The notes under the pieces are model-generated. The model saw only the letters and a program-made list of their open reading frames with translations, had not been told where the DNA came from and did no database searches. Shown here one piece after another: positions 1 to 64,000 of a DNA stretch of 64,000 nt. The stretch covers positions 393,454-457,453 of the forward strand of contig OW569378.1 of the NCBI GenBank assembly GCA_937625935.1, read 5' to 3'. Position 1 is the first letter of the stretch, and every line of letters begins with the position of its first letter. Both the position numbers and the translations under genes were made by a program. This stretch comes from Tetramitus jugosus. Taxonomy: Eukaryota > Protista > Heterolobosea.

Positions 1-357
1 AAGAATGCCTACGACGAATTGAACACTGCCCAAGACGACGAAGAAGACTATTCATTCAACAAGTCCGGATTGAACTTTTGGCAAGCAATTGACGAATTCA
101 AGAAGGCAAAGAATGTTTATGATGAGTTGAACAAGGTTGAAGACGATGAGGAAGAAGACTACTCCTTCAACAGATCTGGTTTGAACTTTTGGCAAGCCAT
201 CGATGAGCTCAAGAAGGCAAAGAACGTTTATGATGAATTGAACACTGCTCAAGACGACGACGAAGAAGACTACTCCTTCAACAAGTCCGGATTGAACTTT
301 TGGCAAGCAATTGACGAATTCAAGAAGGCAAAGAAGGCTTATGACGAATTGAACTAA
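1..357 (+). CDS. 3' end of a tandem-repeat protein (36-37 aa units: acidic spacer plus amphipathic helix); possible multi-copy peptide precursor; 5'-truncated by the window
   Basis: Open frame from base 1 to TAA at 355-357. Three units of KN(A/V)YDELNxxxDD(E)EEDYSFN(K/R)SGLNFWQAIDE(F/L)KKA, with mostly synonymous differences between copies. Confidence 0.75.
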   Translation, partial: KNAYDELNTAQDDEEDYSFNKSGLNFWQAIDEFKKAKNVYDELNKVEDDEEEDYSFNRSGLNFWQAIDELKKAKNVYDELNTAQDDDEEDYSFNKSGLNFWQAIDEFKKAKKAYDELN

Positions 358-617
358 ATATTAAATTTGAGTCACTTGTTTCAGCAATTGTTGTTTCAGA
401 TTAGTTGAAGCACGGGACGCAGCAGCAGCTGTAAAGAGTCAACCTGCCTCCGAAGGTCCACATAAATTTATCCATGTCACTTGTCACAGAAATCAGGACC
501 GTTGATACTTACTTCAATATCTGGGAAAGGATTTGCTACAACACACAGACACCCGAAAAATCACAAACGATAACTGATAAAACGCATTTGGTAACAACAA
601 CTCAATCATCCGCCACA

Positions 618-2006
618 ATGATACGCACCAACAGTCTCAACAACAGCACCAGTTCAAAATTACTCCGATGGTGTCAATTCGTGACACAAGAGTACCCAAA
701 TGTTGACATTACGAATTTGAATGAAAGCTTTAGAAATGGGTTGGCCATGTGTGCCATCTTGCATCACTTTCACCCTGACTTGTTCGACTATGCTTCTCTG
801 AACGAAGGAAACCCAAGCTTCAATCACAAGCTGCACACGGAGCAATTTGAACTGGTCGGAGGAACATCGTACGTTGAACCGGATGATTTCTCGTTGAAGC
901 GTTTGGAGGAGAAATCTCTGTTTACGCATTTGCGCACCATGTATGAAACGTTGAATGACCGCGCGCCACATGTCGGTTATTTTGATAAGAAGACGTACGC
1001 GCCATTCGGATCCGAAACCACTACGGTTGCAGAGGATGACGTTGGTGATATGAGCGATGTTGAAAACGAAGATGTTGATAACAAGAGAGATGACAACAAT
1101 GGCGGCGGCAATAATGACCATACAGTAACACAACAACAAATACAACAACAACAACAACAACAAAATGTTGTTGAGGAAGACGAAAAGACTAGGCGCAGAA
1201 GAGAGCACTTGGAACGATTTGAAAGGGAGAGATTAGCTCGTGAGCAAGAAGCTGAACAGCTCTTAGCTACAACAATAACAAGCACAGAAGCTACTGAACC
1301 AACTGTAGCTACAGACTCGATAATGACTGATGATGAGAATGAGAATGATACTACTGCTACTACTACTACTACTAGTATCAGCAATGATGACAAGATGGAT
1401 ACTTCGATTGCTGTTGTGACTGAGAATCATGATGACAATGAGATACTAAGAATGAAGAATGCTGAGATTGAGGCACAAGAACAGAAATTGTTGTTGTTGC
1501 GACAGGAGCACGAACAACAGTTACAAGGCTTACAATTCCAATTCCAACAATTCCAAGAGCAAAGCGCGCAGAGACAACAAGAGCTCGAACAAAATCAAAG
1601 AGCACAACAAGAGTTGCTACAAAAAGAACTGGAAACTCAAAGACAAGATCAAGAAAAGCTCAGAGTGGAGCTACAAGAGCAAGTTCGATCACTGGTGGAG
1701 CATCATCAGTTTGAGCTACAAGAGAAGCAGGATAAGCTTCAATTGTCGCTGCAGCAACAAAAAGAAGAGCATGGATCAGAAGTACAAAAGTTGCAACAAC
1801 AGTTGCATCAACAGAAGGAGAGAGAACAGGATTTGGTGCGTCAATTGCAACAAAAGGAGCAACAATGGAAGGAACAGACAGAAAAACTGCAACAGCAACT
1901 GCAGGAAAAGAGCAACAATTCTTTCTTCTCTCAATTGCCAACTGCTGTGCAAATTGGTATCGTTGCTGTTCCTGCACTGTTGATTATGGCTTATTGTTTC
2001 TTTTAA
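618..2006 (+). CDS. Calponin-homology (MICAL/EHBP1/smoothelin-type CH) domain, coiled-coil and C-terminal tail-anchor protein
   Basis: LLRWCQ...NVDITNL..SFRNGLAMCAILHHFHPDLFDY CH motif; Q/E-rich coiled coil; hydrophobic C-terminus IGIVAVPALLIMAYCFF. Start taken at ATG 618 (ORF is open from 474). Confidence 0.8.
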   Translation: MIRTNSLNNSTSSKLLRWCQFVTQEYPNVDITNLNESFRNGLAMCAILHHFHPDLFDYASLNEGNPSFNHKLHTEQFELVGGTSYVEPDDFSLKRLEEKSLFTHLRTMYETLNDRAPHVGYFDKKTYAPFGSETTTVAEDDVGDMSDVENEDVDNKRDDNNGGGNNDHTVTQQQIQQQQQQQNVVEEDEKTRRRREHLERFERERLAREQEAEQLLATTITSTEATEPTVATDSIMTDDENENDTTATTTTTSISNDDKMDTSIAVVTENHDDNEILRMKNAEIEAQEQKLLLLRQEHEQQLQGLQFQFQQFQEQSAQRQQELEQNQRAQQELLQKELETQRQDQEKLRVELQEQVRSLVEHHQFELQEKQDKLQLSLQQQKEEHGSEVQKLQQQLHQQKEREQDLVRQLQQKEQQWKEQTEKLQQQLQEKSNNSFFSQLPTAVQIGIVAVPALLIMAYCFF

Positions 2007-2182
2007 GATGGTGAACTTGTGATCGCAAATTACAAATTATTTATTGCTTTATTCGTCGTGTTGTTGTTTTCATGTTTGTGATTCTTTAGCGTAAGTTGTG
2101 ACAATCGCAATCTGTTTGACACCTAAATACTTTGTGCAAGGAATTCCATTGAGGGTTTAATTTAATGCTCGTTTTACTTTTT

Positions 2183-2979
2183 TTACAAGTGGAAATGAAC
2201 AGGTCTGGATCCAGTGGACACAAACAACTCACACGGCGCCACAGATCGATCATCTCTCTTCTCTGATATCCATTTTGCTGTTGTCGTACGTCTCACCTTT
2301 ATAATAAAGTGCTTTCTTGCCCATAGTACCACATTAGGATCAATAGTCGTCTGAGTAGACAACAAATTGTCCAATGAATCATCCTTTTTCTCTGGCACAA
2401 TCTTTACTTGGAGGTTCAAATCAGAGAACACTCTTCTCTTCTTGTGTTGGTTCAATTCTTCATTGGTCAAGCTCTTGCTGACTGTGAGATTGTCCTGCGA
2501 AAATTTTCTCTTCTTATTGTTAGTGTTGTTCGTGTTGTTAGCTAAGAGTGAGGATTTTTCTTCTTGGTTTTGGATGGATTGTAGCACTGACATGTCCAAT
2601 TGTTCATCATCATCATCATTGTCATTATTGGCATCTTGCTTTTGTTCCTTGTCGTTTGTGGTTGTTGAAGCTTGATGCAAGTTGACGAGCTTATTGTGAC
2701 TTCTTTGCTTCTTCTTGCTTTTTTGATCCTTTTGTTGTTGCAATTGTTGTTGTAGCTTTTGGCTGTCGGTTGTTCATGAAATGGCATCATTGGGAAGAAC
2801 AAAAAGTGTCAGCAGCGATACATTGTAGTCAATCGGAGAATATATTTTGGCGCGAAAGTCGGAGTTACTTACAATTCTTCGGCAGCCGCTTGTTTGTTGG
2901 ATTTGGAGGAGACTTCCATTGGAACTTCTTCTTCATCATCAGAATCAATTGCGCTTATCACTGTCTTTGGTGTATTCAT
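2183..2979 (-). CDS. Two-exon basic/acidic protein, possibly nucleolar U3-associated (Bud21/Utp16/NOL7-like)
   Basis: Exon 1 (2979-2873) gives MNTPKTVISAIDSDDEEEVPMEVS...; intron 2872-2763 (GTAAGT...ACAG) splices in frame to the 2183-2743 ORF. The family guess rests only on the SDDEEEVPMEVS-like motif. Confidence 0.5.
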
Positions 2980-3202
2980 TTTTTTTCGTTGCGTTTTTCG
3001 TCGTCTTGTTTTCGTGTTTGAACAAAAATTGTTTGCTTTTTGTGTGTGAACAGTTCAATAAAATTAAAGAATCGCAACTAGATTCTCCGATCCCGTTGGG
3101 AATGAATACAATGGTTGGAGTACAATTCGGCAGCCGAATGAAAAGGCCAAGGTGGAACATGTCATTTCTTCGATAATGTGGATTGGTGATGATGATGTTT
3201 AT

Positions 3203-3805
3203 TTACAATTTGTGATTCACGGCTGCCAACAGAACAAAAACCTTGACAAACTCGAGCAAGACATAGACAATGTGAGTCAGTGGTGCATTGCCCTTGGCAT
3301 GAGCCTTCCTTCCATGCACAGTTTCTTGTATGACATGAATTCCAGATCGATCAAGTATCGGTTGCATCACCATGACTTGCATGACTAGAAACAACACTGG
3401 TATGACATCCAACAGCGTAACAACAGTCATGTCAGACGAACAAATGACTGTGAAAAGGTACCACAAACAAGCAAGAAACACTTCGGCCCTATTCAATGCA
3501 AAGAACACTGTTCTTCCCATGTCCAATCCAATATATCGAACACAGTATTGAGCTCTAAACTTGACCCAGGCTTCCAGTAACGAGACACCAAAGACTAGTC
3601 CACACCAGACGAGTTGTACCATGGCAGCATGTTTTGGCTTGATTCTCTGACTCAGGTGCAATGGATCTATTGTAATCCTCTGTTGATGCGCAAGTACCAG
3701 TGTGATCAGTGTCATGATGATCGCAGGGATGCGATTGGAGTAGTGCTTGGGCACGATTGACTTGTGAATCTTGTCAATTTGATCTGGAGTTGTTGAAATG
3801 ACCAT
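3203..3805 (-). CDS. Small multi-pass membrane protein, bacterial DUF4149/TMEM205-like
   Basis: WCGLVFGVSLLEAWVKFRA...GLDMGRTVFFALNRAE and HIVYVLLEFVKV motifs; 4-5 hydrophobic segments. First ATG at 3805. Confidence 0.65.
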   Translation of the reverse strand: MVISTTPDQIDKIHKSIVPKHYSNRIPAIIMTLITLVLAHQQRITIDPLHLSQRIKPKHAAMVQLVWCGLVFGVSLLEAWVKFRAQYCVRYIGLDMGRTVFFALNRAEVFLACLWYLFTVICSSDMTVVTLLDVIPVLFLVMQVMVMQPILDRSGIHVIQETVHGRKAHAKGNAPLTHIVYVLLEFVKVFVLLAAVNHKL

Positions 3806-4017
3806 AGCGTTGTGTTTTTGTTGGTTGGAGCTCCCCTGTTCACCACAAGATCTTTTGGTGAGCAAATAGCTTCTCGGAAAAACTCTTCACAAGGTGAGTT
3901 GTGGTTTTGGCTAAAAAAGAGCAAAGGTTTGTGCAAATGTCGTAATGGACAATGTCTCGGTAGGTGTGATACAACGTTGCGAACGGTGAACTAAAACTGG
4001 TGTTGTTCTTTATGAAT

Positions 4018-7000
4018 TCATGGGTTTGATCTAAACAACCTGTTGGTTGTAGTTTTTCTGATCGATTTCAGTGAGAACTCTCTTGGTTGAGTTGACTTGT
4101 GAAGGTGTATTCCAGCTTCACTTGCTAATGACTTGGCAGTCTTCTTGTTGGCATTCTTCTTTGTAATCTTAGCATTACCGATATAGGTCAAAATTTCACA
4201 CATTTCTACATTCTTGGCTTCAATGGCATAGTGCAGTGCTGTGTTGCCCTTCTTGTCCTTCTCATCCACATCTACCTCATAGCACAGAGACAAGTATTTC
4301 ACAATCTTGGTGTGACCCTTGATCACAGCCATGTGCAATGCAGACTGACCTGTGTTCAGATCCTTTTCATTCAATCGATCCTTGAGAAATCGTTGCACAC
4401 GTTTCATTCCATGCCCGTCATCCTCTAAATCGGATGTAGCATGATGGGATACAAACGAGGAGTTGAATGAGCTCGAAGCAGTGAATGATCCATAGTCTGC
4501 CGTTGAACCAGATGTCATATCGTTTGCACTTTGCATAAACACTCGATCTGCTGATTTGATCAATGCCTGGATAATGATCAGCAAACTCTTCAAGTAACCA
4601 TTGGCAGCAGCTTCGTGGAACACTGTTCGACCATTGCGCGTCAACACGCCAGTCAACTTGCACAGACTCTTGTAGGACTGACTGGGTGAGCTGTACATGA
4701 CATGCTCGCAAATGTAAAATACAATCGAGTAGTTGGACAGAGAACTGAACAGAACATTCTCTCGATCTTGATTCAATCGAGAAACAGATGCAGAACACTC
4801 CTCAATCAAAAATTTGACTCTCTTCAGGTATCCCTCTCGAGAGGCAATGTGAAGACAAGTGTCACCCTTGATGCCTCTCATGTGCACATCAGCTCTACCC
4901 AGTGACAACATTTTGATAATTTCAAGGCAATTGTTTCTCATAGCAATCAACAGTGGATACACAGAGTACATGTCATTTGCATTCAAATCTGCTGCATTCA
5001 ATATCAAACAACACACTGCTTCAATGGCGTTATTCGCACATGCATAGTGCAATGGTGTTGCCTTGATTGCATCAGTCTCATTCACGTTGGCTCCATGATT
5101 GATCAACAGTTGCATAATTTGATAATTGTTCATGCGAGCAGCAACGTGCATTGGTGTCACCTTTCGAGCTCCATAGTGAGAATTTGTGTGAACGAGTGCA
5201 CTGCCTGTCGACTCTGATATTCTGTTGAGAATGTGAGCTACAGCAGATAGGCCTCGGTCACTGGGCAAGCCACACAAATGAATCAACTGTTCTTGAATCG
5301 TTGGATACTTGCTCATGATCATTCTCTGAGATTTTGTCATTTGTTCGACAGACTCATGAATAATCATCTCATCACCCTCTTCTTCCTCTTGCTCATACGC
5401 AATTCCATCAATGATTCGTGCTCCAGATGATCCCATTCCCAATCCATTGTCATCATCAACAGCACCATCGTGATCATCATTATTGTTCAATGCGTCTCTT
5501 TCATCATTATGACGTTGATCACCATCTTCTTCTTCTTCTTCTTGAGTGACACTATCGATCAAACCAGCAAAATGATTCGAATGACGACCAATGATTTGTA
5601 TATCACTAAATTCATCCAAATCAGTTGAATCGTCCTCTGGCAATATTCCATTTGGATGATGACGATGATGGTGATTGTGACGATTTTGATTATGGTTATT
5701 GTGTTGATCCATTTCGTTATCTGATTGAGAGTACTCTTCTCCAGTTGAAACGACATCTTGCCATAAACCAATTTCATCCGCTTCACTACTATCTCCATTC
5801 GCTTCCTCACTATTATGATGGTTGTTATTATTCGTGTCATGATTGTTATTGTTGTTGTTCGTCATTGTATTGTTGTTCACTTTACTATTCTTGTTGTTAT
5901 TGTTGTGTTGTCTCGTCGTTGCGTCAAACACTGAATCTTCCTCATTGTCTGACAATACTTGAGAGTGCGAATTGAATGCTGATACTGATGCGGTTCTCAT
6001 CATTCTTGTCATGTGGTGATCCACATCTCTATGGTGGTCATGTTCATCTGCTAATGTTACGATAGCAGATTCACTTACATGTGGTGCATCGAGAGCTCCA
6101 TATGTGAATGGTGCAGCCGTAGTGTTGTTACTGTTGTTCACTTTTGGCGATTGTTGTGATAACGATTGTCGTGCAGCAGTGGGAATTTGTTGAGTGGGTG
6201 TGCGAGGGGATGTTGGAGGTGAGGATATAGGTGAGTTGACCAGTGATGCTGCTGGTCCATTGTTCAAACGACCAGGGGAGTTTGGTGGTGACATTGACGT
6301 CGAAAAGAGCAAATCGTTGTTTTTGCTAATTTGCTTACTGTTGTGAGCAGATGTTGTGGTGAGAGAAGACAAGGTGAATCCTCCTCCAGTGGTGTTATTA
6401 GCTGAGGCATTGTCCTTGTTGTCATAGTGATAATGGTGCAAGTTGTAGCTCTTGGGTGGAGGCGTCGTTGTGAGTGGTAGCTTCGCTTCAGAAGCAGTTG
6501 TCGAATGTGTCGTAGCAGTGTGTGACGTGGGGCAGTGCCTGAGCGCAGTGACGCTAGAATTTTGTAAGAGCTCAATCAATGGACTCACTGGACCCACCAT
6601 TGGACTCATTGTAATACTGGGTAGCCTTGTGTACACGTGCTTCATTCGACGAAAGGTGGCTCTATTTGGCGCCAAATTTCCCATCCATTCTGCGACGATT
6701 TACAGAAAAAATTGTATTCATAATCATCATTTTTAGCAAAGAAGAAAAAAGAAAAAAACTAGTGTGTGAGCTCAACATGTCAAACAGCTAAGCAAAAAAA
6801 ACTCAAAACTTATTAAGAGCAGCAGTGACTCACCTGGTGTAATATCCATAATGGACCGTTTTTGTGATACACGACACGAAAATTGCTCCACATGCTTTGC
6901 TGGTGGTGATTGTTGACTGTGATGACGGTGCAAGTACAAGTTCCCACCTTGATAACTCCTTCGATGACTACTCAATAATTCATTGTGTATCGTTGTAGTT

Positions 7001-7062
7001 GTTGGGGATGTTGGAGATGTGGGAGAGGTTGGTGCTGATGACGATGGAGGTGGAGCATACAT
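4018..7062 (-). CDS. Ankyrin-repeat protein with long disordered N/H/D-rich N-terminus (two exons)
   Basis: Multiple TPLH/TALH ankyrin repeats (TPMHVAA, TPLHYAC, TCLHIAS, SALHMAV, TALHYAI). Exon 1 7062-6834; intron 6833-6690 (GTGAGT...GCAG) joins in frame (P-E-W-M). Confidence 0.85.
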
Positions 7063-7787
7063 GGATAATTTTTAATGTTGGTGGTTGTTCGTCTTCAAAT
7101 TATGTACAGTAAGTGTTGGTTGTTGCAAGAAGAAACGTTTTTTTCCTCCGTGTGTCTGTTTGTGTGATGTTGTTTTTTTAAATTGGTGTTTTGTTTGTTG
7201 TGAACGAAAGCTCAGTTGTTGGTGCGCACCAATGATGGGAAATTTTTCGTTTCTGTTGTTTGTTGTTGGTGTTGCTCGCAAAGCTCAGGTATTGTTCTAT
7301 TATTGATATTCGCTCGGCAAGCCTGTTCTGTTGATGATGTCTGATGTTTGCTTAGACAACAGCCATCTTGCTTTGTCCAAGATAGTGAATAGGTTTTTTG
7401 GTGCCGACAAACATACCAACTGTCATCAAATGCGCCGACAGAGCAATAAATCGTTTTTGGGGTTGGGCTGAAATTTTCATGTTGATGGTGTTGAACATCA
7501 CAATAACACAATTCCATCATCCCAAATCATTCCATGAGAGTGTGCTCGCTCATTGACTCGTCAAGGATTATTTCCCAGCCGTAGATCAAGGACATTAGAC
7601 AGGTAACGCCACCTGTCATTTGTGTGCTGGAAGAACAGGAATGTAATTTTACAAAAAACATTGCAAAATTTATTTTTAACCAGAATTCAGGGGACAAAAT
7701 TCTGATCGACATTGATTGGGTTAACACAACAAACCACACAAACAACGAAACAAAATAAAACAAAGAAACAAACTCCTAAACATCATC

Positions 7788-8114
7788 ATGCAAGCTCTCG
7801 CACCAAACCACTTGTACTCTGCCAACGTCCACAACAAGACCAGCAAGCCAGTCTCCGTCACTGTTCAATACCAAGCTTTGGGTCACAACGAATCCAAGAC
7901 TGAGACCATTGCTCCAAACTCTAGCAAGCTCTTTGAACAAGTCACTTTTGATCAAGGTAGCTCCACCAGTGTTGCTCCAGTGCATCAAATTGCTGCAAAG
8001 TTCGAAGACAGCAATGATGTCCACACCCATGCTCCACAAGTTCAAGGTGTCAACAGGGTCAAGGACTTCCATGTTGTTGAAGAGAATGAAGCTATCAAGG
8101 TTCAACAACTCTAA
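7788..8114 (+). CDS. Small beta-rich hypothetical protein (108 aa)
   Basis: Clean ATG-TAA ORF after an A/C-rich leader; codon use (AAG, GTC, GCT, AAC) looks like that of a highly expressed gene; AATAAA just downstream. Confidence 0.7.
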   Translation: MQALAPNHLYSANVHNKTSKPVSVTVQYQALGHNESKTETIAPNSSKLFEQVTFDQGSSTSVAPVHQIAAKFEDSNDVHTHAPQVQGVNRVKDFHVVEENEAIKVQQL

Positions 8115-8236
8115 AAGAATAAAATCATCTTGTATTTTTACACGATCATTTGTGTTGGATGATCTTGGCGATCTTTCAATGGAGAGCTCCTCTCCTTGAT
8201 TTTTTTTTTACTGGATCAAAATGTTGTAGTGAGTCA

Positions 8237-10660
8237 TTATCCACCAACAGCCCATCTATAAATTTCAGAGTTGAGATGTTCCTTGTGCTGTTTCAAGAAT
8301 TTGTCAATCTCCACTGGATGGATGCCATTAAAACGAATGGCAACGTGAGACAAATCCTTTTTCTTGCCTTTTGAGTCCACGAGTTTTTTGCCACCTCCCG
8401 TTAGCTTGAGGAATCCCAAGTTGAGTAGCTTTTCAAAACTAGTCATTGCAATCGACTTGCTCAAGCTTAAGCTTCTCATTAGCTTATCTCGAAACAGATC
8501 AGCGTCCTTGACATTCACTGTTGTGGCACCGCCAGAGATAAATTTGCAGTACTCTGCGTAGGCAATCAAGAAATTGTAGGTAATAAATTGAGTGGAGGAG
8601 CGAGAGCCATACTCTTCGCACTTCTTGCACGCAATCAGAAAACAGAGCTCATACGTAGTTAAATCATGAATGATATCGATCATTGGATTTCGAGTGAGCT
8701 CACTGTACGTATCTGTAAACAATTGAGCCGTGATTTGATATCCATGATTTCCTTGTTCGTTCTCTTCTTCAAGAAGATCATCTTGTTGTCGTTGCAGTTG
8801 TTGTTGAAACCGGAGCTCCAATGCAACAACGATTCTCTTGAACCATTCCAGATAGAATGCAACTCCAGAAGCACTGGCCAACGACCGTTGGAGCAATTGA
8901 GCTACTCTTGGTTCACTCGTGCACGATTGTAGGCTGTTCATTATCTGTTGGGCGATGGATCGCGTATGGAATTGTACAGTGTCATCCTCTGCAAGCGTGC
9001 TAACAACATCTACACATTCTCCATTGCTATTCGTTATGTTCTGATTGTCATCACTATGATTAATTGATTCTTGCTTGATATCAGCATGATTCCCAATTTC
9101 CTTTGAAGTTGTCAAATAATCACTGAGAGCTTCCTCTGCAATCTCCGTAAGTAATTGCCGAACTTGACTTGAGCTATTGGGTATGTGAGTAAATATTCTC
9201 CTACTTAGCAATCGACTCAGCGTTCTCTTGTCAATAATGGTTTCAATATTTTGACATGTCGTGAGACCAATGATCACCAAATGACTCGTCGACATGTGAC
9301 TCGTATTGGCAATATGATACAAGGTTCGTTTTGCTCTCATGCAAACGAGCTCAAATCGATCAATGACAAAAATGGTACAAATGCCTTGTTTCCTGTTGTG
9401 AATGAGCTTGTTTTCGAGGTACATGAGATGCCTGGATAGAGTGACTTCGTCATCCTCATCATCCTTGCCATTGTCATCGTCGTCATCACTGTCATCCACT
9501 ACATGTTCAGCATCCATCTCATCATCATATTTCTCTCTCGCATCAAGGTTCTTACTGTTGTGACTTTTGCGACGGGAAAGAGTGAAAATGGTGTTTGGAT
9601 TGTCCAGTTGGGACTTGAGCTGAACATGACAACTGGTTTCCGTGGACAGGAATTCACCTCGAATGGTCACGAGCTGATACCTTAGCGTGTTTTCCGTTTT
9701 TTGTGCATATTGCTGCAACTGGAGTTGTTGCTGTTGCAAATGCTGCTCCAAGCAACGAAACACATGAGAAACGAGCAAGTTTTTACCACTGCCCGATGGA
9801 CCAATCACCAACACCGATGAATTCTCCTTGGATGTAATACTCCGACACACGATTTGTGTCAGATAGTCGTGTTGTTTTTGTAGGAGAGAAGGAATGCGTC
9901 GTGGCATGTTACGACTCATCATTTGGCGCAACAACGAACCGTAGACGAGTTGAGCGGACTTTCGTTTAGCCGGAGAAATATGCTTGGCGCGAATTGCGGA
10001 GAATATCCCAGAGAAGGACTCACGAGGCGGAGGTGCAAATGACCTCAAAATCATGTGTGGTGTGTCGACAGCAGTTGCAACAAGAGTAGTACGAGTAGTA
10101 GTACTGGGTGTACTGACTGTAGTTGTGCTAACGTTCATTTTCTTCTTCTTTCGTTGTAATTTTTTCATCTGAACCGATTGAACGAATGCTTCATCAGATT
10201 GGTCAAGAATAAAGGAATCAATTTCATCACTACTACTACTACCACCACCACCACCGTTTTTATCATTGTCTTTTGAAGCTATTGTTGTTGTTGTCTTCGT
10301 TTTTTCAGTTGTTGTTGTTTCAGTGGTGGTGGCAGTGGTAGTGACAGTTGTTGTTGTGACTGGTGATGGTGATGATTCAATGAGATTGAGTCTCTTGGTT
10401 CGTTTTTTTCTTGTTCGTTTCTTTTTAGTGATAACTGGTGTTGTTGATGTTGACATTGTTGGTGACGACGGTATTGTTGTTGTTGTTGTTATTGACGACG
10501 GTGTGAGCGGTGGTAATCGTGTTGTTGTTACGGTTGTTGTTGTTGTGGGTTGTATTACTTGTATGAGTGGTTGTGGTGGTTCTGGTTCTGATTCGTATTC
10601 CTTCTTGATCTCGATGGAATCATCGAGATAACAATCTTCTCTTCTTGGTCTCTTGAGCAT
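8237..10660 (-). CDS. ORC4: Origin recognition complex subunit 4
   Basis: ENSSVLVIGPSGSGK Walker A, IFVIDRFE Walker B region, VIIGLTT, DKRTLSRLLSRRI, and C-terminal winged helix LTTYELCFLIA...YNF...Y.EY...FEKLLNLGFL. Confidence 0.88.
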   Translation of the reverse strand: MLKRPRREDCYLDDSIEIKKEYESEPEPPQPLIQVIQPTTTTTVTTTRLPPLTPSSITTTTTIPSSPTMSTSTTPVITKKKRTRKKRTKRLNLIESSPSPVTTTTVTTTATTTETTTTEKTKTTTTIASKDNDKNGGGGGSSSSDEIDSFILDQSDEAFVQSVQMKKLQRKKKKMNVSTTTVSTPSTTTRTTLVATAVDTPHMILRSFAPPPRESFSGIFSAIRAKHISPAKRKSAQLVYGSLLRQMMSRNMPRRIPSLLQKQHDYLTQIVCRSITSKENSSVLVIGPSGSGKNLLVSHVFRCLEQHLQQQQLQLQQYAQKTENTLRYQLVTIRGEFLSTETSCHVQLKSQLDNPNTIFTLSRRKSHNSKNLDAREKYDDEMDAEHVVDDSDDDDDNGKDDEDDEVTLSRHLMYLENKLIHNRKQGICTIFVIDRFELVCMRAKRTLYHIANTSHMSTSHLVIIGLTTCQNIETIIDKRTLSRLLSRRIFTHIPNSSSQVRQLLTEIAEEALSDYLTTSKEIGNHADIKQESINHSDDNQNITNSNGECVDVVSTLAEDDTVQFHTRSIAQQIMNSLQSCTSEPRVAQLLQRSLASASGVAFYLEWFKRIVVALELRFQQQLQRQQDDLLEEENEQGNHGYQITAQLFTDTYSELTRNPMIDIIHDLTTYELCFLIACKKCEEYGSRSSTQFITYNFLIAYAEYCKFISGGATTVNVKDADLFRDKLMRSLSLSKSIAMTSFEKLLNLGFLKLTGGGKKLVDSKGKKKDLSHVAIRFNGIHPVEIDKFLKQHKEHLNSEIYRWAVGG

Positions 10661-10715
10661 TTTGATATGTTTGTTTTTATTTGTTCGCTTTGGTTGTGGA
10701 ATTTCCTGTGATTTT

Positions 10716-10727
10716 TTTGGCGCGGAA
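10716..10727. promoter_or_regulatory. E2F-like site upstream of ORC4
   Basis: TTTGGCGCGGAA lies 56-67 bp upstream of the ORC4 ATG and matches the TTTSSCGC consensus. Confidence 0.45.
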
Positions 10728-10778
10728 GTGGGTTGGCCTCGAGATTTTAATTAAAGAAAATTAGATTGGGGCATTCAT

Positions 10779-12539
10779 TTATTGATTATTAATCTCAACC
10801 AGTTCATATTGTTGATCCATGGAGCTCTGGTCATTTTCAAGGTGAATTTTCACTCTGTTCACTGCAGTGGTCGAAGGTTTGTTGTTTGCCCATTGATACT
10901 GTCTAGCTTCTTCTTTAGCAACGTAGGATCGAGTGATTCGAAGGTTGGAACTTAATCGATCTGCAAATGATTTGTCAATTGCCACATCTCCTGTTTTAGA
11001 GCTATCTTCTGTGAATGGTTGAGCTTGAGTGTTTGCTGCAGTGTTCACTTGATTCACAGTCGATTGTGGCAATTGTTTGGTCTCAAACACGATGGAATCT
11101 GCTTCGTTATTCACAAAGGAACAGTTATGGATCTTGAATTGAAAATCTTTGAGGTTTGGGTGGTCCAGATAGATGACTCCATAGCTTCCCTTCTTGGTTG
11201 GATTGATTGCCTTGCTGTGAATTTCACCTGTTCCCAAGCAACAGCGTGTAAAGTGACAATCATTGAGAGAGACCAAGCACTCTGACGACTGGGGAACATT
11301 CCTTTGATTGGCGATACGAATCGCATACTTTCCCAATCGATCAAAGTAACAATGGTTCATAATGACACTTGAGTTTTGAACGGCCAACGCAGCATCTTCA
11401 TTCTCAAACTTACAATAAGAGAACTCTCCTATTGAATACTGATCCAATCGCACCAAATCTGACACTTCAAACTGTTCACTCGGTAGCGAACTGAAACGGA
11501 TTTGATGAAACCTTGCGAAACAATTTTTCAATTTAAGAGAACACTTTTTCGATGGTCCTCTCGGTTCAATCTGTATGACAACATCGGTCACTGCTTTTTC
11601 TTCACATTTCGAACTCTTCATTCCAATAATTTCCAATGTCTTACAACTTTCGATACATCGATTACTTGCAATGTAATGATCTCCTGGTGGTAGCAGAATA
11701 ATGTCTCCACTGTTGAGACGACCAGGTTCCAACACATCATCCAATGAACCGTACTGATACACTTCAATAAATGGATACTTGTGCTTGAGCATGCATTGTT
11801 GAAAGAATGGATCCGATTCATGAGTGTTCGGATTGGCTGTCATGAGTGGAATATGGATGGTTAGTGACGCGAGATTCCTCTCTGGAAATTGGTCAGATGG
11901 CTCCATCAGATGACCCAGAGATTGAAAGAATTGAGTTACTTGAAGGATACGATGTTGTTTGTATGCTTCGTCATTGTCTTCCTTCTCTTCTTGAAGTTCA
12001 ATCGGCTGGACTTCTTCAATGGTTAGTTTTTGCTTTTTGTGAGACGACGATGATTGTTGAGATGTTGTAACCGCACTGAGAGGTCGTTTGGTGCCCAATT
12101 TTTTCTCCTTTTCTTTTTGTTTCTTCTCCAATAGGAATTGAATCAATTTGTCCTTGAGTTCGACCTTTGTCCCTGCTTCGTTCAATCCATACTTTTCTAA
12201 TTCCAATTGCAATTCATGGAGTGATAGATGACCAATACGACTCTCTATTTTTCTTCTTTGTCGTTCTTCTTCGCTCTTCTCGTCTCGGTTACTGTTTTGA
12301 AGTTCCATTTCCTTGTTTTTCTCTTGATACTGTTGCCACAGAGTTTGTAAAGTATTAAAATCGAACCGGTCATCATCTGGCGTTTTACTGTCATTTTTAC
12401 CTACAGTAGATTCCTTTTGGATATCTTTCCGTTTGTGTCCATGTTTAGTGGAAGCTGGTTGAAGGAAGGCTGGAAGAGGGAGTTGACTCTGGATCGAGAT
12501 ATCTGAATCTGAAGCTTTGTTAGCTGATGTTTCGACCAT
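10779..12539 (-). CDS. SAP-domain plus right-handed beta-helix (pectin-lyase-like fold) protein
   Basis: LHELQLELEKYGLNEAGTKVELKDKL (SAP); GDIILLPPGDH...LEIIG and repeated xxCxF beta-helix rungs. Confidence 0.7.
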   Translation of the reverse strand: MVETSANKASDSDISIQSQLPLPAFLQPASTKHGHKRKDIQKESTVGKNDSKTPDDDRFDFNTLQTLWQQYQEKNKEMELQNSNRDEKSEEERQRRKIESRIGHLSLHELQLELEKYGLNEAGTKVELKDKLIQFLLEKKQKEKEKKLGTKRPLSAVTTSQQSSSSHKKQKLTIEEVQPIELQEEKEDNDEAYKQHRILQVTQFFQSLGHLMEPSDQFPERNLASLTIHIPLMTANPNTHESDPFFQQCMLKHKYPFIEVYQYGSLDDVLEPGRLNSGDIILLPPGDHYIASNRCIESCKTLEIIGMKSSKCEEKAVTDVVIQIEPRGPSKKCSLKLKNCFARFHQIRFSSLPSEQFEVSDLVRLDQYSIGEFSYCKFENEDAALAVQNSSVIMNHCYFDRLGKYAIRIANQRNVPQSSECLVSLNDCHFTRCCLGTGEIHSKAINPTKKGSYGVIYLDHPNLKDFQFKIHNCSFVNNEADSIVFETKQLPQSTVNQVNTAANTQAQPFTEDSSKTGDVAIDKSFADRLSSNLRITRSYVAKEEARQYQWANNKPSTTAVNRVKIHLENDQSSMDQQYELVEINNQ

Positions 12540-12876
12540 GCTACTAAGATGTTTCGTTGATCGTTGTGGCAATGGATCTTCAGATTAAAAGTAGTTGGAT
12601 GGTTTGGGTTGGAAAGGACGAAAGAAATGTGCGATCAACCGAAAGTTAGGGACATGTTAATAATAAATGCGAGAATTCCCGCGATACCGAACGTTGAGAG
12701 ATTTCTTTTTTCAGCTGAGTTGAGACGTCGAATGTATTCAACAGAGTTGTTTTCGCCGTTTATCTGTCCCGCTGAACAAACCAATCAACGAGTACCAGTC
12801 CAGATACTTTCATTGGCAATAGAAGCCTCAAGCAAAAGATTTTCAAGATTCTTCTAGATAGGGTTAAAACGCCGGC

Positions 12877-14937
12877 ATGGTTGAACTCAATTCCCAACAG
12901 GTTAACACACTACACAATCAAGAACAGTATTCTGATCAAGGACTCATGAACAAGAAAGACTATGTACGACAAGAGAAGGGCGAGTTGAATGCAAAGGAAA
13001 TGGCATGTTATCAAAAGTTGTTGAGACCATTCGATTCCAGATTCACGTGTCCATTGTCGAATCAACTGTTATCGGATCCTGTGTTCATAGAGAAGGGTCA
13101 AGACGAACATGTAATGTTTGAGCGAAAGGCACTCTTGGTTTCTCCTGAAAGGATTGGATCAGAAAAAGTAAAAACGAACTCTTATTTTGTAAACTCCTTG
13201 AAGGAGTATCGAGAAGGAATGACTGAAAAATGCTACAAGTTTGCTCGAAAACTGTTGCATGACAACAAGGGCTACGAAGAAACATTAAAAGTAGTGGATC
13301 TAGGGTTGACCTGCGATTGCTCCCCGCATTTTTCAACCCTTGTTTCGAGTTCCTCACAGTTGTCAAAAGATGAGAGGGATCGAATGATAAAGAGAAGATT
13401 GGATATGTTGCATTACAAGTTGAGATGCCTAACAAAGTTAGGAAATGGCCACGACGAAGAAAATCTGAAAACCAGAATTGAATTGACGGTGTTGTTGGGT
13501 GAGCGGTTGTCTGATGATACTTCAGTTGAATCGAAGAACACTTTAGTGGCTGACATTCTTCACTTACTACGCTCGACATTAATGGGAGGTATGATAATGG
13601 ATGCTTCTATTGAGCAAAAGTGTCAATTATTGAGGGTCTTCTTGCACAACTTTCAAGCGGTGTTCGATAAGTGGAATTCAAGGATCGATACTTCTACTGC
13701 CAAAACTACCAATTTTTCAGTAAGTGAGGTGAATCATCTCATGATGAATGGAATAGATTGGATAGTAGAAAGAGGAGACAACAAAACAAATGAAGAACTT
13801 TGCTCGCTATACATCCATGCGATTGGATTGCTCGACTCTCATTGTCGATTGAATACAATACTCAAATTAATCGACAACAATGATCTACGACTGAGAAGTG
13901 AACAGATCATTGTGTTGTGGGATGTTCTTCAGCGAAAACACATTCAATCCTCAGATATCTCACGAATTGATCAATCAATCCTCAACACGATAAGAAATAG
14001 CAAATGGACCAACAATGAAAGGAAGTTACTTGCACAAAAGGTGAGACAATTGATCAACAAACTTAACATCGAGAAAACCTCTCTTTCTTCCCAGTTACTA
14101 TCTACACTTGAGGAAATTGAAAGTTGTAAAGTTGAGCCTGAAAAACCTGCCCAGAAAGCACAGGAAGTGGTTGTTCAATGCACATCTAATGTCCCATCCG
14201 AATTCAAGAAGAGAGGTAGTTACAGTGATACAGAAGCTCCAAAACTGTTTCAACCAGAACAGAGGTTCGCTCGGAAGCCATCCCGAACTCAAAGTGCTGA
14301 CTTTGCAGAGGTTTCAGCAGCCCGAAGTGAGTTCAGTCCCTCATACTCCAAGCAAGCCAAACAAATAGAACAACTTCAAAACATTGTGACGAAGCAACAG
14401 AGAGAAATTGATGAACTAAAGATGTTGTGCATTCAACTATCGACAACGAGTCGTACTGCACATCCCGAATTGATATACAATAGCGCTCTCTTAAGTGGCC
14501 GATGCGATGTATTTGTCAAACGGGACCACACCAAAACAACTATAGGAGAGTATTACTTATCCCAGGTGTTCGACTTGTGTGGATTTCAATGGCTTCTCAT
14601 GATCTATCCTCATGGAAAGAAGAAGGCCAAGTATTGTTCTGTTAATCTTCGGCTCGTCAATTGCCCCAACGATATCATTCTCCAAATCAGAGCTCAATAC
14701 TCCTTTTCCATGAACAACAACACGTGGAATAGAGAAAGGACCTTTTGTGCCGGCGGAAGAGGATGGGGAACAAAAAATTTTTGTTTGAAGGAGTTGTTCG
14801 ACAAGGAAGAAACAACAGTCGCGGGAAACAACTCTGGACACTTATTCACAGTTCAGATATCAATTGAAGAACTAAAAGTTTTCAAGACGAGAGAAGAACA
14901 AACACAGTTCAATCTGCTCCACCAAATTGAGATTTAA
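12877..14937 (+). CDS. U-box, helical/coiled-coil and C-terminal MATH domain protein (TRAF-like E3 ligase)
   Basis: FTCPLSNQLLSDPV...FERKAL (U-box); SQVFDLCGFQWLLMIYPHG...SVNLRL...GWGTKNF (MATH). Confidence 0.8.
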   Translation: MVELNSQQVNTLHNQEQYSDQGLMNKKDYVRQEKGELNAKEMACYQKLLRPFDSRFTCPLSNQLLSDPVFIEKGQDEHVMFERKALLVSPERIGSEKVKTNSYFVNSLKEYREGMTEKCYKFARKLLHDNKGYEETLKVVDLGLTCDCSPHFSTLVSSSSQLSKDERDRMIKRRLDMLHYKLRCLTKLGNGHDEENLKTRIELTVLLGERLSDDTSVESKNTLVADILHLLRSTLMGGMIMDASIEQKCQLLRVFLHNFQAVFDKWNSRIDTSTAKTTNFSVSEVNHLMMNGIDWIVERGDNKTNEELCSLYIHAIGLLDSHCRLNTILKLIDNNDLRLRSEQIIVLWDVLQRKHIQSSDISRIDQSILNTIRNSKWTNNERKLLAQKVRQLINKLNIEKTSLSSQLLSTLEEIESCKVEPEKPAQKAQEVVVQCTSNVPSEFKKRGSYSDTEAPKLFQPEQRFARKPSRTQSADFAEVSAARSEFSPSYSKQAKQIEQLQNIVTKQQREIDELKMLCIQLSTTSRTAHPELIYNSALLSGRCDVFVKRDHTKTTIGEYYLSQVFDLCGFQWLLMIYPHGKKKAKYCSVNLRLVNCPNDIILQIRAQYSFSMNNNTWNRERTFCAGGRGWGTKNFCLKELFDKEETTVAGNNSGHLFTVQISIEELKVFKTREEQTQFNLLHQIEI

Positions 14938-15124
14938 TACAACCCAGCTGTGTATCTGTGAATTTTTGGGTATTCTTTTCCCTCAGTCCGACGACACCTG
15001 TCGAAAAATGTCACAATCTCTCCATTGTTCGTCATCCCAAAAGAACAGTAAGCAAAAAACCAAAAAAAACCAAAAATCTTCTTGTTGCTCTCTGTTGTGA
15101 ATTGTGAGTTCTTTCGAGGGTGAA

Positions 15125-18100
15125 ATGAGTGATAGCACGAGTTCTACTTCTTCTACCCAACAACAACCACAACAACAAACCGTTGTGGAAGAAGCAACAA
15201 GTCAACCACAAGTCAGCAACACTGAAACAAAATCACAAAAGCAACAACAAAATCTGAAAGAACCGATTGCTGTATGTGTTGCCAATAGTGATAGTGGTGC
15301 TTGGTTTCACAAAACAAAATTTTTTGGATCTTTTCCAGCTCGATCCAATCATTGGGTATGTGCCCCCGTGTTGTTGTTGTTGCTTGTTGTTGCTTGTTGT
15401 TGTGTTTGTTTTTTGTGTGGAACCAACCGCCTTTTTAGCTCTTTGGTGTTTTTACGAGTGTCAAAAGCTTTTGTTACTGTTTTAAAAAAAGATGTGCGCC
15501 AGTGTACTGACAGTGTTGATAATCAATGAATGAATATGAAATATTTTTTGTTTTGCTATCATTGTTCATTGTTTATTGTTTATTGTTGTTCATGACTGCG
15601 ACGAAAAAGGGTCTCTCATTCTCTCACAACAAATTCCTGGTGCAAGGCGGCGTTTGCGACAACAAAAATCTCCATCGAACCATTTACGTTTTTGAGCGAC
15701 AAGCGAACAATACATGGTTCAGCACGAGTGCACCTGTTCAGAATCCACAAGACGCTCCTCCGCGCATCTGGAATCACACGGTCGTTTACTATCCGAAACA
15801 AAACTCCATTTATGTTTTTGGTGGCAGAAATCATTTACGATGCTTTCAAGAGACGTTTGTTTTGCAGTTGGATCCTGTTTGGTTGTGGTCAAAGATTATT
15901 TCTGTTCATAAGGTGAATCATCGATACAGTGTGCCTCTATCGACATCGACTGCGAATACTGCTTCGATGAATGGCAGCAATAATATTAATAATAACAAGT
16001 TGAGAATTCCGTGCAGGAGACATGATCATACGGCAGTGTTGATTGGCAATGAAATGGTTGTTTTTGGTGGAATGAGTGATCACAGTTTGAACAGGAGGGT
16101 GTTGAATGATGTTTGGGCGTTGGACTTGGATAATCACACGTGGAGAGATGTGATTGTATCGGTGAAAAATGGTGTGCCTGTTGAGAGGTACTCTCATGCT
16201 GCTATTGCGTTGGACGATGGGAAGAGTATGATGATTTGGGGAGGTGTTTCGAAAACGGGTCACAAGTTGAACGATTGTTGGATATTTGATTTGGGATTTA
16301 AATCGTGGAGACAGGTCATTTTAACAGGTACGGCTCCTCAGGCGAGAGTGGATTGTCAACTTGTGAGTATTGGCAGTGGTTTGGTCATTGGTTTCGGAGG
16401 ATATAGTAACATGCGGTATCACAAGGACTTTTTCGCGATTGATTTAGTCAAGAACCGATACATTGCGGTTGATGTCCCGAGAAAGGAGTTACCAAGTGCC
16501 AGAAAGGGTCATTCGTTGACTATGTTGCAAAAGAGTGGTTCATTTGATAATGTTGTTGTCATGTTGGGTGGCAATTCGAGAAAGCGAGGAAGATTGGATG
16601 ATATGTGGTCCATTGATGTTCAATTATTGAAGAATCGATTGCTCTACACTGGAAAGAATCTTGCTCAATCCCTCAGCGATCACAACGCAAAATATGACCG
16701 AATTACGAAGTGTATTGAAGAATTGGAGCACCACATGTCCAATCCTGAAATTGAATCCAAGAAGGAGTTGGTTCCAGTGAAGAATTTAGACAAGGGAGAG
16801 ACAGTTGAGGTCGAATTCGAAGCCAATGAACTCACGGCACTGTACATGGACCGAATGATTCTCGATACAGAGCGTAGAGATTTCAACAAGGCCATGGATG
16901 CACTGAAGAAGTTAAAGGACATTTCGAGCACTGATGTATCCTCGTTAGAGACAGCAGCACTCGTGTATTATCATTGTGGAGACCTTGATCAAGCAAGAGA
17001 GCACTTGGATCGTGTTGACCGAAACCAGTTGAGTGTCGAAGGTCACATTCTATTGACTCAAGTATACTTGGCTTGTGGAAGCACGACCCAGGCAACCAAT
17101 TGTGTCAAGGACTTGTTGGACTCGCGTGGCAAGCAATTAAAATCGAATCAAGTTAGCGAACTGAGCGAGTGGAGAAATTATCTTTCAAAGCTCGGTACTC
17201 CAAACACCAGAGGTCGCAGAGGCACTATTCTAGGACCCGCTCCCCATTCGAATCTAGCGACTACTCTGCCAGATCAAATGATTGCTTACACAGAGACGAT
17301 TGACGACGCATTCTATGAAGCCGAGTTCGATGATGCAACAGAAGATACAATGAATGACCAGACGGAAGCGGACCTGAGAACCTCTGTGCCTGACGATCAA
17401 CCAAACCAACAGAACTCCCATGACATTATTATTGCAGGTGGTGCATCCTGTGGTTTGAAAACAATGTTACAAAACTGGAGAGCAGCATTAGTGCAGAGCG
17501 TCAGTCCAAACGAGTGTGAGCACTACCGATCCAAGATACGGAATCAAACAGTGGATATACTTTTTGCTTGTGTTGATCTGATAGAAATGTTTAATGCGAG
17601 TATCGAGATACAGATGCGAGAGTCATTGGATATTGTTTTTAACCGCGAGCGAATGTTGTTTGAGCAGGCACAGGCCGAACGAATTCAAGCAATTCGAGAC
17701 TTGAAGGAAAAGAACAGATCAGACTACACAGAAGATGATTTTGTGTTGGTTGGTACATTTTGTAGAGATCGTGCCGTTCGAACAGTCATCAAGTCTCTGT
17801 ACGAAATTTTGAGCTACATGGATGAAAAACAGTTGTGTATCGAGCCTGTGTCCACACTTCTCACGAGTGATATTCACTATTACATGAATGAACAGAATGT
17901 AGCTCGTATAATATGTTCCGGTTCACTCTTTCCAATTATTGCCTCTGATGTGCTTCGAATTGCTCATAAACAGCATTTCTTCTATCCGGCACATTTACAT
18001 TCAGGGGAGGAAGAACAAGCATATGAATCAGACTATCCTATTCTAGAGTTGATGTACAAAAAGATTCCATACAACATTGTTTCGGTTCGAGATGTGCAGA

Positions 18101-18696
18101 GTGTATTTAATGTAGAGTCAGGTGAGAGCATCGCTGTTGATTTGCATCAACGATTCCCTCATTTGAGTTGTGTTGTGCTCGTAGCCAACTTGGCAGACGT
18201 GTTTAGCAAGCACAACAGCTCACTGAATGAAGGAGAAGAAGAGTATGCTGTTCTGTCAGGAGGTGTCACCTACAATAAGAACAGCAGCTCTTCTATCGTT
18301 GCAAGTTTGAGATTATTCCATGCAATTTGCAATGACTTGGCATTGGCAGATAAGCCCGTAGTGATTTTGTTTACGCACTGCGATGAGTTCGCTAGAATGT
18401 GCAATAGTGTGGCAAAGGTGAACAGCCCTGGTGTTTATTCCTTGCAGAATGTGTTGCCAAAGTTCTATCTCCCAGCAGCAGACAGTGGTATCAGTTTAGG
18501 CAAGAGTGTGTCTGTCTTTTTGGAGAAGTGTTTCAATGACCTAAATGAGACCAACTCCAATTCGACACGAAGGTTGCATTTCCGTTATTTTGATAGCAAT
18601 GAACAAGCTCAAGCCATGGCGATTTTCAAGTTTGTGGACAGTGTTGCGAATGCTGTTCGTGCACATAACATTTTGAAGGACATGAAAATGCTGTAA
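15125..18696 (+). CDS. Kelch beta-propeller, TPR and degenerate heterotrimeric G-alpha domain fusion protein
   Basis: Six Kelch repeats (R..H....GG...D.W); TPR-like helices; C-terminal ~420 aa colinear with G-alpha. Probable exon 1 15125-15355 and intron 15356-15609 (GTATGT...AAG). Confidence 0.8.
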
Positions 18697-19158
18697 ACTA
18701 CGAACTAGAGCGTGCCATAAATGTTGAATGGTGATGTGTACTACAACAATAAAGTTCCTCAACTCACCAAGTGGAACTGTCCATCTGTATGCGAATTCAT
18801 CGCACCTGGGAGCAGCACAAAAGAGCTATTTAGCTTCCAAACATCAAGATTCACACCAAACATCGCCCACACGTCGAAAGAAAAGATTCGGTCTAACCGG
18901 TAACGAAAACGCGCCAAACCTCGAACTGTCAACCATAGTCAATAAAAGGAAAAGTAACAGCACCCCGAGATACCGTTCGAACCAAAACCCACTTGTCACT
19001 GAAACACGAGAGAGAGCAAACAACAAACAAACTGCTGGCTACTACACTCAACAATATAATACTACTTATATCCTCAGGCTACCCCACACAACTACCAACT
19101 CACCTTCTTGTACATACATATCACAACAACAACAAATAACAACAAACAACAAACAACA

Positions 19159-20013
19159 ATGACACATCTTCACCAACATCTCAAAAGAAACAGGAACAAT
19201 AGGCTTGACTTGTATCTTATAGGATCAAAAAACGTTGGAAAATCTGCTTTAATATCCAGATTCCAATCTTCTCCACTACCACTTGACTTGAACAGACATC
19301 CTAGAAACAAGGTTCGTTTGCACGAGCTTTCCTCAAAGGATGTGCTTCAGTTTGTAAAGGATGAACACTTTTTGCATGAACACTGTGGATTCATGTTTGT
19401 ATATTCTGTAGATGACCAGGATTCGTTGGAACAAGCACAACTTGCTTATCGGACCTTGCTCTTTCTTCAAGAAGAACAAGGCTTTACGACAAGGTTGTCA
19501 GCTGTCATTGTCGGAACAAAATATAATTGTCCGTTAACTACGGATGACCGACAGCAGTCGGAGCGGCCACATGATGACTTCTCCTCTCTGCCATGGTACT
19601 TGACAACGATTGATGAAAATGAGAAGCATCTAACATCTAACAAGAGGCCTTTGCACAGTCATACGCCGTTTGATCATTTAATACAAATGGTTCACGACCG
19701 TTATCACTACCTTCAAGAGATGGCAGCTTGTTGGAATGATGATCAGCCAATCGTCAGTGAAGAAGTTGAGCTATCACAACAAGCAGAAGAAGAAACTGAA
19801 GAGCAAGAAGAAATACCAGAGAACTATTCTCCACCACAGATGATTTCCCTACCTTCAGTTGCAAGCATGGTCCATGTCGCACAAATGTCGACGAGTATAA
19901 CGGTTCCGATGAGCGGACAAGAGCAACCAAGTGCCACCGAACCAGCTGTTACACCTCGGTTGAACGCTGTACCGGATCCAACCAAGGACACCGCTGCAGA
20001 CGTTCCTGAATAA
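19159..20013 (+). CDS. Divergent Ras-superfamily small GTPase-like protein
   Basis: LYLIGSKNVGKSALISRF P-loop; GFMFVYSVDDQDSL; VIVGTK. No DxxG (G3) motif and no CaaX. Confidence 0.65.
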   Translation: MTHLHQHLKRNRNNRLDLYLIGSKNVGKSALISRFQSSPLPLDLNRHPRNKVRLHELSSKDVLQFVKDEHFLHEHCGFMFVYSVDDQDSLEQAQLAYRTLLFLQEEQGFTTRLSAVIVGTKYNCPLTTDDRQQSERPHDDFSSLPWYLTTIDENEKHLTSNKRPLHSHTPFDHLIQMVHDRYHYLQEMAACWNDDQPIVSEEVELSQQAEEETEEQEEIPENYSPPQMISLPSVASMVHVAQMSTSITVPMSGQEQPSATEPAVTPRLNAVPDPTKDTAADVPE

Positions 20014-20092
20014 AAAACAAATATGTCAACAAAGGAAAATATTTTACAAATCTAATATACAAAAACAAAGCTTTTTTCCTTTGGGAGGTATT

Positions 20093-20524
20093 CTATGACT
20101 CGCTAATCAACTCTGAATTCTTGTTATTGATTGATATGACTGGTGGATGGTGCTTATCGCCAAAAGGGTAGAAATTGGTTAACTTCTCTGTGTGATGGCG
20201 TTTGGATTCCTTTAGTTCAAATGGAAACACCTTTGGTTGAATAAAACCGGCTCTTGGTTCCTTGGACTTTTGTCTACGCTTTCCCAAGGGATCCCATTCG
20301 TGAGTAAACCTTTCTTCTCTAATGTTTTTCGAGACATGTCTCAGCAGTGAAACTGTCGGTGTTAGACGTAGTGTTCCCTGGTTGACCGAGATACCCAATG
20401 CACATTCGGAGAGTAATTTACTATTCATTCGATTCATCTTGCGTCTTATGTGTTGGTTTGAAGAGTACTGTGTGACTTATTGCCAGAGTGACAATACAAT
20501 GTATTTGGCTGATGTATGACTCAT
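20093..20524 (-). CDS. Small basic hypothetical protein
   Basis: ORF 20437-20093 can be extended to ATG 20524 through a putative 30-nt intron 20497-20468 (GTATTG...ACAG) that contains an in-frame stop. Confidence 0.45.
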
Positions 20525-20578
20525 TTCGACTCCTCATTTCGCAAACCTATTTTTTACATTGAGATCACACTGCGGTTA

Positions 20579-23500
20579 CTATTTTGGGTTAGCATACCCG
20601 ATCTGTAACAATTCGTAATCTTCTTGCATCGAATGTCCGACAGGATTGGTGTCCTTGAATTGAGAGATGTCCACGAGTTTCATCTCCTCAGACATTGGTA
20701 AGATGATATCGTTGAGTATTGCTTGACCCAAACCAGGACTGACAAGTGCCTGAATGCTCTTCAATGTCTTGGATAAAGCCCAATATTCTTGACCATAAAT
20801 CATATCCCGATTCACTCTGTCAGACAATGTGTGAAGCAATGGTATCCACAGCGAACTACTTTCATCCGAATCGTCAAGAACACCTTCCGTAGATGATTCT
20901 TTAGCGTTGTCCACCAGAGTTAGCGTAATGAACTCTAACAGTTCAATCGTTTGAATCGTTATGACTTCATGACTCTGTTCCAGGAATATTCGTATACAGG
21001 CTATGCAGTCCTTGTAGCAGTCAGAATATATAACAACGTCAAAGTTTTGGTGCACCAGTGCAGAGAGATTAGCAAATGCGTGTTGCACTATCAAAAACTT
21101 CTCGAGAATCTCTCGTTCCTCTATTGTTTGGCTTTGGTGGACCAGAGATCCTATTTTCACAGATATCGCCAGAATCTGAATGATATGCTTGCTTGCTTGA
21201 CAATCAACAGTCTTGGGAAGGCTGACCATAATCGTTCCCACGCTCTGCACAACTGCATCCATCACATAAATCTTATCGGATGTGGAGTTGATGTTCATGA
21301 ATACATCAAGTATTTCGATGATGGTTACAAAGTTTCGAGACAACATGGAGAGTCCCAGAGCTTTTAAGCAGTTTATGGCACACAATATTACTCCTTTGGT
21401 GTTCTTTTGGGTCAAGATATCACATAATCCATGAGAGATGGTCTTCCAGAATTTCTTCATCTCTTGTTTCGGTCGATGAAGGTTGTAATTGAGAATTTCT
21501 GGTAATAAATTCGTAAAGAATATCTTGCTCTCTTGTTCTATGGGGGAAGATAAGTACTCCATGAGATATTCAAGAAATTCGTAGAAACCTTGTTCTGATA
21601 ATTGAGATGTTTTCGGCCACAAATCAACGGAATATGCATAGAAAAGTTGATGATGAAGTTGGTTGTTGGAGTCCTTGTTTGGTAACTTCTGGTTGACTAT
21701 GAACGCTATACATCGAAACACTTGAATCCAACAGTTTTCAAACTGATTTCCATACTCCCCAGTTAGTCGAAACAATATCTTTAGATACTTAAATGTTTCA
21801 TCTGAGTGGCTAAGTACTGTCGCTCTATTGGCGAGCGAAGCAATAAAATGATACAACTTCTTGTTCATACCATGTTCGGCACTGATCACACAACATATCT
21901 CTGTTAGTGTACTGTATGCATCTATACTCACTAGATCAGGAGAATTCACCAATGGATGCACGTACTCGAGTATTAATTCGAATAGAGAGAGAATGTAATC
22001 ACTGTTGCCAGTATTTTTGGGCAAAATTGAACCACCGGATAGCACACTGGAAGGAACATACTGCCTGCAGATGTAATTCATTTCATCGACAATCTGTTGT
22101 TGATTGAAGGACGAAGTGCTTCCCTTCACATGGCTCTTGACTGAAAGACGGTCGATATCAGGAAGTTTCCTCACCTGTTCGTAGCACTTTCGAACAAATT
22201 CATCACTGAATACATTTTTGTCGTAACTCAAGAAACTTCTTTGGAAATGAGGTAACGTTGTTTGCTTATTCCGAATACAATCAACGATACATTTGACCAG
22301 AAACATTAGATCTTCCTCTTTTAGTATGGAGCTGACATTGTCCCTCTTGAACTTTCTAACAAATTCGAGGATCAATACATCGTGTTTCATCTGCCGTATA
22401 TCCAAATTGATCGTCTGTAAATACATGTATGTGGATAGTACGATATCTCTATTCTTTAGAAACAGATTATCAACAAAACGATGAAGCAGCTCAGGATGAG
22501 AACACAACAAGTTTGCTGTTCGACTCCGATCTAATCCATTGGAGTGCAAAAATAATGCCACATCTTCATCTTCATCGTTAATAAAGTGATTATGTTTGAA
22601 TAGTTTGATTGCGACCTCCTCGTTCACTGTATTATAATGTTTCATGAATGATTGGAAATCTTTTTTTCTCTCACGAATTAAGGCAAGAGGATATTCATCT
22701 GTTGGCTTAGAATCACACTTTCGGACAGCACATAATAATTGGATTAGAAACTTCAGAGAATCGTTTCTCATTGTTGAATCATTCGTAATCACATATTGTA
22801 ATGATTCTAGAAGTTCATGAATCACATTGTGACAGAGAGTATTGCAATCGAACAGACTAAATAATTCTATCAGAATGGTGGGATTTCGACCTAGCATGTC
22901 AGACAAACTTTGGATAATTTCTTTCTGCAGAGCCGATCCAGATACTGGCAACAAGTGAAATGTAATCCTCAGTAAAAGTTCCAATTCTAACTTCATTCTC
23001 TGACGGCATTGCTCTACTAATATTTTCACGATGGTTATGCTTTTCTTAAACAACACCGTGTTCCCATAGGTTAGATTGATTAATAAGGATTGAACCATCG
23101 GGAGTTTTACATAGTTACAGAAGAAGTCAGAATCGGACAACTTGTGTGCCGAAGTTTGTAACACCTTTTTCAGTATTTTCAGGGCTAACCTATGTAACTG
23201 AATTTCGATAGCGACGTCTTCTCTGGTCGTGGCCACTTCCTTCATCGATAAATTACAGATGATGCGAAGGAGTAGGACCACATCAATTTGAAACTCACTG
23301 TGTAAGTTATTATCTGGCTGTGAAAGACTCCGCTCTATGCACACATTAAGTATCTGTACCAGTGTATTCTGTGCCTTTTTCAGGCAACTCTGTCTTGCAA
23401 TTGATACTGAAGTTGGGTGACTTGTTTGTTTCAAGTCATCTGAACTATTCATACAAATAGAAAAACATGTCTGGGTCGCGAGAGTCAATCCTTCTCCATG

Positions 23501-24103
23501 AACTCTACAAGTGAGTATCGTACAGAGTAGTGTGTTCAATATATCGGTCGCGACAGATATCGTCTCTATATTGTCTAACCTCTTTTCTACTTCATCTGCA
23601 TAGCAACAGCACACGTTGTTTATGATTGCTCCCCCTATATCATCATTCTCCTCTGGAACACATCTCGCTGATAGCAACTTTTGAAGACAGTCGAACAATA
23701 ATCTCAAAACTGATACTTTCCGTATGGTTTGAATAGCCAGGAGTAGAGGTGTAAAGTATTGATGGGGATTTGTCTTCACTGATCTTAGTGGATCCTCCAT
23801 TCCACCAACTCTATCAAAAACAGATGCTAAATGAAGGGATTCATGACTGTTTCTAGCAATATCATTCAGCACAACTTCACACAACTTTCGAAGTTCTGAC
23901 CTTTGTCCTGATAGGTGCGAAATGATGCTCCTCATTGTTTTTTCATAATAGAATAGGGTGACAACCTTTCGATTTTTTTGCTGTTTCGCTGGTGACCATG
24001 AAGATGGACTACTGGGTGGACTGTCCATGGAGGACGAGCTGCTCATGGTGTCAATCGTGCATTGGTGGCTTGACCTCATCATTCTCGATATGCTTGTTTT
24101 CAT
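20579..24103 (-). CDS. BIG/Sec7-family large ARF-GEF-like protein with degenerate Sec7 domain
   Basis: DCB (PLLLA...DCLQKL...VHGEGL), HUS (LKLELE...ELFSLFDC..N), Sec7 remnant (EDVALFL..GLDR) and HDS (GNQFENCWIQVFRC) regions in the canonical order. Confidence 0.75.
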   Translation of the reverse strand: MKTSISRMMRSSHQCTIDTMSSSSSMDSPPSSPSSWSPAKQQKNRKVVTLFYYEKTMRSIISHLSGQRSELRKLCEVVLNDIARNSHESLHLASVFDRVGGMEDPLRSVKTNPHQYFTPLLLAIQTIRKVSVLRLLFDCLQKLLSARCVPEENDDIGGAIINNVCCCYADEVEKRLDNIETISVATDILNTLLCTILTCRVHGEGLTLATQTCFSICMNSSDDLKQTSHPTSVSIARQSCLKKAQNTLVQILNVCIERSLSQPDNNLHSEFQIDVVLLLRIICNLSMKEVATTREDVAIEIQLHRLALKILKKVLQTSAHKLSDSDFFCNYVKLPMVQSLLINLTYGNTVLFKKSITIVKILVEQCRQRMKLELELLLRITFHLLPVSGSALQKEIIQSLSDMLGRNPTILIELFSLFDCNTLCHNVIHELLESLQYVITNDSTMRNDSLKFLIQLLCAVRKCDSKPTDEYPLALIRERKKDFQSFMKHYNTVNEEVAIKLFKHNHFINDEDEDVALFLHSNGLDRSRTANLLCSHPELLHRFVDNLFLKNRDIVLSTYMYLQTINLDIRQMKHDVLILEFVRKFKRDNVSSILKEEDLMFLVKCIVDCIRNKQTTLPHFQRSFLSYDKNVFSDEFVRKCYEQVRKLPDIDRLSVKSHVKGSTSSFNQQQIVDEMNYICRQYVPSSVLSGGSILPKNTGNSDYILSLFELILEYVHPLVNSPDLVSIDAYSTLTEICCVISAEHGMNKKLYHFIASLANRATVLSHSDETFKYLKILFRLTGEYGNQFENCWIQVFRCIAFIVNQKLPNKDSNNQLHHQLFYAYSVDLWPKTSQLSEQGFYEFLEYLMEYLSSPIEQESKIFFTNLLPEILNYNLHRPKQEMKKFWKTISHGLCDILTQKNTKGVILCAINCLKALGLSMLSRNFVTIIEILDVFMNINSTSDKIYVMDAVVQSVGTIMVSLPKTVDCQASKHIIQILAISVKIGSLVHQSQTIEEREILEKFLIVQHAFANLSALVHQNFDVVIYSDCYKDCIACIRIFLEQSHEVITIQTIELLEFITLTLVDNAKESSTEGVLDDSDESSSLWIPLLHTLSDRVNRDMIYGQEYWALSKTLKSIQALVSPGLGQAILNDIILPMSEEMKLVDISQFKDTNPVGHSMQEDYELLQIGYANPK

Positions 24104-24317
24104 TCTTCAAAGAATTTATCTGGAGAGGAGTCCTGAGAACAAAGAAAATCTAGTGTTCGATATCTAAGAACAACGGCGTCACTGTAAATTCGTCGCCGAT
24201 TATCTACAAATATTTTTGGACAGGTATTGACCGCGCACCCAATTTGGTTCTTTGCACAGGAATAAAAACAGAAAATTGCAGCCTTCTTGCTGAATTCTCC
24301 ACAACAAATACTTGAAC

Positions 24318-24950
24318 ATGCTTCGATCCGGTGTCTATACTATTACTAACAAGTCGACAGGACTCTGTTTAGAATCGCCTCCTCCCAATGCAAAGCAACT
24401 CTCGCAAGCTCATCCAAGAGCATCCATGACTCCTTCTTCCATACTCCACGATGGAGGAGTCAACAAGGAATGGTTCATTGAAGAAGTGGGTAATGGGCGG
24501 TACTTGATCAAGAATACGCACAATATGGCTCTGGATTCAAACGAGAATGTCCCTCAACAGGACCACTCTCATTCAATGCCCTTCCTGTACAGTGCAAGCT
24601 CAACGTCACCCAACCATCGATGGATTATTGAATTTTCGGGAGAACCCGACACTTTTTTCATTCTGTCAGAATACAATGGTAAGGCATTGGATGGCAATGT
24701 TGATGGTGCGCAACAAACAGATTATGCCAACAAGGCTCCGTTCCTGTGGCCTCTGAACAGACAAGCTCAGAATCACAAGTGGATCATTTCTCCAGTGAGA
24801 GGACAATACAATCCTCCTAGTTATCCACCGAGCTATCCTCAGACGAATTATCCCAGTGGCGGAGATGAAATTCATCCTTCTGCTCCTCCCACACAACACA
24901 GCTCTGGTGGTTCAAACAATCCAAATTGGAGCAGTGGAGGTGGTTACTAA
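24318..24950 (+). CDS. Ricin-B/beta-trefoil lectin-like protein with Pro/Tyr-rich tail
   Basis: GVYTITNKSTGLCL, GRYLIKN...ALD, NGKALDGN, and three N(K/H)xW sub-repeats; YPPSYPP tail. Confidence 0.75.
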   Translation: MLRSGVYTITNKSTGLCLESPPPNAKQLSQAHPRASMTPSSILHDGGVNKEWFIEEVGNGRYLIKNTHNMALDSNENVPQQDHSHSMPFLYSASSTSPNHRWIIEFSGEPDTFFILSEYNGKALDGNVDGAQQTDYANKAPFLWPLNRQAQNHKWIISPVRGQYNPPSYPPSYPQTNYPSGGDEIHPSAPPTQHSSGGSNNPNWSSGGGY

Positions 24951-25136
24951 ACCACAAATCTTCATCGATACAACTCTAAAATTCTTTCATTTTAAAACCT
25001 TCAACTATCTTGTTGTTATCTCTGAAATCTGTGTGTTGTCTGAGCCGCTCCAAACAACAAAGAGTTCAAAAAAAAACGCCAAAAAAACAACCAACAAAAC
25101 CAACACACCACACCAACTCAACACACCACAACTCCA

Positions 25137-27512
25137 ATGATCACCAACAACCAAAGAACGGACGGTAATATTTTGATTGATTCAACTGAACAGTTTCATC
25201 AAATATTGGCTCCCATTCTCGATCAAACAAGGATCATTGCCATTGACTGTGAAGGCAGTCCAGATCTCAGTAAGACTGGTACTCTGTGCGTGTTGCAACT
25301 GTGTGCTGTTGTTGAAACTCATGACGAAAAAAGCGGAGAAAAGAGCGGAGAAACTATTGCGGCTTATGTGGTGGATGCCTTGGCAGAAGAAGGAGCGATA
25401 ATTCAATTGTTGAAGCCTGTTTTAGAGTCGACTCTAGTGTTAAAGGTGATTCATGATGTGAGAAGAGATGCTGAAGCTCTATTTTTTCAGTTTGATATTT
25501 GCTTGGTGAACGTGTTGGACACTCAAGTGGCATATCGAATGATTTTGATGAGTAATTTGTTGAATAGTCGGCACTATCAGTTGAATGAGTCGGTGATTCC
25601 GTGGAGAACGTTGAGCTTTGAGACGCATCTGTTGACTCTGTCGAGAATTTATGGTTTTTTGGTTCATGCGATTCATGATGACTCAACGACGACAGCGACC
25701 ATAGAGACTACAACGGATACGACAACTGAAACGAATACAAATAATTCTTTATTAATGGAACAAGTGGATCGGACGAATGTTGATTGGGACAATAATCAAT
25801 TAATCAAATTGATTCGACAAGAAATTTCAACGGATTTTGTTACAAACAGCAAGAATCAAGTTCAAGGCTTGGCACAAGTGATATGTGATGTGATTGTATC
25901 GAGTCATTTACATCCTAATAATATATGTGACAAAGCAAATACATTCCCCAAGTTCTCTGCACAGCTCTGTTACTCTCTTGTAAAGCATTTGGAACTCGGT
26001 AAGAAGCTCAAAACTGCCTTCAAGTCCGATTTCAAGAACCATTTAATGGAAACCAATTTCGATAATCTCAAGAGACTCCAACAACAATTGATTCAATTTT
26101 TGAATGGTGCAGATCATTTTTCAACAGATAGTGACTGGCCAGTCATGTCTCATTCTGTTGCAAGGCACATGGCACTCTTTCACTTTAGGAAAATGTTGAT
26201 GAATCATGCACGATTCCTAGGAGAGTTGTTCAATGTTGGTGCTGGTCTGTATACTGAATCAGCACTATTGAATGCATTGCAACTCATTGCCCAGAATGAT
26301 GATGACATTAGAGATGAATCAGACAAGCTCACTTATCAGAAGATGATTAGTGACTATCTTTGTACGATATTATCTATTGTAGGATCAAAGCTAGGCCGCG
26401 CAAAAACTCTCAACATACTCGAGCAGTTCAACTGGATAAACTCTGAGATCCATTCTGCCCTGACTCAATCTGTACTTGATGCGATTCAAACTTCATTGGA
26501 CCATGCTGATTCGAACGATGAAACAAAAGATGCGTCTACTGTGATCAATATTACCATAGATCAAGAGAGTGAGCCAAAAGTTGAAGATATAGTCCCGTTT
26601 AGAACAATGCTTGCCGATATATCTTTAGTGAAAATGCTACTTCAATGCACAGATATTGACTATTCTGAGAAGATGGAACACAGATCAAGTGTTCGCGAAG
26701 ATCCTGAATATTGGAAGGTGAGACCACTATCGCCAGAGCTTGCTGATATCGCAGCCAAGGATGTCTTGAATCTGATACCACTGTATGAAGCGATTCGATT
26801 TTTGGTGGCTATTGACAGATTCAGGTATCCAGAAAACTTCAAACACATTGCGAACCAAATCATCGAAAAGAGTGATTTATATGCATCTACCATCAGACTA
26901 TTCGGTTATGTGGAGTTGACACCTGCATCCTATACACCCTTTGATCTGTACAATAAGCAATTCGTCAAGTTTGAACATAAGGCATCAGACTCCACATCAG
27001 AGCACCAAATACTTGTCATTCTAGATGTAAAGCAGAACATGGGTCGGATTATTGGTCGCTTCGGAAGGAACTTACAAGCTCTTCAAATCATGTCTCCATC
27101 GGTCAATGTATTTACCTTTAGAACAGCTCCCAACAGACTCTACCTCATTGGTATTGAAGAAGAGATACAAACATTTATTCAGAACCTGCCCAAGAATGCA
27201 AACGTGTTTATGCACAAGGAAAAGTACTCGAAAGCTTTGAACAGGAACATGAATCTGATACAAGTCGAACAAACCTCAAACTGTTCCATCTATGTGTTTG
27301 AACAAGGTGAGAACAAGAAGATTCGACTATGTGGTACTGACGTTCAAATCGACCAGGCCAAACGTATGATTGCCCAGTACACCACCGCTACAGGTACCAA
27401 TCACAATCAACAATTTTTATTCATCCCTCCGTCCATCACCACTACCACCACCTCTTCACCATCAAATGATACCCCTCCTCCCTCCTCAAACAACAACTCT
27501 CTCCAACAGTAA
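25137..27512 (+). CDS. EXD1/Egalitarian-like DEDD 3'-5' exonuclease interrupted by a MIF4G-like domain, with C-terminal KH domains
   Basis: IAIDCEG (ExoI), KVIHDVRRD (ExoII), DTQVAY; RFLGELF...YLCTILSIVG (MIF4G); W..RPLSPEL..IAAKDV (ExoIII); GRIIGRFGRNL (KH GxxG loop). Confidence 0.8.
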   Translation: MITNNQRTDGNILIDSTEQFHQILAPILDQTRIIAIDCEGSPDLSKTGTLCVLQLCAVVETHDEKSGEKSGETIAAYVVDALAEEGAIIQLLKPVLESTLVLKVIHDVRRDAEALFFQFDICLVNVLDTQVAYRMILMSNLLNSRHYQLNESVIPWRTLSFETHLLTLSRIYGFLVHAIHDDSTTTATIETTTDTTTETNTNNSLLMEQVDRTNVDWDNNQLIKLIRQEISTDFVTNSKNQVQGLAQVICDVIVSSHLHPNNICDKANTFPKFSAQLCYSLVKHLELGKKLKTAFKSDFKNHLMETNFDNLKRLQQQLIQFLNGADHFSTDSDWPVMSHSVARHMALFHFRKMLMNHARFLGELFNVGAGLYTESALLNALQLIAQNDDDIRDESDKLTYQKMISDYLCTILSIVGSKLGRAKTLNILEQFNWINSEIHSALTQSVLDAIQTSLDHADSNDETKDASTVINITIDQESEPKVEDIVPFRTMLADISLVKMLLQCTDIDYSEKMEHRSSVREDPEYWKVRPLSPELADIAAKDVLNLIPLYEAIRFLVAIDRFRYPENFKHIANQIIEKSDLYASTIRLFGYVELTPASYTPFDLYNKQFVKFEHKASDSTSEHQILVILDVKQNMGRIIGRFGRNLQALQIMSPSVNVFTFRTAPNRLYLIGIEEEIQTFIQNLPKNANVFMHKEKYSKALNRNMNLIQVEQTSNCSIYVFEQGENKKIRLCGTDVQIDQAKRMIAQYTTATGTNHNQQFLFIPPSITTTTTSSPSNDTPPPSSNNNSLQQ

Positions 27513-27588
27513 ATAAATACAAAAGGAACTTAGACAAACCCCAATTACGTGTTCTCTTGTTCATCTGCTTCAACAACAACAAAAATAG

Positions 27589-28755
27589 ATGAGAAAAACA
27601 ACAACAAAAATGCCACAACAACAACCAAAATCAACATCATCCTCACCAACATTAGAAAACCCTACTACAAATACCACCGTCATATCCATCACCAATCACA
27701 ACAATCATTCATCAGACAATGCCATTGTCAATGACAACAATAACAACCATAACACGAATGATACTGATGATGATGAACTCTTATATGTAACAACAACTGC
27801 AACTACAACAAGTGAGAATAAAGAAGAAGAAGAAGATGAGCTATTCATGGTAGCATCACTAAAGAATAAAAAATCAAGTAATATAGTCGTTGGTGGTGGT
27901 CGTTTCACCTATCGTAGCAGTAACAACAACAATAACATGTACAGTTATAACAATAACAATAGCTCTCATCTATTTTTAGGTAATAATGAACTACAGCAAC
28001 AATTTTCAGTGATGGACGTTGTGAGACTAAGGTTCAGTAGACTACTCCAATCCAATATCTATCACGTATTTTATGTGATTATGATTGCAGTGTGTGTTGC
28101 GCTGTTTGTTTGGACGTTGATCAAGAAGGGTCACCCTGATAGCTTACTGTTTTTGTATCTTGAAATTTTGGTCACGTTTGCGTTGATGACAGAAGTGACG
28201 TTGAAAATTTTTTTGGTTGAAGGAAGTGTGTATTTTCAGTCGTATTGGAATTGGTTGGATTTTGTGGTGAGTGTCATGTGTGTCATTAGCTTTATCATTT
28301 ATTTGATAAAGAGAGGTGTGGAGACTAGGTGGGAAGCGTTGACGGATACGACTTTGATGACGTTTCGATACGTTTCTCAAATTGCACGGATTATTTTCTT
28401 TATTCAAAAGTATGTTGTTTTTTATTGTATTTGTTTTTTGTTGTTGTTTGGTTGTATTTGGTTGTCTTGTTTTGTGTTTGATTGTAAGGGGGAAAAATTT
28501 AGCTTACAATCATTGTAATCATTTGTTTGATAATGTGTTTGTTTGTTGTGCAGGCAAAGGCGACAGAGACAATTTGCCAATCAGCAGTTTATTGATTTGT
28601 TTTCTGAGAGACACGAACTGTCATTGAACTCTTCGACGAGAAGATCAGACGATGATCGCCAAGATCAAGAACATGACCACCATGGTCATTTAATGTTGAA
28701 TCACTCGGATGAATACGAAGATGATTCAGATGAGGAAATGTTTGTTCGAACATGA
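27589..28755 (+). CDS. Stand-alone voltage-sensor-like (4-TM Ion_trans) protein, two exons
   Basis: LEILVTFALMTEVTLKI (S2), YWNWLDFVV (S3), FRYVSQIARII (S4). Intron 28410-28553 (GTATGT...GCAG) joins in frame to QRRQRQ. Confidence 0.75.
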
Positions 28756-28825
28756 GCTAAGTAACAAGAAATAAGTATCTCTAAATAGAAACAAAACTTC
28801 AAGATTGTATTATAGCGAATTCGAG

Positions 28826-31800
28826 TTAGAATAGATAAACAGACTGCTTTTGTTTGTCTTGTTTCCACTTTGGCAACTTTGCAAAGGCTTCACGCGTCAT
28901 CTCAAACACGATTCTGAACTCAAGGTCACTCAGATAGGTTTCCAGTATTGTAGGATCAACACCTTTGGGCAGTGGATCTCTCAGTAATTCATCATACGAG
29001 AATGTTGTACGAGCCAACTCCTGCAACTTGTCACTTAACAACTCTAATTTCGGTGTGGATTTCTTTCCCTTGTTATCTGATGAGTCGGCAGAACGATTGA
29101 CTTGCTCTTGAATCTCCTTCATTAGTCGATCTCTGTATGGACCCCAAGATTGGAAGTGTGTTGTGAATTGAGCAGGTTCCTCACATGGTCTCACAATGAA
29201 CATTCGTTTTTCAATGTCCTTTGGTCTATCTGGCTCATCTTTTAGCCCAGATTTGCATTGGGCATACTTGGCAGCAACTTCCATTGCCATTTTCTGTACG
29301 AAATGCATGGACGTTGTTCCAATCCACAAGAAAATCTCATTATCAACATCGAGCATCATGACATTAGAATTATCTAAGTCTTCTTGTGCCATGTTGTATA
29401 CACGATCCACAACAACTGCTCCAGTCGCACCGTTGAAAATATAGAGTCGCTTGAGCTGTCGAACTCCCTGTTCGTCCATGATGGCTTTGTTTTGTCGTTT
29501 AAGTGCAATTCTGTCAATGGCATTAATGTTCATCAGCTTGTAGAATTCATCAGTCTCTTCACCTTGGTTAACTGTTTTGATTGATGGCGCGCGATCAACT
29601 ATCTTCTTGATAAGATCTGTCGCAGCTGAATGCTCTGTTGGGTGACTGAATTTTCCCTTCCATATGAAAGCATTCTTCTGGTCGCTACTAATAATGACAG
29701 AAACATGATTCTGGTTGAGTTGATCCTTATTGACTTCATATGTCTCAATTGCTCGCAACTTTGCATTTCTTAAATCTCTGTATTCACTGGAGAGTCTCAC
29801 ATCAAACATTCGAATCGGATTCTGCTTGAGTCGATTCACATAGTTGGCGTACTTCCCATTGTGGATGACGAGTTGATTCTTGAACAGTGCCAAGAAATGT
29901 TTGGTCTCGTGCTGCTGTGTAATACGGAGCTGAGGTGCACTTTCAAACTCTGATGAAACATCAATAGTTAACAAAGCAGAAGCACCCTTCTCATTGATCG
30001 AACTATCTCTTCCCTGCCAGAAATAAACTAGATAATTGTCTTTGTTCGAAGTCTTGTACGATGTCATAATCACAAATGAATCACCACTGAAGAATTGACC
30101 ATAGAGTGAATTAGGGTATGGTGTCTTCTCGAATCCTTCCACTCGCCAGACTGTAGTCACATTGGTCTCAGGACTTGGGTTTCCAAACATTGGATCATTT
30201 GGAGGCTCTAATCTCATCATTGATATTGGATCAATGACTTGTTGTACTGCTCTTTGAGACACGTTGTTCTTACCCATCTTCTCTTGGTAGGCCTCCGAGC
30301 TGACGGCAATTGGCAGAACACCACCATAGTCTGACAATTTCTCTTTAAAGATCACGGGCTCACCATTTTCAATAACCTTTGTTGTGCTCGTCCATGTTGG
30401 TCTCCGCTCGCCCTGCTCCATTTTCATGGCAAACTTCTTGGCAAATTGTCTCTGCTCCTGCAATGATCCCTTACCTTCCCAGATGAATAATTCTGAGAAG
30501 CAATCAAGCAAGTAAACGTACTCACTCTTAAACAATGCCTTGGAGGGTTGCGATCCCTCATGGATCATCTTAACTTGTATCCTTCCCTTGACATCCGCTC
30601 CAGTCTTATTTGAGAGCAGATCGGTGGCTTGTAGTGATAACTTTTGTTGCTCCTTCTCTAAAATGTAACTAATTCTGTACAATTTGGTCTTGGAATCAAT
30701 CCACTGTTCAAACTCTAGATCGTCTCCTCCCTGCTCTGCTGATCGAACTGTCATGTTAGGTGGAGGAAGAGGTTGCTTCTTGTCCACAATCTTCAATTGC
30801 TTCTGAAGAATCAAGGACCAGAATTCTTGCTTTTCTGGTGTATTTTCATCGTCCTTTTCATCAATGATGAACACCTTGGCATTTCCACCTCTTTCTTTGA
30901 CACGAAGATTTGTACTGACATCAAGCCCTCTGGCCTTCTTGAACTTGGATGCCTTAGCTCCGTTCCATTGATAGATTACCTTTCCACAATCCAAGACGAA
31001 CACATCTCCCGAATTAATGCTTTCGAACTCGATTGGGACAAGTCTAGATCGAATTCTTTTCTTGCCCTTGATTTGAAGGAGCACCTTTTGCTGATTTTGC
31101 TTTACCTTAGTTGGATCTACTTGATTAGAGAACAGAGCATCCTCTTGTGCTTGGTTCTTTGGAACATCAGAGCCGGACAACAGTTTGACGACCACTGCCT
31201 CTCCATAAAGCTTACTGCCTGACATCCATTGAGCTCCTTCAGCACTCTCTCGTGTTGCGAATTTAATGTATCCCGTCTGAGAATTATTGTTCTCGTTCAT
31301 CCATAATTTCAGTAACTCCACCTCACCAAACATGAGGAAAAGATCTAGGAAGTCCTTGTTTGATACCTTATGACTGACTGACTCAATCTTTAGATATCCT
31401 GGTTCACTTGAACGCTCCTTTGCCGCTGTTTGAGAAACCAACGTAACAGAGATCTCGTGTCCATCAAGATTCATCATATCTAGACATAATGCCTGTTCAG
31501 CTGCGCTCATCTTCTTATAGGTGATGAATGCATGATCTTTGAACTTTCCAGTTCGTTGCAAATCGATCTTATCTATGACACCAAATACTTGGAAAGTGGA
31601 GCCAATATCATCTGCTGTTAAATTCTCTGAAATGGGATAAATATCAATTTGACCGGGATCTTCTTCAACAGAACCCGATCCATCAATTGACTTTGATCTG
31701 GACAAAGATTTTCGTTTCTCTGATGGATCAGCCAATCCCATTGACTCGAGCAATGCTTCTTCAGAATCAGCCTCAACGGAATGAGCAGCTGCGAGTCCAC

Positions 31801-34126
31801 ATTTTTGCAGAATATAATCACACCACATATCCTTTTGTAGCTGTGATGTACAAAGCAAATATTTCGTATATCCGTCCTTTTGTGTTTTGGTATACAACAT
31901 TTTTAAGCATAATTCCTTTTCTTCACTGAGTAGTGTAATGCCAGGAGCTGTTGGTGATGGGATCAAGTTGACAAGCATGGGCAACTTGGATTTTCCGTTA
32001 TCGATACCCAATCGAATGGACTCAACAGGAGAGAGTGCCCTCCGAGAAGCAAAAATGTACACAACTTCATCAAGTGCAACAAACCATCGCTTTCTCCAAT
32101 AGGCAGGAATATCATCCGATGTCTCAGAAAGCTCCAAAATATAATCCTCAAGAGGCATGAACATCATTGTTGGCTCACTTAACTTCTTGTTTCTTCGGAC
32201 AGCCTCCATCGATAGAATAAACTCTCGTTGAAGAGTCGACACCCACAGTTCTCTGTCATCCGGAGAGCTACATGCCACATATAGTACATATAATTGATTA
32301 TGCATAGTAATCATAATCTCAAAGCATTGCTCATCAGAAAACTTTTCATTTCTGAGCAGCTTGACCTCCTTGGCAGTACAGAATGAACCATCGAGCAAAT
32401 TAATCTTGAGAAGATTGGTGTTCGAAAGAGATGTTGATGAAGAGTCTGATGGTTTCTGAGCCCGAACATTTGCTTCCTTTGTTGATATGTACAACATTTG
32501 AGAGTTGTCATGGCGACACATGAGTCCCATAAACACTTGAACCCATTTGTTGTTCGATTGAACAGGATCTAATATATTGACCCAGCTTCCAAGCGTAATT
32601 GCATTCGAGTCAGAACCATTGGTGGGACTAGATACTTGCGGAGAAGGTGTGTTAGAGAGACCGTCTCTCTTTGTCAAGTTGGCTTGAAGAGTATTCAAAG
32701 GTACTCGCTTCCTACCACCCTGATCCTCTGGAACATCAAAAACAGATTTCATATCTGATGGTTGCAAACTCTTCAACTCTGGAGTCTTTGTTGCACCGTT
32801 GAACCATTCATCCGATGTCAACAATGGCTTATTAGACAAGATTGGTTGATAAATATCTTCTTGGAAGAGTGCTTCTCCTGTGGCTTGCTTTCTAGGTATG
32901 AATATCGAACATGTTTGAACAACATCCTTATTCAATACCATAAATCTTGCAATTTCATTCTTTCTCACATCGCAGAGTGTTTTCGGTAACATATTCAATC
33001 CTGTCATTGTTGTCTTCGTGTCAGTATAATCATTCATGGCGTGCAAATATGGTGATTCGAAGGTATCAACCTCAAACACTCGGATCCTATTGTCTCCTCT
33101 TCCTGCCAAATAAATCAAGCTTGATCCCTCATCGACAAACGGAATGAGTTGAGTGCTGCTCGTTGTGTCGTCAGTGATGGTCTTCGTAGTCAAACTTCCT
33201 CGTTTCATTCCCTTACGCAAATCCCAAAGTGCATACTGACGCTGACCAGACGCGTTGAAACCCACTGTGAAAAATAGATCGGTAGAGCCCAACCACACAC
33301 TTCTGAATCCCTTTTTACCCTCGTGAGCTTGTCCCTGAACGAACGCTACTCGGCTCTTATCTCTCGGATCAAATATACGAACCATGGTATCACGACAACT
33401 CGTTAACAATGTATCGCCACCCCTCATATTCCAATCCATACTCGTCACCATGGAGTCATCAAACGACTCTTTTGGTAGTGTGATACGACTCGTCTGTTGT
33501 TTCAAATCCCAAATTCGAACAGTGTTATCAAACGATGCACTCACTACGGTCTCTGCTGCAAATTTGTGAAAATGAACGAGATGAGTCTTCTTTGTGTGCT
33601 CCGATAGCGTATGAATACTCACATCTTCACTATTGACCGCACTGCTATTCACAATAGGAATACAGTGAATCTGAGGATTGACCTTTCGCGTTGCTTCCTC
33701 CAAACTAGGCATCTCAACCTTCCAAATCTTCACAGATCCATCTGCACAAGCAGAAGCCAACATTTCTTGATCATTGTAGCGCGAATTGTACAAATGATTG
33801 AAAGCAATATCATGAATGAGTCCCGTGTGACCCGTGAGCAAAGGCGGAGAAGCATTTGCTTTTCTGGCTTGAATGTTATCGGGTATTCCAGAGTGACGAA
33901 TCACAGTGATACCACAGTTGGTGGCCCACGGAAGAGCAAAGCAATTTTCAGTAGTACAAATACCATAGCTCTCAGCACTGATACTAGACTTGTGAATATT
34001 AAGATTTGTAAAGTGTAGTTCTCTCTTGCATGACTCACCAAACAAGTTTTTAAAGGTTGAGAACCTTTGACCGGTGAATTTGGAGCCAATATTGGACCCG
34101 AAGGAACTCTCTCTTCTGTGATGCAT
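28826..34126 (-). CDS. Villidin-like protein: coronin WD40, PH domains, two RRMs, gelsolin repeats and villin headpiece
   Basis: Coronin motifs (FKNLFGE, LAGRGDNRIR, FQEDIY); PH motifs (WRKRWFV); gelsolin repeats (SGDVFVLD, GQFFSGDSF); headpiece (YLSDLEF..VF.M....F.KLPKWKQ...K....LF). ATG taken at 34126. Confidence 0.9.
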   Translation of the reverse strand: MHHRRESSFGSNIGSKFTGQRFSTFKNLFGESCKRELHFTNLNIHKSSISAESYGICTTENCFALPWATNCGITVIRHSGIPDNIQARKANASPPLLTGHTGLIHDIAFNHLYNSRYNDQEMLASACADGSVKIWKVEMPSLEEATRKVNPQIHCIPIVNSSAVNSEDVSIHTLSEHTKKTHLVHFHKFAAETVVSASFDNTVRIWDLKQQTSRITLPKESFDDSMVTSMDWNMRGGDTLLTSCRDTMVRIFDPRDKSRVAFVQGQAHEGKKGFRSVWLGSTDLFFTVGFNASGQRQYALWDLRKGMKRGSLTTKTITDDTTSSTQLIPFVDEGSSLIYLAGRGDNRIRVFEVDTFESPYLHAMNDYTDTKTTMTGLNMLPKTLCDVRKNEIARFMVLNKDVVQTCSIFIPRKQATGEALFQEDIYQPILSNKPLLTSDEWFNGATKTPELKSLQPSDMKSVFDVPEDQGGRKRVPLNTLQANLTKRDGLSNTPSPQVSSPTNGSDSNAITLGSWVNILDPVQSNNKWVQVFMGLMCRHDNSQMLYISTKEANVRAQKPSDSSSTSLSNTNLLKINLLDGSFCTAKEVKLLRNEKFSDEQCFEIMITMHNQLYVLYVACSSPDDRELWVSTLQREFILSMEAVRRNKKLSEPTMMFMPLEDYILELSETSDDIPAYWRKRWFVALDEVVYIFASRRALSPVESIRLGIDNGKSKLPMLVNLIPSPTAPGITLLSEEKELCLKMLYTKTQKDGYTKYLLCTSQLQKDMWCDYILQKCGLAAAHSVEADSEEALLESMGLADPSEKRKSLSRSKSIDGSGSVEEDPGQIDIYPISENLTADDIGSTFQVFGVIDKIDLQRTGKFKDHAFITYKKMSAAEQALCLDMMNLDGHEISVTLVSQTAAKERSSEPGYLKIESVSHKVSNKDFLDLFLMFGEVELLKLWMNENNNSQTGYIKFATRESAEGAQWMSGSKLYGEAVVVKLLSGSDVPKNQAQEDALFSNQVDPTKVKQNQQKVLLQIKGKKRIRSRLVPIEFESINSGDVFVLDCGKVIYQWNGAKASKFKKARGLDVSTNLRVKERGGNAKVFIIDEKDDENTPEKQEFWSLILQKQLKIVDKKQPLPPPNMTVRSAEQGGDDLEFEQWIDSKTKLYRISYILEKEQQKLSLQATDLLSNKTGADVKGRIQVKMIHEGSQPSKALFKSEYVYLLDCFSELFIWEGKGSLQEQRQFAKKFAMKMEQGERRPTWTSTTKVIENGEPVIFKEKLSDYGGVLPIAVSSEAYQEKMGKNNVSQRAVQQVIDPISMMRLEPPNDPMFGNPSPETNVTTVWRVEGFEKTPYPNSLYGQFFSGDSFVIMTSYKTSNKDNYLVYFWQGRDSSINEKGASALLTIDVSSEFESAPQLRITQQHETKHFLALFKNQLVIHNGKYANYVNRLKQNPIRMFDVRLSSEYRDLRNAKLRAIETYEVNKDQLNQNHVSVIISSDQKNAFIWKGKFSHPTEHSAATDLIKKIVDRAPSIKTVNQGEETDEFYKLMNINAIDRIALKRQNKAIMDEQGVRQLKRLYIFNGATGAVVVDRVYNMAQEDLDNSNVMMLDVDNEIFLWIGTTSMHFVQKMAMEVAAKYAQCKSGLKDEPDRPKDIEKRMFIVRPCEEPAQFTTHFQSWGPYRDRLMKEIQEQVNRSADSSDNKGKKSTPKLELLSDKLQELARTTFSYDELLRDPLPKGVDPTILETYLSDLEFRIVFEMTREAFAKLPKWKQDKQKQSVYLF

Positions 34127-34549
34127 CTGATGGAGCTGAGTGTCTGTGGGTTTTTGTCGGCAGGAGAAGCAAAGTGTGATCTTTTTTTGATGTTTCTTGA
34201 CTTGTCGCCAGCTCGGCGAGAATCTTCGTCCAGGCTTTTTTGACGCGTGACATGAATTTACTCCGGTAGAACGGTGAATATCCTTTGCTTTTACTTCAAA
34301 TTTATCATGGAAGCTTCTGGTGTGTCCATCTATTTTTTGAGAGAGAGTTCCAACAGGCTTCCTCACAAGCAAGTTCAAGACTTTGGATAGACTTTGCAGG
34401 AGAACATTGGAATCAAGTTGTTCGCTGGCGGTTTTCTTTTTATTGCGTCGGGGCTAGAGCGCATTCGAAAATTCGAAATCGAATTTGTGCGCACTGGACC
34501 AAAAAGTTTTGTGGCGCAAACAAAAAACGACACACCCACAGCAGCTCAC

Positions 34550-36697
34550 ATGAACACGCCAACTACTCATCAACTGCACCACTATAGTGGTGGCAACAAT
34601 AGCAGCAGCATGTTCCACGAATATGATCAAAGTGATGATCTCTTCAACGACTCTTACCATCACGATGGCAACAATGACAACCATCAATCCTCTCAACAAC
34701 AACAACAACAACAGCAACAACAAAAGCAAAAGAGAAGAAGACCAGTGTTCGTAAGCAGAGCTTGCACCAATTGTAGAAAAGCTCACACAAAGTGCGACGA
34801 ACAAAAACCATGCTCGCGTTGTGTTCGATTAGGTCTCTCTGACACGTGTCATATGGCAGAGCTTCAAAAGAGAGGAAGAAAACGAAAGACTGAACAGCAA
34901 CAAGACTCTGATGAGATTGTTTCAAATGAGAGACAAGTAAACAAACAAGTGCAGCATCAACATTATCAACAAGGTGCAGAAGAGAGTCATCAAAAGAGAG
35001 TGAGACATGATGAGTTTGGTAAGGAGATTATGGGCGCTGCCACTCAGTCCTTGCTCAATTTTGAGCAAAATCCATTTGATTTCGATGTTTTGATGGGTAA
35101 TCACTATCAACACCAACAACACCAACAACATCAGCAACAACCACAAGCACAATATCAACAACAACCGATTGCAACAACAGCAGCAACCATGAATAACAAC
35201 AACAATATGAGTGCCATGTTACCACAACAACAACAACAAATGATGTTTCAACCACGACCAGTATCTGCTGTCAATGACCAATCCTTGTCCTCGGTTGCTT
35301 CATTGGATCATTCTCCATTGAATCAACATCTTCACAACAACAACAACAACAGTAACAATAATATTATTGCTCATGCAACAATGATGAATAACAATCATGG
35401 TAATAACAGTGATGATGATGCAGATGAATTGTTGGAACCGTTTGTGATTGATGACTTTTTCCCTCTGGGTCAAAACGGTCACATCACCACAACTGCTACT
35501 CCAACTGGTCCTACGACTGCACAACATCATCAACAACAACAACAACAATCAATGGACCCTACCAACAATAACAATAACTCTCCAACAACGAATCATGTCT
35601 ATGACCACAATTATGCCAATTTTTTGCTGTCTGCCAATTTACCCAATTTGGCTGCACTCTGCCCTAGTGCGGCCGCTGTTGCAGCACCTGTGATTTGTGA
35701 TCAGTTGAGACATCAAGCCCTTGTACAACAACACCAGCAGCAACAACAGCAACAACAAACTCATATCATTCAGCAACAAGCTGTTCAATTGGCTCAACAA
35801 CAACAGTTGTTGCATTTATTGGCACAAAAAGTGTCACAATCACCTGTGATGGATGTGAGTACAAGCAGTAGTGGTAGTAATAGTGGTCTTTTGGCTCCAC
35901 AACAGCAACAACTACCACAAGCTATGCATCAACAACAGCAGCAACAGCAGAATATGTCCATGAGTCACTTGTTGACAACACCAGTGTCTCCTGTTCATTC
36001 TCCATCGTACTTTGGTGCTAGTTCTCTAGATTTTGACTCATTGGAGCATCAATACTCGTCACCTACGACATCAACTAGTGATTATCGTAGCAGTGTCGAT
36101 GGTTCATCCAACAACACATCTTCTTCATCCCTCTCAGAAGAGGACAGTCTCAGAGAACAAGTCAGACGGTTGCAACTAGAGAATGAAAAGTTGAAGAACA
36201 TGATGGTCGTCAACAATCAACCTACTGCCACTGCCGTTGCGAATACAGCTCCTCAGCAGAGCACAGATTACCTAGAGTCCATTCCATCACACATCAAGAG
36301 CAAGACACGATTCGAAAATCAATACCTGAGATTCAATGAAGGTGAAGAAGAAGTCGGTCTGATCGTATCTGCTAGAGATGGAACCATTATTAGCATGAAT
36401 GAGGTCATGAGAGATCTATTAGGGTATTCTTCTGAGGAGATGCGCACTGTTGTGAACAATTGGGGACAGATTCTAGATAAAGACTTTTGGCCAAAGCAGC
36501 TTCAATGGGCTGAGAAGAACGTATTCAACATGGAAGAAAATGCCGAATTGTCCGATGTGGTCTTCCAGAAGAAGGGTGCCAGTGACCCTCCTAAAGAAAG
36601 TGATTTGATTCGACCTAAGGCCTTCCAGACTAGATTCTGCTATGATTGCACATCAAGAAGTCTTTTGTTCTCGATTACAAAGGTGTATCTAAAGTAG
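34550..36697 (+). CDS. Zn(II)2Cys6 binuclear-cluster transcription factor with C-terminal PAS domain
   Basis: ACTNCRKAHTKCDEQKPCSRCVRLGLSDTC; poly-Q activation-like region; DGTIISMNEVMRDLLGYSSEEM PAS motif. Confidence 0.88.
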   Translation: MNTPTTHQLHHYSGGNNSSSMFHEYDQSDDLFNDSYHHDGNNDNHQSSQQQQQQQQQQKQKRRRPVFVSRACTNCRKAHTKCDEQKPCSRCVRLGLSDTCHMAELQKRGRKRKTEQQQDSDEIVSNERQVNKQVQHQHYQQGAEESHQKRVRHDEFGKEIMGAATQSLLNFEQNPFDFDVLMGNHYQHQQHQQHQQQPQAQYQQQPIATTAATMNNNNNMSAMLPQQQQQMMFQPRPVSAVNDQSLSSVASLDHSPLNQHLHNNNNNSNNNIIAHATMMNNNHGNNSDDDADELLEPFVIDDFFPLGQNGHITTTATPTGPTTAQHHQQQQQQSMDPTNNNNNSPTTNHVYDHNYANFLLSANLPNLAALCPSAAAVAAPVICDQLRHQALVQQHQQQQQQQQTHIIQQQAVQLAQQQQLLHLLAQKVSQSPVMDVSTSSSGSNSGLLAPQQQQLPQAMHQQQQQQQNMSMSHLLTTPVSPVHSPSYFGASSLDFDSLEHQYSSPTTSTSDYRSSVDGSSNNTSSSSLSEEDSLREQVRRLQLENEKLKNMMVVNNQPTATAVANTAPQQSTDYLESIPSHIKSKTRFENQYLRFNEGEEEVGLIVSARDGTIISMNEVMRDLLGYSSEEMRTVVNNWGQILDKDFWPKQLQWAEKNVFNMEENAELSDVVFQKKGASDPPKESDLIRPKAFQTRFCYDCTSRSLLFSITKVYLK

Positions 36698-36756
36698 AGA
36701 AGGAGAATTTAACTTCTGTAATTTATAAATTTTCAATCTTTCGAATATATTATATA

Positions 36757-37929
36757 TTAGAAGATGTTCTTCCATTGATCTTGATTTGACTTTTCAACCT
36801 TTCTCAAGGATGATTTCTTTGTGAGAATCACTTCGAGAGCTGGTACCGCAGTGTTAGATGTGGTTGGTGTTGAAGGAGCAGACAGTGGCTTTTGCTCTTC
36901 CTTTGATTTCAACTTCTTGGCCTTGATGAGCTCATGCAAGCTGAGAGCAGGAGCAGTCGAGGTTGCATCCTCTTGTACTTGTTCATTGCTCTGATTATTG
37001 TTGTTCTCTTGTTGTGGTTTCTCATCTTGTGAAGTGACCACCTCTTGTTGAGTTTCTTGCTCCTTTGCAGCTGAAGCACCGGACAAGAATGAAGCCAGCA
37101 ACTCGTCTCTTGCTTCCACATATTCCTCAGCTGACATGAATCCCTGACTGTACATGTCCTTCAACTTGTAAATCTCTTCGACAATCTCTTCTGGTAAGTT
37201 CAATCCATTCAAATACTCTTCGTCATTGACCTCTTCGCCTTCTTCCTCAAACTCCAATACTTGATCATCTCCAAGTGCAATGATTTCACCTTCGTCGTCA
37301 TCGTTATCATTACCACTTTCTTCACCTTGTTCATTGTCCTTTGTTACTTGCACTTGCTGTGTCTGCTTTTCTTCTTGTTGTTGAGATTCTTCTGCATGGA
37401 TCGTTGGAGTAGCAGTGGTCAATTCGGATCCGGATGATGGTACAGCACTGACTTGTGTTGTTGTGTCATCTTCACTACTTTTCACAACCTCCTCTGGAAG
37501 AACAACAACGCCATCACATTTCTCCTCATCAGCAACAATGTTGGTTGTTGTTTCGATGACTTCATTTGAGTTTTGCTCCACAGCTACATCCTCTTTTGCA
37601 TCCTCACTAACACTTTCAACGGTACTGTTGGTAGTGACTTGAATTTCATTTTCAACAGCAATTGTTGTTGATGTTGCTTCATTGTGTTGTTCAACTGGTT
37701 GTTCTTCCTTGTCAGTATTGTTGGTAGTTGACAAGGATTCTTGTTGTTGTGGTTGACTGATCGTTGTTGTTGGTACAACTTCAGTGACTGCTGGTGAAGA
37801 AGAAGGTACTTGTGGTGGTTGTTCTTCCACACCAGTTTCTTTTGTCACAACGCTGGCTGGTGTCACAACAGGCGCGGCATTGGTTGATTTTGAAGGCGAT
37901 ACCTTCGGCTTTGCAGGTTGATTTCCCAT
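36757..37929 (-). CDS. Acidic low-complexity protein with N-terminal MG, SHOCT-like helix pair and two WH2-like C-terminal motifs
   Basis: MGNQ N-terminus; EIYKLKDMYSQGFMSAEEYVEARDELL; LHELIKAKKLKS and LEVILTKKSSLRKVE. Confidence 0.6.
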   Translation of the reverse strand: MGNQPAKPKVSPSKSTNAAPVVTPASVVTKETGVEEQPPQVPSSSPAVTEVVPTTTISQPQQQESLSTTNNTDKEEQPVEQHNEATSTTIAVENEIQVTTNSTVESVSEDAKEDVAVEQNSNEVIETTTNIVADEEKCDGVVVLPEEVVKSSEDDTTTQVSAVPSSGSELTTATPTIHAEESQQQEEKQTQQVQVTKDNEQGEESGNDNDDDEGEIIALGDDQVLEFEEEGEEVNDEEYLNGLNLPEEIVEEIYKLKDMYSQGFMSAEEYVEARDELLASFLSGASAAKEQETQQEVVTSQDEKPQQENNNNQSNEQVQEDATSTAPALSLHELIKAKKLKSKEEQKPLSAPSTPTTSNTAVPALEVILTKKSSLRKVEKSNQDQWKNIF

Positions 37930-38110
37930 GTGGGACTATATGAGAATTCTCTAAAAAGGTGTGTTCTTTTGTGTTTGTTGTTGTGGATAGGGAGAGAGTT
38001 ATCTCACGGCCGTTGGTAGTTAGTCCAAGGTGCCCAAGTTGTCAACTTTCCGACATCCACGGAGAAACACGAAAATTTTTCGCGCTGGAGGGAAAATTAC
38101 ACAGAAGAAA

Positions 38111-39535
38111 ATGGTCACGTGTCTTTGTTGTTCTTGTTCGAGATCAACAATCCTTTTCGTTTCTCTCTTCCTTCTCCTATCTTCTCTCCTCTTATTTCTC
38201 ACTCTAAACTACAGTAATTCACCTGTTTTTATCCTCAATCGTCCATCTCCTTTACCCTTGAGTTTACAATGCCGTCAATTCAAGATTCATGACAAGGATA
38301 CTGCTGGTACGGCTCAATCGACGTTGATCCACATTTATGATCAAGCCATTTTTTCCAAGCAAAAAGCAATTGATCAACTGCATACTTACAATGAAACGAA
38401 TCTGAGCACTGTTCCGAACGCGTGGTTCCATTGTCAACTACTGTGGTTCCACTATGTTGGTCAGTTGCATCACGGGAAGAAGAATGGAGTTGGTTACTTA
38501 CTAACGAGTTATCTTCAGTTTCGAGGTGAATGGAAAGACAATGAGAGAAACGGTGCAGGTGAATTGATTATTTTTGAGAATATTTTGGAGTACATGAGTG
38601 TCATGAGAGGAAATTGGAGTAGAGATCAATTGAATGATAAGAATGCATTTTTGGCTCAATTGTATGCCCCAATGAATGCAAAGCTCTATTATCAAAACAG
38701 AGTCAAATCGATTGTACCGCGTTTTCTTTCAAAGATTTTGTCGAGCGATAGCGAACAGGCTGGATCGAATGAGAACAGTTTGTTCAATATTGGGTGGTAT
38801 TGGACAGAGTATCATGGAAATGTGAGGAGCTATTTGGCTCATGGTATTGGCAATGTTTACTTTAAGCGAACGGCTGATGTTCGGAATGTCACGAGTGATA
38901 GTGATGGTGCTTTTTCGTCATCTTTTCTGAATAATAGTCAAACTCTATTCTCAATTAAGAATGGCAAGTTTGAAAATGGAATCTTGTCTATTGCTAGGTC
39001 AAGAAACACAAAGTCACAAGATCAAACTTTAACGACTATTGTTCTGAATCAGTTCGAAAATACTTCATTTGTGATTGGAGAGTACCAGGATGAGTGGACA
39101 ACAGGAAATATGGGTCACACTGGCAGAGCAACGCTATTGATGGATGAAATTGCCAATTTGGCAAAGTTTTGTGCTCCTTTCCTAGGACAGTCAGCACTTA
39201 ACGAAACCGAAGCACGTCCATTCCTGTCTTGGGCTCAGGACAAACGAATACCTGCTCAACAACTATCTTGGGATGGCAGGAGAGTGAGTGCCATTGCTAA
39301 TTCAACTGATTTGCTGTCAGCAACCAAGCCAACTTCCGAAGAAAACCAACATTCAACTGTCGACAACTCTCTGATTACAAAATTGATTGACAATTGTGTG
39401 GATAGTGTGGCCAAAGAGCTACAAAACGCCCTCAACGTACTCAAAAGAATGGAGTTGTATTGGCTCACAGCACAACTTCGAGTGTCACGTGAGGACCTAT
39501 CCTTGAGCAAGAAACAATCGAAGAAAACAAAGTAG
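38111..39535 (+). CDS. MORN-repeat protein with N-terminal signal anchor
   Basis: YVGQLHHGKKNGVG, FRGEWKDNERNGAG, MRGNWSRDQLN, YHGNV....AHGIG; hydrophobic N-terminus. Confidence 0.75.
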   Translation: MVTCLCCSCSRSTILFVSLFLLLSSLLLFLTLNYSNSPVFILNRPSPLPLSLQCRQFKIHDKDTAGTAQSTLIHIYDQAIFSKQKAIDQLHTYNETNLSTVPNAWFHCQLLWFHYVGQLHHGKKNGVGYLLTSYLQFRGEWKDNERNGAGELIIFENILEYMSVMRGNWSRDQLNDKNAFLAQLYAPMNAKLYYQNRVKSIVPRFLSKILSSDSEQAGSNENSLFNIGWYWTEYHGNVRSYLAHGIGNVYFKRTADVRNVTSDSDGAFSSSFLNNSQTLFSIKNGKFENGILSIARSRNTKSQDQTLTTIVLNQFENTSFVIGEYQDEWTTGNMGHTGRATLLMDEIANLAKFCAPFLGQSALNETEARPFLSWAQDKRIPAQQLSWDGRRVSAIANSTDLLSATKPTSEENQHSTVDNSLITKLIDNCVDSVAKELQNALNVLKRMELYWLTAQLRVSREDLSLSKKQSKKTK

Positions 39536-39793
39536 TACACTAGTGATCATTTACAGAGTAAAATAACAACAACCCCAAACAATAGTTCACCCCAACCACC
39601 GAAGGAGAAACAAGTTGTAGTCCACAACCCCTCGAACTGGAAAGTGGCCACTCCGAACTGGCTGCACAATCTTTTCACACGCTCCCATTTTTTCCATGTT
39701 GGGGTTCAAAATTCTGAAAAAACACGACTCAAAAACCAACACACTTGCGCAACCGGCGAATCATCATCACCAAAGAATTTTTGTTCAACAACC

Positions 39794-41290
39794 ATGGATG
39801 CCAAGAACTCCACCATCAATCAAGCTGATGAGCAAGTTGTTTACAGCGAAGTAGTACACTCTGACAACACACCAAAAGACCCATTTGGTCTCGTTTACTT
39901 TATTATGGTTCTTCAGGGAGCAGGAACATTGTTTCCATGGAATGCTTTCATCAGTGCACCTGATTATTTCAATACCATGTATGGTGAGAGTACATTGCTT
40001 TATTTAGCAACAATTTATTCGATATCCAATTTGATGGGTCTCCTTTTGATGGTCTGGTTTGGCTCAAAGCTCTCCCTGTTTCGTATGTGTCATGCCTGTC
40101 TTTATAGACTGTGTTATGTGTGATTTTGCGCAAACCGCACAAAAGCTATTTGGTGTTTTTTTGTGTTTCACACGCATTTCATTTTCGCGCGTTTTTTTGA
40201 CTTGAGCTTTGCTATTGACAAAATTTCTCTTCTACATTTCGCATGTGATCTGTATTGAAAATGATGATACACAGTCAAGGTCATTCCTGCCTACCTCGTT
40301 TTCATTGTCGTGCTCGTTCTCATTCCAGTTCTCGGTTTCTGTAAAGTGAGTGGCGTTGCTGGCTTCTCTATTACAATGGTTCTCGTGTTTTGCACTGCCA
40401 TCTTTACATCTATTCTACAGGGTGGTATTTTCGGATTTGCTGGTATGCTTCCTCCAATTTATATTCAAGCTGTCATGTTGGGCAACGGTTTTGCTGGTAT
40501 TACGACATCAGTGATTCGTGTGGTAACAAAGGTGACTATTGAAAGCAAGAAACCAGTGACATTGAAGCAATTGAATCTCTCTGCAGCCATTTACTTTTTT
40601 GTGAGTGCAGGTTTCATTGTCTTGTGCGTCATTTCTTATTTCATCATGAGCAGAACTCCATTTGTTCTCTCGTACATCCAGAAGCAACAACAAGCATCAT
40701 CATTGTCATCCGAGTCCAACGAGGAAGAATCACTCATTGAGAAGCGAGAGTCAACAGAGATTGCTACTGAGAAGCCTAGCGCATTCCAAGTCATGAAAAA
40801 GATTTGGCACATGTGTTTCTTGATCACATTTGTGTTCTTTGTCAGTTTGGCCATTTTCCCAGGTATCAGTGTGACGATTGAGAGCTATTACGGACCAACT
40901 TCTGTCATGGCAGACTGGTTGCCAGTGTTGATGATTGTCATGTTCAACGTGTTTGATTTCCTCGGAAGATTGTTCCCAAGATTTATCATCTTGTTTGGAG
41001 AGAAGTCTGTGACTGTTCCTATTTTGTTGCGTGTCGTCCTATTGCCATTGTTTATCATGTGCATTTATCCAAGAGTGATCTATCACGACGCAATTCCACT
41101 GGTATTCATGGGTATTCTGTCCTTGACCAACGGTTATTTGAGCAGTATTGTGATGATGACTGCACCTGGATTGGTCGATCCTCATGAGAGAGAAATGGCT
41201 GGAACCATCATGACAGTGTTCTTGCTGTTGGGTATCTGTCTTGGATCCAACTCTGCCATGTTGATTGGTAAGGTTGTTGGTCTGAGCTAA
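39794..41290 (+). CDS. Equilibrative nucleoside transporter (ENT/SLC29), two exons
   Basis: GAGTLFPWNAFISAPDYF, IFPGI, FNVFDFLGR, LTNGYLSS. Intron 40083-40274 (GTATGT...ACAG) is in frame. Confidence 0.92.
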
Positions 41291-41432
41291 AAAACTTGCA
41301 GAAGGTACCGCAGCCAATAAATAAATGCTCTTTCGCCATCAAAAAAATGGAAATTTTCTTTCGCGCAAAAAACAAACCAAAGACAATCATCTCCAGTGTC
41401 TTGTTGCTGTGATTAAAAAGTTGAAATTCGCG

Positions 41433-43376
41433 ATGATGATAATGAACCCACATCAACAACAACAACAACAATCAGAAGTGAACCTAACCACTTCACACAC
41501 CAAACGTGTCACTCACAAAAACATTTTGGATCAAGTCGAAGATTGTCTCGCCAATTTTGATCGATCCGAACAACCCATTACACACCAGAATTGGAACGAT
41601 GTGCTGCGAAATTATCGAGTCGCTCTCACACAGTTAAACATCTTGTACGATTATGCTTCACCAAGAGATGATGACAATTTACCGAGAGCCATCTTCCCAG
41701 AGCACATTCCTGATCAATTTAGAGAAAATGTGGATGCTCTACCAAGATTACTCAGTGTGTTTACATTGGATTTGACAAGTAATACGGAGATGGGTGCTGG
41801 TGGTACTGGTGGTGGTAGTGGTGAAGATGCACACACGACGACAATGACAAATGGAGGAGGTGGTAGTGTAACGAATGATGTGATGCAATTGAGAAATGCA
41901 AAGGAATCGGTGGAGCAACACAATCAACGAATTAAACAATTGTTGGAGCTGTATCGGAAAGAGTTGATTGTGCAGGGTAAGGGTGCAAGTGATGTTGCTG
42001 GTGATAGGGAAGATGTAGAGTCGTCCACTCCCACGTCAACGACAAGCAGTAGTGGCAAAAAAACAAAAACCAAGAGAAAGCAGAGCAAGAAGGATAAGAA
42101 GAGGAAGGGTGAGTCAGTGTCTTCTCAGTTGGTGATTCGATCGAGAGAAAGTGTGGCTCATGATTCAAAAATTTCCAAACCAACAGGCAAACATGCTCAA
42201 TTGCTTGCTCTATGGGATGGAAAGGGAGTCAAGGCTGTTGTTTCCAAGAGAGCTTCTGCTGCCAAGTCGGCTAAACAAGCGACTGAAGAAGCATCTACAA
42301 CGGTCGATCCCAACTCGCGTGCATACTTTGTTGAGCACTTCCAAAAGAGCCAAAAGGCTGCTCCTGCTGCCTCCGAGGCTGGCTTACCTTCAATTCCTCC
42401 AACGAACGCTGCCCCTGCTTCAAATGCTGGTGTGAGCACTGCACATGGAGTGAAGAGTGAAGAGACTGCCAAGATACCTCCAACGTCTGGTGCAATCGAT
42501 CAAAAGGTACAACAGCGACTCAGAGTCAAGAAACAGGATGGTACTCCTGGGAAGTTGATGACAGAAAAGGGTTTGGGTTCATCTCCTGCTGCAACAGGTC
42601 AACTGACTGTGAACCGAGGAGTTGACATGAAAACAACGATCAAGGGTCAGAAGGCAATGCCTACTGGCACCCAGAGATCATCTTCTCCCACAGCACAGAT
42701 GCTCACGACCCAAGCAACGCCTCCTTCTCGTAACTTGACCTCTTCGCCTACTGCAATGAAGAGAGAGCCCACTGCAACTAATACCACTCCAAAGATACAA
42801 CAAGCATCACGAACAACACCTCCTCCTAGTAGTACTCCCACAGCTCGACCAACCATCAACAATGGTGTTCAGAGGTATGCTCCTTATGGACCACCGATTG
42901 GAGGTCAATCAGTTCCTCTCAACACACAACGGGTCATAAAACAACCTGGAGGCACACCCACAAACTTGGGTACTCATCCTAGCCAATTATTTAATCCTAC
43001 AGTTGACTTGACGAATCAAAGTCAGGCAGTGCCTGCCCCAAACACAGCAATGAATGCAACAGGTTCGGTGCCTAGACGACAAGCACCTGTGAGAGCAACA
43101 AATCCTCAAACTGTAATGCCTCAACAGATGCCTCCTATGGTGAATTATCCTGTAATGATGCCTAATCAACCACGCACAGCTGCAATGGGAAGAGGACTAC
43201 CAATGGGAATGCCTGCCGCTTACAACTTTGGAATGGTTCCGCAATATATGAGACCTTTCATGATGCCGAATCAAGCAATGCCAATGATGATGCCTGTCCC
43301 TCAACAACCACCCACTCAAACTCCACAGGCCAATCAACCAACACAAGCAAAACAACAAGCCGCAAAGAAAAAGTAA
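41433..43376 (+). CDS. MED8: Mediator subunit Med8-like protein with long P/Q/M-rich tail
   Basis: WNDVLRNYRVALTQLNIL...IFP...LPRLLS and ...VEQHNQRI resemble the Med8 N-terminal domain. Confidence 0.55.
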   Translation: MMIMNPHQQQQQQSEVNLTTSHTKRVTHKNILDQVEDCLANFDRSEQPITHQNWNDVLRNYRVALTQLNILYDYASPRDDDNLPRAIFPEHIPDQFRENVDALPRLLSVFTLDLTSNTEMGAGGTGGGSGEDAHTTTMTNGGGGSVTNDVMQLRNAKESVEQHNQRIKQLLELYRKELIVQGKGASDVAGDREDVESSTPTSTTSSSGKKTKTKRKQSKKDKKRKGESVSSQLVIRSRESVAHDSKISKPTGKHAQLLALWDGKGVKAVVSKRASAAKSAKQATEEASTTVDPNSRAYFVEHFQKSQKAAPAASEAGLPSIPPTNAAPASNAGVSTAHGVKSEETAKIPPTSGAIDQKVQQRLRVKKQDGTPGKLMTEKGLGSSPAATGQLTVNRGVDMKTTIKGQKAMPTGTQRSSSPTAQMLTTQATPPSRNLTSSPTAMKREPTATNTTPKIQQASRTTPPPSSTPTARPTINNGVQRYAPYGPPIGGQSVPLNTQRVIKQPGGTPTNLGTHPSQLFNPTVDLTNQSQAVPAPNTAMNATGSVPRRQAPVRATNPQTVMPQQMPPMVNYPVMMPNQPRTAAMGRGLPMGMPAAYNFGMVPQYMRPFMMPNQAMPMMMPVPQQPPTQTPQANQPTQAKQQAAKKK

Positions 43377-43432
43377 GCTGTGCAAAGTAAAGCAATTGTG
43401 TAATGTATATTGTAACTCAAACTACTGTATCT

Positions 43433-45673
43433 TTACTCTTGGCGATGCCTCTTTGTTGCATGTTCATCATCAAAGTAAGCTTCATTGTCACCAGACAACA
43501 AACGCTTCCGTTTGGAACTGTTGTCTTCTGTTTCAGCAGCTCTTTGCTGAATTCTTACGTTGAGACACAAATAATACTCAAGAACACGTAACATCTGAGT
43601 GCCAGAACACTTGTCTTCTTGACCTTTAGCGTCAACGATTTTCCATTTGCCCATATGAGAAACAAATACACATCGAGCAAAAGCTACGCCTTCTCTGCTC
43701 AATATTTGGAGCATATCTGATTCGATATGATCATTTCCAAATAGACAATCCTCAAAGTTGTAATAGTAGAGCCACTGAGTAATAGGATGTGGATTATTTT
43801 CCCGATATACTTGAACAGAGAAACTGAGCTTCACATCCTCGGTTTTTTCATGGTGATATTGAACTTTGAAGTGTGCAAAGCCATCACAGGCAGACAACTC
43901 TCGCTCAAAAGCCAGTTGATTTTGTTCGTCTTCGATGAGTTTTCTTGAACGTTCGTCAGCACCGTTCGTTGTCGTCACGCCCAAATATAATCTCAAATCG
44001 TCCTCTGTAATATTCTCAATTACATTCTCGAGAGTATTAGCAATCACTTTAAATCCGTTTGCGTGGTTCTTATCATCACGAATCAGATCCAATTTCCACA
44101 TTGCAGGTTCATACGCAAGATAACTAGGTGATTGGTAGTCGGCATCCGGATCGAATATATGATCATTAGGATGAGGTACTTCGAATGAACATTCAACAAT
44201 ACGTCCTGTGCCCGGTTTTGACCTGCGCAGTTCATCCAAAATTTTTGCATCGGTCGAAGGAGATACCTTCATTGTACGATAGAGAATTGCATTGTGGCGT
44301 GACCAATAATAAAAGTGAAAGTATTCTGCTTGATCATCCAGTTGATCAGGTGTTGGTCCTTGTGGAACCACCAAAAAATCAGAGGTAAGCTTATCAGGCC
44401 ATTTCCATTTCAGTAAGTACCCGCTGCTACCTGGCGCAAATGTGTACAAGTCTGGACTGTTGGGAGTAAACACCAATCCATCGTTGAGATTATAGTTTTT
44501 GTAGAGGTATTTGTTTGGCTCTGTTGGAGACTCTGTGATGAAGCTTCGTACCTTTTCAAACTCGTGCTTCTTATAAAAGTGTTTTGGTAGGACGAGCAAT
44601 GACACTGGTTGATTCTCCTTCCGCAACAATTGACTATTATAAAAGTGATGTGGTTCGGATATGCATGAAATGATGGCATTCTTCCGTTCTAGCATGGTCG
44701 TTGCACACAAATTGACAGTTTCTCCACTTTCATTTGTGCAGCAAATGGCATCATACACTGTATAGTTGTTGCATTTGTTCACAAGATTAAAAATAATCTC
44801 TCCGTCCAGAATCACAGTTTTTTGATGTTCGATGGGTGGTAGAGGCTTTTGATTCTTGATTGCATTGACTGCCGCAGTCTTAAAATTCGGTGTAACAAAC
44901 ACAAACTGTTCGGTGCACAGGAAAAATTCAACCTTTCTGTCAAACAAGTACGAGAATTGCCAACCCAGGTCTCTCTGTACTCTAAACTTTTTTTTCGTGC
45001 TCTTGTCCTCCAGGATCAACTCATTGACAAAGAAGCGATAATCCTTGTGTTCGACTCGAATGTCCATTGATGGTTGATGATTGATCAATGCTTGCTGATA
45101 ATTGTACTCTAGTCTCAGATTGTCAAACAAGGTCAAGCACACAAATGATCTTCTGCCTTCGACTGGCCATTTGGACCATCTTGGAAAATCAGGGATATGA
45201 TGACTGAATAACATGGCTCTTACACCATCCGATTTTTCAGTAATCCAATATTCATTCTCCTGTATCATACATCAAATTTGTTTCAGCACATGCTGCTGCT
45301 TGTTTCGCTCCGAGAGACAACACAACAAAAAAATCATGTGAAAAAATAAAGAAAAAGTACTTACGCTCAAAAAGGGTAAATGTCTTCTACACAATTGAGT
45401 GGCCATAGGACCAGGAAACACGTCCAATGGTGTCTTTTTGGCAGTCGTATTGTGACCGAGTACCCAACTCTGAACCATTTCTCTCATGATATAGTCAATA
45501 GAGTGTATTCCTGTGCCATTCTCTGGAGCTACACTTCCATTCTTATACATTTGATCGAGAGCAATCAAGCTATAAGCATAATTCTTCTCTTCACCAAACA
45601 AGCAATTGATCCAATCACGGTTGATTCGCAAAAACCAACCATATTTTGCATATTTCTTGGCTAAATCTTCCAT
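43433..45673 (-). CDS. mRNA capping guanylyltransferase (no triphosphatase domain), two exons
   Basis: FPGPM, ITEKSDGVR (motif I), LDGEI, YDAI, DGLVFTP, LLKWK, IVEC, IRDDKNHAN. Intron 45364-45260 (GTAAGT...ACAG). Confidence 0.9.
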
Positions 45674-46242
45674 TCAAAGAATATGATGACGTTTTTGTGT
45701 ATGTAGGGTTGTTGTTGTCGCGCGAGTTGGAGAGAAACGGAAGAAGAAGAAGAAGTAGTGGTTGGTGAAGAGAGAGGATGGATTCGTGCACCTATAATCA
45801 CAACACACGACAACGTACTCGTTTTTTTTGATGATTGTTTTGCTCGAATTTCGGAAAATTAACCGGAGAGAAATCAGAAAAACATGTTTCTTTATGGATA
45901 CAAAACACGAGATAGATGGCGTAATGAATGGGACACTGACACAAAACACGATCCATCAACTTGCTGTTGTGTTTCAATCAAGTAAGATGAGTCGAAAATT
46001 GTCATGATGACTTGAGCTTTTTTGGTCCGTTTCATCAAAGTTTACAGTTCGACTGTCTGTTATCCGCTGGCGCAATTCCGAAAAAAGAACACGATTTACC
46101 CTTTGATCTGCGCAGAAACTACATTCACTCTCTTCTGTTGAGAAGATCTCCAAAATACCAAGCTACAAAACACCACACACAAAGCAAATCAACAACAGTA
46201 TAACATTATTGTAACATAAAACATCAGAAGTAGCTACTAACA

Positions 46243-46944
46243 ATGACCGCTGAAAAGAAGAAAGTATTGATGGTTCTCACCAATGTGGATCACATGGGTG
46301 ACACTGGTAAACAAACTGGTTGGTACTTGCCTGAAGTAGCTCATCCTTATGAAGTGTTTGAAAAGAATGGGTATCATGTTGATTTTTTAACTCCTCTGGG
46401 TGGATTTGCTCCAGTGGATGAAAACAGCGTAAAGGATTGGTCAAAAGATGAAGTTTGCACTCGCTTCTTCAATGATGACAAAATTAAGGAGAGATTGAAG
46501 AATACATTGAGACCAGAAGATGTAAAGCTCGCTGATTATGGCGTCATTTTCTATGCGGGAGGTCACGGCCCTCTCTGGGATATCCCAGATAATCAACAAA
46601 TCGCCAAGTTGGCCTCTGATCTCTATCAGAATCAGAATGGAATTGTATCTGCAGTGTGTCATGGCCCTGGTGGTATCTTGAACATCAAGCTCGGTAACGG
46701 AGATTACTTGGTCAAGGGAAAGAAGGTTACAGGCTTCTCGAATGAAGAAGAAAAAATTGTCCAACTGCAGGACGTTGTTCCATTCTTGCTCGAAGACGAA
46801 CTCAAGAACAGAGGTGCACAATATGAGAAAGCAAGTGAGGCCTGGGGTGCTCATGTCACTGTTTGTGGTCGCCTCGCCACAGGACAAAATCCAAACTCTG
46901 CTACGCCACTCGCAGAAGCAATTGTCAAACTATTGCAGGGGTAG
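46243..46944 (+). CDS. DJ-1/PfpI (type 1 glutamine amidotransferase-like, Hsp31/glyoxalase III-type) protein
   Basis: TGWYLPEVAHPY, GGHGPLWD, AVCHGP nucleophile elbow, TGFSNEEE, TGQNPNSA. Confidence 0.93.
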   Translation: MTAEKKKVLMVLTNVDHMGDTGKQTGWYLPEVAHPYEVFEKNGYHVDFLTPLGGFAPVDENSVKDWSKDEVCTRFFNDDKIKERLKNTLRPEDVKLADYGVIFYAGGHGPLWDIPDNQQIAKLASDLYQNQNGIVSAVCHGPGGILNIKLGNGDYLVKGKKVTGFSNEEEKIVQLQDVVPFLLEDELKNRGAQYEKASEAWGAHVTVCGRLATGQNPNSATPLAEAIVKLLQG

Positions 46945-47179
46945 AAATAAACACAAATTAATGTTGCTTCTAATCACTGGTAAAAGCACTCACTTGAGTT
47001 TGTGAACTAACAGTCAATATGAGAACACTGTTCAAAAAGTGCTATCCACAGGCGAGAATGCCCCATTGAACGAGCTTAAAAGGAAGAAGAGGAATACAAT
47101 ATGGAAAACATGAGGAGATCCAACACCATTTTCGATTGGGCAACTCCAAGCTTTCTAATTCAAACAAAAAAACAAAACT

Positions 47180-47734
47180 ATGCGTCACGATGAAAGCACA
47201 TTACTCGCCATCATATTGGCCCAGGAGTGCAATACTACCCCAACAGAAGAGGAAATCAGAGCTATGAGGTATAATGAGACATTGGGTGAAGATGATTTTG
47301 ACTTTAGTGACCTTAATGCAGAAGAAGATGAACAGATCCAATCACAAATTGCTCCGCGCTATTTGGACAAGATTAATCGACTTAGAAATCGGTTAAAGGA
47401 AGAACAGGAAACTCCAACACCGTTGAGTCTGTCCACTCCATCTGATTCTGATATGCAACAGAATTCTATCAAACTCCATCAGGCATGTGTTTAGGGCTAT
47501 TCTTGGTTGACACAAAAAACCATGGTCAAATGACTGATCCTCTGGTTGATCCTGCAACGCTTTTTGATGCTGAGAAAGAAACAAAACAACGGAAAATGGA
47601 GCAAGGATCCAGTTGCGTTTACGTCTCCTGATGCTTGCTGGCTTTTTTTCCTCAGTGATACGTCTGAAACTAGGAAATACACCCAGCAATTAGAAGAGTT
47701 CTCTCCAAACGAACACCTAACTTTCGATAAATGA
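47180..47734 (+). pseudogene. Decayed ORF, possibly the N-terminal HTH part of a Harbinger/ISL2EU-type transposase
   Basis: Frameshifted FRAILG/LTQKTMVK and LRLRLLML segments resemble the HTH region of DDE_Tnp_4 elements; stops present; no DDE core seen. Confidence 0.25.
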
Positions 47735-47837
47735 ATTTGACAGACAAATTAATTTTCCAGGAATCAATTTCTTTTAGAACTAAGCGATTAAGAATACAAA
47801 CCTAATACTCCCTATCCGCTTAAGAATCACCTCGATA

Positions 47838-48570
47838 TCATATTTTGCCATTTTCTTTAGTTTGGTATTGTTGCAGCTGTTCAAAGTATGTGATCCGAGT
47901 ATATTCACTCAGATTCTTCTTGAACTCCTCAGAGAGAACTGGGACTTGTCTCTTGAGATCCACAGTGTCAAAATTAGTTTGCATTTCATTTTCCGTCATT
48001 TTACTCGACATTGTGGGAAGAGACTCCCCAATTGATCCCTGAATATTGGGATTAGACCTCCAAGCAGAAAGAGCTTCCTGGAATGAATTCTTAGCTTCCT
48101 TTTCGTCATACACTCCCCATAGAGCTCCTCCACTGTCAGGCTGTTCCTGTTCGTTGTTTCTGAGAATGATACTTTCTTTGTTTTCTGGCGTTTGGATCAT
48201 TCTTTCATTGTTGTACTTTCCACTTGAAGGTATCAACTCTTCATAAACAGAGTTTTCTATCCTTTTCGAAGTGTAAACTGCTTTAGAATTCGAAGCCAAT
48301 GTTTCTTTCTGAGAAGATAAAAGGATTTCTTTTGTTTTCCAAGCTGTTTTAGCACTCCTCCAAATTCCCTGTCTTTGCAAGAAATCGTTCAGTTTTGTTG
48401 TTCAAAAAAAGAAAACGATCATACTTCATACTTCTTCGATCTTCTTGATCCTTTGCCAGATCTTGCCGCAGACGAAGAAGTTTTTCCTCCATTTGCTTTG
48501 CTTCCAGAGCTAGTTGCTCAGAGGCTGAAAGCTCTTTCCCTGGGAGTCTGACACTTTTTGTTGTTCTCAT
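47838..48570 (-). CDS. ZBBX-like protein lacking a B-box, two exons
   Basis: LEAKQMEEKL..LR....K....R.....WRS, YDEKEAKNSFQEALSAWR and ITYFEQL motifs. Intron 48424-48373 (GTATGA...AAAG) is in frame. Confidence 0.6.
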
Positions 48571-48893
48571 GAGGTTCTTTGTTTTGATCAGAATAGCCGT
48601 AGATAGGGGCGGGAAAATTGGACAAAAAATTTCAACACCTTCACATGAAAAAAAACATGTTTGTGACAACCTGCATTTGTAGCTATAAAGTACGTCAGGT
48701 ACAAATTTGTGGTACCCATGTCACCTATTAGAATATTTACAACACGATTGAAGGAATCGGACACATTTTCCTTGATGACGTCATCATGAGATGAGGGATG
48801 CGCATAAAAGAAAGGATCTCCTTCACCCACAAGCTTCCAACAAAAACAAACACAAACGTTAGTAAACACCATCTCATACCCTTTACACACCAA

Positions 48894-51155
48894 ATGGAGA
48901 GTCTTATTAGTGAAAAACCAGTCCCTTTTATTGAACAATACACCGATGAACATGGTGCTGAAAAATGGCGTGTAGCCGATGAAGCGATTGAACTCCTTGA
49001 GGGAATAGAGGATGAAGTATCAGTAGTCGGCATCATAGGAAAATACCGAACAGGTAAATCTTTTGTGATGAATAGACTGTTGGAGGTTGAGAAGGGAGGA
49101 TTTGACTTGGGTCACACCACCAAAGGTAAAACTCGTGGAATCTGGCTTTGGGGTAAAAAGATGGAAGATTCAACAATGCTCACCCTGGATACTGAAGGAT
49201 TGTATGACATTGAGAATGATCAAAACAGAGATTTGCATTTATTTTGTCTTTCCATTTTGTTAACGACTGTCCTCGTGATTAACTTTCAAGGAGCTTTGGA
49301 TCAGAGTATTCTCGAAAAATTGGGATTTGTGACAAAATTGACGGACCTTCTTTATTCAGAAGAAGATGGGGAAGATTTCAATACTTATTTTCCCAATCTT
49401 ATCTTTCTCGCAAGAGATTTCGCACTGCAGATTGAAGGTGGAGACGAGCAAGGTTATCTCGAGACAGCTTTGAAAAACTCTAAAGGAAAAACACGACAGA
49501 CCATCGACCAGAACAATGTGAAACAAATGATCAAAGACATATTCCCGAAGATGATTCTAAGAACATTAATAATGCCAGTTGACGACCCTGCTAAAAATTT
49601 GTCGAAGATGATGGACGAACCTCACCTCATTAAGCAAGAGTTTATTGATAAGGTTGATGTTGTGATTCAAGATATTCAAGGACTAAACAATGTCAAAAGA
49701 GTCCAAGATGTGGTATTAACAGGAAGAAGTTACGTGCAAGCTGCTAGTGCTTTTGTTCATGCTATTAATAACGAACAAATGCTGTCCATTCCAGATGCTT
49801 TTGAAAATGTATGTACTGTGGAGAAGAAGAAGGCTATTGATTTTGGAATCACTCAATATAATTCAAGTTGGACAGAAGTGAGAGAGAAATTTCCGATTTC
49901 AGTTGAACAATTTGAGAAGCATCATGAGGAATCAAAAACCACAGTTTTGGATCAGTCATTGCAATACGTAAAGCGTATTCCAAATATTCACGAGTCAATC
50001 CAACAATCATTGTGTGAATATATCCTTGGAAAGGGAGCCGAGAAAGGATTTTATCATCAATTAGAGCAGGAGAACAACGAGAAATCGATTGAATTTTGTT
50101 CCCAGAAGGCTCAAGAGTTGTATAAGGAGTTCCAATCCAAAATCTCAGACTACAAGGGGAAAGATGCATCTGAGGAAGCGCATTCAGATTTTAAAAAGAT
50201 TCATGACGCTTATGAACAAGTTGCCATCGGGATAGGTAAGGAGAAGGCTTGGGACAACATAGAAAAAGAGTATGAGAAGGATTTGAGTCTTCATTTGGAA
50301 CGCCTTAAGACTCAGGAGAAGGAGGCAGCACTTCAACTAGAAAAGGAAAGAGCAGCAGAAGAAAAGAAGCAAGCAGAATTGAAAATGGAAGAGATGAGAG
50401 CAATGCAGAGACAAAATGAGGAGAAGTTGAAGCGACAAGAGGAAGAACAGATCAGACAGAAAGAAGAACAGGTCAAACAGAAAGAAGAATGGATCAGAGA
50501 GAAAGAAACATGGGCCAGACAGCAGGAAGAGCAGGTCAGACAAGAGTATAGAAACAAACTTATGGAAATGGCAAAACAGACCAATGTGAAGCAAGAGCCA
50601 AAAAGAAAACCAGACCAAAGTGATAATAGTGACTACGAGGATGATGATAATAGTGAAGCTGAGTGGGCATCAAGTTACTCACAATCCTCGCAAAGAAAGC
50701 TCGAAGAACAAAGCCAGTTGCAAGCTCAAAGACAGATGCAAGAGCATCAAAGAGAATACCAAAGGAGACTTGAAGCACAGAGAAGAGAAGCACAAGAGGA
50801 GAGCGAGCGCAGAGAGAATCAAAGAAGACTTCAAGAACAACAGAGACAACAACAATTAAGAGAGACCCAACAAAGAGAAAACCAGAGGAGATTAGAAGAG
50901 GAAGCGGAAGATGACGACCGTAGATTCTACAAGGGTGGACAATTCATTCCAGGAGGTGGAAGAGCACCTAAAGGGGGGCTTTTCGTTTCCTCTTATGGAT
51001 CAGTGAGCCAACCACAACGTCAATCCAGCAGTGGAGGATGTACATGCACTGAAAAGTTTTTCAAAGGAGGTCAATTTATTCCTGGAGGTGGAAGAGCACC
51101 CAAAGGAGGCGTTACCAGAAGCGTTCCCGGTCCTGGAGGCTGTCCTTATCATTAA
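48894..51155 (+). CDS. Guanylate-binding protein (GBP/atlastin clan) with coiled coil and duplicated Gly-rich C-terminal motif
   Basis: IIGKYRTGKSFVMNRL, GHTTKGKTRGIWLW, LDTEGL, FPNLIFLARDF. Confidence 0.92.
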   Translation: MESLISEKPVPFIEQYTDEHGAEKWRVADEAIELLEGIEDEVSVVGIIGKYRTGKSFVMNRLLEVEKGGFDLGHTTKGKTRGIWLWGKKMEDSTMLTLDTEGLYDIENDQNRDLHLFCLSILLTTVLVINFQGALDQSILEKLGFVTKLTDLLYSEEDGEDFNTYFPNLIFLARDFALQIEGGDEQGYLETALKNSKGKTRQTIDQNNVKQMIKDIFPKMILRTLIMPVDDPAKNLSKMMDEPHLIKQEFIDKVDVVIQDIQGLNNVKRVQDVVLTGRSYVQAASAFVHAINNEQMLSIPDAFENVCTVEKKKAIDFGITQYNSSWTEVREKFPISVEQFEKHHEESKTTVLDQSLQYVKRIPNIHESIQQSLCEYILGKGAEKGFYHQLEQENNEKSIEFCSQKAQELYKEFQSKISDYKGKDASEEAHSDFKKIHDAYEQVAIGIGKEKAWDNIEKEYEKDLSLHLERLKTQEKEAALQLEKERAAEEKKQAELKMEEMRAMQRQNEEKLKRQEEEQIRQKEEQVKQKEEWIREKETWARQQEEQVRQEYRNKLMEMAKQTNVKQEPKRKPDQSDNSDYEDDDNSEAEWASSYSQSSQRKLEEQSQLQAQRQMQEHQREYQRRLEAQRREAQEESERRENQRRLQEQQRQQQLRETQQRENQRRLEEEAEDDDRRFYKGGQFIPGGGRAPKGGLFVSSYGSVSQPQRQSSSGGCTCTEKFFKGGQFIPGGGRAPKGGVTRSVPGPGGCPYH

Positions 51156-51282
51156 TACAATGCATACTTTATTAATATCAACCGAAAGGATGCAAGAAGA
51201 ATAAAACTGTGAGTTACAAACTCATCTTTTTTATTTGAGTGAACATTTAGACGAGTCTACATATGGCTTTCCAATTCAGCTG

Positions 51283-53625
51283 TTAATTAGTTGTCTTCAT
51301 TTCTATGCCTTGTTCCAAGTCATGTACTTTGGTTGATTTTCTTCTTTTCTTTACTGCAAAGAAGCAAACGACTGCAATTGCTAAAGCAACACACAAACTC
51401 AATAATGCAACGCCGCCTCCTACACCACCAACTACACCACCAATAATGGAACCCTTGCGGTTGGAATCCTTGTTTACCATTGTAAAGTTAATTCTGCTGC
51501 TTTGCTCTGACGATTGCTCCTGGCCAGCATTGACCCAAGCGGTAAAGCTCGGGCTTTGGCGGCTGCCATCATGCACAAACTGTATTTCACCGTTATTAAT
51601 TTGCTGCTGCGTAAATTGGGTAATGGCCTTATCTGGCTCATTTATCTGCTGAAATCTACCATGTTGCACTTCGATTACCATATAAACCAATTCGTCAGGT
51701 GATGTCTCACCATAACTAGCTTGGAACTGCGCTGAACTAAGCACCACGGTTTCCCCTTGTCTAATCGAAAACTCGATTTTAACCAACCACGGTGGCCGCG
51801 ATACACTACTGGATTGTACTGGAGATGCAGTGGGTTCAATTATACTTGGCTCATAAGGAGTATCACTGTTGGATTGCACTGGAGATGCAGTGAGTTCGGG
51901 TTCTATCATACTTGATTCAGCCGGAAAATCACTGCTGAAAAGAGACGAGCTCTGTAAAGCTAAGGTAAAGTAGATGGTAGCCATTTGTGGTACTGTGCTT
52001 AAATAACCATTACTCACGCTAATAAGGTAACTGGGCTCTTGAATACTGCCATCATGTACAAACTGGATCTCACCTACTATGAGCGCTTGCTGAGTAAAGT
52101 TAGTGATTGCGATGCCAGGGTGCGTGACCAGTTCAAACTGACAGTATTCAGCGTCACTGACCTCAAACAACAAGCTATTGTTAGCCACTATACTATCTGA
52201 GGCATTCAATAAGATGTTGTTAAACACCAATGATTCACCTTGATATATAGTTAATGGCTGTTGGCTGAGCGTGGGCGTCTGGTACCATGCCCCATCAAAG
52301 CGCTGGGCATAAATGCCAAGCATGTCCTGGTCATTGCTTTGCCAGCTGACTACAAAACGACCATCATTTAAGGATGAGATGGCCGGAAGTTGCTGATTAT
52401 CGGTAGTATAGGTATTAATCATAAATTCATTGCCATGAGGTGAACCATTTGAATCAAATCTCTGAGAATAAACACCAGCACCATTGCTATTCCAAGTGAC
52501 GACAAAACCACCATCACTTAAACCAATGATAGCTGGATTGGTCTGTGTCCCGGTGATGGTATTGACCCGAAACTCACTACCTTGTGCAACACCAGATGCA
52601 TCGTAGCGCTGCGCATATATACTATCACCGTCGCCATCTTGGCCACTGCTCTGCCAGACGATGACAAATCCTCCATCATTTAAGCTGGCAATATCAGGCG
52701 ATTGCTGATCATTGGAGGTAAATGTATTGACCTGAAACTCACTACCTTGTTTCACTGCTGAATCACTAAAGCGCTGGGCATAAATACCATTACCGTCGCC
52801 ATCTTGGCCACTGCTCTGCCAGACGATAACAAAACCACCAGCACTTAAACTGCTGATGGCGGGATATTGCTGATTTCCAATGGTGTTGGTATTGATCAGA
52901 AAGTCACCGCCATACGCGCCACCATTGGAGGTAAAGCGCCTCGCATAAATACTAAAACCATTACCCGCATGAGCACTTTCCCATATGACAATAATATTAC
53001 CGTTACTTAAACAGGCAAGTGCTGAATTTTGCTGGTCGCCACTCGAAAAGACATTAACTAGATAATCATTAGACCCCTGTGATGATACACCTGAAGCATC
53101 GAAACGCTTCATGAGAATGCTATTAGCACTACCATCTGAAGGGCCTTCCCAGCTGATGACAAAACCTCCATTCTTTAGAGCACTAATGGCTGGATTTTGT
53201 TGGTTACTGGTTGGATCGGTATTGACTCGAAACTGGCTGCCTCGAGTAGTTCCATCAACCGTAAAGAGCTGTGCATAAATGCCATCACCACTACCATCCT
53301 GGCCATTACTTTGCCAGGTGATAGCAAAGTCTCCATTGGCTAAGGTACAAATAGCAGATGACTGTTGATTATCAGTGGTATAGGTATTGACTTGGAAGGC
53401 GTTCCCCAGGGGATAGTTAACAAACAACTGTTCCTGGATACGTCTCATGACACTAATCTTTGGCTGCTCACGTAGCAATGGTAATAAATCTGTCATGGCA
53501 GTGTTCACAGTTGTTGTGGAACCAAAAGTCACAGGATTCTTGATACCAATCAATGCAACTATAGAAAACAACGACAGTGTTACTAATATTAAAAGTGAAG
53601 TGCTGTTCCTTCGACGCTTCTCCAT
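51283..53625 (-). CDS. Surface protein with ~7 bacterial-type repeats, two cadherin-like/CSPG domains and a C-terminal TM segment
   Basis: Repeats of EFQVNTxTxxxQxxPxIxxLxxGGFVIVWQSxGQDGxGxGIYAQRF; two FTQQxxxxGEIQFVHDGS motifs; N-terminal hydrophobic segment; GGVVGGVGGGVALLSLC TM followed by KKRRK. Confidence 0.8.
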   Translation of the reverse strand: MEKRRRNSTSLLILVTLSLFSIVALIGIKNPVTFGSTTTVNTAMTDLLPLLREQPKISVMRRIQEQLFVNYPLGNAFQVNTYTTDNQQSSAICTLANGDFAITWQSNGQDGSGDGIYAQLFTVDGTTRGSQFRVNTDPTSNQQNPAISALKNGGFVISWEGPSDGSANSILMKRFDASGVSSQGSNDYLVNVFSSGDQQNSALACLSNGNIIVIWESAHAGNGFSIYARRFTSNGGAYGGDFLINTNTIGNQQYPAISSLSAGGFVIVWQSSGQDGDGNGIYAQRFSDSAVKQGSEFQVNTFTSNDQQSPDIASLNDGGFVIVWQSSGQDGDGDSIYAQRYDASGVAQGSEFRVNTITGTQTNPAIIGLSDGGFVVTWNSNGAGVYSQRFDSNGSPHGNEFMINTYTTDNQQLPAISSLNDGRFVVSWQSNDQDMLGIYAQRFDGAWYQTPTLSQQPLTIYQGESLVFNNILLNASDSIVANNSLLFEVSDAEYCQFELVTHPGIAITNFTQQALIVGEIQFVHDGSIQEPSYLISVSNGYLSTVPQMATIYFTLALQSSSLFSSDFPAESSMIEPELTASPVQSNSDTPYEPSIIEPTASPVQSSSVSRPPWLVKIEFSIRQGETVVLSSAQFQASYGETSPDELVYMVIEVQHGRFQQINEPDKAITQFTQQQINNGEIQFVHDGSRQSPSFTAWVNAGQEQSSEQSSRINFTMVNKDSNRKGSIIGGVVGGVGGGVALLSLCVALAIAVVCFFAVKKRRKSTKVHDLEQGIEMKTTN

Positions 53626-53793
53626 TCTTTTGTTGTTTTTTGTTCTTCCTGTGGGGTATTTGGATGACACACTATGTATGGGTAATCAGTGTGTGGAACA
53701 TCGCTCAAGAATTTTTCTGTCGTCATCCGTCATCGGGTTTTCAGTGTTCGAATCTCTGTCATTGCGAACACTGGATCTTTCTTGTTTTGTAAA

Positions 53794-53837
<44 letters not shown>

Positions 53838-54769
53838 TAGTACCTTTTGGATTCTGATAGTATCTAAAAGTCGTTCTGTTCTAATCTCGTGTTGGTATCG
53901 AACGGTGACGGTATCTAATCATCTTCTATCACTTAACTTTCGTCCTTGCAGACACGCTCTGGATCACAACTACTTTCGCATTACAGCTTGGATGAGTTTG
54001 GCGTACTTCTTGTTGTGGTGCCCATAGAATCGGATGAATTTCCACATGTCAAGAATCCACAAAGTTGGAAGGAAGCTCTCCATATTGATTGTTCGAAACG
54101 CAGTAGAACAAATGAACATCCAATAAACCATCATGGTGTCGGGATGATCTAGTTCAACATATGACTGAGAATAATGGTAGGCAGAAGTGGACAGGTTCTG
54201 ACTATCGAAGTAGGGATACGAATATGGGAATGAAGCAATGTAGATGATTCAATCATACCTGTATATGAACATGAATAATGATCACTTTGTTTAATAGGGT
54301 TAATTTAACAGTTATTGAACAAATATACCACTGGTCAATCAATTTTCATGTATTGTGTTGTGTATCTTACACGAACAGAAGTTGTTAATCTTCATAATTT
54401 AAGAGTTTAATGAATACGCAACGAGAGTATACACAACAATACCCATCCCATCAGATGGTACCACCACAACTCTGAAGACACAAAGAATTGGAGACTGTTG
54501 ATTGTTATCGACCTGGTAAGTTTGTTTACTTACTACAAATGAGAGTAGTGTACAATTACAGTCACAATACTATTGTTAACTGTTTTTGGAACCTTCCATA
54601 CATAATGATAGCCCTGAGCTCGATCTGGGACTCTCTGTTGTACCTCTTATCCAGGATTCTTTGTTATCTCTTTAAGTCATTGTTAAGCAAAGGACAGACT
54701 TTGAACTTTCAATTGCCGTACTTCCTGATTAATGATCTGAATAACTATCTGATGAAGTCACCCATTTCA

Positions 54770-55860
54770 GGTCAATGTTTCGTTCTTCCTTGAGAAGAGA
54801 ACAGTCATAAAATCTCTTTCTCTGAGGCTCAGAAGGTGGGTGTCCTTGCCCTTCTGGACTCTCTTTTGCTTGGATGAGCCATCTTGTTCTTGGAAAATCG
54901 GGAATGGTTCGGTCCTTGCTTTTGAACCATTTTCGCCCCTATGCTTTTTTCTCTCTTGTTGTTTTCTTTTGTTCAATTTTTTAGTTTTTGAACGAAATAA
55001 ATCTTCACGAGTTCCGTCCCTTCGTTTTACTAACAGATTTTTTTTCGTAAACGCATCCCAGTAACTTGTCAGTAGTGGTAACAACAATGCCAGTGTAACT
55101 GCTGGTTACATGTTCAATGATGACGCACCAATGACTGCAGGTGTCGCCTAAGAAAATCTGGTCCCTTGAGTGTTGGTTATTGAAGAGAATTTTTTCTGCC
55201 CGGATTAGCTGACCCATATTTGAAAGTGATGAGTTGGAAAACGAACACCATCATGTTGCCCATGTTCTTGAGCATCGGTTTAGTATAAACTTGCAAGACA
55301 TTCGGTTAGATTCTGCATATTTAGTAGGTCTTGCAGTTTGTACTAAAGTTCCTTGTGTTGATGCTAAGCTGTTGAGTCATTGTATTTGTAATACTCCGAT
55401 AAAACATCAATGTAGAAGTGTGGAATATCATCAACAACAACACAATTCGACAAAGACCCGAGTGTGTACATCAGCAACGTGATTAGTAAATTGACATTTA
55501 TAGTTGATAATACGCAGAAGCATATCAATCTGCCCTTGTTGACAGAGACTGGTCCCAACACATCTCTGAAAGATCAAGATCGTGCATGATTTGGGGGTGC
55601 GAAACAAAAAGACAATGTCCAAGTATTTGGATGAATTTTCGAAAAACATCCGTAAATAAGCATTTTTTCATTTTTTCACTTTCATGCCCCAACAATATCC
55701 CAATCAGACCTGATATGCAATTGAAAAGAATATACTTCTGTAGATACCATCGTTTCGGATACACTATCATGGAACTTGTAAGATTGAATCCTTCTTATGG
55801 AGTAATTCAATTGAACAAGTATTGAAGGTATTAGAGACTGATCGAGCTTTTTACGAACTT
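54770..55860 (-). mobile_element. Decayed MULE-like transposase with SWIM-like finger (pseudogene)
   Basis: Across frameshifts: NTFNT...GFNLTSSMIV, PQIMHDLDLSE and FLGDTCSHWCVII, in MULE-then-SWIM order; many stops. Confidence 0.35.
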
Positions 55861-56970
55861 GAAAAATACTACTGTCGTTGCAGATTCAACTTCAAAAAAA
55901 AAAGAGTGCGCTGAGTGATGGCGCCTCCTCCAGCCGTGATGTGCGAATTTTCATGGTGGTACAATTGTTAGAAAGAAACGGTTATGAACCATCAGCTTTT
56001 ATTGATTTGAACCGATATTGGAGACTCCAACAATATCATTTTGTCGCCATATCAACCAGTTGGTTCTTGGTTGCGCCATTGGAAATCAGGGTACCTTTTT
56101 TTTCTCTAAAGTGTCAGCTTCTATTTAAATAAAGTACTACAGGGAAAGGGTGGTTGGTGATGATGGTTCGTTCAATGACCAAGTAGTAAGAGATATAGTG
56201 GCAATGATAAAAAATCGTGATAGTAACTTGTAATTCCAATTTTATTGTTTTTATTCTATTGTTTGTTGTTGAATTACATGTGTATTGAATTACTTGTTTT
56301 CTTTGGTTGGTTCCATCCTTTGATGTTGTTGTTGTTGTTGAGAATTCGTCAAGTGATGATGATTGTGAGAATGATGTGGAGGATGGATGGTCGTCTACAT
56401 TCATGTCCATCACCTGTGTAGCGTGATCGTAATGTTGGTTGTTGGTGATGACCATGATGTGTTGACTGTTATTGTTGTTCCTCGTACTACTACTTGTACA
56501 CAGCTATATTCATCTCTGTCGTCATCATCATTTCACTTATATCTGATGGTGTACTACGTTGTTGTTGTTGTTGATTGGATAACTCATCGTTCAACATTTC
56601 ATTATGAACATTGTTCACTGTTGTATCCATGTTGATGTTTCATGGTTACTGTAGCTGTCGTTGTTGTGATCCTGGTTGAGTAGTTGTTGTGGTTGTGACG
56701 TGAAGTTGTTGGATGTTTTTTGGTTAGTTGTTGTTTGGGTTTGGTTTGCGTTGGTGAAAATGAAACGGTGTTTGGTTAGCAACGTTCAAATGCCCCACAA
56801 ATTTGTTTGTTTTGTGGTGACAAAAAAAACGACCTCCCTAAAGAAGCAAACAAAACACAAAGCAAACAAAACACTCCTGCTAAGAAGAATAAACCACCAT
56901 CAACGTCTTCAAACACTCCAACCAAGTCATCAAGACAACGAAAGAAGAATAGGTATGTAACTATGATGCG

Positions 56971-57560
56971 TCAAAGCAAGTAGAGGACGTGCTGAGCATA
57001 CGTCTTTTTGATGACTGCAGAAGCCCGGTGTGTGCGTCTGTTGTATTGTCTGTAGGCGTGAGTTAATGCTGTGAGTGCCCATTGTGTGCGTTCATTGTAC
57101 AATATGTACAGACCACAAACAACAAACACACAACCAGTGAGAAGAGCGTGATTGTGACTGAATTCATTGTTCAACGACCTACATGTCTTAATAAAGCTAT
57201 TAACATGATCCACCACAATCTGTTCTCTTCTTGTTAATCACGTTTTTGTCCTTCCTATCCCATCGATGCTGACCAGAGGAGGGCTTCTGGATCATATGCG
57301 CTGTTCCGTCAACAACAAATATGACTCTTTCACCAAATTCTGAAGAAAGTATTGAATATCTGGGGTACTGCACTATCCCATATAGGGTTTGTAGTATTTG
57401 ATTCTCGAATGTCAAGCAGAGACTTCCATTCCATACTGAGTTCATACTCTCTCAAAGCACTCACGATCGTATCAAATTCATTTCTGCTGAGATACAGCAA
57501 TTGCTTGAATTGACGATCTGTTGTTTTGTCAGTTTCATTTTGTTTGTTGAATGTTTTAGT
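56971..57560 (-). mobile_element. Harbinger/ISL2EU-type DDE transposase pseudogene
   Basis: DRQFKQLLYLSRNEFDTIV (HTH), FVVDGTAHMIQKPS (first catalytic D), and NSFIKTCRSL...VFVVCGLY (C-terminal helix), spread over three frames. Confidence 0.6.
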
Positions 57561-57588
57561 TGACCAACGCAAAAAAAAACCACAAACA

Positions 57589-58740
57589 ATGTTCACAACA
57601 GATATCACCGCTGCTCTTATGAGTGTTCGTTTGAGCTCTTCAACTGTCACGACTCCATCATTACCATCATCACCTACACAACCATCACTCTCGACACTAC
57701 AAAATCAATCAACTGGATCACAGATCCTCGACGATGTCTTGGGCTTCCCATCTGATGATGATCAGTTGGAAACCGTGAGTGCCTCAAAATCTTCTGTCAA
57801 ACCTCGACAGGCCGTCGTACGAATCAATCAAAAATGGTCGCGAATTCTATGTTCCGCATATGTGATGTGTGATATGAGTATGGACTCATTATTTAGGGAA
57901 AGTCGGGTGAAGGATGTCATGTCCCAAAGAAAGCAATGGAGGAAAAAACTAAGAAGATAGTTAGCGATGATGCAATCCGAACCAAGATCCAAACGCACAT
58001 CTACTCTAAGAACACCACCCGAAACGAGAAGAAAGGAAACAGAGTTGGAACAAAGAAGAGATCGGTAATTATAGCCCATATAGGCGAAGATTTATCTGAT
58101 GACGACGAAGATGTGGAACCAGATATGGTTCGACCGCTCAATGAGGTGGAACAATTGTTAGACGATGGAGAAGCGGATCATTTGTCATCCGCAACTGATA
58201 GCAAAAGGAGAAATCTAATACCCGAATACGAAACGAAGCAATCGCGGAGAAACAAGCAGAGAAAATTTCTCAACTATATAAACCCAAAACCCAGAGAGGT
58301 ACCCATTGCAAGATGAGCTAAAGCACGCGTAGAGTACTTCTTTTCCCTCAGTTTGTTTCTTTTCTAAAAATTACATATTAATTAAAATATTTGATTCTTA
58401 TTTATCTCTTGCAGAATTCTGATTTGCTTAAAGCACTTCCTTCGGTTATCAAAATCATTATCCCATATTTCATATTTGGGAGAAACTTGCTTAAATGTGG
58501 CACTTGCTGAGGGGATGTCCATGAACCTTTCAGATGTTAGTTCCAATTGGAGTTGTTCAAATTGTTTCAAAAACAAAGTTCCTCAACATACTTATACGTT
58601 CATAAGGAGCAATCTTTTTTTCGAAAGGAAAGTTCATCAAGAGAACGGCTCTCACTGAACAAGATGGACAAAAAGTCTTCCAGCCTGTCAAAAGAATGGC
58701 AAAGACAAGAACAAAGAATGACTTGGCTCCCAGTCACATC
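57589..58740 (+). pseudogene. Frameshifted ORF with PHD-finger remnant, divergent from the transposase
   Basis: LLKCGTC*GDVH and WSCSNC fragments at about 58485-58570; long frameshifted ORFs 57589-58316. Confidence 0.35.
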
Positions 58741-58930
58741 ATCAATTAGCAATCAAAATCGTTGACAGAACGAATTCAAGCTTGACTGCTGAGCTTCGAC
58801 TGGCACCCAACACTCAATATCTCTTGAAATGTTCAACTTAACATTATGGTTGTTGTTTGACTTGTGGTTGTGGAACTATAGGCCAAACATGTGATTTCCG
58901 TTGGGTTTCAGTTGGGTTTCGCATATCTGG

Positions 58931-59073
58931 TGACTCGTAAACGGGCCGTACATGACTACTTTTTTACTATGGCCCGTAAAAAAATGGACTTTAAGGGCTG
59001 CCTAAAAAATGCTTTTACCACGGCCCGTTGACGTGCCACCTATTCTATGTAGCCCGTTTCTGTTTATGAGACA
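58931..59073. repeat. MITE-like element with imperfect terminal inverted repeats and internal GCCCGT motifs
   Basis: Left end TGACTCGTAAACGGGCCGTACAT; right end reverse-complemented TGTCTCATAAAC...AAACGGGCTACAT; four GCCCGT/ACGGGC copies. Confidence 0.35.
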
Positions 59074-59646
59074 ATTCACTAAGTTGTCCTTAGATTTAAA
59101 TATTTTCAAGTTGGTATCTGCAGGTAGTTTTACCAATTTCAAAAACAAACATGCCAAGACCTAACGAAATACCTAACGAAATTCCTATATACATTATTAT
59201 TATTCTTTATTGTTCAACAAGGATTTTCTCGTGCAAAGTAGATTCTCTATTGAATTTTCTTCAAGGTTTTCTACCAGGGTTCCAACAGACAAATTTTCGT
59301 GGTGGATATTCATTCCTTCTCAATTACGATGGTGCTTCGTAAAAGAAAAATTGGTACGTAAAAAATTTACATTTTTACGTACATATATGTATACCCTCCT
59401 CCAATCAACTTTTGGATTTTGTAAACGGAAAAAACTAATATAAAAATTAATCGCAAAATATTCCAATCAAAAATTCAAGGTGATAGATAACATCGTACAG
59501 TCAAGAGAACTGTGGGAAAAGAAATACAATAGATCCGAAGTGTTAAACGTGACAGGAGAAATTTACAATACAACCTGGCTGTGTTCAGCTCACTACCAGA
59601 GTTTTTCTTCAAACAAAAGTCAAGGCATTTAGATGTTACCAAGGAC

Positions 59647-60420
59647 TCAGTTCTTGATTTCTTGTTGCCAGGATGTGTAGATCCGGAATGTTTCCGTCTC
59701 CATGATAACAAAAGCGGTGTGGTGCTTCTTGAGCACATTGTTGACCTTTGTTGTGCCGAGCATGTCCTTGATGTCGTCCTCCGACTTACCTTTGACACCA
59801 TGGAGGACGACCTTCTTGGCACAATCAATGTTGTGCTTGAGTGCTGCCTTGCAGCCACTCACCTTCTTGAAGGTTTCAACAAATGGGTAAATGTTGTCAT
59901 CAACCCATGCAACAAACTTCTTGGGGCCTTTCTTGATGACTTGGACCCTGGTGAGCCATTCACCAAAATCCGAGCCAATCCTCTTGGCCAAGGCAGCCTT
60001 GGGAGAGTCATTACACTTTCCAGTGATGATGACCTCCTTGCTGCTTGGTGCGGTCCCTCTTGGGGTTGTGGTGCACATAGCGTGGGTTCTCAGACTCACG
60101 AACAGCAGGGGTGTGAGTTTTTTTTCTTTCACTAGTGTAAATCGGGCATGGTATAGGGGTCCCGAATAAAGTGATGGTTTGGGTGCTCCCTCTGACATCG
60201 AAGAATTCATCCACATGCTTAAAACGCTCCCTATCCTCTTTAGAACTAGTCTTGATGAATTCCTCTTGGTCTACAATGAAGCCTTTATCCCAACCATCGT
60301 CCTGCAAGAGTGATGGCTTGAATTTTGCCAAGTTAGTAGTACCTGATGAGGAAGTTGCCTTACAAAAGGTAGACACTCTACCTTGTGTCCTTGAATTTCT
60401 TGGCCAGTAAACTTTTTTTC
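59647..60420 (-). pseudogene. Frameshifted multi-RRM-like ORF (possibly non-LTR retrotransposon ORF1)
   Basis: GQEIQGHKVECLPF, KEVIITG...KFVAWVD and KKVVLHGV...EDDIKDML...TAFVIME segments resemble RRM strands; frameshifts present. Confidence 0.3.
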
Positions 60421-61441
60421 ATTATTGTTTTTGTATTACTCAAAGGACAACCATACATACAGTAATTGTTTTTTGGACAGTTTGTGGTAGTTGTTGTTGG
60501 AGTCCTGTGACAAGAAGGTGATGAGAGCTAAACGATCTGATGACGAATAGGAAAAACGATCATCATCGAAACTCATGTTAAAGAACAAATTCAATTTAAC
60601 ATTATTTGTGTTTCCATCACTGTACATGGCATAACACTGTGTAGTATCTCTCAACTAAGTGAGTGGCAGAATACGCTTCCTCTCATAAAAAATCTTTTTC
60701 AACTTGCTGTTCTTCTCACCTTGCCTTTGAGTGACCAAATCCTGATACTGAGGGTCTTCTTTAAACTTAGTTTCAACTCGGAATCGATTGTCTCTTATCA
60801 TCTTTGTCCATACTTTTGAGAAAGCATTACCAGTATTCTTCGAAGCAGGCCCTAATGAGAGATCTTGAACTTCCTTGGTCATTGATTTGTCTAATTGTTG
60901 ATTTGATAACCTGATATTTTTTTTCATTTGCTTTGGAGGACTGAGTCGTCTGACCAGAGAAACCATTTCTTAGATTTAAGATCAGTCTTAATCAAGCGAT
61001 TCATCTCTTGAATATCCGTTGTATGTATAATTGCAACAGACACTTCAGAGAGTTCATCACCACATAAGTAGCCAAAGAAACCACAACAGCCATTGCATAT
61101 CCACCTTCTTCTCCTTCTTGAAAGTGATTAATAGTAGTAAAGTGATTGGTTACCCATCGATCGTATGGCTTCAAGTGTTCAATGCTTTTCCAACCTACAA
61201 TCTGATCAGAGTTTGAAGGGTTCCATTATTTCTGATTGTATCAATTAACAAGGTGCTAACTACTAGACCACTTCTGCAAGATCTAGTGGAGATAGTCTTG
61301 TCCAAAACTTCCCTGGAATGATTCTTCATTGCGTTGCTCATTGCTTTGTTATCCGATCAGGAGTTCGAAACCCTCCGAATGCATATCTCATCCTTCACCT
61401 ATATGAGGTATGCAATGAGAAGAAAGGAGGTGGTAAAGGAA

Positions 61442-63440
61442 GGGTTTGGGTTTGGGTTTGGGGTACGCAGTATTTAAATAACCTGCTTTTTTAAACGTTT
61501 CCTTTTTAGGCAGGTTGTTTTTTGAGATTTTTTACTGCTCTAAAAGCTTCAACTGACTGAGTTGAAGAGTTTGGTGTAATTTTCAACTCTATTGGAGCTT
61601 TATCAGCTCGTAGAGCCGATATATCTGTGCTATATTTATCATATTTTTATCGGTAACAGTGATAAAACTGCAACAGATTTTAGATGACTTTGATTCTATA
61701 CTGGGGGTAAGACGTACGAGTGAATCATGATTTCTTTGTTTTGGATCAGAGTATTGGGACATTATTTAATCATTTTTAACATGATTTCCTACTAGCGGTA
61801 TTTTTTGACTTGATATCTTATGACTTGATTTCTGAAATTTTGACTGACTTGATTTTGCGTTTCTCTGAATGGAATCGACAGTTTTTATCAATTAATCACG
61901 TTAGAGTCAGATATTTTATCTATTATTGAGACTTTCGATATGAAATTCTGAACGACGCTGAAATAGTGAAGTTTCAAATTTGAATCGACTTTGTATTTGA
62001 AATGTCAGACTCAACCCTTCAGAAATCCACAGTACGAGCTTTTTCTAAATGAAAATTCAGATTTATGAATGTAATAGACTGAGAGTCTTGAAAAAAGTCT
62101 TCTTCTGAGAGAGATTAGCCTGACAGAATGAGACCTCAAATTTTAGATTGTTCTTGAATGCAGAGTTGAATACCCAGACCCAACCCGTCATAACTGAAGA
62201 CAAACAGAAATGATTACTCATTAAACGTGTATTGACTCACTTGATTGCCTCTAATCCTTTCAGATGTTGAGCCTTTGATAAGAAGATTTCTGTTTTCGAC
62301 AAAAACAAAGGAGTGAAGGTCAAAAGATGGAAATAGAAATGGACTGAGTGGTGTTAACTTTCATTTATCTTGTTTGACCAGATTTTAGATGGTAGATCGA
62401 TTCTGTTTTGAATTTGGATGAAATTTTTGATTTTTGATAAAGAAGTGAAGGGTTGGGGTAGGGTTTGGGGATACATCCAGGATTCCCCAACCTAAGGAAA
62501 CGATTTCCTTATATGGTAATTTTTTTTTTGAGATTTTTTATTGCTCTGGGAGCTTCAGCTGGATGAGATGAAGAGATTAGCGTGGTTTTCAACTCGACTT
62601 GAGCTTTATCGGTTCGTAGAGCCGATATATCTGTGCTGTGTTTAACAGATTTTTATCGGCAACAGTGTTAAAACTGCAACAGATTTTAGACGACTTTGAC
62701 TCTGTACTGGGGGTAAGACGTACGAATGAGACATGATTTCTTTGTTTTGGATCAGAGTATTGGGACATTATTTGATCATTTTTAACATGATTTCTTACTA
62801 ACTATACTTTTTGACTTGATATCTTATGACTTGTTTTTTCTGAAATTTTTACTGACTTGATTTTGCGTTTCTCTGAATAGAATCGACAGTTTTTATCAAA
62901 CAATCACGGTAGAATCAGATATTTTATCTGTTCCGAGACTTTTCGATATGAAATTCTGTAAGACAGTTAAATAGTGAAGTTTCAAATTTGAATCCCAGAC
63001 GCAACCCATCAGAAATACAGAGTACTAGCGTTTTCTGAATGACAATTCAGTTTTACCAAGGTAATAGACTGAAAATGCTGGGAAATATGGTTTTTCTGAG
63101 AGATATTAACTCTGATAGAATGAGAATCCCAATTTTGTATTTTGTTGAGTGCAGAGTTGAATACCCAAACCCAACCCGTCATAACTGAAGTGAAATAGAA
63201 TTGATAGCTCATAAAACATGTATTTACTCACTTGATTGCCTTTTATCCTTCCAGATGTTGAGCAATTAATGAGAAGATTTCTGTTTTCGACAAAAACAAA
63301 GGAGTGAACTTCACAAGATGGAAATAGAAATGGGCTGAGTAGTTTTAACTTCCATTTATCTTGCTTGACCATTTTTTAGATGATAGATCGATTCTGTTTG
63401 GAATTTGGATGAAATTTTTGATTTTTGAGAAGAAAGTAAA
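61442..63440. repeat. Two diverged tandem ~1-kb subtelomeric units, each starting with a short telomere-like tract
   Basis: Unit 1 is 61442-62449 and unit 2 is 62450-63440. Long shared blocks include cgtagagccgatatatctgtgct, gggggtaagacgtacga, catgatttctttgttttggatcagagtattgggacattattt and gaagatttctgttttcgacaaaaacaaaggagtgaa. Confidence 0.92.
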
Positions 63441-63949
63441 TTTGGGTTTGGGTTTGGGTTTGGGTTTGGGTTTGGGTTTGGGTTTGGGTTTGGGTTTGGG
63501 TTTGGGTTTGGGTTTGGGTTTGGGTTTGGGTTTGGGTTTGGGTTTGGGTTTGGGTTTGGGTTTGGGTTTGGGTTTGGGTTTGGGTTTGGGTTTGGGTTTG
63601 GGTTTGGGTTTGGGTTTGGGTTTGGGTTTGGGTTTGGGTTTGGGTTTGGGTTTGGGTTTGGGTTTGGGTTTGGGTTTGGGTTTGGGTTTGGGTTTGGGTT
63701 TGGGTTTGGGTTTGGGTTTGGGTTTGGGTTTGGGTTTGGGTTTGGGTTTGGGTTTGGGTTTGGGTTTGGGTTTGGGTTTGGGTTTGGGTTTGGGTTTGGG
63801 TTTGGGTTTGGGTTTGGGTTTGGGTTTGGGTTTGGGTTTGGGTTTGGGTTTGGGTTTGGGTTTGGGTTTGGGTTTGGGTTTGGGTTTGGGTTTGGGTTTG
63901 GGTTTGGGTTTGGGTTTGGGTTTGGGTTTGGGTTTGGGTTTGGGTTTGG
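63441..63949 (+). repeat. Telomeric repeat array (TTTGGG)n, about 84 copies
   Basis: Perfect hexamer array of 509 bp with the G-rich strand running towards the window end, downstream of typical subtelomeric decay. Confidence 0.93.
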
Positions 63950-64000
63950 ATATTTAATTTTTATTTAAATTTATATTTTTAATTTAAATTAAATTTAAAT
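63950..64000. other. A/T-only sequence distal to the telomeric array
   Basis: 51 nt with no G or C; repeated ATTTAAAT; contains the palindrome TTTAATTTAAATTAAA. Confidence 0.6.

Follow-up and report, generated by a model that had tools for sequence, protein, structure and literature searches.

The window (the whole stretch of DNA that was analysed, 64,000 nucleotides from Tetramitus jugosus) contains a gene for which a preliminary description had proposed an unusual product, namely a Kelch propeller, a TPR region and a G-protein alpha subunit (G-alpha) joined in one chain. In textbooks, the G-alpha subunit is the standard example of a nucleotide switch. The question raised by this locus is whether a single protein with these three parts is made, and in what manner a G-alpha fold might act if its nucleotide motifs have been altered.

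Gene structure, transcription and selection

The gene extends from start to stop codon over positions 15125-18696 of the plus (+) strand, on which all of the features given below are situated. Open reading frames, sequence and RNA contigs define two exons, which encode approximately 1105 aa once spliced. Exon 1 (15125-15355; 77 codons) specifies a Ser/Gln-rich, disordered N-terminus followed by the first Kelch strands (WFHKTKFFGSFPARSNHW). A phase 0 intron of 254 nt with GT..AG borders (15356-15609) separates it from exon 2 (15610-18696; 1028 codons plus the stop). The long ORF (15526-18696) comprises 1056 codons, and exon 1 is spliced to position 15610 within it.

The splice joint (15354/15609, skipping 254 nt, GT..AG, cut at +1) was present in RNA contigs from three soil metatranscriptome runs. 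One RNA contig (3164 nt) begins in exon 1, crosses all three domains and reaches the stop codon, and a metatranscriptome contig of 3630 nt contains the entire coding sequence; spliced RNA of the gene was seen in runs from several studies. These results bear out the earlier claims that one transcript carries the whole fusion and that the frame is intact for more than 1000 aa, the actual length being 1105 codons across the two exons. The near-identical protein P0005 (1104 aa), which derives from a metatranscriptome contig, differs 10 times across the 1028 residues encoded by exon 2, and its N-terminus agrees with exon 1 except for a one-residue deletion and a small number of changes. P0005 was used to represent the spliced product, and the two exons were searched individually. 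A scan of metagenome contigs returned nothing except the transcript contig of the same organism.

Comparison with the transcript contig gave a pN/pS of 0.11 for the whole protein and 0.09 for the G-alpha part. Among the polymorphisms listed, 26 were synonymous and 11 non-synonymous overall, with corresponding values of 9 and 1 in the G-alpha part. The Kelch–TPR-like–G-alpha gene is real, expressed and composed of two exons, and the fusion protein, its G-alpha domain included, is under purifying selection.

Domains of the protein and the nucleotide motifs

A six-bladed Kelch beta-propeller, split by the intron, occupies positions 15302-16620, as judged from Pfam and from the full-length model, which has approximately 24 strands in six groups. 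In the long ORF, the Kelch region matched PF24681 (E 2.5e-50) and PF24981 (E 3.9e-31), and the Kelch_1, Kelch_3, Kelch_4 and Kelch_6 profiles all exceeded their own cut-offs. Within the propeller lies a conserved basic loop, GGNSRKRGRLDD (16567-16602), and alignment of the family described below shows invariant columns. The best matches by sequence in the PDB were the N-terminal Kelch domain of the dynein heavy chain, which ranked first, KLHDC3, FBXO42 and LZTR1; the propellers of KLHDC2 and KLHDC10 are also among the closest that have been solved.

The propeller is followed by a helical region (16621-17196), in which seven TPR-like helices (approximately 16816-17196) come after one long helix and one small hairpin. 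The seven helices were predicted in the full-length model, where residues 481-605 have pLDDT values of 64-82. TPR-type Pfam matches (TPR, ANAPC3 and TTC21) were all sub-threshold, with E values of 1e-2 to 1e-4, and similar ones were found in all of the relatives; phmmer comparison of the region with HOP TPR2A and TTC21B gave E values of about 1e-3. On these weak profile matches, all of them below cut-off, the repeat is tentatively designated TPR-like. An acidic/polar linker (17197-17418) leads from it to the G-alpha domain; the linker is predicted to be disordered (pLDDT <50 at residues 604-679 of the full-length model) and is unalignable among the relatives.

Positions 17419-18693 encode a G-alpha-like domain with Ras-like and helical parts, a predicted pseudoGTPase, as assigned using PF00503, AlphaFold and Foldseek. 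PF00503 scored 53.3 bits on the long ORF, against a cut-off of 48.8 (E 3.1e-14). ORF residues 619-1032 corresponded to positions 9-324 of the 333 in the profile, such that the Ras-like and helical domains were both covered, and a genome-wide search with the same profile gave 55.3 bits at this locus. The AlphaFold model of the domain had a pLDDT of 69 and a pTM of 0.64. When it was compared with the PDB using Foldseek, 50 of the 50 matches listed were G-alpha chains (best E 2e-10, probability 1.0), with alignments of approximately 420-440 columns and TM values of at most 0.58. The nearest ESM Atlas clusters were all G-alphas, one of them a plant XLG, and identity to solved G-alphas was approximately 14-16%. 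The profile and fold matches indicate that the C-terminal domain is a descendant of a heterotrimeric G-protein alpha subunit, complete in extent. The whole G-alpha that had been placed from about position 17422 was thus confirmed, with a start at about 17419.

The nucleotide motifs had all been described as altered. The P-loop (G1) remnant, GGASCGLKT (17437-17463), was located by phmmer, MAFFT and an HMM of the genome's own canonical G-alphas; with respect to the canonical GxGESGKST, Lys is replaced by Leu and Ser/Thr by Lys, and a Lys(-Thr) is found one position after the canonical Lys. In the switch I remnant, DVLRIAHKQ (17947-17973), which was aligned with canonical G-alphas by MAFFT, His takes the place of the catalytic Arg and Gln/His that of the Mg-binding Thr, RIAHKQHFF being paired with TCRKTTGIV of one canonical G-alpha from the same genome. 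The G4 remnant, LFTHCDEF (18367-18390), has THCD for NKxD, with the Asp alone kept, and the G5 remnant, RYFDSNEQ (18583-18606; MAFFT and own-genome HMM), has YFDS for the canonical TCATDT. The alpha5 C-terminal end, NILKDMKML (18667-18693), may be compared with NNLKDCGLF of Gi.

It is apparent, then, that the P-loop Lys, catalytic Arg, NKxD and TCAT have been lost, as claimed, while the DxxGQ motif could not be aligned. Neither DxxG/DxxGQ nor a switch II was found in this protein; SVRDVQ is a candidate strand, in a region that no profile aligns. The family-conserved MYKKIPYNIVSVRDVQ (18052-18099) is situated at the beta2/beta3 position, with no DxxGQ or switch II helix after it. The region between switch I and switch II is of low confidence in the AlphaFold model, and the correspondence of MYKKIPYNIVSVRDVQ to the canonical G3 is not established. 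As to the segments that had been aligned by eye, those of the P-loop, SLRLFHAICND...LFTHCD and the NILKD tail were recovered by phmmer to Gi/Gs and by the own-genome HMM, and DVLRIAHK by MAFFT, but the pairing of IVSVRDVQ with MFDVGGQ was not confirmed. The best reading of the sequence is that the domain is a nucleotide-independent pseudo-G-alpha, as had been suggested, because motif loss coincides with purifying selection and with conservation across genera; the loss of consensus motifs is not proof that nucleotide binding has been lost.

Relatives and their distribution

It was of interest to learn whether related genomes carry the same fusion, a search called for at the outset. Four relatives in which Pfam places Kelch, TPR-like and G-alpha regions in this order were identified, giving a family of five: Acrasis kona KAL0489286.1, annotated as 'actin-fragmin kinase'; Willaertia magna KAL9642215.1, annotated as hypothetical; a gene in assembly GCA_016850925.1; and Logan contig ERR14790941_15960. 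They are 24-28% identical to this protein over the full length. An exhaustive phmmer search of 1.84 billion representatives yielded four matches, one of which was this protein's own fragment. A homologue search with the full-length alignment added one further member (P0009) amid approximately 200 plain Kelch proteins, and homologue searches with the G-alpha part or with the family G-alpha alignment returned only the protein's own fragment. No paralogue of the fusion gene was found in a search of its own genome. G-alpha loci number at least 25 in the same genome, and one (L004) is fused to an F-box.

Conservation statements rest on these five sequences, which limits their reach. The catalytic Arg and switch II are missing in 5/5 members, and the Mg-binding Thr and catalytic Gln are also missing family-wide. 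The P-loop Lys is absent in four of the five, the Logan member retaining GSPGTGKTT and SKND; xKxD is retained in three, and the G4 Asp in every member for which the G4 region was recovered. The segment after switch I, which replaces switch II, differs in length and sequence among the five. Across the family the chain still ends in hydrophobic residues (C-terminal tails ML, MM, LL, LL and MI). With the HMM of the genome's own canonical G-alphas, this protein scored 13.6 bits versus 44-60 bits for the other members, and it is the one most diverged from canonical G-alphas. GxxxxGKT and SKxD persist in one relative, which places the fusion before the loss of the motifs. The occurrence of the same fusion in a few heterolobosean amoebae suggests, therefore, a conserved and probably nucleotide-independent signalling scaffold.

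No description of a Kelch/TPR/G-alpha fusion was found in the literature searched; outside that scope lies Anantharaman et al. 2011 (Gene 475:63), the principal overview of architectures containing G-alpha, in which a Naegleria-type Kelch/G-alpha fusion might be mentioned. Such a fusion is unmentioned in de Mendoza 2014 (PMC3971589) and in the Acrasis genome paper (PMC11589745), nor did the literature searched describe any pseudoGTPase of G-alpha descent joined to Kelch and TPR domains. The preliminary statement that the architecture is absent from described proteins holds to this extent, but databases contain the four relatives in un- or mis-annotated form. The 'actin-fragmin kinase' label in Acrasis and the hypothetical one in Willaertia can now be corrected; none of the relatives had been annotated as a G-alpha. 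With this family, the large and little-studied heterolobosean G-protein repertoire gains a conserved architecture.

Mode of action and comparison with known systems

We infer, as a reading that has somewhat better than even prospects, that this cytosolic protein of approximately 1105 aa acts as a scaffold or adaptor independently of nucleotide. Its G-alpha fold would be retained as a fixed protein-interaction module, the switch machinery having disappeared but the helical domain, alpha5 helix and hydrophobic tail having been conserved, and the Kelch propeller and TPR-like repeat would recruit other partners. Plant XLG signalling, which dispenses with a GTP cycle, would be the parallel. The full-length AlphaFold model (four sequences) had a pLDDT of 54 and a pTM of 0.45, with no confident inter-domain packing, and prediction of a complex between the Kelch and G-alpha domains, in a run without controls, gave a score of 0.00, which carries no weight in either direction.

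Switch II is the main G-beta contact of G-alpha, and the N-terminal helix is a second contact element. The propeller had been envisaged as a built-in G-beta, docked on the switch II face. In such a single-chain G-protein mimic it would fold back on the G-alpha domain, and signalling would consist of the opening and closing of the pair. A beta-propeller and a G-alpha do share one chain, in identical order in 5/5 members, the long flexible linker would allow fold-back, and the yeast Kelch proteins Gpb1/2 work in the Gpa2 pathway (PMC2965690). Both contact elements are absent from the fused domain, however, the segment in place of switch II is variable, and the Kelch domain is nearest to dynein N-terminal, KLHDC, FBXO42 and LZTR1 propellers, not to G-beta. 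Docking is further disfavoured by the approximately 190 helix residues and 75-residue disordered linker that lie between the domains, in a model whose pTM of 0.45 makes their arrangement not confident, and the mimic must be considered improbable. Another self-contained arrangement would be a lineage-specific signalling device whose nucleotide-free G-alpha fold is gripped and let go by the Kelch propeller or TPR of the same chain, for instance through binding of the conserved hydrophobic alpha5 tail, so that a receptor or ligand does the switching with no GTP cycle. This is very improbable; were it true, it would represent a G-protein-like conformational switch that has shed both nucleotide and G-beta-gamma.

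A nucleotide-regulated switch with non-canonical chemistry, either binding without hydrolysis or employing altered motifs, would be in keeping with the retained G4 Asp, the xKxD of three members, the intact P-loop of one and the Lys-Thr displaced by one position in this protein. It is nevertheless unlikely, given that G1, switch I, G4 and G5 are altered together here, with G3 not found, that the Mg-binding Thr and catalytic Arg and Gln are gone throughout the family, and that this protein is its most diverged member. The proximity of the propeller to the cullin-RING substrate receptors KLHDC2/3/10, FBXO42 and LZTR1, together with the G-alpha–F-box fusion in the same genome, could point to a substrate-recruiting adaptor for ubiquitin or another modification, the propeller picking the target and the G-alpha-like domain tethering it to G-protein signalling partners. 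Pfam detected no BTB, BACK, F-box, SOCS/BC-box or other ligase-docking domain, however, and the dynein propeller that matched best is not part of a ligase; there is little reason to expect this reading to be correct. Degenerate motifs and a low G-alpha score might, finally, be taken as signs of a decaying pseudogene, or of an assembly or gene-model artefact fusing two genes. Set against the 1105 open codons, the spliced transcripts in runs of several studies, the pN/pS of 0.09-0.11 and a domain order repeated in four other organisms, these readings are extremely improbable and were rejected.

The nucleotide-independent scaffold reading may be placed beside known systems. The fused domain is homologous over its whole length, Ras-like and helical, to heterotrimeric G-alpha (PF00503; Gi alpha-1/3, 6mhe, 1gia). 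The two share the order of beta1 and the P-loop position, linker-1 (SxSPxEC versus GYSEEEC), the LxDY-like beta4 strand, alpha-G/beta5 and alpha5, the last with a hydrophobic C-terminus. Unlike heterotrimeric G-alpha, the fused domain has all five G-box motifs missing or altered, lacks switch II, the N-terminal helix and the lipidation site, and forms the C-terminus of a 1105-aa protein. PseudoGTPases are catalytically dead GTPase folds that serve as interaction modules; the present domain resembles them in that purifying selection acts on a GTPase fold which has been kept while its nucleotide motifs have gone. The yeast precedent invoked in the preliminary description, Gpa2 with Gpb1/Gpb2 (Krh1/2), stands as a functional link between a Kelch propeller and a G-alpha pathway, Gpb1/2 acting on PKA regulation (PMC2965690), but as an analogy only: these are separate polypeptides, Gpa2 is an active GTPase and the Kelch domains are compared here at the level of the fold.

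In its logic the fusion protein is most likely closest to the plant XLG proteins, which are the closest parallel found of a G-alpha working without a GTP cycle. The N-terminal extensions of XLGs contain a Cys-rich region and an NLS, and XLGs still bind G-beta-gamma. In XLG1-3, as here, a G-alpha domain with degenerate motifs is situated at the C-terminus of a far longer protein, and plant XLGs function nucleotide-independently (PMC8584482). The N-terminal part of the present protein, in contrast, is Kelch and TPR-like, its relatives are heterolobosean and the likeness is functional only; because the lineages differ (plants versus Heterolobosea-like protists), its origin is independent of the plant XLGs. 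If nucleotide independence is correct, the family would constitute a second, independent case of such a G-alpha, from a far-removed eukaryotic lineage and with different fused domains, and it could reveal which parts of the G-alpha surface are of use by themselves.

A single transcribed gene under selection

The 1056-codon open frame at 15526–18696 of the window (+ strand) is not the whole gene. From the genomic sequence, the start codon ATG was placed at 15125 (+), in a 231-nt first exon extending to 15355, directly before a GT; the acceptor AG lies at 15608–15609, and the frame resumes in phase at 15610. The sequence across the junction, ...FPARSNHW|GLSFSHNKFLVQGG..., is that of a normal Kelch blade, and the spliced product is 77 + 1028 = 1105 aa long.

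Nine public RNA runs, mostly soil metatranscriptomes from separate studies, contain this stretch. Contigs from four runs were aligned, and those of three contain the splice joint 15354/15609 (skipping 254 nt, GT..AG), which confirms the gene model. A single 3164-nt contig extends from 15291, in exon 1, through the Kelch, helical and G-alpha parts to 18708, beyond the stop codon, so that the one transcript expected from the preliminary description was indeed observed. Further contigs reach about 200–250 nt into the 3′ UTR and stop short of the next gene. The entire spliced coding sequence is present in the 3630-nt JGI metatranscriptome contig L016, whose 1104-aa product, P0005, shows 10 differences across the 1028 exon 2 residues. 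P0005 was used in place of the spliced protein, and the genomic exons were searched separately. It is apparent that the gene is expressed in soil as one polypeptide.

Comparison with L016 gave a pS of 0.037 and a pN of 0.004, with pN/pS 0.11 overall and 0.08, 0.22 and 0.09 in the Kelch, middle and G-alpha regions, respectively. The best-supported polymorphisms among RNA contigs comprise 26 synonymous and 11 non-synonymous changes (nine and one, respectively, in the G-alpha part). All parts of the protein are thus under selection. A decaying gene is ruled out by the overall ratio and by that of the G-alpha part.

The window and the transcript contigs of different soil studies diverge by about 1% (about 40 SNP positions in 15283–18788), and the contigs carry a 3-nt deletion at 15275, in the Q-rich N-terminus; these differences point to several strains of the organism being widespread in soils. 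The upstream gene, at 12877–14937, specifies 686 aa with a MATH domain (PF22486, E 4.6e-10) at the C-terminus. The product of the downstream gene, at 19108–20013, is Ras-like, its match to Pfam Ras being weak (E 2e-5); RNA contigs over this gene break at a low-complexity stretch (19123–19153).

Domain layout and loss of nucleotide motifs

The protein combines three folded modules with two flexible segments. The full-length AlphaFold model of P0005 is weak (4 sequences, pLDDT 54.5, pTM 0.45) and contains no confident inter-domain packing. It comprises a disordered N-terminus (residues 1–57), a six-bladed Kelch propeller of about 24 strands (59–413), a long helix (427–453), a hairpin (465–476), seven helices with pLDDT 64–82 (481–605), a disordered linker (604–679) and, from residue 680, the G-alpha domain. 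In Pfam searches of the long ORF, the Kelch part matched PF24681 (E 2.5e-50), PF24981 (E 3.9e-31) and several single-repeat models above their cut-offs; it comes closest to the propeller at the N-terminus of outer-arm dynein heavy chains, and to KLHDC3, FBXO42, LZTR1 and KLHDC2/10. Hits to TPR-type families, clustered at about 437–533 of the ORF, all fell below threshold, and the helical repeat is termed TPR-like because its sequence resembles HOP TPR2A and TTC21B only at E values of about 1e-3.

The G-alpha fold proposed for the C-terminal part was borne out by PF00503 (E 3.1e-14; 53.3 bits versus a curated cut-off of 48.8), with ORF residues 619–1032 aligned to profile positions 9–324 of 333. 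The last 438 residues were modelled with a 12-row alignment of the family and the host genome's own G-alphas (pLDDT 69, pTM 0.64). The order of elements, beta1, alpha1, helical domain, beta4–6 and alpha5, is that of G-alpha; model residues 196–253, from switch I to beta4, are of low confidence. All 50 listed Foldseek hits in the PDB are G-alpha chains, led by Gi-alpha-3 (6mhe, E 2e-10, probability 1.0), with TM-scores up to 0.58 over about 430 aligned columns. Look-alikes identified with a language model likewise all fall in G-alpha clusters, plant XLG among them.

Motifs were compared with solved Gi/Gs chains, with canonical G-alphas of the host genome (locus L003: GTGETGKT, DVGGQ, NKVD) and with an HMM of the latter. 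The alteration of every nucleotide motif was upheld. The P-loop, canonically GxxxxGK[ST], reads GGASCGLKT, with Leu for Lys and a Lys one position further on; switch I (RxxTxGI) reads RIAHKQHFF, with His for Arg and the Mg-binding Thr lost; DxxGQ and the switch II helix are missing; NKxD is replaced by THCD, which retains the Asp, and TCAT by YFDS. The assignment of IVSVRDVQ as the FDVGGQ counterpart is plausible by position but is supported by no profile. Both the N-terminal Met-Gly lipidation signal and the alpha-N helix are absent. Retained are the strand preceding the P-loop, the linker-1/alpha-A motif (SVSPNECEHY versus canonical GYSEEECKQY), beta4, the alpha-G/beta5 segment (SLRLFHAICND...VVILF) and the long alpha5 helix, which ends NILKDMKML (NNLKDCGLF in Gi). 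Judged by these alignments, the domain has a G-alpha fold in which none of the catalytic or nucleotide-binding motifs is intact, and motif loss predicts an atypical, pseudo-GTPase G-alpha.

Relatives of the fusion and the host G-alpha repertoire

An exhaustive phmmer search with the G-alpha part (E up to 0.001) recovered only four of 1.84 billion representative proteins, one being the query's own fragment. The others are from Acrasis kona (KAL0489286.1, 1145 aa, annotated 'actin-fragmin kinase'), Willaertia magna (KAL9642215.1, 1175 aa, hypothetical) and GCA_016850925.1 (808 aa); a 726-aa model from Logan contig ERR14790941_15960 was added by profile search. The latter two models are truncated, and their C-terminal exons were found just downstream. 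The check suggested in the preliminary description, for the same fusion in related genomes, had a positive outcome: in Pfam searches, all four relatives contain Kelch, TPR-type hits and a G-alpha domain above cut-off in unchanged order, at 24–28% full-length identity to the Tetramitus jugosus protein. No shared gene neighbourhood was found among them, and the host genome search revealed no paralogue.

In Acrasis, Willaertia, GCA_016850925.1 and Logan, respectively, the P-loops are GGGPSSGCTT, GEKKSGLTT, GADRHNGCTT and GSPGTGKTT; the catalytic Arg position holds His, Phe, Asp and Gly; G4 reads TKFD, THLD, TKFD and SKND; and the tails end in MM, LL, LL and MI. Switch II was found in none of the four in the family alignment, and what follows switch I ranges in length between about 10 and about 100 residues. 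Since the P-loop of the Logan fusion is intact, the fusion is older than the loss of the P-loop Lys. The Tetramitus jugosus protein is the most diverged member, scoring 13.6 bits against the canonical G-alpha HMM versus 44–60 for the others.

The individual parts of the protein are already known; the conserved architecture appears to be new. The order Kelch, TPR-like, degenerate G-alpha was not described in the literature searched, although earlier architecture surveys may mention it, and the database relatives lack annotation or carry a wrong one. The family is of interest for the evolution of G proteins.

In the host genome, of 26.35 Mb in 56 contigs, at least 25 G-alpha loci score above the Pfam cut-off. 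Many sit in open frames of 450–960 codons, which suggests that G-alphas of this species commonly carry long N- or C-terminal extensions. Locus L004 (C1:155926–159915) is a second unusual fusion: its 965-codon ORF (715–3609 of the locus, − strand) encodes G-alpha (PF00503, E 1e-70) and then an F-box-like domain (PF12937, E 7.5e-8), and neither GxxxxGK[ST] nor DxGG[QH] turned up in it in a simple pattern search. Locus L012 (C35:377739–381896), which shares the contig of the window and lies about 14 kb upstream of it, is a 552-codon G-alpha with intact GAEDSGKS and NKKD and with FDLSGHK replacing DxGGQ; from these motifs it may be a GTPase-deficient paralogue.

Proposed function

The preliminary description raised the possibility that the Kelch propeller is a built-in G-beta, an idea that found no support and is considered unlikely. 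The canonical contacts of G-alpha with G-beta are switch II and alpha-N; here both are missing, and the segment replacing switch II is not conserved. Moreover, the propeller belongs to the KLHDC/dynein type of Kelch domain, and the full-length model did not pack it confidently against the G-alpha domain. C-terminal peptides are recognised by KLHDC-type propellers and by HOP-type TPRs alike, and a hydrophobic alpha5 tail is retained throughout the family, so it is conceivable, by analogy and speculatively, that the protein captures its own tail. A basic loop in the last Kelch blade, GGxSRKRGRLDD (16567–16602), strictly kept in four of the five family members, is likewise a speculative lead to function.

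The fusion protein is probably a nucleotide-independent scaffold, in which the G-alpha-like domain would be a module for constitutive interactions and other proteins would be recruited through the Kelch and TPR-like domains. Yeast Gpa2 and the Kelch proteins Gpb1/2, which act on PKA, are separate proteins rather than a single chain and provide an analogy only (PMC2965690). Plant XLG proteins offer the best precedent: in this family a degenerate G-alpha domain likewise ends a long protein and works without GTP binding (PMC8584482).

Follow-up and report, generated by a model that had tools for sequence, protein, structure and literature searches.

A predicted eIF4G-type MIF4G domain nested within a split DEDD exonuclease in an expressed KH protein of Tetramitus jugosus

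Introduction

Nested insertions of whole domains are uncommon. The usual role of MIF4G domains is to arrange DEAD-box ATPases on RNA, and at the core of the CCR4-NOT deadenylase a DEDD nuclease sits on such a domain. An open reading frame in the genome of the heterolobosean Tetramitus jugosus raises the question of whether a MIF4G domain can reside inside the nuclease itself, in one polypeptide. A sequence-only reading of the locus had described an EXD1-like exonuclease with a nested MIF4G domain and a KH tail, and had suggested that it acts as a helicase adaptor and 3′ trimmer linking translation initiation to RNA decay or silencing. The architecture is real, and no earlier description of it (no paper on a MIF4G domain nested in a DEDD nuclease) was found in the literature searched.

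Results

The exonuclease is split into two halves

The window analyzed here is a stretch of 64,000 nucleotides, and the uninterrupted reading frame lies at 25137-27512 on the plus strand. It encodes 791 amino acids without an internal stop codon, and every motif quoted in the sequence-only reading was located in this protein. As that reading had anticipated, Pfam DNA_pol_A_exo1 (PF01612) was detected (51.3 bits; cut-off, 23.6) in two stretches that flank the MIF4G region, with KH_1 following. The N-terminal half (aa 1-133; 25137-25535, plus strand) contains ExoI with D37 and E39 (IDCEGS, aa 36-41, nt 25242-25259) and ExoII with D111 (IHDVRRD, aa 105-111, nt 25449-25469), and its aa 24-136 matched profile positions 13-112 at 47-51 bits. 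The C-terminal half (aa 495-560; 26619-26816, plus strand) contains ExoIII, namely WKVRPLS (aa 526-532, nt 26712-26732) and IAAKDV (aa 538-543, nt 26748-26765), including W526, R529, P530, I538 and D542. Taken alone, this half gave a weak PF01612 match (12.7 bits, profile 122-169). By BLASTP, the N-terminal half matched the compact homologue P0007 with 48% identity (E 7e-25), and the C-terminal half matched P0007 residues 129-188 (E 2e-6). The best match among solved structures was the Egalitarian exonuclease domain, for which phmmer against the PDB aligned the same two segments (aa 92-136 and 516-547; E 1.5e-8). Thus, ExoI and ExoII are at the N-terminus as first described, but the spacing to ExoIII, given as about 350 residues, must be corrected: the ExoII Asp and the ExoIII Asp are 431 aa apart. 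A full-length AlphaFold model from the single sequence had a pLDDT of 34, too low for use. The sequence comparisons support a DnaQ-like DEDD 3′-5′ exonuclease domain in which the DEDDy Tyr is replaced by Ile.

The four acidic residues are kept and the DEDDy Tyr is replaced

D37, E39, D111 and D542 fall in near-invariant columns of an alignment with 60 homologues and line up with Egalitarian and Rrp6. These four residues were present in every full-length family member, despite an overall identity of only 23-25%, and W526, R529, P530, A539 and D542 were invariant across the family. The DEDDy Tyr, which positions the attacking water, lies four residues before the ExoIII Asp; I538 occupies this position in the window protein. 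Tyr was found there in 27 of the 60 aligned homologues and in no member of the insert-bearing family, and across the clade the position is variable (I, C, G, F, H, A or S). Both the retention of the acids and the change of Tyr to Ile had been noted from the sequence alone, and both hold.

The loss and variability of this Tyr would fit a protein of the same architecture with a catalytically silent nuclease. Such a protein would act, as Egalitarian or EXD1 does, as an RNA-binding adaptor: the exonuclease fold and KH1 would bind RNA, and MIF4G would couple the RNA to another machine. Egalitarian retains its in vivo function and RNA binding when all five catalytic residues are mutated, and the exonuclease-like domain of EXD1 is described as inactive (bioRxiv 10.1101/2025.08.03.668247). 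However, the window protein, unlike the EXD1 domain so described, retains the acids. Since conservation of four acidic residues at 23-25% identity is otherwise hard to explain, selection for metal binding is likely. We therefore consider a silent nuclease to be unlikely, although it is the most serious of the alternatives.

The same comparisons limit the family name. Bombyx mori EXD1 was matched only at E 0.26 by phmmer against the PDB, as compared with 1.5e-8 for Egalitarian, and D-E-D-D is kept in the window protein. "EXD1-like" is thus a loose label, and an EXD1 orthologue is ruled out by these two observations. An Egalitarian orthologue is also ruled out, because Pfam detected no Egalitarian winged-helix domains (PF23713) in the window protein; P0025 scored 159 bits for them. 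Neither a nested domain nor a KH tail is present in Egalitarian, EXD1 or Mut-7 (EXD3).

The insert resembles eIF4G-type MIF4G domains

The nuclease halves are separated by an insert of 361 residues (aa 134-494; 25536-26618, plus strand), which lies between two helices of the nuclease, DTQVAY and ISLVKML, and is flanked in the alignment by positions equivalent to P0007 residues 114 and 129. At this site, 48 compact homologues have only 8-28 residues, whereas five named or full-length relatives carry inserts of 345-408 residues. The MIF4G-like HEAT-repeat core (aa ~159-455; 25611-26501, plus strand) includes a low-complexity Thr-rich loop (aa 184-203) and the motifs DKANTFPKFSAQLC (aa 265-278), RFLGELF (aa 359-365) and LCTILSIVGSKL (aa 408-419); RFLGELF is equivalent to the conserved FIGELF-like motif of eIF4G-family MIF4G domains. 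The core is joined back to the nuclease by an acidic linker (aa 456-494; 26502-26618, plus strand). This linker is predicted to be disordered (pLDDT <50 at insert residues 323-361), is weakly conserved, and in the Naegleria proteins measures about 100 aa.

Pfam MIF4G (PF02854) scored 26.7 bits on aa 220-465 of the window protein, and 29.1 and 29.7 bits in two other scans of it, all just under the cut-off of 30.8; the related fragment P0009 scored 39.8 bits, above it. Profile A5 of related inserts matched the MIF4G domain of eIF4GII (E 2e-8, chain residues 28-232), and nearly all of its significant PDB matches were eIF4G-family MIF4G domains. In another insert profile search, the eIF4G MIF4G domain was matched at E 7e-5. 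When an insert profile was compared with the MIF4G proteins of the genome itself, the best match was the reading frame with the highest Pfam MIF4G score, which is probably eIF4G.

The insert was also modelled with AF2 from a 12-sequence alignment, which gave a MIF4G/HEAT fold at moderate quality (mean pLDDT 62; core 70-88). The top ten Foldseek matches were all eIF4G-type MIF4G domains, with TM-scores by target of 0.50-0.61 for the best five. VIA-align with model residues 28-322 gave MIF4G domains at Z 12-14 (maximum, 13.9; about 220 of 238 residues aligned), namely those of eIF4G, DAP5, CWC22, UPF2, Gle1, Paip1, CBP80 and NOT1. Helical repeats reach high Z-scores easily, but the first unrelated ones appeared at 9.3 or less, about 3 Z units below the MIF4G domains. 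Across profiles and folds, the best matches were MIF4G/HEAT1 domains of the eIF4G family (eIF4G1/2, DAP5, T. cruzi EIF4G5 and Paip1), from which the window domain differs in being nested in a nuclease and in having the 20-aa Thr-rich loop after the first helix pair.

The insert might instead be a generic alpha-helical repeat or linker that resembles MIF4G by convergence or chance. The window protein itself falls short of the Pfam cut-off, and an ESM Atlas shape search gave only generic TPR/HEAT clusters (TM <0.5); ESM Atlas feature searches gave no usable matches. Moreover, no MIF4G or other PDB entry was matched by a profile of the Naegleria and Willaertia inserts only, and the two insert subgroups showed no significant similarity when their profiles were compared with each other (E 0.12 over a single motif of 36 columns). 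The MIF4G assignment thus rests on the window's own subgroup. Pfam MIF4G did not match the Naegleria proteins, and their inserts are not demonstrable as MIF4G by sequence. However, profile A5, which uses sequence only, matched almost exclusively eIF4G-family MIF4G domains, P0009 exceeds the cut-off, and the VIA-align scores separate MIF4G from unrelated helical repeats. A generic helical insert is accordingly very improbable. These results support, from profiles and a predicted structure, a complete eIF4G-type MIF4G domain of five HEAT repeats in a surface loop between ExoII and ExoIII, where the sequence-only reading had placed one.

Two KH domains follow the nuclease

KH domain 1 (aa ~614-682; 26976-27182, plus strand) was matched by KH_KhpA-B at 621-652 and KH_DEAH11 at 635-679. 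Its GXXG loop is intact (GRFG, aa 640-643, nt 27054-27065), and G636 and G640 are conserved across the family. KH domain 2 (aa ~686-752; 27192-27392, plus strand) was matched by Pfam KH_1 (PF00013) at 709-746; the KH_1 score of the protein was 25.4-30.1 bits, the upper value being a total, against a cut-off of 21.5. Its GXXG loop is lost, the equivalent stretch reading KALNRNMN; G-K-x-G is kept here in P0009, P0011 and P0020 and is absent from the window and Naegleria proteins. Thus, the KH motifs noticed from about 27010 correspond to two KH domains, of which only the first has GXXG. A low-complexity Thr/Ser/Pro/Asn tail and the stop codon occupy 27393-27512 (plus strand).

The gene is expressed as a single chain

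RNA contigs from four soil metatranscriptomes were colinear with the DNA over both insert borders. The border at 25536 was crossed by X2 record 4, and that at 26618 by X5 record 13, X1 record 2 and X2 record 6, in all cases without a joint. Splicing-out of the insert is thus ruled out. X2 record 4 starts at 25084, which marks 25084-25136 (plus strand) as a probable 5′ untranslated leader. RNA depth was about zero upstream of 25084 in all four runs and zero outside 25084-27520; the contigs ended at 27509-27520. Strain variants over the whole reading frame comprised 28 synonymous and 11 non-synonymous changes with a codon-position bias (18 and 7, respectively, within the insert). The contigs break at the Thr-rich loop, near 25720-25726, and none covers the whole reading frame, which would allow two or three genes fused by the gene model or assembly, or an unrecognised in-frame intron, but the continuous frame, the unjoined contigs at both borders, the codon-position bias and the identical domain order in the independently assembled Naegleria and Willaertia genomes make such an artefact a negligible prospect. 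In particular, fusion through misassembly is ruled out by the RNA contigs and this domain order. The gene is therefore an expressed, conserved gene that encodes nuclease, nested MIF4G and KH domains in a single chain.

The split layout occurs in other protists

The family was recovered by an exhaustive representative protein search. Word-index protein searches returned nothing, probably swamped by low-complexity words. The split layout was found in Naegleria gruberi (XP_002678389, with the insert at aa 165-529; NAEGRDRAFT_79347), N. lovaniensis, Willaertia magna, the ENA protein P0003 and several environmental protists. At three further environmental loci, the nuclease N-terminal half was in the reading frame directly upstream of the remainder; at the P0011 locus, this placement rests on gene calls only. 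At the related loci L001-L003, introns or frame changes interrupt the gene, and the exons were taken as separate, unjoined reading frames. Family scans miss this architecture, because the annotation of the Naegleria proteins goes no further than exonuclease-domain or predicted protein. A search of the 26-Mb genome gave no second copy of the family. Sequence comparison and a tree placed the compact exo-KH proteins as the closest unsplit relatives. By sequence, the window protein is the only counterpart of these proteins detected in the genome, with a MIF4G domain added.

Discussion

Of the sequence-only reading, the structural part is borne out by sequence, profiles, predicted fold and RNA; its functional part, a helicase adaptor and 3′ trimmer between translation initiation and decay or silencing, stands as a hypothesis. 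We consider it probable that the protein is a DEDD nuclease with a nested docking MIF4G domain and KH1-guided trimming. KH1 would hold single-stranded RNA, and the reassembled nuclease would trim its 3′ end. MIF4G, attached at either end through a flexible linker (acidic and about 40 aa long on the C-terminal side), may serve as a docking platform whose partner would most plausibly be a DEAD-box ATPase resembling eIF4A, DDX6 or Dbp5. Not every MIF4G domain binds helicases; those of CBP80 and UPF2 (MIF4G-3) are not known to.

On this reading of a docking MIF4G, the protein may correspond, in covalently linked form, to the NOT1-MIF4G/CAF1/DDX6 nuclease module. In CCR4-NOT, CAF1, a DEDD nuclease, and DDX6, a helicase, both bind the MIF4G domain of NOT1 (PMC10590902). 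The two systems share a MIF4G platform and a 3′-5′ exoribonuclease of the DEDD superfamily (CAF1/CNOT7). However, CCR4-NOT consists of separate polypeptides with a DEDDh nuclease and a NOT1-type MIF4G, whereas the window protein is one chain with an Egalitarian/RNase D-like DEDDy derivative and a MIF4G nearest to the eIF4G type. The likeness is thus one of analogy and not homology of assembly. A stronger version, in which the nested MIF4G recruits a DEAD-box ATPase beside the active site and Heterolobosean-type protists invented a single-chain, helicase-coupled machine for 3′-5′ RNA decay or trimming independently of, and convergently with, NOT1-MIF4G/CAF1/DDX6, is put forward only tentatively and is rather doubtful at present.

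Because a MIF4G-docked nuclease is the core of CCR4-NOT, a natural one-chain version would be a minimal and tractable system for studying the control of an exonuclease by a MIF4G platform. It would, in addition, suggest that Heterolobosea, a group that includes Naegleria fowleri, have an uncharacterised pathway of RNA processing.

The protein also gives plant and protist exo-KH proteins, which are unstudied, a first structural context. No published function of the compact exo-KH proteins was found in the literature searched, where At2g25910 appeared in gene lists only. This Arabidopsis protein (AtKH7, 342 aa) we take to be a compact exo-KH protein. The same DEDD subfamily includes exonuclease-domain proteins of plants that are not split, for example Apostasia PKA63462.1. 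The compact proteins occur in plants, amoebozoans and other protists and share with the window protein the IHDxRRD and W-x-RP...A-x-x-D motifs; P0007, P0010 and P0023 share the KH tail as well. The compact proteins are 340-380 aa long, as compared with 791 aa for the window protein, a difference that includes the 8-28 against 361 residues at the insert site. At the Tyr position, the nearest compact proteins (P0004, P0007 and P0010) have Ser, whereas the window protein has Ile.

Domain order of the protein

The gene at window 25137-27512 (+) is one ORF of 791 codons with no stops, in an intron-poor eukaryotic genome of ~40% G+C (56 contigs, 26.35 Mb). All motifs cited in the sequence-only reading were recovered in place: ExoI IDCEGS (aa 36-41), ExoII IHDVRRD (aa 105-111), ExoIII WKVRPLS...IAAKDV (aa 526-543), the MIF4G-like strings (aa 265-278, 359-365 and 408-419) and the KH1 GXXG loop, GRFG (aa 640-643). 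Three Pfam families are represented, DNA_pol_A_exo1, MIF4G and KH_1. The DNA_pol_A_exo1 match (51.3 bits; cut-off, 23.6) is split into two stretches: aa 24-136 correspond to profile positions 13-112; scanned alone, the C-terminal piece takes up positions 122-169. The top solved-structure match, the Drosophila Egalitarian exonuclease domain (E 1.5e-8), likewise falls in two pieces (aa 92-136 and 516-547), and T. brucei Rrp6 comes next. Of the earlier label "EXD1-like exonuclease", the exonuclease part is upheld by the Pfam score, but closeness to EXD1 is not (E just 0.26 among solved structures).

KH domains follow the nuclease, as had been proposed (KH_1, 25.4-30.1 bits; cut-off, 21.5), and there are two of them. 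The GXXG loop is intact in KH1 (aa ~614-682) but lost from KH2 (aa ~686-752) in the window protein and the Naegleria proteins; G-K-x-G is retained at the KH2 loop of the environmental fragments P0009, P0011 and P0020. The safest reading is a single functional RNA-binding KH domain in the window protein.

Position of the insert and the active site

An exhaustive representative search gave 533 relatives, the majority compact 3'-5' exonucleases, several of which (e.g. P0007, P0010 and P0023; 340-380 aa) carry a KH tail. By BLASTP, window aa 12-133 matched P0007 aa 5-114 (48% identity, E 7e-25) and aa 495-554 matched aa 129-188 (E 2e-6). Thus, 361 window residues (aa 134-494, nt 25536-26618) stand against 14 in P0007. 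In a 60-sequence alignment, this point holds 8-28 residues in 48 compact homologues, where it is a variable surface loop, and 345-408 in five named or full-length relatives.

D37, E39, D111 and D542 lie in near-invariant columns across the 60 homologues, and I538 occupies the DEDDy Tyr position. Tyr was found there in just 27 of the 60; the inserted family lacks it throughout and has I, C, G, F, H, A or S. Since the nearest compact relatives have Ser, the loss of Tyr may be older than the insert.

MIF4G identity of the insert

The Pfam MIF4G match (aa 220-465) scored 26.7 bits in the whole protein, slightly below the cut-off of 30.8, 29.1 for the excised insert and 29.7 in a six-frame genome search; P0009 scored above the cut-off (39.8 bits). 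The top matches of a profile built from all 12 inserts were exclusively eIF4G-family MIF4G domains (E 7e-5). The window-subgroup profile matched human eIF4GII over nearly the whole domain (E 2e-8), then eIF4G1, yeast eIF4G, DAP5 and UPF2. Among the six canonical MIF4G matches in the T. jugosus genome, the ORF best matched by the insert profile is also the highest Pfam MIF4G scorer (136-140 bits), and is probably eIF4G.

An AlphaFold2 model of the insert (12-sequence alignment) had a mean pLDDT of 62, pTM of 0.64 and a core of 70-88. All ten top Foldseek matches were MIF4G domains (DAP5, T. cruzi EIF4G5, human and yeast eIF4G). An independent aligner, VIA-align, run against 48,161 chains, placed eIF4G HEAT1 first (Z 13.9, 219/238 residues aligned), from a model of moderate quality and a fold class, helical repeats, to which high scores come easily. 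EIF4G5, DAP5, CWC22, UPF2, Gle1, mimivirus vIF4G, Paip1, CBP80 and NOT1 ranked below; unrelated helical repeats first appeared at Z <=9.3. The aligned range covers insert residues 28-322, which assigns aa 159-180 to the first helix pair and places the Thr-rich segment (aa 184-203) inside the domain as a loop. The window-subgroup profile, Foldseek and VIA-align thus bear out the proposed MIF4G between the nuclease halves. The original observation was confirmed, and the combination of split nuclease, MIF4G and KH is very probably real.

Insert-profile searches found no MIF4G signal in the Naegleria and Willaertia inserts taken alone, nor did Pfam detect MIF4G in the named proteins of these genera. 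Judged by sequence, these inserts share just position and size with the window insert.

Relatives with the same layout

The order of exo N-half, long insert, ExoIII and two KH domains is common to Naegleria lovaniensis (two copies, 899 aa), N. gruberi XP_002678389 (839 aa, "predicted protein"), Willaertia magna KAL9652577 (807 aa) and the ENA protein P0003 (845 aa). Database entries call the named relatives "predicted" or "uncharacterized" proteins, and no description of the nuclease-nested MIF4G and KH layout was found in the literature searched. Compared with DEDD exo-KH proteins, the window protein has the exo-KH plan with an added MIF4G.

Five environmental fragments (P0001, P0009, P0011, P0020 and P0028) each begin within the insert. 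On the contigs of four of the five, an intron or frame change separates the fragment from the nuclease N-half, which lies directly before it on the same strand, with exons treated as separate ORFs and the N-half of P0011 known from gene calls alone. At the environmental loci L002:4759-6725, L001:51-2026 and L003:29-2581, short introns or frame changes break the nuclease N-half or the insert, and prokaryote-style gene calling cuts these copies into two "genes"; unlike them, the window copy is intronless.

In a tree of the ExoIII and KH part, all inserted forms fall within one clade together with four compact proteins (support 94/87), with a plant group as sister. The insert may have arisen once. 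No second copy or compact paralogue was found in the T. jugosus genome (26.35 Mb). Its only other nuclease N-half matches, at G000:C39:273846-274868 (-), are two weak tandem ones (E 1e-7 and 2e-6, 35-39% identity) in a single 752-aa open frame, possibly a two-DEDD-domain protein.

Expression and splicing

In four soil metatranscriptomes, of which one was made with oligo-dT priming, RNA contigs were colinear with the gene at 95-100% identity and showed no joints along it. X2 record 4 (25084-25726) crosses the 5' insert border; X5 record 13 (25720-26876), X1 record 2 (25922-26956) and X2 record 6 (26309-27152) cross the 3' border. Thus, the insert is kept in the RNA rather than spliced out, as judged not from reads but from assembled contigs, none of which covers the complete ORF. 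X4 record 11 stops at 27509. The flanks (25000-25083 and 27548-27700) had zero depth, and therefore RNA is favoured over contaminating DNA.

The 39 strain differences listed comprise 28 synonymous and 11 non-synonymous; within the insert, the numbers are 18 and 7. The sole indels in the ORF, X5 deletions of 5 nt and 1 nt at 25748-25754, fall in the insert's low-complexity, Thr-rich loop and, at 6 nt in total, preserve the frame. Several runs have breaks between RNA contigs close by.

Possible mechanism

Overall identity is just 23-25%, yet the four acidic residues are strictly conserved, a pattern that suggests retained metal-dependent catalysis even with the Tyr missing. In Klenow-fragment mutagenesis, losing the DEDDy Tyr reportedly reduces activity without abolishing it. 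The chief alternative is an RNA adaptor without catalysis: Egalitarian still functions with all five of its catalytic residues mutated, and EXD1 is reported inactive (bioRxiv 10.1101/2025.08.03.668247).

The two ends of the MIF4G crescent lie well apart, which fits with an N-terminal connector of ~25 aa and an acidic, disordered return linker of ~40 aa (about 100 aa in Naegleria). MIF4G would hang alongside the nuclease, leaving it undisrupted. Docking of DEAD-box ATPases is common among MIF4G domains. The NOT1 MIF4G of CCR4-NOT binds the DEDD nuclease CAF1 as well as DDX6 (PMC10590902). By analogy, the most economical model would be a one-chain counterpart of this module: KH1 and the exo groove would hold the RNA 3' end, and MIF4G would bring a remodelling ATPase or other partner. 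Such a one-chain nuclease/MIF4G/KH mechanism is plausible. The results tie the protein specifically to neither translation initiation nor small-RNA silencing.

Neighbouring ORFs

Just upstream, at window 24312-24950 (+), a 212-aa ORF contains a lectin domain of the ricin-type beta-trefoil class (PF14200, 47 bits); its tail is rich in Pro/Ser/Tyr/Gly. The 309-aa ORF at 27589-28518 (+), whose head is rich in Asn/Thr and whose C-terminal half is hydrophobic, had no Pfam match, and its first 110 nt had no contig in the four metatranscriptomes. At 20579-24103 (-), a 1174-aa ORF has the Sec7-like HUS and Sec7 domains of an Arf-GEF of BIG/GBF type. The 1850-aa ORF at 28826-34378 (-) combines a coronin-like WD40 propeller, PH, RRM (PF00076, 48 bits, aa 916-976), gelsolin repeats and a villin headpiece, and looks like a villidin-type actin protein with an RNA-recognition motif.
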